A DNA stretch of 25,740 nucleotides. It comes from a bacterium (GTDB lineage: Bacteria; Zhuqueibacterota; Zhuqueibacteria; Oceanimicrobiales; Oceanimicrobiaceae). The stretch is from positions 1-25,740 of the forward strand of contig JBHHXN010000064.1 in assembly GCA_046757025.1 (NCBI GenBank). The letters run 5' to 3'. The translations under genes were made by a program, and so were the position numbers. The notes below the pieces were generated by a model. That model made no database searches. It had not been told where the DNA came from and saw nothing but the letters and a program-made list of their open reading frames with translations. Positions 1 to 25,740 of this stretch are shown in pieces (positions within the stretch are counted from its first letter, which is position 1; each line of letters begins with the position of its first letter).

Positions 1-1
1 T

Positions 2-268
2 GGTTCTTCTCCCAGGTCTGGTAAAGTGTACTACATGTAGTATGCTAAGGAACTATGGTAATTAGGTCTTGATTCTTCCTCCTTCTTCTGTGTTGGCGAA
101 CAGCATGCGAAGTGAGGAACAAAATCAAGGCCGAGCGTTTCTGAGCGAGCCGAAGGGTAGCCTTTATTTTGTCCGCAACGGAGCATATCTTATAGCAACA
201 CAAGAGAAGGAGTTTCATTATGTCAAACACTATATATTGGGGTTCCCGCCAGACTTGGGAGAAGAACC
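2..268. mobile_element. MITE-like non-autonomous element with 20-bp terminal inverted repeats
   Basis: GGTTCTTCTCCCAGGTCTGG (2-21) and CCAGACTTGGGAGAAGAACC (249-268) are reverse complements at 19/20 positions. There is no transposase ORF inside. The left flank is cut by the window edge, so a target-site duplication cannot be checked. Confidence 0.65.
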
Positions 269-270
269 GT

Positions 271-384
271 TTTTTTGTACTTACGTTGAGACTATCATTT
301 CATCCGATGGGTTAGTCACAAAAACCATTTTGCTAATTGTGCGTTATTAGCTAACAGTCAACGGCTAAAAGCCAAACGCTCAAT
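271..384 (-). repeat. Dispersed ~115-bp intergenic repeat, copy 1 (inverted relative to 3603-3754)
   Basis: Its reverse complement (attgagcgtttggcttttagccgttgactgttagc...aaaatggtttttgtgac...cggatgaaatgatagtctcaacgtaag) aligns by eye with 3603-3754 at roughly 80% identity. Confidence 0.85.
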
Positions 385-717
385 ATGGATTTCAATGAAT
401 CCTACCGGTAAGCAGCGCCATTTTCAAAAAGTGCCAAGAATTCATTCCCAGCAAATCCGGGTGTTTCAATGTGATTCGAAATACAGAAATTCTTGCAATA
501 TTATAAATTTATACTATATTATAAGCGCAGAGAAAATGCGGACTAATCGGTTCAACACAACGATTTTTTTTAGCATTTTTGATCTAACCCAATTCACAAT
601 TTCAATTTTAATTCCAGAGAAATTCAACAGCAGGCAAATGGAGCCATTGAATAGGGAGGTTTAACCACAGATGAATTATTGAAAATTAAACCGAACAATC
701 GGTTTTGGAGGAAGGAA

Positions 718-2241
718 ATGCTTTTACACCATCGATTCGTTTACATCGCCAAAAAATTTAGCAAGAAACTCGCCATCATCGACCGCACCACCGAGAAACG
801 GATCAGCTATTCCAAAGCGCTGATCGCGGCTTTGATCCTGGCTAAAAAATTCCGCAAATACAAGGCCGGCTTTATCGGCATCATGATCCCGACATCCGCG
901 GGCGCCGTACTTTCTAGCCTGGCCGCGCTATTTAGCGGCCGCACACCGGTCATGATCAACTACTCCACCGGCGCTCGGGAAAACGCCGAGTTCGCGCAAA
1001 AAAAGTGCAACTTCAAAACCATCATCACGTCGAAGGCCTTTCTGGAAAAAATCCAGTGTGAACCGCTCCCCGGCATGGTTTTTCTGGAAGATTTGATGAA
1101 CCGCGTGACCACTCTGGACAAGTTGTTAGCAGCCTTAAAATCGAAACTGCCAGCCCGCTTGCTGCTCAAACTGATTCACAGCGGCGAAGAAAACGAAGAT
1201 TTGGTGATTCTGTTTACCAGCGGCAGCGAAAAAGAACCCAAAGCGGTTCAGCTTTCCCATCGCAATATCGTATCCAACATACAGGGATTCTCCGGGGCGT
1301 TCGGGCTATCCGACCGCGACTGCATGCTGGCCAACCTGCCGTATTTTCATGTTTTCGGGCTGACCACTAATTTGTGGACGCCGCTTTATCACGGCATGAC
1401 TTTGGTGACGTACGCCAACCCTCTGGACTTCAAAATTATCTCTGCCATCGTGCGCGAAGAAAAACCGACCATGATGGTGGGCACGCCCACCTTTTTCTGG
1501 GGTTATCTTTTCAAGTCAAAACCCGGAGATTTCGAAAGCATTCGCCTGGCGGTGTGCGGCGCAGACAAATGCCCGGACGCCCTGCGGGAAGGATTCCTGA
1601 AAAAACACAAAGTCACGCTTCTGGAAGGATACGGCACCACCGAAACCTCGCCGGTTATTTCGACCAACGTGCCTGAATTCAACAAACCCGGCAGCGTGGG
1701 CAAAGTGTTGCCCAATGTCAAGGTCCGAATCGAAAATTATGAGTCCGGTAAGGAATGCAAGCCAGGCGAAGTGGGTAAAATTCTGGTGAAGGGCGACCTG
1801 GTCATGAAAGGGTATTTCGACGATCTGGAAGAAACCTCCCTGCGATTCCGTTCCGGGTGGTATGACACCGGCGACATGGGCTACCTGGACGAGGACGGTT
1901 TTCTATGGCATGCCGGCCGTTTAAAGCGGTTTGTGAAAATCGGCGGCGAAATGGTTTCGCTGGTAAAAGTGGAAGACGTCCTGGGCAGGCTTTTACCGGA
2001 AAACGCTTCGTGTTGCGTTGTGGAAATTCCAGAAGCTCTGAAAGGCGCCAAAATTGTGGCGGCGGTAACCAGGAAAATTCCTGAAAAAGAAATTCTCAAT
2101 AAAATGTCCGAAAAATTGCCGAACATTGCGCTCCCCAAAAAATTTGTTGTGATGGAGGAACTGCCTAAAATGGGCAGCGGCAAAATAGATTTCCGAACCA
2201 CTACGGAAATAGTGCGAAAAGTCACAGCCAACGGCAAATGA
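718..2241 (+). CDS. AMP-binding acyl-ACP/acyl-CoA synthetase (stand-alone Aas C-terminal-like adenylation domain)
   Basis: ANL motifs FTSGSEKEPK, EGYGTTE, GWYDTGD, GRLKRF..IGGE and LPKMGSGK. ATG at 718 follows GGAGGAAGGA (the ORF track starts at TTG 679). Confidence 0.9.
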   Translation: MLLHHRFVYIAKKFSKKLAIIDRTTEKRISYSKALIAALILAKKFRKYKAGFIGIMIPTSAGAVLSSLAALFSGRTPVMINYSTGARENAEFAQKKCNFKTIITSKAFLEKIQCEPLPGMVFLEDLMNRVTTLDKLLAALKSKLPARLLLKLIHSGEENEDLVILFTSGSEKEPKAVQLSHRNIVSNIQGFSGAFGLSDRDCMLANLPYFHVFGLTTNLWTPLYHGMTLVTYANPLDFKIISAIVREEKPTMMVGTPTFFWGYLFKSKPGDFESIRLAVCGADKCPDALREGFLKKHKVTLLEGYGTTETSPVISTNVPEFNKPGSVGKVLPNVKVRIENYESGKECKPGEVGKILVKGDLVMKGYFDDLEETSLRFRSGWYDTGDMGYLDEDGFLWHAGRLKRFVKIGGEMVSLVKVEDVLGRLLPENASCCVVEIPEALKGAKIVAAVTRKIPEKEILNKMSEKLPNIALPKKFVVMEELPKMGSGKIDFRTTTEIVRKVTANGK

Positions 2242-2349
2242 AGTGATACAATTGTTGATTTGCATAGCATTCCAAATGCGCAAGCGAAAATTACGCATTC
2301 GTCTGTTACTGCTTCTGTTTGCAGGGACATTGAATTGCCCTGATTCAAC

Positions 2350-3420
2350 ATGCCGTCGCTGAAAGTCGGAATTGTGGGCTGCGGCCGAATCTCTCATCTG
2401 CACTTTCTGGGATATCGCGACAACAGGAAAGCCGTGGTAACCGCCGTGTGCGACCGCAACCGAAATCGCGCCCGGCAAAGAGCGAAATCCTGGCACGTCG
2501 AAAAAGTCTTCACCGATTATCAGCGTTTTTTGGAGGATCCGGAGACCGAGCTAATCGAGTTGCTGGTACCGCACGATTTGCACGCTCCTATGACCATCGC
2601 GGCCTGCCAGGCTGGCAAACACGTTTCCGTACAAAAGCCCATGGCGCTGACAGTGGCGGAAGCGGAACAAATGATACAAGCCGCCGCTGAGAACCGGGTG
2701 ATTTTAAGGATTTTTGAGAATTTTGTTTTTTACCCGCCGTTTGTCAAAGCCCGGCAAATGCTGCAAGCTGGAGAAATTGGCGAGCCCAGAATGTTACGCG
2801 TTCACATGAACACCGGCACGCAAAAGACTGGCTGGGATGTCCCACTCAGCGCCTGGTACTGGCGATTTAATGAAAAACGAGCCGGTGGCGGCCCCATTGT
2901 ATTCGACCACGGCTACCACCTGTTCTCTTTGGCCTACCATCTCCTGGGCAAAGTCAAACGGGTTTCCGCCTGGATCGACCGCTCGCCCATCATCCCCACC
3001 AAAACGGTGGACGCCCCCGCCACAGTGATGATGCAATTCAAAAAAGCCCGCTGCTACGGGGTCATGGATTTTGTGCACACACCTCAAATGCAGATCGATT
3101 CCGATTACTACGCTGATGACAACCGCGTGGAAATTATCGGCGACAAAGGGGTTTTGATGATCAACCGCTTTACCGCCCGCGCGCTTGATCTGCCGCCGCT
3201 ACTGATGTTTCGTAATGGCAAAACCACTCACATCGCGGTGGACAGGATGAGCTGGGAGCACAGTTTCATCGATGCGACTCGGCATCTGGTGCGGGTGATA
3301 AAAAACGGCGGCCAGCCTGAATTGGACGGCGAAACCGGCAAATACGTGCTGCAGTTCACCCTGGCAGCCTTGCAATCCGCGCAGACGGGTAAGGCCATCT
3401 GTCCTGAGGAGGTACTTTAG
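2350..3420 (+). CDS. Gfo/Idh/MocA family NAD(P)-dependent oxidoreductase
   Basis: VGIVGCGRIS Rossmann motif, AGKHVSVQKP (variant of the EKP motif), GGG..FDHGYH. Confidence 0.9.
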   Translation: MPSLKVGIVGCGRISHLHFLGYRDNRKAVVTAVCDRNRNRARQRAKSWHVEKVFTDYQRFLEDPETELIELLVPHDLHAPMTIAACQAGKHVSVQKPMALTVAEAEQMIQAAAENRVILRIFENFVFYPPFVKARQMLQAGEIGEPRMLRVHMNTGTQKTGWDVPLSAWYWRFNEKRAGGGPIVFDHGYHLFSLAYHLLGKVKRVSAWIDRSPIIPTKTVDAPATVMMQFKKARCYGVMDFVHTPQMQIDSDYYADDNRVEIIGDKGVLMINRFTARALDLPPLLMFRNGKTTHIAVDRMSWEHSFIDATRHLVRVIKNGGQPELDGETGKYVLQFTLAALQSAQTGKAICPEEVL

Positions 3421-3500
3421 GCGTCATTTCATCCTATTGCTGACCATACTTTACATCGTTTCCTTCCACTACAAAAATCATTTATTAGAACATTCTTATG

Positions 3501-3528
3501 TTGACTGACACGGGAATTTTGTTATATT
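3501..3528 (+). promoter_or_regulatory. Putative sigma70 promoter upstream of the aminotransferase
   Basis: TTGACT-N16-TATATT with an extended TG before the -10. Confidence 0.4.
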
Positions 3529-3602
3529 TCGAAATATACCTAATGCGGTGGAGCTGGAACCTAAAAGGCAAAATGATTAAGGGCAAAATAATTTTAACTT
3601 AA

Positions 3603-3754
3603 ATTGAGCGATTCGCTATTAGCCGTTGGCTGTTAGCAAAAAAAACACCATTAGCTAAAATGGTTTTTGTAACGCACCTGTCTGCCGTGCCGGCACAGGC
3701 AGACGCAGACAAGCCTACCGGATAAAATGAAAGTTTCAACGTAAGATGCAAAAA
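3603..3754 (+). repeat. Dispersed intergenic repeat, copy 2, carrying a ~40-bp GC-rich palindromic insertion
   Basis: Matches the reverse complement of 271-384 on both sides of an extra segment (~3674-3712) that contains GTCTGCC-GTGCCGGCAC-A-GGCAGAC. Confidence 0.85.
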
Positions 3755-3835
3755 GGAAGAAGATAGGAAAATCTACCAACTTTTAAATTTGCATTTCGAA
3801 TTTTGATTTGATTGTCCCTACTTGAAAGGAACCGC

Positions 3836-4966
3836 ATGCAGCAAATCAATTTCTTAAGAGGCACACCGGCCGACGAAGCCCTGATACCGGTATCGGAATT
3901 TTTCACGCATGAATTTCCAAAGGTGTTTCAAAAATACGGCGACCGCATTCTGCAATATCAATCGCCGGGTTTGACCGATTTTCTGGGCTTCCATCCCCTG
4001 AAAGAAATTCTGGCCGAACGATTTGGCCCTACCGGTGACCCGCAGAAGCGCATCCTGTGTACCAACGGCGGCATGGAGACCTTCTCTCTGCTGATGAAAT
4101 CCCTGCCGTCCAAAAGCCAAATTGCCACCGACGCACTGACTTACGACCGCGTGCTGGCCGATATGAAGCATCTCGGACATCTGGCTGTGGGTGTGCCTTT
4201 CTGTGAAGAAGGAACGGATGTGCAGGCATTGCAGAAAACGCTGGCGCAAGGCGATATCCAATTATTTTATCAGGTGGCTTATCATCACAATCCGTTGGGC
4301 ATCACCACATCGCTTGACAATTTATCCGCGGTTTCGGAGATATGTGCCCAAAACCACGTCCTGCATGTCATGGATATCGCGTATTATGAATTACGCTATG
4401 ATGGTTCAGCCAATCAACTACTCGATCTGGCAAAATATCCTGAGACCACTGCCATTTTAGGTTCCTTCACAAAAACCCTTTCTCCGGGGGCAAAATGCGG
4501 TTTTGGAATTTTTCCGGAAAAAGTGATCAAGCGGCTGACACCGGTTGTGGCCAACTCCCGACTCAATCCCAATTATCCCACACAAGCCGCAATCCACAAT
4601 TTGATCAAATCGGGATTGTACGATGAGCACTTGCGCTTTCTGATCGATTTGTATAAGCCGCGCATGGAAAGCATGAACGCCGCCCTTCAGCAGCACCTTC
4701 CAGAGATAAACGCACCCGAACTGACCGGCGGTTTCTTTGTGGGAATCTGGCTGCCGGAGATCAGCGATGCAGCTCAATTCATTCAAACGGTAAAATCCAA
4801 ATGTGTTATCATTTCCCAGAACAACGTATTTGCACCGGGCTGGAAAGAATACTATCGGAACAAAGGTCGGGGAGCCTTTTTCAGACTGACATTTCCGGCA
4901 AACTCTCCGCAAGAAAACGAACTGGGAATCGCGATCATTGCCGAAACCTACCAGCAGCTAAAATAG
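3836..4966 (+). CDS. PLP-dependent aminotransferase class I/II (MocR-like/LysN-like subgroup, no HTH)
   Basis: INFLRGTP, HHNPLG, DIAY, SFTKTLSPG (PLP lysine), GGFF and FFRLTF. ATG at 3836 follows GAAAGGA. Confidence 0.85.
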   Translation: MQQINFLRGTPADEALIPVSEFFTHEFPKVFQKYGDRILQYQSPGLTDFLGFHPLKEILAERFGPTGDPQKRILCTNGGMETFSLLMKSLPSKSQIATDALTYDRVLADMKHLGHLAVGVPFCEEGTDVQALQKTLAQGDIQLFYQVAYHHNPLGITTSLDNLSAVSEICAQNHVLHVMDIAYYELRYDGSANQLLDLAKYPETTAILGSFTKTLSPGAKCGFGIFPEKVIKRLTPVVANSRLNPNYPTQAAIHNLIKSGLYDEHLRFLIDLYKPRMESMNAALQQHLPEINAPELTGGFFVGIWLPEISDAAQFIQTVKSKCVIISQNNVFAPGWKEYYRNKGRGAFFRLTFPANSPQENELGIAIIAETYQQLK

Positions 4967-5154
4967 TCCGAGGCAGAGGTTTTGGGTTGTCAAAACCCGC
5001 ATAACTATGTGTGAGGAACCACAACTGATTAGAAATCAACCCCAAATTCAATGCATTTTACTTGAATTAATCGACCGCAAAAAGTAAATTTTTGCATTTA
5101 AAAAATCAACAGCGATGGTTGAGCAGGGCGCTCTGTCCATGAACCGTTCTTAAA

Positions 5155-5338
5155 TTGTGTCTGAACGAAAACAACCCTATCTTCCCGAAGGCCTCCTGGC
5201 CGAGGGTGAATTCCTGCCTGGCTCGGCGGGGTCTGTCCTGAACTTAGTCGAAAGGCCTGTCCTGAGCTTAGTCGAAGGAACGCCTTCACGAAGAAGTTTA
5301 GAAATCGCGCAATTCTCGAGTTTTCGTTCAATCACTAA
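5155..5338. mobile_element. MITE-like element family B, copy 1 (two internal REP-like units)
   Basis: Ends TTGTGTCTGAACGAAAAC ... GTTTTCGTTCAATCACTAA with a perfect 11-bp TGAACGAAAAC core. Homologous along its length to 11986-12145. Tandem CTGTCCTGA(A/G)CTTAGTCGAA(A)GG units at 5233-5255 and 5257-5278. Confidence 0.75.
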
Positions 5339-5357
5339 ATAAATATTGAAGGAAGTC

Positions 5358-6242
5358 ATGTTTAAAATCGGGATTGATTTGGGCGGCACTAAAATCGAAG
5401 GCGCGGTGCTGGATTCAAAAAATAAACAGCTCATTCGCAGGCGTATCCCCACTGAACAAGAAGGCGGTTACGAGCATATTGTGGACAACCTCATCAAACT
5501 GTACCACCATCTGTTACAGCAAATTAACGGCGCGGAGCATACCGTTGGCATCGGAACGCCGGGGGCCCTTTCTTCGCGAACCGGCCTGCTGAAAAACTCC
5601 AACACGTTGTGTTTGAACGAGCGGCCGCTCAAAGCCGACCTCGAGCAGCGATTGCAGCGCCCCATCGCCATGCAGAATGACGCCAACTGTTTCACTATGG
5701 CCGAAGCCATCGAAGGCGCGGGGAGGGGGCAGGCCCTGGTCTTCGGAGTCATCATGGGTACTGGCTGTGGCGGCGGAATCGTCCACAATGGTCAGTTGAT
5801 CACCGGGCTGCAAGCCATCGCCGGTGAGTGGGGACACGCCTCCATCGACCCGCAGGGGCCGAAGTGCTGGTGCGGTGCACACGGCTGCATCGAAACTTTC
5901 ATCAGCGGCGGCGGCCTGGAACGCCTTTATGAAAAGAAGTACGGCAAAAAGAAAACGCTCACAGATGTGGTGACTTCCTTTCGACAGAAAGAAGAACCGG
6001 CGGTGCAATTTATGCAAACTTTCTTTGCCAATTTCGGCCGAGCCATGGCCAATTTGATCAACATTTTGGACCCCGATATCGTGGTACTGGGGGGCGGGCT
6101 TTCCAATATCGATGAATTGTACACCGAAGGCGTCGAAGAAGTCCAAAAACGCATTTTCAGCGACGATTTCCAAACCCCCATTGTGAAGAACCAATTAGGC
6201 GACTCGGCCGGTGTAATCGGCGCAGCGTTGATCAGTCGTTGA
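5358..6242 (+). CDS. ROK family sugar kinase (Mak/fructokinase-like)
   Basis: IGIDLGGTK, NDANC, GTGCGGG, GEWGH and Zn motif CWCGAHGCIE. No N-terminal HTH. ATG at 5358 follows GAAGGAAG. Confidence 0.92.
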   Translation: MFKIGIDLGGTKIEGAVLDSKNKQLIRRRIPTEQEGGYEHIVDNLIKLYHHLLQQINGAEHTVGIGTPGALSSRTGLLKNSNTLCLNERPLKADLEQRLQRPIAMQNDANCFTMAEAIEGAGRGQALVFGVIMGTGCGGGIVHNGQLITGLQAIAGEWGHASIDPQGPKCWCGAHGCIETFISGGGLERLYEKKYGKKKTLTDVVTSFRQKEEPAVQFMQTFFANFGRAMANLINILDPDIVVLGGGLSNIDELYTEGVEEVQKRIFSDDFQTPIVKNQLGDSAGVIGAALISR

Positions 6243-6622
6243 CGGATTTGAATTTCAACGCCGGCTTTAATGAAGCTGTGTACCTCAAAAAACGGCCGCA
6301 TCCCGTAGAAAAGCGATGCTCAAGCTGTCCAACTTTTCGAATTGCTCACGAAATTAGACGAAATCTTCGCTGGGAAAAAAGCCCTCCGCCTTCAAACCAC
6401 AGGATGAAAGGATTCGATTTTTGAGGCTGCCGACTTTTTCTCCAATCTCACACAAAAATCTCCCCTTTTCCATTGCATTTGAATGGAACTTTTCTAAATT
6501 CTAATCGAAAATATTTTAGATGTATGAATAACTAAACTGGAAATCATTGTAAAATCATTTACAAGCCTCCATCAATCACAAGCGCAATGAACAATATGAA
6601 TAATTAGTTGAAAAAGAGCCCT

Positions 6623-6699
6623 TCCCGAATTGTTTCGGGACTCAGGCTGCAGCGTATTTTTTCATGGTGAGTCCCGAAATAAATTCGGGAAACCATGAA
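6623..6699. repeat. Two REP-like palindromes (TCCCGAA-N-TTCGGGA)
   Basis: TCCCGAATTGTTTCGGGA (6623-6640) and TTCATGGT-GAG-TCCCGAAATAAATTCGGGA-A-ACCATGAA (6661-6699). Confidence 0.7.
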
Positions 6700-6883
6700 T
6701 ACTCTCTAATAATCCATCAAAACAGATTTTCAACTGGTCATTCGTACTAATGATAAAAAAGTAAGAGGCAACCTCTGAGAAATCCAGAACAAAGAATCTA
6801 TGGGGGGGATCAAAATTGATTATTGATCAAGGCACGATATTCACGAATGGTTTATTTTTCAATATAAAGATGGAGAAATCACG

Positions 6884-7903
6884 GTGACCGCTTCGAATTC
6901 CAACGAAAACAACACTATTAAAAAAAGAGCCTGGCTTGTGGGTATTATCTTAATCCTCTGGATTGTTTTTATGTTTGGTCTCAGTATTTACTGGGGACTG
7001 GAGCCGGACATGTTTGATGTTCAACAAATTGCTCAGCAAAAAGCCAGTGAAAATCAGGATGAAATGGTGACAGGATACGTCACGACCAGTGCGCTGATTC
7101 AAGTAGCCAGCACCCTGCTCGACAAACCCGGTGGTTACCTGAGCAACGACGTCGTTCCGCCGAGCCTTTTTATGGACAATATTCCGAGCTGGGAATTTGG
7201 CGTGCTGGTGCAAGTCAGAGATTTTACCAAAGCCCTGAGAAACGACATCAGCCGGGCGCAAACCCAATCCCAGGAAAATATCGATTTAGCTAAAGCCGAG
7301 CCACAATTCAACGTCAACAGCAATTCCTGGATCTTCCCGTCGGCAGAAAGGGAATACCGTCGCGGTATTCAGGCACTGGAAAGATATCTCGACGGGCTGT
7401 CCGATCGCGATAACCCCTCCACGCAGTTTTATTCGCGCGCCGACAATTTGCGCGACTGGTTAAAGATCGTCGCCATCCGCCTGGGAAGTCTGTCACAACG
7501 TCTAAGCGCCAGCGTGGGGCAACGGCGCATCAACACCGACCTGGCGGGCGATGCCGAAGCGCAGCAATCCACGGCAAAATCCCGCGAAGAAAACATCAAA
7601 ACGCCCTGGCTGCAAATCGACGATGTATTTTACGAAGCCCGTGGCACCTGCTGGGCTTTGATTCATCTCATGCGCGCCATTGAGATCGATTTCAAAAATG
7701 TGCTGGAAAAGAAAAACGCCGTGCGCAGTTTGCAGCAAATCGTCCGGGAACTGGAAGCCACCCAAAGAACCGTGTGGAGTCCGTACGTCTTGAACGGTTC
7801 CGATTTTGGTATTTTTGCGAACTATTCCCTGGTGATGTCATCCTATGTTGCCCGGGCCAATGCCGCCATCATCGACCTGCGCAATCTTTTGTCGGAAGGA
7901 TAA
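6884..7903 (+). CDS. DUF2333 family membrane-anchored protein
   Basis: N-terminal TM helix. Family-typical stretches LLDKPGGYLSND, DNIPSWEFGVL, SRAQTQS, FYSRADNL, LGSLSQRLSASVG and IDDVFYEARG. GTG start follows GGAG. Confidence 0.85.
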   Translation: MTASNSNENNTIKKRAWLVGIILILWIVFMFGLSIYWGLEPDMFDVQQIAQQKASENQDEMVTGYVTTSALIQVASTLLDKPGGYLSNDVVPPSLFMDNIPSWEFGVLVQVRDFTKALRNDISRAQTQSQENIDLAKAEPQFNVNSNSWIFPSAEREYRRGIQALERYLDGLSDRDNPSTQFYSRADNLRDWLKIVAIRLGSLSQRLSASVGQRRINTDLAGDAEAQQSTAKSREENIKTPWLQIDDVFYEARGTCWALIHLMRAIEIDFKNVLEKKNAVRSLQQIVRELEATQRTVWSPYVLNGSDFGIFANYSLVMSSYVARANAAIIDLRNLLSEG

Positions 7904-8008
7904 AAATTGACTCATAAAGCGCGATTCAGCAACTTTTTTGCCGGGTATCCACTCCACCATTCTACAAAAGATCCCGCTAAAATATTTTTGACATTTTTGA
8001 AAATATTC

Positions 8009-8061
8009 TTGCTTTTCTCCGATTTAATTGTTAAACTTTGCTGTAAGTGAACACTTACTTA
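8009..8061 (+). promoter_or_regulatory. Sigma70 promoter with an overlapping palindromic operator (likely TetR autoregulation)
   Basis: TTGCTT (8009-8014), N17, TAAACT (8032-8037, extended TG). Palindrome GTAAGTG-AA-CACTTAC (8043-8058) lies over the predicted +1. Confidence 0.65.
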
Positions 8062-8073
8062 TTTAACAAAAAT

Positions 8074-8640
8074 ATGGCACGTCCTCTCACAAAAAAAACC
8101 GATGTAATTGATGCGGCGCTGGCCTTGTTCATGCGCAAAGGCATCAAAGCCACCACCACCCGCGACATTGCCCTCCGTGCTGGCATTTCCGAAGGCACGA
8201 TTTACCGCCATTTTGAAAGCAAGGAAGAGCTGGCAGAAATTCTCTTCGAAGAAAATTTAGATTATTTCTGGCAATTTCTGAAAGGTTACCTGAAGAACAC
8301 CGCCACACCCGTGGACATGCTGCAGGGATTCACGGAAGGATTTTTTGAATTTTCACGTCGGGAACAAACACGCTACAGTTTTATCATAGCTGCCCATCAA
8401 ACCGAGCTTAAAAAACACTCACGCGAAAGGATGAAACCCAAACAAATGCTTTCGAAAATCTTACGCCTGGGGCAGAGTCAGGGGTTGTTCAGAAAAATGG
8501 ATATCAATTTAGCCGGCGCCATGGTGATGGGCACCATCATGCAAACCATCTTTTATTTAAAAAACGGCCGTATCGCAATCAATTATGACGAAGTCGTCCA
8601 AGAAGTCGTCAAAACCTGTTTGAAAATGGTCAGAAAATGA
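8074..8640 (+). CDS. TetR/AcrR family transcriptional regulator
   Basis: HTH signature AALALFMRKGIKATTTRDIA..AGISEGTIYRHFESKEEL. ATG at 8074 preferred over GTG at 8047, which falls inside the operator. Confidence 0.93.
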   Translation: MARPLTKKTDVIDAALALFMRKGIKATTTRDIALRAGISEGTIYRHFESKEELAEILFEENLDYFWQFLKGYLKNTATPVDMLQGFTEGFFEFSRREQTRYSFIIAAHQTELKKHSRERMKPKQMLSKILRLGQSQGLFRKMDINLAGAMVMGTIMQTIFYLKNGRIAINYDEVVQEVVKTCLKMVRK

Positions 8641-8697
8641 GAATTCGCTTTACCCCATTGATAAAAAAAAATATCGCGAAAGAAAGGAGGTGTTATC

Positions 8698-8979
8698 ATG
8701 ACTTACATCATCGCTGAACCCTGTGTGGACGTGATGGATAAAGCGTGTGTCGACGTCTGTCCGGTGGATTGCATCTACGAAATCGATGACACACAATTGT
8801 CTGAGGGCGATGAAGCGTATAAAGCCATGCTTTATATTCACCCCGAAGAATGTATCGACTGCGGGGCCTGTGAACCGGAATGTCCGGTGGAAGCCATTTT
8901 CCCCGAGGATGAAGTGCCGGAAAAATGGAGCGCCTATACGGCATACAATTATGAAGCATTTGGTCTTTCTGCTCCATAA
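8698..8979 (+). CDS. 7Fe ([3Fe-4S][4Fe-4S]) dicluster ferredoxin, FdxA-like
   Basis: [25 protein letters not shown] and [17 protein letters not shown]. Strong SD AAAGGAGGTG. Confidence 0.93.
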
Positions 8980-8997
8980 CCAAAAATCTGTAATAAC

Positions 8998-9043
8998 AAG
9001 CCACTCTTGTTTTATTTTACGAGAAATGAGGGTGGCTTTTTTT
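8998..9043 (+). terminator. Rho-independent terminator after the ferredoxin
   Basis: AAGCCACTC...GGGTGGCTT stem followed by a T run. Confidence 0.65.
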
Positions 9044-9154
9044 GAGCCATTTCACAAAATTTGGTTTTGCGGAAACTAACGAATCGTGATAAATTTATTT
9101 TGTTTGAAACGGTTTTGCCTGTATTAAATCTATTCAGTGGGTCAGTGAAAAATT

Positions 9155-10048
9155 ATGTCCCTTTATTTGGTACTGGCGGTCGGTTTGATTGCCATTTCCT
9201 TTGCTTCGATCCTGATAAAGTTATGCGACGCACCGGCTATGGTCATAGCCTTCTATCGACTGGGCGTGTCTGCGTTGTTTTTTGCAGCCGTTTCCGGCGT
9301 TAAAAAAGGCAATCCCTTTACAAAATTTTCGGGGCAACCAATTTTTCTGGCCCTGGTCTCCGGATTTTTTTTGAGTCTGCATTTTGCCACCTGGATCACT
9401 TCGTTAAAATACACTTCGGTGGCCAACTCGGTGGTGTTGGTCTCCACCTCGCCGGTTTTTGTTGCAGTCGGTTCCGTTTTTTTTTTAAAAGAAAAAATTA
9501 CCCGTCTGCAAATCTTTGGAATCGTACTCACGTTGCTGGGGGCTGGCATTTTGAGTTTGAACGAGCTCGCCCTGGCGCACCGTTCCATTGTTGGAAACGC
9601 GCTGGCGCTCGTGGGGGCTGTGGGAGCCGCAGGCTACTTTTTGGTTGGTCGCAATCTTCGTTCGCAGTTCGACACCCGGACTTATGTGACCGCCGTCTAT
9701 TCCACCGCTGCGGTTCTGCTGTTGATTGTTACTCTCTCGATGCAGTTGCCGCTCACAGGTTACGACCGGAAAATTTATGGGCTTTTCGTCTTGATCGCGG
9801 TGTTACCGCAAATCATCGGGCATACTAGCTTTAATTGGGCTTTGAAATTTGTTTCCGCCACTATGATCTCGATCATCACACTGGGAGAACCCGTGGGTGC
9901 GGTCATTTTAGCTTATTTTCTTTTACAAGAAAAAATTACGGCAAATCAAGCCATTGGCGGTATTTTAATTTTATCCGGAGTAGCGCTGGCCATTCGTGGT
10001 GAATCCCTCCAAAAAACAAAACCGATTCGGGAATCAGCATGGAAGTGA
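9155..10048 (+). CDS. DMT/EamA family transporter
   Basis: About 10 hydrophobic helices in two repeats; IAFYRL, SLKYTSVA, SPVF, GHT.FNWALK and GEPVGA. Confidence 0.92.
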   Translation: MSLYLVLAVGLIAISFASILIKLCDAPAMVIAFYRLGVSALFFAAVSGVKKGNPFTKFSGQPIFLALVSGFFLSLHFATWITSLKYTSVANSVVLVSTSPVFVAVGSVFFLKEKITRLQIFGIVLTLLGAGILSLNELALAHRSIVGNALALVGAVGAAGYFLVGRNLRSQFDTRTYVTAVYSTAAVLLLIVTLSMQLPLTGYDRKIYGLFVLIAVLPQIIGHTSFNWALKFVSATMISIITLGEPVGAVILAYFLLQEKITANQAIGGILILSGVALAIRGESLQKTKPIRESAWK

Positions 10049-10953
10049 TTCTACTAGGCACCAGCGCCGCTTTGCCAACCCGGCTGCGTTGGCCTTCCGC
10101 CACGGCGTTGATAAGAGAGGGAGAAGTGCTTCTTTTCGACTGCGGGGAAGGCGCCCAAATCCAATTTCAAAAAGCCCGATTGAAGCCCGGAAAATTAACC
10201 AGAATTTTCATTTCCCATTTCCACGGCGACCACTTTTATGGTCTGCCAGGTTTGTTAACCTCGCTACAATTAGGGGGACGGGAAAAAAAATTGTACCTTT
10301 ATGGTCCCAAAGGGATTGCTGAATATATCCGATTTATGCAAAAATTATCCCATTTTACGCTCAATTATGAAATCGAGATAGCGGAGGTGCCTGCAGCCAG
10401 GCAACAGAATGTGTGGAAATTGGACGAATACAAAGTGGTTGCCATGCCTCTAAAACACCGCATCTTCACGCTTGGTTTTCGCTTTGAGGAAAAACCCAAA
10501 CCCGGTAAATTCGATGCCATACAAGCAAAAAGGTTAAAAATTCCCTGGGGACCCGTTAGAAATTTATTGAAATCTGGTCAGCAGGTACAACTGCCGGATG
10601 GCCGCAAAATCACACCTTCTCAGGTGGTAGGCCCAAAACAGGCGGGAAAAATCGTGGTGTTTTGTACAGACACGCGGCCCTGTGCGAACGCCGTAAAACT
10701 CGCCAGGAATGCGGATCTGCTCATACACGAAGGAACGTTTGCCGGTGCACGGCAAAAATGGGCGGACAGCACCGGCCACTCCACTGTGCTCGAGGCAGCG
10801 GGAATCGCTCAAAAAGCCGGCGTCAAAGCTCTGGTTCTCACACACATCAGCGCCAGATATGAGGAACGAGATTTTAATCCTCTTCTTAATGAAGCACAAA
10901 AAGTGTTTCCCAACACTTCGTTAGGATACGATTTCATGAAAATACACGTTTGA
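10039..10953 (+). CDS. rnz: Ribonuclease Z
   Basis: LLGTSAALPT..R, FDCGEG, HFHGDH metallo-beta-lactamase motif, exosite PGKFD...GP, TDTRP, HEGT and LTHISARY. Confidence 0.95.
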   Translation: MEVILLGTSAALPTRLRWPSATALIREGEVLLFDCGEGAQIQFQKARLKPGKLTRIFISHFHGDHFYGLPGLLTSLQLGGREKKLYLYGPKGIAEYIRFMQKLSHFTLNYEIEIAEVPAARQQNVWKLDEYKVVAMPLKHRIFTLGFRFEEKPKPGKFDAIQAKRLKIPWGPVRNLLKSGQQVQLPDGRKITPSQVVGPKQAGKIVVFCTDTRPCANAVKLARNADLLIHEGTFAGARQKWADSTGHSTVLEAAGIAQKAGVKALVLTHISARYEERDFNPLLNEAQKVFPNTSLGYDFMKIHV

Positions 10954-10954
10954 G

Positions 10955-11626
10955 ATGCCAGACACCTTATCTAACATCACCTGTGTTTTTTTTGATGCCG
11001 GCAACACATTGGTGTTTCCCGATTACGTCTATTTACAAAATCTCCTGGCAGAAAACGGTGTAAATTGCAACATGGCGGATTTAAAGCGGTATGAGTTTGA
11101 CGCTATTTCCGCAGCTCACCTAGCAGGTGCTCACAAACCGTGGAAGATTTATTTCACCACCTGGTTCCAGCGCGTGGGTGTGAAAAGCAGCCTCATGCCC
11201 GGCCTTTTGCATAAAATCTGGCAGCGGCATCGAAAAAAAAATCTCTGGTGTAATCTGGCAGATGACGCTATGGAAACACTGGCGGTGTTAAAGGCACAAC
11301 ACTTCCGATTAGGCGTCATCTCTAATTCCGACGGAAAACTCGAGAAGCTGCTCAATGAATTAAACCTGGCCTCGTTTTTCGAAACCATTGTGGATTCGGA
11401 AGTGGTTGGTTCACGCAAACCGCACGCGGACATTTTCAATCTGGCCTTGTCTCGTTTGAACGCCCAACCGGAGTCCGCTTTGTTTGTAGGAGATTCTTAC
11501 GAAACAGATGTGCTCGGCGCCCGGAATTGCGGCATGCCGGCCATATTATTAGACGCGGAAAAACGTTACCGTATAATAGACTGTGAAAAAATAACCCAGC
11601 TTAAACAGCTCTTAAAATTACTCTAA
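10955..11626 (+). CDS. HAD-IA family hydrolase
   Basis: FFDAGNTL (motif I variant), ISN, RKP...IF and VGDS..TDV.GA. Confidence 0.9.
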   Translation: MPDTLSNITCVFFDAGNTLVFPDYVYLQNLLAENGVNCNMADLKRYEFDAISAAHLAGAHKPWKIYFTTWFQRVGVKSSLMPGLLHKIWQRHRKKNLWCNLADDAMETLAVLKAQHFRLGVISNSDGKLEKLLNELNLASFFETIVDSEVVGSRKPHADIFNLALSRLNAQPESALFVGDSYETDVLGARNCGMPAILLDAEKRYRIIDCEKITQLKQLLKLL

Positions 11627-11671
11627 ATAAATCACCAGAAACCGAAACAAATCAACTGAGAGGCAAACATC

Positions 11672-11899
11672 ATGGATCGGTTTGTTGAATTTGAAGAAGA
11701 GGTAGCTATAGCGGATTTAAAAAATGTTCTGGAAAAACACAATCCAGGAATTATGATTCTCAGGTTTTCAAAGCTAACCGGCGCATTAAAAATTCGAACC
11801 AACGGTAACCTGAATAAACGAGAAATCAAACGGGCATTCTTGCCCTACAAAGTCCGAAAAATCTATGACGATTTTCCATTAAAGGAAATTAATAATTAA
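11672..11899 (+). CDS. Small hypothetical protein (75 aa)
   Basis: ATG with GAGAGG SD, co-directional with the upstream operon, amphipathic globular-looking sequence. No family recognised. Confidence 0.65.
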   Translation: MDRFVEFEEEVAIADLKNVLEKHNPGIMILRFSKLTGALKIRTNGNLNKREIKRAFLPYKVRKIYDDFPLKEINN

Positions 11900-11985
11900 C
11901 AGCACACAGATTTTTATTTAAATCACCAATTCAAAAGGCTTTTTACTTGACTTTCGAGAGATATTTTAATATTTTTTTGTCCTTA

Positions 11986-12145
11986 TTAGCGCCTGAACGA
12001 AATCGACCCTTTCTTCCCCAAAGCCTCCAGGCCGAGGTGAATTCCTGCTTGGCACGGTGAGGCCGGCCCTGAGCTTGGTCGAAGGAACACCTTCGCGAAG
12101 AGAGTTTTAATTGCACATTTCTCGAATTTTCGTTCGAACACCAAT
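11986..12145. mobile_element. MITE-like element family B, copy 2 (one REP-like unit)
   Basis: TTAGCGCCTGAACGAAAT ... ATTTTCGTTCGAACACCAAT. Shares internal blocks with 5155-5338 (gcctcc.ggccgag, gtgaattcctgc, cctgagctt.gtcgaaggaac.ccttc.cgaag, ttctcga.ttttcgttc). Confidence 0.75.
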
Positions 12146-12320
12146 TATTGAAATGGAGAGCCGTTCTAAAGCCTTGATTTTTGGAATTGCTGTTCAAAAG
12201 TACGACGCTTCGTTCGCCGAACGGATTGAAATTAGTGGATTGTTCTGATATTTTTCGCAAAAATAATATAGACAAAACGTTTCAGAATCAAGCAGATTGA
12301 TTCTTAGTTTGGAGAAAGTA

Positions 12321-13346
12321 ATGAAATCCTACTTTCTGGTGCAGCCTGGGTGTATTGAATTGCGGGAAGTGCCGACACCGAAACCAGAGCTTGGAGAACT
12401 GATCATCAAAGTGGAAGTCGCACTGACATGCGGCACAGATTTGAAAGCTTTTCGACGCGGCCATCCCAAAATGCCCATGCCAACACCATTTGGACACGAA
12501 TTTTCGGGCACCATAGTGGATGCAGGTGCCAGCGCCAACGGCTACTCCGAGGGCGACGCGGTGATGGGCGTTCCCACCGCGCCCTGCGGAGACTGCTACT
12601 TCTGCCGAAGAAATCAACAAAATTTGTGTTCGGACACCATGAAAAATATGGTACTGGGCGCCTATTCTGAATTCATCAAAATACCTCGTCAAATCGTGGA
12701 AAACAATTTGTTTCACAAGCCGGATTTTCTTTCGTACGAATCCGCCGCCATCATCGAACCGCTGGCTTGTGTGGTGCACGGAATGGAACCGCACACCATC
12801 CGCGAAGATGACACGGTTCTGATAATCGGGGCTGGCGGCATCGGTATGATGCACATTCTTTTGGCCCGAGAAAAAGGCGCAGGTAACATCCTGATTGCCG
12901 GTAAACACGCCGGACGTCTGGCGCTTGCCAAGGAACTGGGCGCGAATTTTACCATCGACGCCTCCGAAGAAAACAACCGCGAATGGGTGCGGGAGTTAAC
13001 CCGGGGGGTTGGCGCCAACTGGGTCTTCGAATGCACCGGCCGGCCAGCAGTTTGGGAACAGGCCGTGACCATGGCTGCCCGAGGCGGCACCGTGGTTTTG
13101 TTCGGTGGCTGCCCGACGGGTACGGAAGTCACATTTGACACCGCCCGCCTGCACTACGATGAAATCTCGCTGGTTGGGTCATTTCACTTCACACCCCAGG
13201 ATGTGGCAAAAGCTTATCAATTGTTAGTGGAAAAACGTTTGGATGTTCAGAAACTCATCACAGACAATTATCCCCTATCAGACCTTGAGCGCGCGTTTGA
13301 TCTGCTCATCCATGGAAAAGGAATAAAGTTTGCCATCCAGCCTTGA
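12321..13346 (+). CDS. Zn-dependent medium-chain dehydrogenase (sorbitol/threonine DH-like) A
   Basis: CGTD, GHE, structural Zn CGDCYFC..C, EPLAC and GAGGIG. ATG at 12321 follows GGAG. Confidence 0.92.
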   Translation: MKSYFLVQPGCIELREVPTPKPELGELIIKVEVALTCGTDLKAFRRGHPKMPMPTPFGHEFSGTIVDAGASANGYSEGDAVMGVPTAPCGDCYFCRRNQQNLCSDTMKNMVLGAYSEFIKIPRQIVENNLFHKPDFLSYESAAIIEPLACVVHGMEPHTIREDDTVLIIGAGGIGMMHILLAREKGAGNILIAGKHAGRLALAKELGANFTIDASEENNREWVRELTRGVGANWVFECTGRPAVWEQAVTMAARGGTVVLFGGCPTGTEVTFDTARLHYDEISLVGSFHFTPQDVAKAYQLLVEKRLDVQKLITDNYPLSDLERAFDLLIHGKGIKFAIQP

Positions 13347-13383
13347 AATTAATTCTGTTTTTTTTAACGTGAATTCTGCTGAA

Positions 13384-14460
13384 ATGAACAAATCGTCTCT
13401 TTATGAGAGGCAAAAATCCTCTGGCGCTGAGCTTGATTCGTTTTATGGATACCCTCTGCCCGGGAGCCACGGCAATGTCGCAGCAGAATACACAGCGGTT
13501 AAAAAGCAAATTGCAATCATGCACTGCCCTTACCTGAGCATGTTGAAAATCTCAGGTCCGGACCATCTGGACCTTTTGCACCGCATGACCACCAACGAAG
13601 TCCGTCATCTCAAAAGCGGTGAAGGTCAAATAAACTTGTTCACAAATGAAAAAGGGCGCCTGATCGACCGGGTGCTGCTGCACAAGGAACCGGATTTCGT
13701 GAGACTCTTTACCAGCCCGGCACACGCAGACCAAGTCAAAGCCTGGATTGAAAAATTCATTTTCATTGAAAATGTCAAAGTAGAGGATTTAACTCCCCAA
13801 TTTGAATCAATAAAATTGCTCGGCCCGCAAGGCCCGCTTTTTTTAAGTCAGCTATTTGCAAGCGATTTTAACGCTTTGCCACAAGCTTGCTTTAAAACGG
13901 TAACGTTTTTTAATGAGGAATTGCTCTTTACACGCCTGGACAATCTGAGGATTCCGGCCTTCTCCGTGGTTGTGAAAAAAGAAATCATCCCGCGTTTGTG
14001 GGATTTTTTCCTGGAGCATGGCCAAAAAACGGAACTGAAACCGTTGGGCGAGACGGTTCATGAAATCCTAAGAATTGAAGCGGGTTGGCCAATTTTAAAC
14101 AAAGATTTCGATGATCAAGTAAATCCCCATGAAGCGCGCATGCTAACTTACGTCGATTTTAACAAAGGATGCTACATCGGACAGGAAGTCATCGCCCGGC
14201 TGGACACCTATGAAAAGGTGAAAAAATATCTCATGGGCGTAATTTGGGACGGCGATTCCGTTCCGAAATCGCAAACCCCCATTTGCCACGGCGACGAAGA
14301 AATTGGTCACCTGACCAGCGCTGCCTTTTCACCGGCGCGGCAAAAAACCGTCGCCCTAGGCTACATAAGTTCAAAATTTCTCGAAACAGAGGGGGATGTG
14401 CAAATTAAAACCGACGACCAACTCATTACCGGCCGGCTGATTAAACCGCCTATCGTCTAA
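13384..14460 (+). CDS. YgfZ/GcvT-family folate-binding protein
   Basis: Signature KGCYIGQEVIAR, LRIEAG and a GcvT-like N-terminus. The start is uncertain (ATG 13384 chosen). Confidence 0.88.
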   Translation: MNKSSLYERQKSSGAELDSFYGYPLPGSHGNVAAEYTAVKKQIAIMHCPYLSMLKISGPDHLDLLHRMTTNEVRHLKSGEGQINLFTNEKGRLIDRVLLHKEPDFVRLFTSPAHADQVKAWIEKFIFIENVKVEDLTPQFESIKLLGPQGPLFLSQLFASDFNALPQACFKTVTFFNEELLFTRLDNLRIPAFSVVVKKEIIPRLWDFFLEHGQKTELKPLGETVHEILRIEAGWPILNKDFDDQVNPHEARMLTYVDFNKGCYIGQEVIARLDTYEKVKKYLMGVIWDGDSVPKSQTPICHGDEEIGHLTSAAFSPARQKTVALGYISSKFLETEGDVQIKTDDQLITGRLIKPPIV

Positions 14461-14472
14461 AATGTTGAATCT

Positions 14473-15501
14473 ATGAAAGCGGCAAAACTATACCAATTAA
14501 GCGACATTCGAATAGAAGAAATCCCAGTACCTGAAATCGGGGAAAACGAAGCGCTGGTGCGCATGAAAGCGTGCGGAATCTGCGGCAGCGACACGATGGA
14601 GTGGTACGTTAGCAAAAAAGCGCCGTTTATTTTGGGGCATGAACCCACCGGCGTCATCGAAAAAGTTGGGGGAAACGTACACAATTTTAAAGCAGGTGAT
14701 CGGGTGTTTGTGCACCACCACGCACCGTGCTTTGAATGCAAATTCTGCTTAAAAAAACAGTACTCGCTCTGCAAAACCTGGAAAGCTTCAAGAATCGATC
14801 CCGGCGGCATGGCCGAATATTTTTGCGTACCCATGACCAATTTGCAGGGCGACACGTTTAAATTGCCGGCATCCCTCTCTTTTGAGGACGGCGCCTTGAT
14901 CGAACCCACCGCCTGTGTGGTGAAATCATTTCGGCGTGCCGGTTTACAACAGCAGGACCGCCTACTGATCATCGGCCTGGGTGTGATGGGGCAGACTCAC
15001 ATCCTACTGGCCAAACATTTTGGTGTAGAGCAAATAATCGCGGCCGACCGGGTTCCCTACCGATTAAAGCAAGCTCAGGAATTCGGGGCCGATGCCGTGG
15101 TGAACGTGGCAACAGAAAATCTCGCCGACCGAGTTAAGCAGCTCACCAAAGGCCAATTCGCCGATGTGGTGATCGTGGGACCCGACAACACCGCCGCCAT
15201 GCAGACCGGCATAAGCTGTGTAGGTAAGGGGGGAACGGTGCTTTTTTTCACCCCCGCTCCGGAAAACGAAATGCTCAGCATTCATCCTTATCATCTCTAT
15301 TTTAACGAGATAAATTTGATCAGCAGCTATTCCTGCGGACCCGACGATACCCGTGAAGCGTTTCAACTAATAAAGCAGGGCGTGATAACAGCTAAAAAGT
15401 TGGTGACCCATACCTTTCCTCTTAAAAAAATTGAACAAGCGGTGGCTGTCATGCTGCGGGCACAAGATTCCTTGAAAATATTGATTGTGAATGAACGATG
15501 A
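14473..15501 (+). CDS. Zn-dependent medium-chain dehydrogenase B
   Basis: CGICGSD, LGHEP, CFECKFC..C, EPTAC, GLGVMG and AAD. Confidence 0.92.
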   Translation: MKAAKLYQLSDIRIEEIPVPEIGENEALVRMKACGICGSDTMEWYVSKKAPFILGHEPTGVIEKVGGNVHNFKAGDRVFVHHHAPCFECKFCLKKQYSLCKTWKASRIDPGGMAEYFCVPMTNLQGDTFKLPASLSFEDGALIEPTACVVKSFRRAGLQQQDRLLIIGLGVMGQTHILLAKHFGVEQIIAADRVPYRLKQAQEFGADAVVNVATENLADRVKQLTKGQFADVVIVGPDNTAAMQTGISCVGKGGTVLFFTPAPENEMLSIHPYHLYFNEINLISSYSCGPDDTREAFQLIKQGVITAKKLVTHTFPLKKIEQAVAVMLRAQDSLKILIVNER

Positions 15502-15869
15502 GTGCGATTCATAAATTTAAAAACCGGGACGGCGGATTTTGTTGGGACGGTGTAGAAATTCAACACTATTCCACCGAACAAGCTGCAAAGGTCACAAAAC
15601 AGGTTTTAATTGGAGCTCGCGACGGCGCCGGCAATTTTGAAATGCGTTACTTTGAGTTAGTCCCACAAAGCCGCACTTCTCTGGACCAGCATGAACACGA
15701 TCATGGGGTCATGGTGGTGCGCGGCCGTGGCAAAGTGCGGATAAACGAACAACAATCTGAAATTGAATACGGAGATGTGGTTTATATTTCTGCTAACGAC
15801 CTGCATCAATTTGCAAACGATTCCGAAGAACCCTTTGGATTTATCTGTATTATTCCACCCAAAAGTTAA
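15498..15869 (+). CDS. Cupin-2 domain protein
   Basis: MRYFEL, HEHDH..(V)RGRG and GDVVYI...HQF metal motifs. ATGA overlap with the upstream dehydrogenase. Confidence 0.9.
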   Translation: MSAIHKFKNRDGGFCWDGVEIQHYSTEQAAKVTKQVLIGARDGAGNFEMRYFELVPQSRTSLDQHEHDHGVMVVRGRGKVRINEQQSEIEYGDVVYISANDLHQFANDSEEPFGFICIIPPKS

Positions 15870-15884
15870 CGAAAAAAGGAGAAA

Positions 15885-17117
15885 ATGGCTTTAGACTACC
15901 CCAAAATTCGCTACGTTGACGTCATTCCGATTGAAACCCACAAAGGACAAATGATCGGACTGCGTGACCCTATTGGCGTCGCCCCTGAAATGTTGCTGAT
16001 TTCGCCGGATATTTTTTATCTACTGCGGTTTTTTGATGGAAACCACTCCAAACTGGATTTGCGCTACAAATACATGCAAGCATTCGGCCAGTTTCTTTAT
16101 GAAGAACAATTGTCGCACATTCTTACCAATTTAAACACAAACTTTTTTTTAGAAAACGAAAACTATCACAACCGGCTGGCAGCGATTGAGAATGAATTTA
16201 AAGAGCAGCCCATCCGGCCGGCATTCCACGCGGGTCAGTGTTATGAAGCCAACCCCACGAAGCTCAAACAACAGATCGATGCCTTTTTCAGCAGTCCAGA
16301 AGGCGCTGGCTATCCACGCCAGAATGTGAAAAAATGCCCTATCAAGGGGTTGATCGCACCGCACATCGATTTGCGAGCCGGCGGCGCCTGCTACTCATAC
16401 GCGTACAAATCGCTGGCCGAATCCGACGGCGCCGAGTGTTTTGTCATTTTAGGCACGGGTCATTCGGGCTTGCACAATTTATATTCCACGTTGGCAAAAG
16501 ACTTTGAAACGCCTTTTGGCCGTGCCAGGTGCGATTTTGAACTTATTGATTTATTGAAAACGAACTACAGCGGCGACGCCAACTCGGAGATACTCGCGCA
16601 TAAATCCGAACACACCATTGAATTCCAGCTGGTTTTTCTGCAGCATCTTTATCAAGAAAAAAACGATTTTACATTTGTACCGATTTTGTGTTCGTTTTCC
16701 TACCACATGTTAAATCGGGAGCAATTTCCACAAGAGCGCAAAATCATCGATGATTTTATTTCGGCTTTAAAAAAGACCATCAAGCAAATCGGTAAAAAAG
16801 TCTGTTTGATTGCCAGTGTGGATTTGTCGCACGTGGGACCTCGCTATGGAGATCGCGAGAAACCGGATCAGGCCTTCATGCAGCGGGTCACCAAAGTCGA
16901 TCAGGAAATACTCAAAACGATTGAAAGGCTCGACAGTGTGGGGTTTCACCAAACCATCGAAAAGCAAGAGGACCGTTTTCGAGTGTGCGGCTATTCTTCC
17001 ATTTACACGTTGCTGAATGTTATCGACGCCGAAAAAGGGCGATTGCTGAATTACTCCAAAACCGAAGTCGATGCACAACATTCGACGGTTACTTTTGCCA
17101 GCATGGATTTCAAGTGA
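15885..17117 (+). CDS. amrB: MEMO1/AmmeMemoRadiSam protein B (long form with ~105-aa N-terminal extension)
   Basis: RPAFHAG..Y, IAPHID, ILGTGH, FETPFG, EHTIEFQL, ASVDLSHVG and VCG. SD AAGGAG. Confidence 0.88.
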   Translation: MALDYPKIRYVDVIPIETHKGQMIGLRDPIGVAPEMLLISPDIFYLLRFFDGNHSKLDLRYKYMQAFGQFLYEEQLSHILTNLNTNFFLENENYHNRLAAIENEFKEQPIRPAFHAGQCYEANPTKLKQQIDAFFSSPEGAGYPRQNVKKCPIKGLIAPHIDLRAGGACYSYAYKSLAESDGAECFVILGTGHSGLHNLYSTLAKDFETPFGRARCDFELIDLLKTNYSGDANSEILAHKSEHTIEFQLVFLQHLYQEKNDFTFVPILCSFSYHMLNREQFPQERKIIDDFISALKKTIKQIGKKVCLIASVDLSHVGPRYGDREKPDQAFMQRVTKVDQEILKTIERLDSVGFHQTIEKQEDRFRVCGYSSIYTLLNVIDAEKGRLLNYSKTEVDAQHSTVTFASMDFK

Positions 17118-17144
17118 TCATTTGATTTACACAAAGGCCAGTTT

Positions 17145-17525
17145 ATGAAAAGCCAATCCCAACAAACCGCTGCCGAATTGAGCGAATTTTTCCCGGAGGC
17201 CTACCTCAAAAAAGCGGTGAAAGTGCTGAAATTGATCAGTGAGGAGAGTAAACTCCGCATCATGCTGCTTCTGGCAAAAGGCGGGCCCTGCCGGGTAACC
17301 GAAATTGCGGAGGTGCTGAATATCAATCAGACCACCATCAGTCACCATCTTTCGCTTTTACGCAATGCGGAGCTGGTCACCAGCAACCGCGAGGGTAAAA
17401 ACATTTTCTACGATATCAACGATACCCTCTGGCGCGAGATGGGCAAACAGTTTTTTAATTATCTTCAAAAAGGCAACGACATTCATTTTCTGGGGAAATT
17501 CGTGTTGAAGCGGTTGGGTAAGTGA
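17145..17525 (+). CDS. ArsR/SmtB family transcriptional regulator
   Basis: KLRIMLLL...CRVTEIAEVL...QTTISHHLSLLRNAELV...REGK..FY. Confidence 0.9.
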   Translation: MKSQSQQTAAELSEFFPEAYLKKAVKVLKLISEESKLRIMLLLAKGGPCRVTEIAEVLNINQTTISHHLSLLRNAELVTSNREGKNIFYDINDTLWREMGKQFFNYLQKGNDIHFLGKFVLKRLGK

Positions 17526-17546
17526 AACGCTGTGTTCAAATTTTTC

Positions 17547-17723
17547 TCACTCCTTTCGATAAAACTTCAGCAAAAAATCTGCGTCTTTGGGCGATAAATC
17601 AAACCGTGTAATCGCTTCATTTACAAATTTAAAGACATTTTCATCCGGCTGCTGTTGAATTTGCTCTGAAATCCATTTGACCGCTTTTCGAATGGATTCA
17701 CCCGGGGGGAGGATCGTTGTCAT
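17547..17723 (-). CDS. Small conserved-looking hypothetical protein (~58 aa)
   Basis: MTTILPPGESIRKAVKWISE...RFDLSPKDADFL, directly downstream of homoaconitase; helical pattern. Alternative start at 17735. Confidence 0.7.
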   Translation of the reverse strand: MTTILPPGESIRKAVKWISEQIQQQPDENVFKFVNEAITRFDLSPKDADFLLKFYRKE

Positions 17724-17735
17724 GGCAACTCGCAT

Positions 17736-19715
17736 TTAGAGGTTCAAATTCGCTTTAACCCAGTTTTCCAGGCCTCCCATCTTGATCAATTCCTGCGCGG
17801 CGGTACCTACCGCTGGGAAAGAATATTCTTTTCCCTCAGCCTCCACTGACGCCCTTGCAAAGTCAACCCGAGCGGTGATGCCCGTGCGCACCGTGAGTTG
17901 TTCTGACCCAAATTTCGATTTTAAATCCGCGATCAGCTCAGGCACTTCCAGGGTGAGAAAACCATTGTTTAAAGCATTTCGTTTGTAAGTTTCGCTAAAA
18001 GAGCCGGCGATGACCAGCGCGATGCCGCGATATTTTAGAGCCGTGGCAGCCTGTTCCCGAGAGCTGCCGCTGCCAAAATTGAATCCTCCTGCCAGGATGT
18101 CGCCTTCCTGCACCCGATTTTTAAAATTTTCATCGTAATTTTCCATCACCACCTGCGCTTGTTGTTCCGGTGTGAAATCGTCGATGTAGGTATATTTACC
18201 CGGATAAATGCCGTCGGTATTGAGATTATCCTGGTGACAGAAAAGCAGCGCACCCTGCAGGCTTTCCGGGAAACCAGCGATGATTTTGATGCAGCTGCCC
18301 GCCCTTTGCGGCCGTTCATGGAGGCGAATCTCACCCCAGGGCCGGGTTTGGCTCCAATCCCCTGGATAATCGATAAAGCCTGCCAGAGCAGAAGCCGCTA
18401 CCACCGCTGGTGAGCTCAGGTAGGCTTCTGCGTTGCGGGAGCCCATGCGGCCTTTAAAATTGCGATTGGTGGCGGAAACGCCCACTTCACCGTCTTTTAG
18501 GGTGCCCGTTCCCAGGCCAATGCACGGTCCACATCCCGGCGGCAGCGGTATGGCGCCCGCTTCCACAAGTGCCTGCCAGTCACCGCGCTTTTCGCTATCA
18601 GCCTGTACTTCGCTGGAAGCTGCCGCCACGTAGAGCTCGACGCCTTCGGCGACTCTTTTGCCGCGCATAATGTGAGCCGCGGCAGTGAGATCTTCCACCC
18701 GGCTGTTGACACACGAAACCAAATACGCTTTGTGGATTTGAACCTTGCGCTTGCGGATCTCCGATATCGGAGTCATATCTTTCACGGTGTCCGGACCGGA
18801 AACGTGCGGTTCCACCGTACCCAGATCCATCGTGATTTCTTTGGCATAAAACGCATGGGCATCAGCGTTGAGTGTGGTTAGCTCGTTTTCCAGTTGCGCA
18901 ATGCGCTGCTCATTGACACGTGGATGCTCACCACGGCCATCTGCGTCCGAGGGCACTCCAGCCAGCCCGCGTTTGCGGATGGTTTCGGCCCTTTGGCGCA
19001 GCCAGTTGATGGTGATAGCATCCACTCTGAAAACGCCGGCCAAGGCGCCCCATTCCGTTGTCATGTTGGCGATGGTCAGTCGTTCATCGATAGACAAATT
19101 CTGCACACCGTCCCCGGTAAACTCCACCACGTGATTCAAAACTTCGTCCTGATTGAACAACCCGCACAAAGTGATGATGACGTCTTTGCCCGTTACGCCG
19201 GCTTTCAACTCACTTCTGAGCGTCACTTTTGCCACCGGCGGCACCTGCCACCAGGTGCGTCCGGTGGCCCAGATGGCGGCGGCATCCGTGCGCACGATGG
19301 GCGTACCCAGACAACCGATTCCTCCGTACATGTTGGAATGGCTGTCCGAGGCCACCACCAGGGCGCCGGGCCAGGCATAGCCTTCTTCCACCATCACCTG
19401 ATGACCGATGCCGCGACCAGCAGGATAAAAATCTACGCCCATTTCTGCGGCAAATTGCTCGATGGCGGCATACTTTTGCAGATTCTTTTCGCTGGTATTT
19501 TGAATGTCGTGATCGATAGTGAAAATCGGCTGCCGTGGAAAGGCGACATTCGACGCACCGATGCTGCGAAACTTCGGAATCACCGCGCCGGTGTTGTCAT
19601 GGGTCATGACATGAGCGGGTTTAATGGAGATGTAATCGCCGGCGTGAATTTCAGTACCCGCTTCTACATCGACAGCAAACCGCTGGGCAATTTTTTCAAT
19701 CATGGTTTGCGGCAT
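17736..19715 (-). CDS. lysF: Homoaconitase (single-chain, fused large+small aconitase-family domains; LysF/Lys4-like)
   Basis: MTHDN, IDHDIQN, GRGIGHQ, ASDSHSNMYGG, RTDAAAIWATG.TWW, Fe-S cysteines VSCVNSR and GCGPCIGLG, SATNRNFKGRMG, and swivel domain NLNTDGIYPGKYTY / NFGSGSSREQAA. Confidence 0.85.
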   Translation of the reverse strand: MPQTMIEKIAQRFAVDVEAGTEIHAGDYISIKPAHVMTHDNTGAVIPKFRSIGASNVAFPRQPIFTIDHDIQNTSEKNLQKYAAIEQFAAEMGVDFYPAGRGIGHQVMVEEGYAWPGALVVASDSHSNMYGGIGCLGTPIVRTDAAAIWATGRTWWQVPPVAKVTLRSELKAGVTGKDVIITLCGLFNQDEVLNHVVEFTGDGVQNLSIDERLTIANMTTEWGALAGVFRVDAITINWLRQRAETIRKRGLAGVPSDADGRGEHPRVNEQRIAQLENELTTLNADAHAFYAKEITMDLGTVEPHVSGPDTVKDMTPISEIRKRKVQIHKAYLVSCVNSRVEDLTAAAHIMRGKRVAEGVELYVAAASSEVQADSEKRGDWQALVEAGAIPLPPGCGPCIGLGTGTLKDGEVGVSATNRNFKGRMGSRNAEAYLSSPAVVAASALAGFIDYPGDWSQTRPWGEIRLHERPQRAGSCIKIIAGFPESLQGALLFCHQDNLNTDGIYPGKYTYIDDFTPEQQAQVVMENYDENFKNRVQEGDILAGGFNFGSGSSREQAATALKYRGIALVIAGSFSETYKRNALNNGFLTLEVPELIADLKSKFGSEQLTVRTGITARVDFARASVEAEGKEYSFPAVGTAAQELIKMGGLENWVKANLNL

Positions 19716-19834
19716 GGTCACATCTTCCTATTTTTTAATTTTGTGAAGCGTTAATTTATAGTAACTCGTCACCCAGTTTTGTCATCCAGCCGGACGCTTG
19801 CTTTTCTATAAAATTCATGGCCATTTTTCGTTGA

Positions 19835-21538
19835 CTATAAAAACTGTCTGGCAAAATAACGGGCCGTCAGTTTCTCACCGGTGGCTTTTTCAATCATATC
19901 ATTCCAATAAAATTGCTTGCCCGGCTTAAACACCTCTTCAACGAGATATTCTCCCACCGACTTCTTACCCGCAAAACTTTGTGGCTGCGAGTCGTCAACC
20001 TCCAGCACATGGTTGATGATGTAATAATACAGTTGCGAGGCCAGCAATTCTCCCATCAGATAGTTGTGATAATAAGCCGGATAGAGCGCTACATGGATTT
20101 TGGCTGCCCAGTCCGGCGCATGGCGGTTTGCCGGGCGGGCGACCATCTGATATTTTTCAACCAGCTCCCACCAGAGATGATTCAAATCCTGCTGAGGATT
20201 TTCATACATACTCTTTTCAAAACGATACATCACCTGCGCCCAGCGGCTGAACACCAGTTGCTCGAGCCGCAGCGACTTGAGACTGGCGTCGGCGAGGCTC
20301 TGAATTTCCGATTCCGAGACTCCCAACACATCCCGTAACCAGGCCGGGTTGGAAGCAAAGCGTCCAAACAGCATGGCGATAGCTTCGGTGGTAAACGTGT
20401 GAGCCGGCTCCCGCAGTACCCAGGGTAAGTTGCGATGGTTGAATTTGTCATACACTGCATGCCCGAATTCATGTAGCATGGTGTTCATCCAATTGTAATT
20501 AGGTTTCACGTTGCAAACCACTCGCACGTCCCCCTGTTTGTCGATATCGATGCAGTAAGCATGCTGATATTTGCCCTCTTTTTCGAACAGGTCACTCTTC
20601 GCAATGAGATCATCGATGGGCAAACCGAGACTGGCGTAGTAGGATTTGGTGATTTCCACCACATCTTTATTTTGGAATAATTTATCCAAATCCACCGGAT
20701 AAATCCGCGGCGCTTCCTGGAAAAATCGGTTTTGATAGTGCCAGGGTTTGAGCTGTTCTTTCGGGATTTGGTATCTGGCAGCGAGGTAGTTATCAACATC
20801 CGATTTCACCTCCGCGAAAGAGTCGCGAGTCAAGGTATCTAATTCATTAAAAAGAGATTCTATCTCTTCGGGATCCTGTTCGCTCAAAGAAAGCTGCATG
20901 GTGTGATAATTATCAAATCCCAATTCCTGTGCCGCTTCATTGCGCATTTTCACTAATTTCAACACATCGGCTGCAACCACTTCTCCGATTTTTTTACTCG
21001 CCAGCCAGGCTTTTTTTAATTGTGCTGAATCGGTTGAATTTTTGAGAAGGTCTTCGATTTCGTTGTCGGTCAATTTCTTACCATCGATTTCCGCTCTGAA
21101 GGTGTTGTATTTTTTTTCTAACTCGCTCTGGAAATCGATCATTTGTTTGAGCTTGTCTTCATCGATCTGTTTCGAGAGGTAGGCATTATAAAGCACCTCT
21201 AATTGTCTTTTTAACAAAGGATTGGAAATGGCGTTTGATTGTTTAAGTGTGGATAATTTAACAAAATCTTCTTTCGACGCATAAATTTTACTCAGTTGAA
21301 ATTCCAGATCGGCCGACCTTTTGTAATCCTGTTCAGCGCCGGAAATGGTGGCCTCAAAATAAGCCAGCGCCTGCTCCTTGCTTAAATCGATGACTTTGGC
21401 TTCATACTCACTTAAAAATCGTTCAAAATCCCGGGTCATTTCTGTTTTCTCCTGATTTCCACAATTCGCGAACAATACGGCCATCAACAAAATCATCGTC
21501 GTAAAAATATTCGTAAATGGCGATTTAATGTTTTTCAT
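19835..21538 (-). CDS. Gluzincin metallopeptidase of M2/M3 type, predicted lipoprotein
   Basis: HEFGH zinc motif with downstream TEAIA glutamate; D.A.K.H...YPAYYHNY; signal peptide ending LFAN-C. SD GGAGG. Confidence 0.85.
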   Translation of the reverse strand: MKNIKSPFTNIFTTMILLMAVLFANCGNQEKTEMTRDFERFLSEYEAKVIDLSKEQALAYFEATISGAEQDYKRSADLEFQLSKIYASKEDFVKLSTLKQSNAISNPLLKRQLEVLYNAYLSKQIDEDKLKQMIDFQSELEKKYNTFRAEIDGKKLTDNEIEDLLKNSTDSAQLKKAWLASKKIGEVVAADVLKLVKMRNEAAQELGFDNYHTMQLSLSEQDPEEIESLFNELDTLTRDSFAEVKSDVDNYLAARYQIPKEQLKPWHYQNRFFQEAPRIYPVDLDKLFQNKDVVEITKSYYASLGLPIDDLIAKSDLFEKEGKYQHAYCIDIDKQGDVRVVCNVKPNYNWMNTMLHEFGHAVYDKFNHRNLPWVLREPAHTFTTEAIAMLFGRFASNPAWLRDVLGVSESEIQSLADASLKSLRLEQLVFSRWAQVMYRFEKSMYENPQQDLNHLWWELVEKYQMVARPANRHAPDWAAKIHVALYPAYYHNYLMGELLASQLYYYIINHVLEVDDSQPQSFAGKKSVGEYLVEEVFKPGKQFYWNDMIEKATGEKLTARYFARQFL

Positions 21539-21652
21539 AGGTTCCTCCAGTCATTTAGCGGCTTGCGCATTCAACTTTCTTAAATAAAAAAAAATCTCTT
21601 TAAGTGCAAGAGATTTCTGGACAAATCCAACCCAGCAGCTGGCAGAATGTCT

Positions 21653-21707
21653 GCGCCATCGAGAAATCGATTTTTCGGCTGCACAAAACATCGATTTTAG
21701 ATGGTGT
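21653..21707. other. Long imperfect intergenic hairpin
   Basis: GCGCCATC-GAG-AAATCGAT-TTTT...AAAAC-ATCGATTT-TA-GATGGTGT. Confidence 0.55.
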
Positions 21708-21719
21708 TTGAATCCGTAG

Positions 21720-22391
21720 TCATAATTGCAATTCACAAAACAAACTGGAGTCATCGACTTCGGTCATGTTTGGTTCCATATCCAGGACGGCGGCTAATTG
21801 GGCAAATTGCTCCGGGCGAAAAGTGCTGGCCCGGAAACCGTCCTTACAGACAATGACACCGTCGCCGGTGGCGTCATGGTCGATTTCACCGATGAGACCC
21901 CGTTCGGCCTGGATTTGAAACCACTGCAGACGGTGAGGCCAGAATGCCTCGGCGTAGCTCGAAAACAGCACTGTGCCGCCCGTACAAGTCACGCGTACCG
22001 CCTCACGCAGGAGCTTCAGTGGAGAAACTTTAAAAGCCGAGATGCCGTTCTGGATACAAACTACCGCCTCAAACTGTCCATCTTTAAATCCCGTATCCGC
22101 CGCAGTGGCTTGAATCAGTTTTACATTGGAAGCCGTTCTCAGCATCTGCTTCGCCAGAATCAGGCTGTCAAACGCGGTGTCGATTCCGATTACGAGTTTG
22201 GCTTTTGGGGCCAGGGAAGATAAAACACGTCCATAACCGCAGCCCAGCTCCAGCACCCGGTCGTTTGCTTGCATTTTGTGCAAAACGAAGTTTACTTCAG
22301 CCTCAAGGTAGCGTTTCACTCTGGAGGGGGCGATTTCATAACAGAGCCGCAGTCGCTCGGCGGCTAATTTTCGGGTATAATAATCTTGCAT
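21720..22391 (-). CDS. Class I SAM-dependent methyltransferase
   Basis: VLELGCGYGR motif I, IGID, FEAVVC and LREAVRV...GG. ATG at 22391 preferred because the longer ORF overlaps the upstream gene. Confidence 0.88.
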   Translation of the reverse strand: MQDYYTRKLAAERLRLCYEIAPSRVKRYLEAEVNFVLHKMQANDRVLELGCGYGRVLSSLAPKAKLVIGIDTAFDSLILAKQMLRTASNVKLIQATAADTGFKDGQFEAVVCIQNGISAFKVSPLKLLREAVRVTCTGGTVLFSSYAEAFWPHRLQWFQIQAERGLIGEIDHDATGDGVIVCKDGFRASTFRPEQFAQLAAVLDMEPNMTEVDDSSLFCELQL

Positions 22392-22395
22392 TAAA

Positions 22396-22851
22396 TCAAT
22401 CGACTGATTGATTAACCGTTCGTACAGACACGAGGAGATTGACCGCCGCGACAATTAAAAACGGCGAAGAGTACACACCAGGTAGCAGCCGGCCCAAAAA
22501 AACAGAACCAACCAGGTGACCCAAGCCATTCATGATCATGAAGCCGCTGAAAACAATCGAAAACAATTTCAGCCATTTTACTCCACGAAAAACCAAAGGA
22601 GTCAGGGAAAACAAGAACAAAATCGCACCAGTCAGCCCGGACAGCCAGACATCAAATGTAAAAGTCGGCAGCGGTAAATAAGGTAATTTTTCTTTAAATG
22701 AACGAATCAATGGATTGTAAAAATCTAAAAAATTCGACAGGGCTTCGTCGAGCACGTGTAAAGCCAGCGCTGTGCACAAAGCAAACCATGCCACGCTATG
22801 ACGAAAAGTGTTTTGATCTTTTGGTTTGTGAAAATATCTTTTCAGGGACAC
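22396..22851 (-). CDS. HXXEE-domain membrane protein
   Basis: Four TM segments; LHVLDE, NGLGH and PGVYSS motifs. Confidence 0.7.
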   Translation of the reverse strand: MSLKRYFHKPKDQNTFRHSVAWFALCTALALHVLDEALSNFLDFYNPLIRSFKEKLPYLPLPTFTFDVWLSGLTGAILFLFSLTPLVFRGVKWLKLFSIVFSGFMIMNGLGHLVGSVFLGRLLPGVYSSPFLIVAAVNLLVSVRTVNQSVD

Positions 22852-22914
22852 GCTTTTTTATCTTAAAAAGTGAGTAGCCTCTTTCTCGTCAAAACCTGTC
22901 GCAACAAAAAGACT

Positions 22915-24189
22915 TCACTTGTGCAATTTTAACAGAACTTTCTGACCAAAATCCTGTTCAAATTCATCATTGGTTTGGTAAACAAAACCAAAGGTCGCCT
23001 GCCAGATCGCGGCTTTTTCCATGCAAAGATACATGAATACTTTTCCGTGCCAGGGGCGGAACGCCTGGTACATGGTTTTGAACAACGCAATTTTGATGTC
23101 GTCCGGGTAGGTCAACTTACCGTGCGGGTCCGGCACCATTTCCATCTGCAGAGTTTTGGTGGCGTTGCCCAGCTTTCGAATTTTATTGATAACGGGTTTG
23201 ATCAAAGTGACGGAGCCGAACGAAAGGAACAGCACCTCTTCGGGGAGAAATTCCTGCAGCAGAGTCGTGGCGATTTGGGGGTAAGCTTGCTGCCATCCCT
23301 CGTAATAAACCATCGGATGAAAATGAAAAGCCACTTTGATCCCTTTCTCTCGAACCGAACGAGCTGCCGATATCCGCTCTGACAAATCCGCGGTAAAATG
23401 CTCTTCGTTTTGAATGATCGTAGGGGTGTTTAAAGACCAGCTGCACACCACATTTGAAGGAATGCGATATTGCATAAAATAGTCGATGTTTTTGGACTTG
23501 GTTTTAAATTCCAGTAGAATGTTGGGGTTGTCAGCGGCGAACCGACACAGAGCATCCAGATTGCCGTTGCGGTTGCCCCACGACAGAGAGTCGGATGCCT
23601 GGCCGGTGCCAAAATGATAAAATCGCTGGGGATCAAGTTGAATGGCTTTTAACTTTTTTTCAAAATCCGCATCGAAAACGAACTCATCGCTGTAAAACGT
23701 CTGAATGGTGCAATAGGAACAGCCAAACACACAATTTTCCACCGCATCGATAGTGCGCAAATTACAACAAACCGTGTCTTCGGAAGCCACCGGACACATG
23801 CCGTGAATCTTTTTGTCCATCTGCACAGTGGAGATTTTATATTTATCCCTTTGCTGCGGTTTTGGCAGTCCATTTTGGGGATAGGCTTTGGGTCGATGTT
23901 TCAATTCTCGCACATGGGCTCGCAACGCCTGCAACAGTTGCTTTTTAGCAGCCACGCCATTTGAGCTGAATTGCCTTTCTCGGCTCAGCCACCAGGACGG
24001 CAAACCGCTTTCTCTCCACATGAACAAATCCCGACAAATCTCCACGACCTCTCGAAACTCTTGAAACGTGAATCGGTGAGTAAATGCCAAACGCTTGATA
24101 AACTTCTGCTGGTCTGGATTTAACCGGGCAAACAACTCCTGCTTTTCGAATGATTGAAATTTCAAATCGTAATCAATTTTGGCAGCCAT
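22915..24189 (-). CDS. Spore photoproduct lyase-like radical SAM protein with N-terminal extension
   Basis: NCVFGCSYC, GQASDS, LEFKTKS, WSLN, ERI.AA, FHFHP and YLCME. ATG at 24189 (the ORF-track extension to 24390 overlaps the 75-aa gene). Confidence 0.82.
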   Translation of the reverse strand: MAAKIDYDLKFQSFEKQELFARLNPDQQKFIKRLAFTHRFTFQEFREVVEICRDLFMWRESGLPSWWLSRERQFSSNGVAAKKQLLQALRAHVRELKHRPKAYPQNGLPKPQQRDKYKISTVQMDKKIHGMCPVASEDTVCCNLRTIDAVENCVFGCSYCTIQTFYSDEFVFDADFEKKLKAIQLDPQRFYHFGTGQASDSLSWGNRNGNLDALCRFAADNPNILLEFKTKSKNIDYFMQYRIPSNVVCSWSLNTPTIIQNEEHFTADLSERISAARSVREKGIKVAFHFHPMVYYEGWQQAYPQIATTLLQEFLPEEVLFLSFGSVTLIKPVINKIRKLGNATKTLQMEMVPDPHGKLTYPDDIKIALFKTMYQAFRPWHGKVFMYLCMEKAAIWQATFGFVYQTNDEFEQDFGQKVLLKLHK

Positions 24190-24215
24190 GCAATTCTTTT
24201 TACTTCGAATGTCCT

Positions 24216-24443
24216 CTACAGAGCTTTGAATTCGCCGGTTAGTTGTATTTCTACTGGTATGCCTTCGACGGTTTGCGGAATTTGTGCGCGAATTTGCGGT
24301 TTGTCTTCTTTCACCGAAACGATGATTCCCACGACTTCCCCGGACGTCATGCCGATACCCACCCCCACCACGCCCGGCATAGCCATCCATTTTTGTTCGT
24401 ATTTGCGCTTGACATTTTTTATTTTAATAAACTGCTCAGACAT
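24216..24443 (-). CDS. 75-aa stand-alone homolog of the N-terminal domain of the adjacent protease
   Basis: PGVVGVGIG..IIVSV..IPQTVEGIPVEI..TGEFKAL aligns with protease residues ~5-84. Confidence 0.8.
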   Translation of the reverse strand: MSEQFIKIKNVKRKYEQKWMAMPGVVGVGIGMTSGEVVGIIVSVKEDKPQIRAQIPQTVEGIPVEIQLTGEFKAL

Positions 24444-24461
24444 TTTAGTACTTGAGTTGTA

Positions 24462-24488
24462 AAGTCTTGACGTTTTTTGTCAAGACTT
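24462..24488 (-). promoter_or_regulatory. Perfect 10-bp inverted repeat overlapping a TTGACA -35 box
   Basis: AAGTCTTGAC-N7-GTCAAGACTT. The minus strand reads TTGACA-N16-TACAAC, then ATG 12 nt later. Confidence 0.55.
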
Positions 24489-24489
24489 A

Positions 24490-24640
24490 AAGTCACAAAT
24501 CGCAAAAGCCAAATAACAAATAAAACTCAGTACCCAATTTACGAAATCTCAAACAAAAACAAAGTTTTTAAAGTGGTGTTAAAGCTGTTGATTTGTTCCT
24601 TGTGATTTGAAGTTTGAGATTTATTTGAAATTTAGGATTT
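24490..24640. repeat. Inverted arrays of degenerate 7-mers
   Basis: AAATCGC AAAAGCC AAATAAC AAATAAA ... AAATCTCAAAC on the left and GATTTGT...GTTTGAGATTT ATTTGAA ATTTAGG ATTT on the right. Perfect 11-bp IR at 24544-24554 / 24612-24622. Confidence 0.6.
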
Positions 24641-24725
24641 CCGGCTTAGTTTACTCTATTGCTTATAAGTTTATACATTATTCCTGAAAGTTTGTTCGTG
24701 GATTTAATGCATTTTCACACTCACT

Positions 24726-25727
24726 TCACGGTAAATTTACCTGCAACGCTTGAAACACGTTTTCTATGCGATTGATGATGGTACTGTTGGTGCTGCCGGC
24801 AAACAACAATCCTACCAGTTTATTATCTTCGCTCAGTACGGCCGACCCACTGTCGCCGCCCTGGCTCACGGCGCCGGCCATTAGCTGATCCACAAAGGTC
24901 GCAACCTTGTTCGAACCATAACTGACCCGGGAAGTAACGTCGATCTGTAAAATCGAGCCGGTGGTAAACCCCGTGGTGCGGCCGCTCTTTTTGATGCTCA
25001 TGCCCAGGGTGCCGGTTGCGGTACCACCCAGGGCGCCGATATTCAATATTTCATTTTTAACATCGCTTTCAGAAATGGGTTCCGCTATGGCACAATCTAC
25101 CAGATTGTCTGCGGCGGCGGCACGCATGGGCTGCAAACGAGTTTGGCTTCCCAGCAATTTCGCCAGCCCGTTAAGGATGGCCGCCGTGGCGTTGCCGATG
25201 GAGCAGGGAGTGGACCCCTGATCAAATTCAATGGGGACAAACTCGCTCAGCCGGGCAATCAGATCCTGAGCGCTGCTGCCGCCGTCGGCGGGGCCGGGCT
25301 GCAAAATCGCATCTCCCACTGAAGCGTCGTTGCTGTTGGCCAGCACATGATTGTTGGAAAGGATAAACAGTTTGCCGTTTTTCTTCACCAAAAATCCCAG
25401 GGTGCCGGCGGTGATTTGAAAATGCCCGATGCTCACGCCGCCGGGCGCCGGCCGAAACTTGTCCGTGGGCTGCTGCAGAGCATGAATGATCCCGGTGGGG
25501 TACACATCGGTTGGAATGTTTTGCATTTGTGATGGAATGAGTTCGCGCTGGGATAACGCCTGTTTGGTTTTTTTGGATTCCACCGAGCAAATAATGGACA
25601 GCTCGGTAGTTGGTTTGCCTTCGGTTATTTTGTAACCGATGCCCGTTGCCACAACATTGGGCTTGGAAAACAATTCTCTTTTAATTTCAGGTAAAAGTTT
25701 TCGTGTATCTTCTAAATTTGTAGCCAT
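24726..25727 (-). CDS. Nal1-like trypsin-fold (S1) serine protease, no signal peptide
   Basis: RPAPGGVSIGH..ITAGTLG, catalytic His in SNNHV, Asp in VDCA, KSGRTTG and Ser in GGDSGS. SD GAGGAG. Confidence 0.85.
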   Translation of the reverse strand: MATNLEDTRKLLPEIKRELFSKPNVVATGIGYKITEGKPTTELSIICSVESKKTKQALSQRELIPSQMQNIPTDVYPTGIIHALQQPTDKFRPAPGGVSIGHFQITAGTLGFLVKKNGKLFILSNNHVLANSNDASVGDAILQPGPADGGSSAQDLIARLSEFVPIEFDQGSTPCSIGNATAAILNGLAKLLGSQTRLQPMRAAAADNLVDCAIAEPISESDVKNEILNIGALGGTATGTLGMSIKKSGRTTGFTTGSILQIDVTSRVSYGSNKVATFVDQLMAGAVSQGGDSGSAVLSEDNKLVGLLFAGSTNSTIINRIENVFQALQVNLP

Positions 25728-25740
25728 GAAACTCTCCTCG

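Follow-up and report, generated by a model that had tools for sequence, protein, structure and literature searches.

What do two zinc-dependent dehydrogenases and a cupin, encoded within 4 kb of one another, contribute to a bacterium in which neither a RuBisCO-like protein (RLP) nor DXS was found? The window, a 25,740-nucleotide stretch (assembly GCA_046757025.1, contig JBHHXN010000064.1, positions 1–25,740 of the forward strand), comes from a member of the Zhuqueibacterota (Zhuqueibacteria; Oceanimicrobiales; Oceanimicrobiaceae) whose genome is 95% complete in 374 contigs. We consider it moderately probable, judging from sequence and gene context, that the dehydrogenases A and B form a two-enzyme redox isomerase that would convert the ribulose-1-phosphate by-products of SAM into a xylulose-5-phosphate for the MEP pathway, oxidation first, replacing RLP.

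Gene organization and enzyme families

Dehydrogenases A (12321–13346, 341 aa) and B (14473–15501, 342 aa) lie on the + strand, are both Zn-MDRs (PF08240 and PF00107) and share 30% identity. The initial annotation placed them in one operon; all the genes are real and on the + strand, but it left out an intervening 363-aa YgfZ/GcvT-like folate-binding protein (13369–14460, +, starting at GTG 13369 or ATG 13384; TIGR03317, 80 bits against a cut-off of 49). This gene separates A and B in most loci of the host family, G012 being without it, and occurs in 4 of 80 metagenome loci of subfamily B1, to which B belongs (one of the four is weak and 5 kb off); it is probably a lineage-specific passenger. 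The translational coupling of B to the cupin (15498–15869, +, 123 aa) is borne out by an ATGA overlap. With gaps of 12–27 nt, the operon continues to an AmmeMemoRadiSam protein B/MEMO-family gene (15885–17117, +; TIGR04336 above cut-off), whose synteny with B is conserved only in the host’s family and order, and to an ArsR/SmtB-family regulator (17145–17525, +; NF033788 above cut-off) that closes the run of + genes. A profile search of the window found neither mtnP nor mtnA, as first reported.

Both cofactor loops described earlier were found in the sequence. IAGKHAGR in A (12894–12917, +) has no acidic residue and is of the NADP(H) type, and IAADRVPYR in B (15037–15063, +) carries Asp192, an NAD-type residue present in 100% of 112 aligned B-family rows. 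Among 42 A orthologues, which form their own clade (support 99) with invariant K42, F288 and H289, 18 loops are Gly plus basic, 13 Asp, 10 GLE/GFE and one unparsed. The NADP/NAD split between A and B holds for the host copy but not for the family, where the 13 Asp loops make their A orthologues NAD-type, and an obligatory NADPH/NAD division is not supported.

Neither enzyme reaches any NCBIfam equivalog cut-off, those of named polyol dehydrogenases included. Both fall short of the threonine dehydrogenase cut-off (NF003808: 189 bits for A and 161 for B, cut-off 380). The fold and the catalytic and structural Zn motifs are those of sorbitol dehydrogenase (1pl6, 1e3j), threonine dehydrogenase and galactitol-1-phosphate dehydrogenase (4a2c), and the AlphaFold model of B (pLDDT 94.7) is a generic MDR fold; however, no PDB match of B exceeds 32% identity, and B differs from these polyol- and threonine-type enzymes, besides the missed equivalog cut-offs, in its invariant W44, Y45, H83 and Y286. 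Subfamilies B1 and B2 are sister clades (joint support 96) with W44, Y45, P110, D192 and Y286 invariant in common, so that B2 is also NAD-type by Asp192. The W44-Y45 signature (14602–14607, +) is invariant in B1, B2 and an intermediate group and is not in A. Genes of both subfamilies are located among housekeeping genes, and the B family as a whole exceeds 5,000 sequences, currently labelled sorbitol or iditol dehydrogenase. A search for a true A-B fusion found none.

The LsrF-linked sister clade and a proposed route

LsrF is encoded in 35 of 40 B2 loci, in 30 of them within 500 nt on the same strand, and in 0 of 100 B1 loci; genome-wide it was found in 58 of 65 B2 genomes versus none of six B1-only genomes. 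A is in none of the 40 B2 loci. According to the available part of PMC6410053, LsrF converts P-HPD (3-hydroxy-2,4-pentanedione-5-phosphate) to DHAP and acetyl-CoA. The name of family NF006081 agrees that LsrF acts on P-HPD. Structurally, P-HPD is the C4-oxidation product of 5-deoxyribulose-1-phosphate. Because B2 is linked to LsrF, oxidation first, via a 2,4-dione, is likelier than the reduction-first order through an arabitol phosphate that the initial annotation had put forward; its net reaction and regiochemistry, with B oxidizing C4 and A reducing C2, are supported.

We hypothesize that MtnA, acting with a nucleoside phosphorylase that was not identified in the host, would turn 5'-deoxyadenosine into 5-deoxyribulose-1-phosphate, or MTA into 5-methylthioribulose-1-phosphate. 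B would oxidize C4 with NAD+, giving P-HPD or its methylthio analogue, and A, as a predicted NAD(P)H reductase, would reduce the carbonyl adjoining the phosphate to DXP or MTXu-5-P, probably with NADPH in the host copy. The net conversion would be that of the Rhodospirillum rubrum RLP. An Rru_A2000-type cupin, where present, would remove the methylthio group, and with the deoxy substrate no cupin would be required. In the sister system, the same dione would arise through B2, and LsrF would then split it into DHAP and acetyl-CoA. By our reasoning, enolization at C3 of the dione could scramble the stereochemistry. At slightly less than even confidence, we suggest that B and its relatives constitute a widespread but so far overlooked 5-deoxy/5-methylthio-ribulose-1-phosphate 4-dehydrogenase family turning SAM waste into P-HPD in two undescribed pathways, with A to DXP and with LsrF to acetyl-CoA and DHAP.

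A neighbourhood check for a link to mtn genes gave a divided answer: mtnA and mtnP are in 0 of 100 B1 loci, and the direct links to such genes are confined to a single B2 locus and a single A-like locus. In L437 (G488), lsrF-B2 is convergent on mtnP, rlmD and mtnA, with LsrF, MTAP and MtnA above cut-off; this is the only one of 152 wide B-family loci with mtnA/mtnP, and L431 has a weak MTAP-like gene. Immediately after the A-like gene (41%) of L498 comes a piece of mtnA (E 8e-25), truncated where the contig ends. In L369 and L370, lsrF lies ~3–4 kb from mtnA-mtnP. With mtnA present in nearly all genomes sampled from the phylum (214 of 221), its co-occurrence says little. In this 221-genome, one-phylum sample, the distribution of the B family is complementary to that of class II aldolase, the family to which the known consumer Ald2 belongs (both in 35, B only in 36, aldolase only in 137, neither in 13); among the 214 mtnA genomes, 11 have neither versus 31 expected, with kinship not corrected for, and 35 of 71 B-family genomes keep the aldolase.

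Inheritance and isoprenoid context

A was found in 18 of 20 genomes with B1 and in none of 25 without it (0/10 B1-negative family members; 0/15 in a sample drawn from the 63 genomes with B2 only). All eight B1 genomes in the phylum to which G063 belongs have A, unlinked in four, as do 10 of 12 B1 relatives; in the two exceptions, genomes of 74% and 85% completeness, B lies where a contig begins. The two genes form a module inherited together in several bacterial lineages, even where unlinked.

A profile search of the host genome placed DXR and IspD, E, F, G and H above cut-off, along with MtnA (TIGR00512, 445 bits against 279, at C9:32814); DXS and mevalonate motifs were not found in the host, and PF00016 matched nothing in it or in 22 family and order relatives. 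One relative from the same class has no A but does have speD-speE and an RLP-cupin fusion. These distributions favor the suggestion that the pair stands in place of RLP. The host yielded no MtnP, MtnN or MtnK and no MTAP above cut-off, only two inosine/guanosine-type (PNP-I) phosphorylases; an MtaD-type deaminase was not among the four of seven amidohydrolases scanned, and there was no speD, speE or close metY match and no tblastn match to LsrF. Its single class II aldolase is encoded at the beginning of contig C16 rather than on the mtnA contig; it has a family assignment below cut-off and could consume the ribulose-1-phosphate substrate.

The proposed link to DXP draws support from two genomes, G227 and G257, where A sits in hpnH-ispA-A-shc-dxr operons and dxs is absent from the 40 kb read. 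B1 adjoins hpnH in seven loci. In G219 an lsrF-B2 pair abuts a hopanoid cluster that retains its dxs, so A is not alone in lying next to hopanoid genes. The search for DXS found none in 5 of the 12 B1-positive and 6 of the 10 B1-negative relatives, and six of the 12 B1 relatives keep it; A+B1 does not track DXS loss, and the six DXS-less B1-negative relatives must obtain DXP another way.

The cupin

The N-terminal arm (F-x-W-D-G-V-x4-Y), VTKQVL, MRYFE and HEH are present as described in the host cupin. The arm is Rru_A2000-like and is accompanied by H65/H67/H69/H103, C117 and a short TM1459-like C-terminus. In the PDB the cupin is closest to 3ibm (E 3e-18) and Rru_A2000 itself (3jzv, 2e-17), with TM1459 next (1e-14); in a structural-database comparison 3ibm/3kgz/3jzv (E 3e-25 to 1.5e-23) are followed closely by TM1459 (2.6e-19). 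A C-terminal tail, C-x-V-(D/N)-x-x-R-D-(R/K)-P, a diagnostic set in the present analysis and not a published one, occurs in 3jzv, 3ibm, the RLP-fused cupin and 46 of 56 B1-linked cupins; the host protein ends in FICIIPPKS and is without it. In a quick tree that does not include Rru_A2000 itself, host cupins fall between the main clade (support 100) and a TM1459-type clade (98). In the main clade, the RLP-fused cupin has a long branch; this cupin, from the fusion next to speD-speE, is nested among B1-linked members, which match only 3ibm, 3jzv and 3kgz (E 2e-40 to 1e-29). Methylsulfurylases are delimited, in the available part of PMC5893883, by a gene next to RLP and >45% identity with the cupin of R. 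rubrum; the host has no RLP, and well under half of positions are identical, by eye in one alignment. A methylsulfurylase identity for the host cupin, suggested in the initial annotation, is not supported. Nor is a core role for the cupin: three loci of the host family are without it, and it was not found in any of five A+B1 genomes searched.

Alternative explanations

One alternative is ordinary catabolism of environmental polyols or deoxy-sugar phosphates, with A and B as a redox epimerase/isomerase, the host-type cupin serving in ketol isomerization or dione cleavage, and no tie to SAM by-products. Sorbitol, xylitol and threonine dehydrogenases are the closest characterized proteins, none of the B1 loci has mtn genes, and plasmid B-like genes (35–38% identity) lie in sugar clusters. 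The host-type cupin also groups near cupins that accompany the intermediate B group amid transketolase, DHA kinase (DhaKLM/PtsI), FGGY and xylulokinase-like kinase, and galactitol-type PTS or ABC sugar genes (L001–L003, L006, L438–L444, L447–L450). We nonetheless regard this reading as unlikely: neither a transporter nor a kinase family recurs next to B1 in the 80 metagenome loci or in the family loci, and it leaves unexplained A within ispA-shc-dxr, the exclusivity of LsrF, the mtnP/mtnA adjacency and the prevalence of Rru_A2000-type cupins. Some intermediate-group loci, with FGGY kinases (sub-threshold AI-2-kinase scores) and LsrR-like regulators, could speak for recycling of AI-2-type diones (P-DPD/P-HPD) from imported AI-2 or ribulose-5-phosphate breakdown, the dehydrogenases reducing them to DXP and the cupin isomerizing like LsrG. 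LsrF is an AI-2 enzyme, and by our own chemistry C3 reduction of P-DPD would likewise yield DXP. This seems quite improbable, as no kinase or sugar-transport family recurs by B2 or B1 in the clustered neighbourhoods, the host is without MtnN, and the mtnP/mtnA links and class II aldolase complementarity are left unaccounted for.

The lack in the host of DXS and of a recognizable MTA/5'-deoxyadenosine phosphorylase, together with A next to ispA and dxr and an lsrF-B2 pair abutting shc, might instead indicate a full DXS bypass fed from central metabolism, for instance by a pentulose phosphate, with LsrF reversed in B2 genomes (DHAP and acetyl-CoA to P-HPD) and pulled by reduction; radical-SAM waste flux may indeed not suffice for all isoprenoids. 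We give such a bypass little credence. DXS is kept by half of the B1 relatives and is missing from six relatives without the pair, B2 is NAD-type, G219 has lsrF-B2 plus dxs, and no deoxygenating enzyme accompanies A+B. A slimmer chance still attaches to the arabitol order, in which A would reduce the ribulose-1-phosphate to 5-deoxy/5-methylthio-arabitol-1-phosphate before B oxidizes C4, with the same net result. Zn-MDR arabitol-phosphate dehydrogenases interconvert D-arabitol-1-phosphate and D-xylulose-5-phosphate, a precedent for this order, which uses the same two bonds, avoids a labile dione and suits the NADP-type A and NAD-type B of the host; yet B2 works without A in every locus and genome sampled, beside a dione-requiring LsrF, and 13 of the 42 A orthologues have NAD-type loops.

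Relation to known pathways

If oxidation first by B and reduction by A is correct, it would provide a third fate of 5-deoxy- and methylthio-ribulose-1-phosphate besides aldolase and RLP, an RLP-free isoprenoid entry that can be encoded alongside ispA, shc and dxr, and a function for a large family. The available part of PMC10663253 counts 181 of 4,400 genomes with an MEP pathway lacking only Dxs, suggests a route for nine and calls the other 172 unexplained; our proposal would partially explain isoprenoid synthesis in some DXS-less bacteria, the host included, and would offer engineering a DXS-avoiding route to DXP. It would also explain lsrF genes outside lsr operons; acetyl-CoA and DHAP formation would be the real job of many ‘orphan’ lsrF in anaerobes. 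Two genes, one substrate and one intermediate are named, all testable.

In the DHAP shunt (MtnP or MtnN+MtnK, MtnA and the class II aldolase Ald2, in the available part of PMC10986504) the entry metabolites are those predicted here, and DHAP would likewise be an end product of the B2+LsrF branch; unlike that shunt, there would be no aldol cleavage, the C2 unit going to acetyl-CoA (B2+LsrF) or staying in DXP (A+B1). The predicted P-HPD and the true LsrF beside B2 recall LsrG/LsrF degradation of AI-2, as covered by the accessible text of PMC6410053, but P-HPD would come from a dehydrogenase, not LsrG, and the host and B1 loci are without LsrF. Closest is the MTA-isoprenoid shunt of R. rubrum and Rhodopseudomonas palustris, which in the available parts of PMC5893883 and PMC4334135 comprises MtnP, MtnA, a DeepYkr RLP, the cupin Rru_A2000 and Met17. 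Shared with it are the predicted net conversion to MTXu-5-P or DXP, a related cupin, and host mtnA and dxr; it differs in that two Zn-MDRs, and no RLP, would perform the 1,3-isomerization by oxidation and reduction, in the divergent and optional host cupin and in the MtnP not found in the host. A counterpart to its sulfhydrylase appears in G084, where an Rru_A2000-type cupin and then O-acetylhomoserine sulfhydrylase (MetY) lie ~2.3 kb from B-A, and in G124, where MetY is ~5 kb from the cupin. Both G519 and G404 have B-like and A-like genes ahead of an MFS/spermidine-synthase gene.

Gene organization and distribution

Six genes on the + strand of the window form a run with intergenic gaps of at most 27 nt: the Zn-MDR dehydrogenase A (12321–13346), a YgfZ/GcvT-like gene recognized by profile match (13369–14460), the Zn-MDR dehydrogenase B (14473–15501), a cupin (15498–15869) that overlaps B by ATGA, a MEMO-family gene (15885–17117), and lastly an ArsR gene. 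The sequence motifs quoted in the initial annotation are all present, and its operon left out the YgfZ/GcvT-like gene between A and B. The two dehydrogenases are 30% identical, and neither reaches an NCBIfam equivalog cut-off. The named homologues nearest to B (~70%) bear the label candidate division KSB1, a hint at the host's lineage. AlphaFold modelled B with high confidence (pLDDT 94.7), and a fold search with this model returned generic MDRs only, with no clue to the substrate. An NADP-type A and an NAD-type B had been proposed from their cofactor loops; the motifs hold in the window copy but the split is not conserved, as A orthologues vary.

Orthologues of B (59–71%) occur in 12 of 22 relatives from the host's family or order and in none of 38 additional genomes of the same class. 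A is present in ten of the 12 B-positive relatives and in none of ten B-negative family members. Among 221 genomes drawn from the phylum of a 'Deltaproteobacteria' MAG (G063), with up to nine B-family candidates scored per genome, 71 carry a B-family gene (E ≤ 1e-85); eight carry the host-type subfamily, B1, and without exception these also have A, which in four lies at a separate locus. Among cultured bacteria, Dissulfurispira thermophila carries a B1 gene. The best 80 of 552 metagenome loci include 33 with A near B and 46 with the cupin near B. Forty of these 80 loci have at least 2.5 kb on each side and hold both genes (14), the cupin only (12), A only (7), or neither (7). The cupin is also missing from the B locus in three genomes (G001, G002, and G018). 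A and B are one module, of which the cupin is an optional part. The YgfZ, MEMO, and ArsR genes are lineage-specific neighbours, judging by family and metagenome loci. The YgfZ-like and MEMO genes stay with A and B across the host's family; their family names carry Fe-S or radical-SAM ties that may or may not be relevant.

A search for A–B fusions returned six longer proteins, among them tandem MDRs with an A-like half (36–40%). These are not counted as fusions because the other half lacks the B signature (residues such as W44-Y45). The tandem proteins P0126–P0130 (609–731 aa, A-like half C-terminal) suggest another, more distant dehydrogenase pair. No relative was found on viral contigs. The phylum draw around G286 comprised nine genomes, and Bacillota proper, Nitrospirota, and archaea lay outside the whole-genome searches.

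Sister clade and predicted reaction

A FastTree phylogeny of 170 MDRs (168 of 210 after removal of near-duplicates, plus the two window proteins) resolved clades for A (99), B1 (99), and a sister clade, B2 (99), with B1, B2, and four intermediate sequences joined at 96. Invariant W44, Y45, P110, D192, and Y286 and a basic residue at 151 are common to B1 and B2 and not typical of A. B2 was never found with A, either in 40 loci or in 15 genomes sampled from 63. LsrF is encoded in 35 of the 40 B2 loci, within 500 nt in 30, and in 58 of 65 B2 genomes; none of 100 B1 loci and none of six B1-only genomes has it. In Chloroflexota, B-family genes were found in 27 of 241 genomes; lsrF occurs there in seven of eight B2 loci, and one of the eight B2 genomes has a distant A-like gene as well.

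LsrF converts hydroxy-2,4-pentanedione-5-phosphate to DHAP and acetyl-CoA, as described in an excerpt of PMC6410053. By our own chemistry, this dione (P-HPD, CH3-CO-CHOH-CO-CH2-OP) is the product of NAD+-dependent C4 oxidation of 5-deoxyribulose-1-P, and reduction of its other carbonyl would give 1-deoxyxylulose-5-P (DXP), the entry to the MEP pathway, if the C3 configuration is kept. Given this chemistry and the pairing of B2 with LsrF, B would make the dione, to be consumed by either A or LsrF, in keeping with the mutual exclusion of A and LsrF. The sister clade in this way points to a candidate substrate. We infer each catalytic step of what is probably a redox isomerase acting without a RuBisCO-like protein (RLP): B would oxidise first and A would then reduce, yielding DXP from the deoxy substrate or MTXu-5-P from the methylthio substrate.

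Four LsrF genomes without a B-family match have lsrF followed by a long ORF (L375, L379, L382, L383). The one scanned encodes a bifunctional class II aldolase/short-chain dehydrogenase (PRK08324, 899 > 686), which may replace B2.

Cupin affiliation

The best PDB matches of the host cupin are 3ibm and Rru_A2000 (3jzv), the R. rubrum methylsulfurylase, with TM1459 close behind. Host-type cupins keep the N-terminal arm, four histidines, and C117, score Rru_A2000 only modestly above TM1459, and lack the C-terminal C-x-V-(D/N)-x-x-R-D-(R/K)-P tail of 3jzv and 3ibm. That tail is found in 46 of 56 B1-linked cupins, and these match only 3jzv, 3ibm, and 3kgz. The initial annotation had likened the cupin to methylsulfurylases; in a quick tree sampling cupins from the retrieved loci alone, host-type cupins fall outside the tailed clade and close to Chloroflexota cupins that lie among sugar genes, and the RLP-fusion cupin of G046 nests among tailed cupins on a long branch. 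The missing tail, the modest Rru_A2000 edge, and this placement keep us from assigning the host cupin to the methylsulfurylases. It could be a divergent member of that group, or an isomerase or dione-cleaving enzyme, for which Dke1 is a precedent. Rru_A2000-type cupins were not found in five A+B1 genomes in a search lacking a positive control. A weak search for cupin fusions, which missed the G046 protein, gave only two longer proteins, whose N-terminal domain is unrelated.

In G046 (C20; L126:838–3792), a relative from the host's class that lacks A, speD-speE precede a single 538-aa RLP-cupin fusion, a version of the classic MTA-isoprenoid shunt with fused parts. Many tailed B1-linked cupins (L142, L146, L056, L175, L191) are extended at the N terminus by a stretch with a Cys-(Asp/Glu) motif, which can be aligned to the linker of this fusion (cupin part, L126:3355–3792); one might speculate that it is a built-in resolving thiol or a fusion relic.

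Host gene content and genomic context

The host genome (95% complete, 374 contigs) encodes MtnA, and DXR and IspD, E, F, G, and H all score above cut-off. DXS was not found in its contigs either by HMM or by tblastn with a confirmed DXS query, RLP and LsrF gave no match, and no mevalonate motifs were found. A radical-SAM-like Cys motif occurs in 37 frames, speD and speE gave no matches, and one class II aldolase of ambiguous type is present; no MtaD was called among the four of seven amidohydrolases scanned. The absence of MTAP, MtnN, and MtnK, with only two PNP-I enzymes in their place, counts against a simple salvage story. Since MTA sources were not found and the cupin is atypical, the deoxy route appears likelier in the host than the methylthio route. 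A second IF-2B-family isomerase (L038; G000:C61:2602–3570) is nearest to ribose-1,5-bisphosphate isomerase, under cut-off.

The salvage proposal implied a neighbourhood link to mtn genes, which B1 loci did not show: mtnA and mtnP occur in none of 100 B1 loci, and one of 152 wide B-family loci clearly has either. Upstream links in other loci include lsrF-B2 convergent with mtnP, rlmD, and mtnA (L437, G488), mtnA-mtnP ~3–4 kb from lsrF (G264, G142), an A-like gene (41%) followed by an mtnA fragment at a contig end (G469), and an MFS/spermidine-synthase gene preceded by B-like and A-like genes (G519, G404). Co-occurrence with mtnA is uninformative, as 214 of 221 genomes have it. In this sample, B-family genes and class II aldolase have complementary distributions (both 35, B only 36, aldolase only 137, neither 13; odds ratio 0.09, kinship ignored and PF00596 also taking in non-Ald2 enzymes); as a point against the model, 35 of 71 B-family genomes keep the aldolase.

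Isoprenoid genes adjoin A in two genomes. The order hpnH-ispA-A-shc-dxr is found in G257, with every named gene above cut-off, and in G227, where hpnH and shc were identified by HMM and tblastn recognized ispA and dxr; neither has dxs in the 40 kb covered. These genomes are probably close kin, so the order may count as one event. Seven loci have hpnH adjoining B1. On the opposing side, one lsrF-B2 pair also abuts a hopanoid cluster, in which dxs is kept. In G084, a tailed cupin and an O-acetylhomoserine sulfhydrylase lie ~2.3 kb from B-A; this sulfhydrylase re-uses methanethiol in the MTA-isoprenoid shunt, according to part of PMC5893883.

Alternative explanations

The initial annotation had A reducing before B oxidises. 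The net reaction is identical, and this order would suit the cofactor motifs of the window copy; B2 working beside LsrF without A speaks for oxidation first, and we regard the reversed order as very improbable. With both orders counted, the net reaction itself is likely. Ordinary sugar-phosphate catabolism is an unlikely reading, though one that would suit the intermediate B group and host-type cupins, which lie among transketolase, DHA kinase, FGGY kinase, and transporter genes, and plasmids, which carry only distant B-like genes (<40%) in sugar clusters; the LsrF pairing of B2 argues instead for the dione.

Recycling of an AI-2-type dione would accord with that pairing too, but does not account for the mtnP/mtnA links or the complementarity with class II aldolase, and is decidedly unlikely. 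A full bypass of DXS from central metabolites, slightly less plausible again, would suit a host in which DXS was not detected. However, DXS loss does not track A+B among 22 family or order relatives: it was not found in five of 12 B1-positive relatives (present in six, partial in one) and in six of ten B1-negative ones, a result that also counts against the preferred reading. The isomerization of a deoxy or methylthio pentulose phosphate by B and then A stays our preferred reading.

Relation to known routes

The A+B pair would work like the MTA-isoprenoid shunt, as far as described in portions of PMC5893883, PMC4334135, and PMC6302742, but the shunt has an RLP; as the host system has none, it is not a member. 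Entry metabolites of the predicted route are common to the DHAP shunt, as outlined in part of PMC10986504. Other DXP routes covered in an excerpt of PMC8791446 are YajO/RibB, an arabinose route, and the MTA-isoprenoid shunt, with no dehydrogenase pair among them, and an excerpt of PMC10663253 leaves 172 Dxs-less species unexplained. No description of the A+B pair or the LsrF link was found in a literature search largely outside subscription journals. The A+B reaction, if true, bears on the open question of DXP supply in Dxs-less species, and several independent genomic signals appear to converge on this one specific reaction.

Additional observations

Of 60 relatives (G001–G060), 57 have DXR but just 34 have DXS above cut-off. 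Six family members without DXS, A, B, and RLP alike point to another, as yet unrecognised DXP source. In Ktedonobacteria-like genomes (L438–L444, L503), PtsI/DHA-kinase genes on one side and transketolase on the other flank a host-type cupin together with an intermediate B gene, with A-like genes elsewhere, once directly 5' of mtnA. On the minus strand, the window also encodes a fused large and small-subunit homoaconitase (17736–19721) of the fungal-like TIGR00139 type (857 > 530 bits), here in a bacterium, a lipoprotein-like M2 (ACE-family) metallopeptidase (19835–21538; PF01401 above cut-off), a 491-aa spore-photoproduct-lyase-like radical SAM protein (22915–24390; under cut-off) that carries a long extension at its N terminus, and a trypsin-like protease (24726–25727) that weakly matches the NAL1 N-terminal domain.

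Follow-up and report, generated by a model that had tools for sequence, protein, structure and literature searches.

A free-standing relative of the NAL1 ATP-binding domain is encoded beside NAL1-like serine proteases in bacteria

Introduction

On the stretch of bacterial DNA analysed here (the window: 25,740 nucleotides, the whole of contig C64 in an assembly of 5.96 Mb that is 94.8% complete), a serine protease gene is accompanied by a gene of only 75 codons, the product of which resembles the N-terminal, or front, domain of the same protease. The host genome holds one copy of each gene, and the contig is present in four DNA runs, all from one hydrothermal-vent study. The locus raises the question of where this free-standing domain (hereafter the solo) came from, whether its pairing with the protease is conserved, and what it could do to the enzyme. 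The initial annotation had proposed a two-part protease with an inhibitor or adaptor module acting in trans, the solo being a copy of its own neighbour's domain and the pair possibly a toxin-antitoxin-like system.

Results

Genes and intergenic features of the locus

The features of the locus are collected in Table 1. The GAGGAG sequence sits 6 nt 5' of the protease ATG, and the contig ends 13 nt 5' of the gene; because of this site, and because close homologues begin at the same Met, a signal peptide hidden past the contig end is unlikely. Neither the protease nor the solo has a hydrophobic stretch in its first 24 residues, in agreement with the initial description of the protease as free of a signal peptide. 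The solo had also been credited with a candidate promoter of its own; a perfect TTGACA followed after 16 nt by TACAAC does exist, but the -10 element is weak, the window solo has no Shine-Dalgarno site, and a consensus scan of 24100-25740 found neither promoter nor terminator on the minus strand, so the promoter is an unproven candidate.

Table 1. Positions of the features of the locus within the window
Feature	Position	Strand	Basis
NAL1-like cytoplasmic S1 (clan PA) serine protease, 333 aa	24726..25727	-	ORF, Pfam, NAL1 structure match
Protease front domain, residues 1-84; homologue of the NAL1 ATP-binding domain	25476..25727	-	profile alignment
Protease catalytic domain, residues ~92-333	24729..25454	-	structure superposition
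Catalytic triad codons H127; D211; S293	25347-25349; 25095-25097; 24849-24851	-	alignment + sequence
Protease Shine-Dalgarno GAGGAG	25734..25739	-	sequence
Solo: free-standing 75-aa NAL1_N-like domain, without ATP-site hairpin and lysines	24216..24443	-	ORF, alignment, profile, model
Perfect inverted repeat, 10-bp arms, 7-nt spacer, just 5' of solo	24462..24488	.	sequence; function putative
TTGACA (overlapped by inverted repeat); weak -10 TACAAC beside repeat	24478-24483; 24456-24461	-	

The inverted repeat in the intergenic stretch 24444-24580 occurs as a single copy in the assembly, and the hairpin was therefore rejected as a genomic repeat for this assembly; in 3 metagenome runs the stretch has many short, high-depth look-alike contigs. 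The RNA fold of the intergenic stretch was not significant (z -1.6), and two other loci (L002 and L003) carry different palindromes at the corresponding place. A radical SAM gene resembling spore photoproduct lyase (22915-24189, minus strand) begins 26 nt past the solo stop; it was rejected as a part of the module, because the linkage was found only in the window and in one other genome (G012). Further along the minus strand lie a lipoprotein metallopeptidase gene (19835-21538) with Pfam M2 (ACE-like) and M3 matches, and what we take to be a single-chain aconitase-family gene (17736-19721) with fused large and small subunits and homoaconitase- or LeuCD-like motifs.

The protease resembles rice NAL1 in both of its domains

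Pfam analysis of the protease placed Trypsin_2 above the cut-off and NAL1_N below it (E 6e-4), and a profile comparison matched the front domain to NAL1 with an E of 6e-15. The protease was modelled with AlphaFold2 without templates (pLDDT 87; linker 81-90 of low confidence), and the best Foldseek match of the model was rice NAL1 (E 2e-14). The model superposed on NAL1 residues 89-444 with a Z of 27.6 over 286 residues (rmsd 3.6), and since this superposition spans both domains, the two are arranged as in NAL1. The catalytic domain superposed on streptogrisins and alpha-lytic protease with Z of 20-22 and rmsd of 1.8-2.0. As first annotated, the catalytic triad H127/D211/S293 is present, and it is invariant in 33 of 33 aligned proteases.

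In rice NAL1, an ATP-binding domain spans residues 89-172; it stays uncleaved and makes trimer contacts with the protease domain; the ATP is structural and is held by R120, R122, K123, K139, I121, D166 and V167, and the hexamer is required for activity (PMC12012508). The NAL1 front domain is needed for stability, and disabling the ATP site leads to aggregation (PMC12012508, section 6). In the alignment to the 7Y77 chain, K33 of the window protease corresponds without gaps to NAL1 R120 and K52 to K139; V75 matches V167, D74 matches D166 (structural end-point) or D164 (HMMER), and NAL1 R122 and K123 are unmatched. All 25 of the cytoplasmic-clade proteases have K33, G37, K52, D74 and V75; the G-x-K-x-x-x-G hairpin motif is missing from 33 of 33 secreted proteases. 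It is missing in its strict form from all 55 solos as well, of which L070 alone retains the lysines and the Asp by eye, so that the ATP site has been lost in 54 of the 55. The front domain of the protease is a match to the uncleaved ATP-binding domain of NAL1, and the conservation of these residues suggests that the cytoplasmic protease binds ATP.

The solo is an old paralogue under purifying selection

The initial annotation had aligned the whole solo with residues ~5-84 of the protease, and this homology was borne out in three ways. Residues 16-75 of the solo aligned by BLASTP with residues 16-84 of the protease at 32% identity (E 1e-5, 69 columns); the Smith-Waterman score of 65 was reached in 0 of 5000 shuffles, the shuffle maximum being 53; and a profile of the solo family matched one of the front-domain family with a probability of 98.7% and an E of 2.9e-16 over 77 columns. 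The idea that the solo copies the domain of its own neighbour fared worse: it is nearer to the front domains of 35 other proteases, the neighbour ranking only 36th of 60. In a domain tree, a quick one of 80 columns with many open forks that was used only for the grouping of solos against their own neighbours, the window solo clustered with ten other cytoplasmic solos and away from the protease beside it. Recent duplication of the neighbour's domain was rejected on both grounds, and the solo is an old paralogue in a large, old family. L070 looks like a second origin of the solo.

Eight comparisons of the window solo gave pN of 0.28-0.45 against a saturated pS of 0.70-0.89, and three close pairs of relatives gave pN of 0.02-0.04 against pS of 0.18-0.36. 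The solo is under purifying selection, in agreement with its first description as an intact gene and not a recent fragment.

A profile built from 35 solos matched 1465 proteins between 40 and 144 aa in length; at 50% identity it matched 5236 clusters, a number that takes in the front domains of full-length proteases. Of the 120 that were listed among the 1465 short matches, none belonged to a Pfam family, the window solo had no match in Pfam or NCBIfam, and a Pfam scan of the 35 solos found no family common to more than 3 of them and no pro-domain match; against the sequences of solved structures, the profile gave one chance match only. Solos can be seen in databases: the ESM Atlas contains unnamed clusters drawn from several phyla, and in addition clusters with a length of 81-85 aa and a Pfam NAL1_N assignment. 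The source record of one solo homologue gives candidate division KSB1. Tandem double or triple solo domains occur (P0121, P0122, P0150-P0154), one solo is fused behind a DUF3221-like lipoprotein domain (P0134), and many signal-bearing solos have a Cys pair in the hairpin.

The solo model (pLDDT 87, with residues 71-75 under 50) resembles both the NAL1 front domain and the alpha-lytic pro region, but the scores are modest (Z 4.7-5.1) and unrelated folds score alike: the comparison with 2PRO gave a Z of 5.1 (rmsd 3.0, 67 aligned) and that with NAL1 92-175 a Z of 4.8 (rmsd 2.1, 68 aligned). Foldseek ranked the alpha-lytic pro region with the top matches, at TMq values of 0.58-0.59.

The end of the solo is conserved

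The solo was first described as terminating at the domain boundary, and its last residue indeed matches L84 of the protease. The tail is predicted to be disordered and is nevertheless conserved: G70 of the solo does not vary (35 of 35), and the core ends in Leu in 116 of 120. A stop follows this residue in 25 of 32 signal-less solos, and in the 21 that bear a signal it is followed by a stop (8) or by Pro (11). The corresponding junction in 60 proteases has Pro only once, and the junction residue itself varies among them (L 31, M 11, Y 6, Q 5). The peptide bond before Pro withstands S1 proteases, and in subtilisins the tail of the propeptide enters the active-site groove. The title of one PDB entry names contacts of the pro C-terminus with the active site. 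That the solo ends at a cleavage site is unestablished, because the mature N-termini of relatives align further on: that of SGPB at residue 94 of the protease model and that of alpha-lytic protease at residue 92, not at 85.

Solos and proteases are linked and co-inherited

Among 151 genomes of the same phylum, the solo profile was matched in 80 and the protease profile in 94. Of 67 solo hits in short frames, 47 lay within 3 kb of a protease on the same strand, 45 of them downstream; the frequency of solos beside such proteases, to which the initial annotation had pointed as a check, thus shows the pairing to be conserved elsewhere. A solo adjoined 11 of 57 cytoplasmic-type proteases (those with a contiguous profile match, one of which was later found to have a signal peptide) and was not adjacent to the other 46; it adjoined 36 of 50 proteases with a split match, mostly secreted, and was not adjacent to the other 14. 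The pairing counts leave out 26 further protease matches and seven fragments, and kin within them are not independent. In a tree of catalytic domains, 12 of 13 members of the window's subclade had a solo, and in the sister cytoplasmic subclade none of 12 had one within 1.5 kb.

The remaining 20 of the 67 solos lay away from any protease listed. No protease was found in up to 2.5 kb on each side of the 16 that were checked; a protease is present at another place in 16 of the 20 genomes, and among 64 solo-bearing genomes 60 have one that is listed.

The pairing extends past these genomes. In metagenomes, 7 of 10 solos directly follow a cytoplasmic protease and an eighth precedes one; in a second phylum, 7 of 201 genomes were matched, four of which had a solo and a protease 0-1.1 kb apart; and on a B. 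thuringiensis plasmid a 76-aa solo lies 13 nt upstream of a protease. Over 34 pairs, solo similarities and partner similarities co-vary (r 0.60, against a maximum of 0.20 in 2000 shuffles), which speaks for co-inheritance only. A contig scan with the single protease sequence returned 3 loci only; the closest proteases span family and class lines, and 9 of 20 genomes of the same family were unmatched. Altogether, these data reveal a conserved two-gene module made of a NAL1-like S1 protease and a free-standing domain of the same family as its front domain.

Around the window-type cassette, no third gene was common across families. Three-gene cassettes consisting of a protease, a protein of ~280-320 aa without a Pfam match and a solo were seen in two genomes (L095/L101 in G298 and L099/L103 in G286). 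Relatives occur on plasmids and in two viruses. Clostridium plasmids, including L135 (NZ_CP029460.1), carry arrays of up to 21 cytoplasmic-protease matches; 8.9 kb of C. novyi plasmid arrays hold seven paralogues, with the ATP-site motif kept, and no solo. The Aeropyrum coil-shaped virus (L137, HE681887.1) encodes at 1977-2957 a full-length NAL1-like protease with a front domain and has no solo within 2 kb. Protease copies broken by in-frame stops or frameshifts were seen at L102/L094 (G221), L106, L107 and L108, and the solo downstream of the G221 copy is intact. L106 and L107 were dropped as informative front-domain-less proteases, as they look degenerate and have no solo nearby.

Solo-type domains are fused behind catalytic domains

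In 8 of 29 longer homologues and at 3 genome loci, a domain of this family stands C-terminal to the catalytic domain and ends in the same register. No front domain was seen in these C-terminal fusions, two of which (P0138 and L098) are partial. For each of the 11 C-terminally fused domains, the solo profile outscored the front-domain profiles, once very narrowly, and in N-terminally fused controls the front-domain profile outscored the solo profile in 6 of 6. The simplest history is that a protease fused with its downstream solo and the front domain was lost, and under this history the solo can take the place of the front domain on the catalytic domain. The solo is thus probably able to replace the front domain, and the fusions, which appear to be the best evidence of a physical partnership, suggest that it acts on the catalytic domain.

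Compartments mostly agree, and signal-bearing solos retain an internal start

With signal peptides called by a hydrophobicity threshold, the predicted compartment of solo and protease agrees in 28 of 37 pairs (13 with both signal-less, 15 with both signal-bearing) and differs in 9, seven of which combine a secreted protease with a signal-less solo and two a cytoplasmic protease with a signal-bearing solo. After one unanchorable solo had been dropped from the count, 20 of 21 signal-bearing solos were found to retain an ATG or GTG at the start of the cytoplasmic form, and 15 of these codons have a Shine-Dalgarno site; as a control, such a site precedes 16 of 233 internal ATGs in proteases. Likewise, of 85 database proteins that bear a signal, 78 have a Met in the 7-residue window at this position; among 840 background windows, 33 contain one. 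An internal start with a Shine-Dalgarno site at the beginning of the core domain is seen at L016, L018, L019, L029, L030, L033-L035 and L041. The pattern suggests either that one gene gives two forms or that a signal was added to an older cytoplasmic gene.

Discussion

Of the two-part protease with a trans-acting module, the conserved two-gene pairing and the C-terminal fusions uphold the general idea; the solo's origin as a copy of the neighbour's own domain and a toxin-antitoxin character were not supported. As to what the solo does, we consider it an even call that it binds the catalytic domain of the NAL1-like protease and holds the enzyme inactive, as an inhibitor or cap acting in trans. 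By such a mechanism, the front domain of the protease would hold ATP and assemble the subunits into an oligomer, as it does in rice NAL1, and the solo, having neither an ATP site nor a catalytic domain, would dock on the surface that the front domain normally uses and thereby cap the oligomer or break it up. The solo's C-terminal tail, which is conserved, free and predicted to be disordered in the monomer, and which has a Leu, Phe or Met end, might then reach the substrate cleft like that of a cleaved pro-region. The solo would serve as an optional safety catch in a compartment where the protease could do harm, and would be released by dilution or degradation.

There are precedents for such an arrangement. 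The alpha-lytic pro region is active in trans, and such regions fold their proteases and can also inhibit them (bioRxiv 2020.08.30.274340); stand-alone mimics of propeptides inhibit C10 and S8 proteases (PMC2873492, PMC6993865), and Spi and the staphostatins are cytoplasmic guards against secreted proteases (PMC2873492). An inhibitory cap is favoured over the alternatives because of the tail pattern, the pro-region analogy and these C10 and S8 mimics. The gene linkage, the fusions and the matching compartments of most pairs are counted in its favour too. Against it stand the modest structural scores of the solo, the uncleaved and stabilising front domain of NAL1, the mature N-termini of relatives at residues 92-94, the 20 unlinked solos, the nine compartment mismatches and the variable junction residue of the proteases.

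A positive partner, either a folding catalyst in trans or an ATP-independent structural subunit that completes the front-domain contacts, is an unlikely alternative that nevertheless draws on several of the same observations. Since the front domain of NAL1 is uncleaved and stabilising, a free copy might help instead of block; and since an inhibitor permanently fused to the C-terminus would need removal, the fusions fit a helper equally well, the more so as those without a front domain carry exactly one copy per catalytic domain, as if it were needed. Folding in trans is what the alpha-lytic pro region does for its protease (bioRxiv 2020.08.30.274340), NAL1 aggregates with its ATP site disabled (PMC12012508), so that a copy independent of ATP could restore folding where ATP is low or beyond the cytoplasm, and nearly all of the window protease's subclade has a solo. 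However, the window protease has an intact front domain of its own, most cytoplasmic-type and some secreted-type proteases do without an adjacent solo, and a stop or Pro after the tail is the pattern expected of a cleavage-resistant inhibitor.

It is improbable that the solo is a substrate adaptor or signal relay, which would bind some third molecule and then either present it to the protease or trigger the enzyme. The tandem solos, the DUF3221 lipoprotein fusion and the unlinked solos point to a domain used in several settings, and two cassettes do have a gene of ~300 aa between protease and solo, but no third gene accompanies the window-type cassette across families, and the solo has lost, not gained, ligand-binding loops. 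More improbable still is a solo with a separate function that simply accompanies the protease, or one that is a decayed duplicate: the unlinked solos with no protease nearby would fit independence, but most of their genomes hold a protease elsewhere, and purifying selection, the fusions and the conserved gene order argue against chance and decay alike. A toxin-antitoxin or anti-phage switch, with a toxic protease and the solo as its obligatory antidote, is very improbable, because the two-gene, patchily distributed cassette and the relatives on plasmids and in viruses must be set against the 46 cytoplasmic-type proteases without an adjacent solo, which show that linkage is not obligatory, the solo-free C. 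novyi array, the usual downstream place of the small gene, and the lack of any PADLOC match (library from 2023) for 3 of 3 proteins at E 0.01.

A wider proposal can be made, tentatively and with the balance leaning somewhat against it: that the module is a widespread, undescribed bacterial switch ancestral to plant NAL1, in which an ATP-stabilised oligomeric S1 protease has its assembly controlled by a separate, ATP-blind copy of the assembly domain, two start codons give membrane-anchored and cytoplasmic forms, and fusion of the solo has produced circularly permuted proteases. With such a switch, clan PA would have its first stand-alone regulator of the pro-domain type, and the ATP-binding domain of NAL1 would be connected with the pro region of alpha-lytic protease. 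Should the solo prove to be a regulator, it would represent a new family of inhibitors or subunits for S1 proteases. It would also offer a bacterial model, small and easy to work with, for NAL1, a rice yield gene in which the ATP-binding domain is without a clear regulatory role, and would put to a natural test the idea that the NAL1 domain and the alpha-lytic pro region are one and the same device. The search, conducted with most subscription journals outside of it, found no publication on bacterial NAL1-like proteases, their solos or such a partner of S1/NAL1 type.

Among known systems, rice NAL1 (PDB 7Y77, 8PMI, 8PN2; Pfam NAL1_N PF25608 and Nal1_C PF25819) is the closest to the window protease, with which it has in common the two domains, their arrangement, the triad, two of the four basic ATP ligands and the Asp-Val pair. 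Unlike NAL1, the window protease is bacterial, is without NAL1 residues 1-88 that the NAL1 hexamer needs, and is accompanied by a separately encoded front domain lacking the ATP site; no such partner is described in sections 5-6 of PMC12012508, and 'bacteri' does not occur in its main text. Alpha-lytic protease and streptogrisin B (PDB 2PRO, 3PRO, 4PRO) resemble the system in a catalytic domain that superposes and in a pro-region domain that the solo model resembles, but pro regions of the alpha-lytic type are cut from a secreted precursor, whereas here a separate gene accompanies a cytoplasmic protease. In NAL1 the front domain stays attached, and a cleaved pro-region is an unproven reading of the window front domain. 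Spi beside SpeB (C10), the MEROPS I9 proteins and SUB1-ProM (S8) are likewise products of small genes that lie next to that of a protease, the N-terminal domain of which they mimic (Spi: PMC2873492; SUB1-ProM: PMC6993865). As in Spi- and I9-type systems, a separate small linked gene is homologous here to the N-terminal domain of its partner, although Spi, the MEROPS I9 proteins and SUB1-ProM differ from the solo in having unrelated folds and acting on unrelated protease clans. The locus adds a clean split of the ATP site between protease and solo, C-terminal fusions of the solo type, the two-start pattern and evidence against a toxin-antitoxin role.
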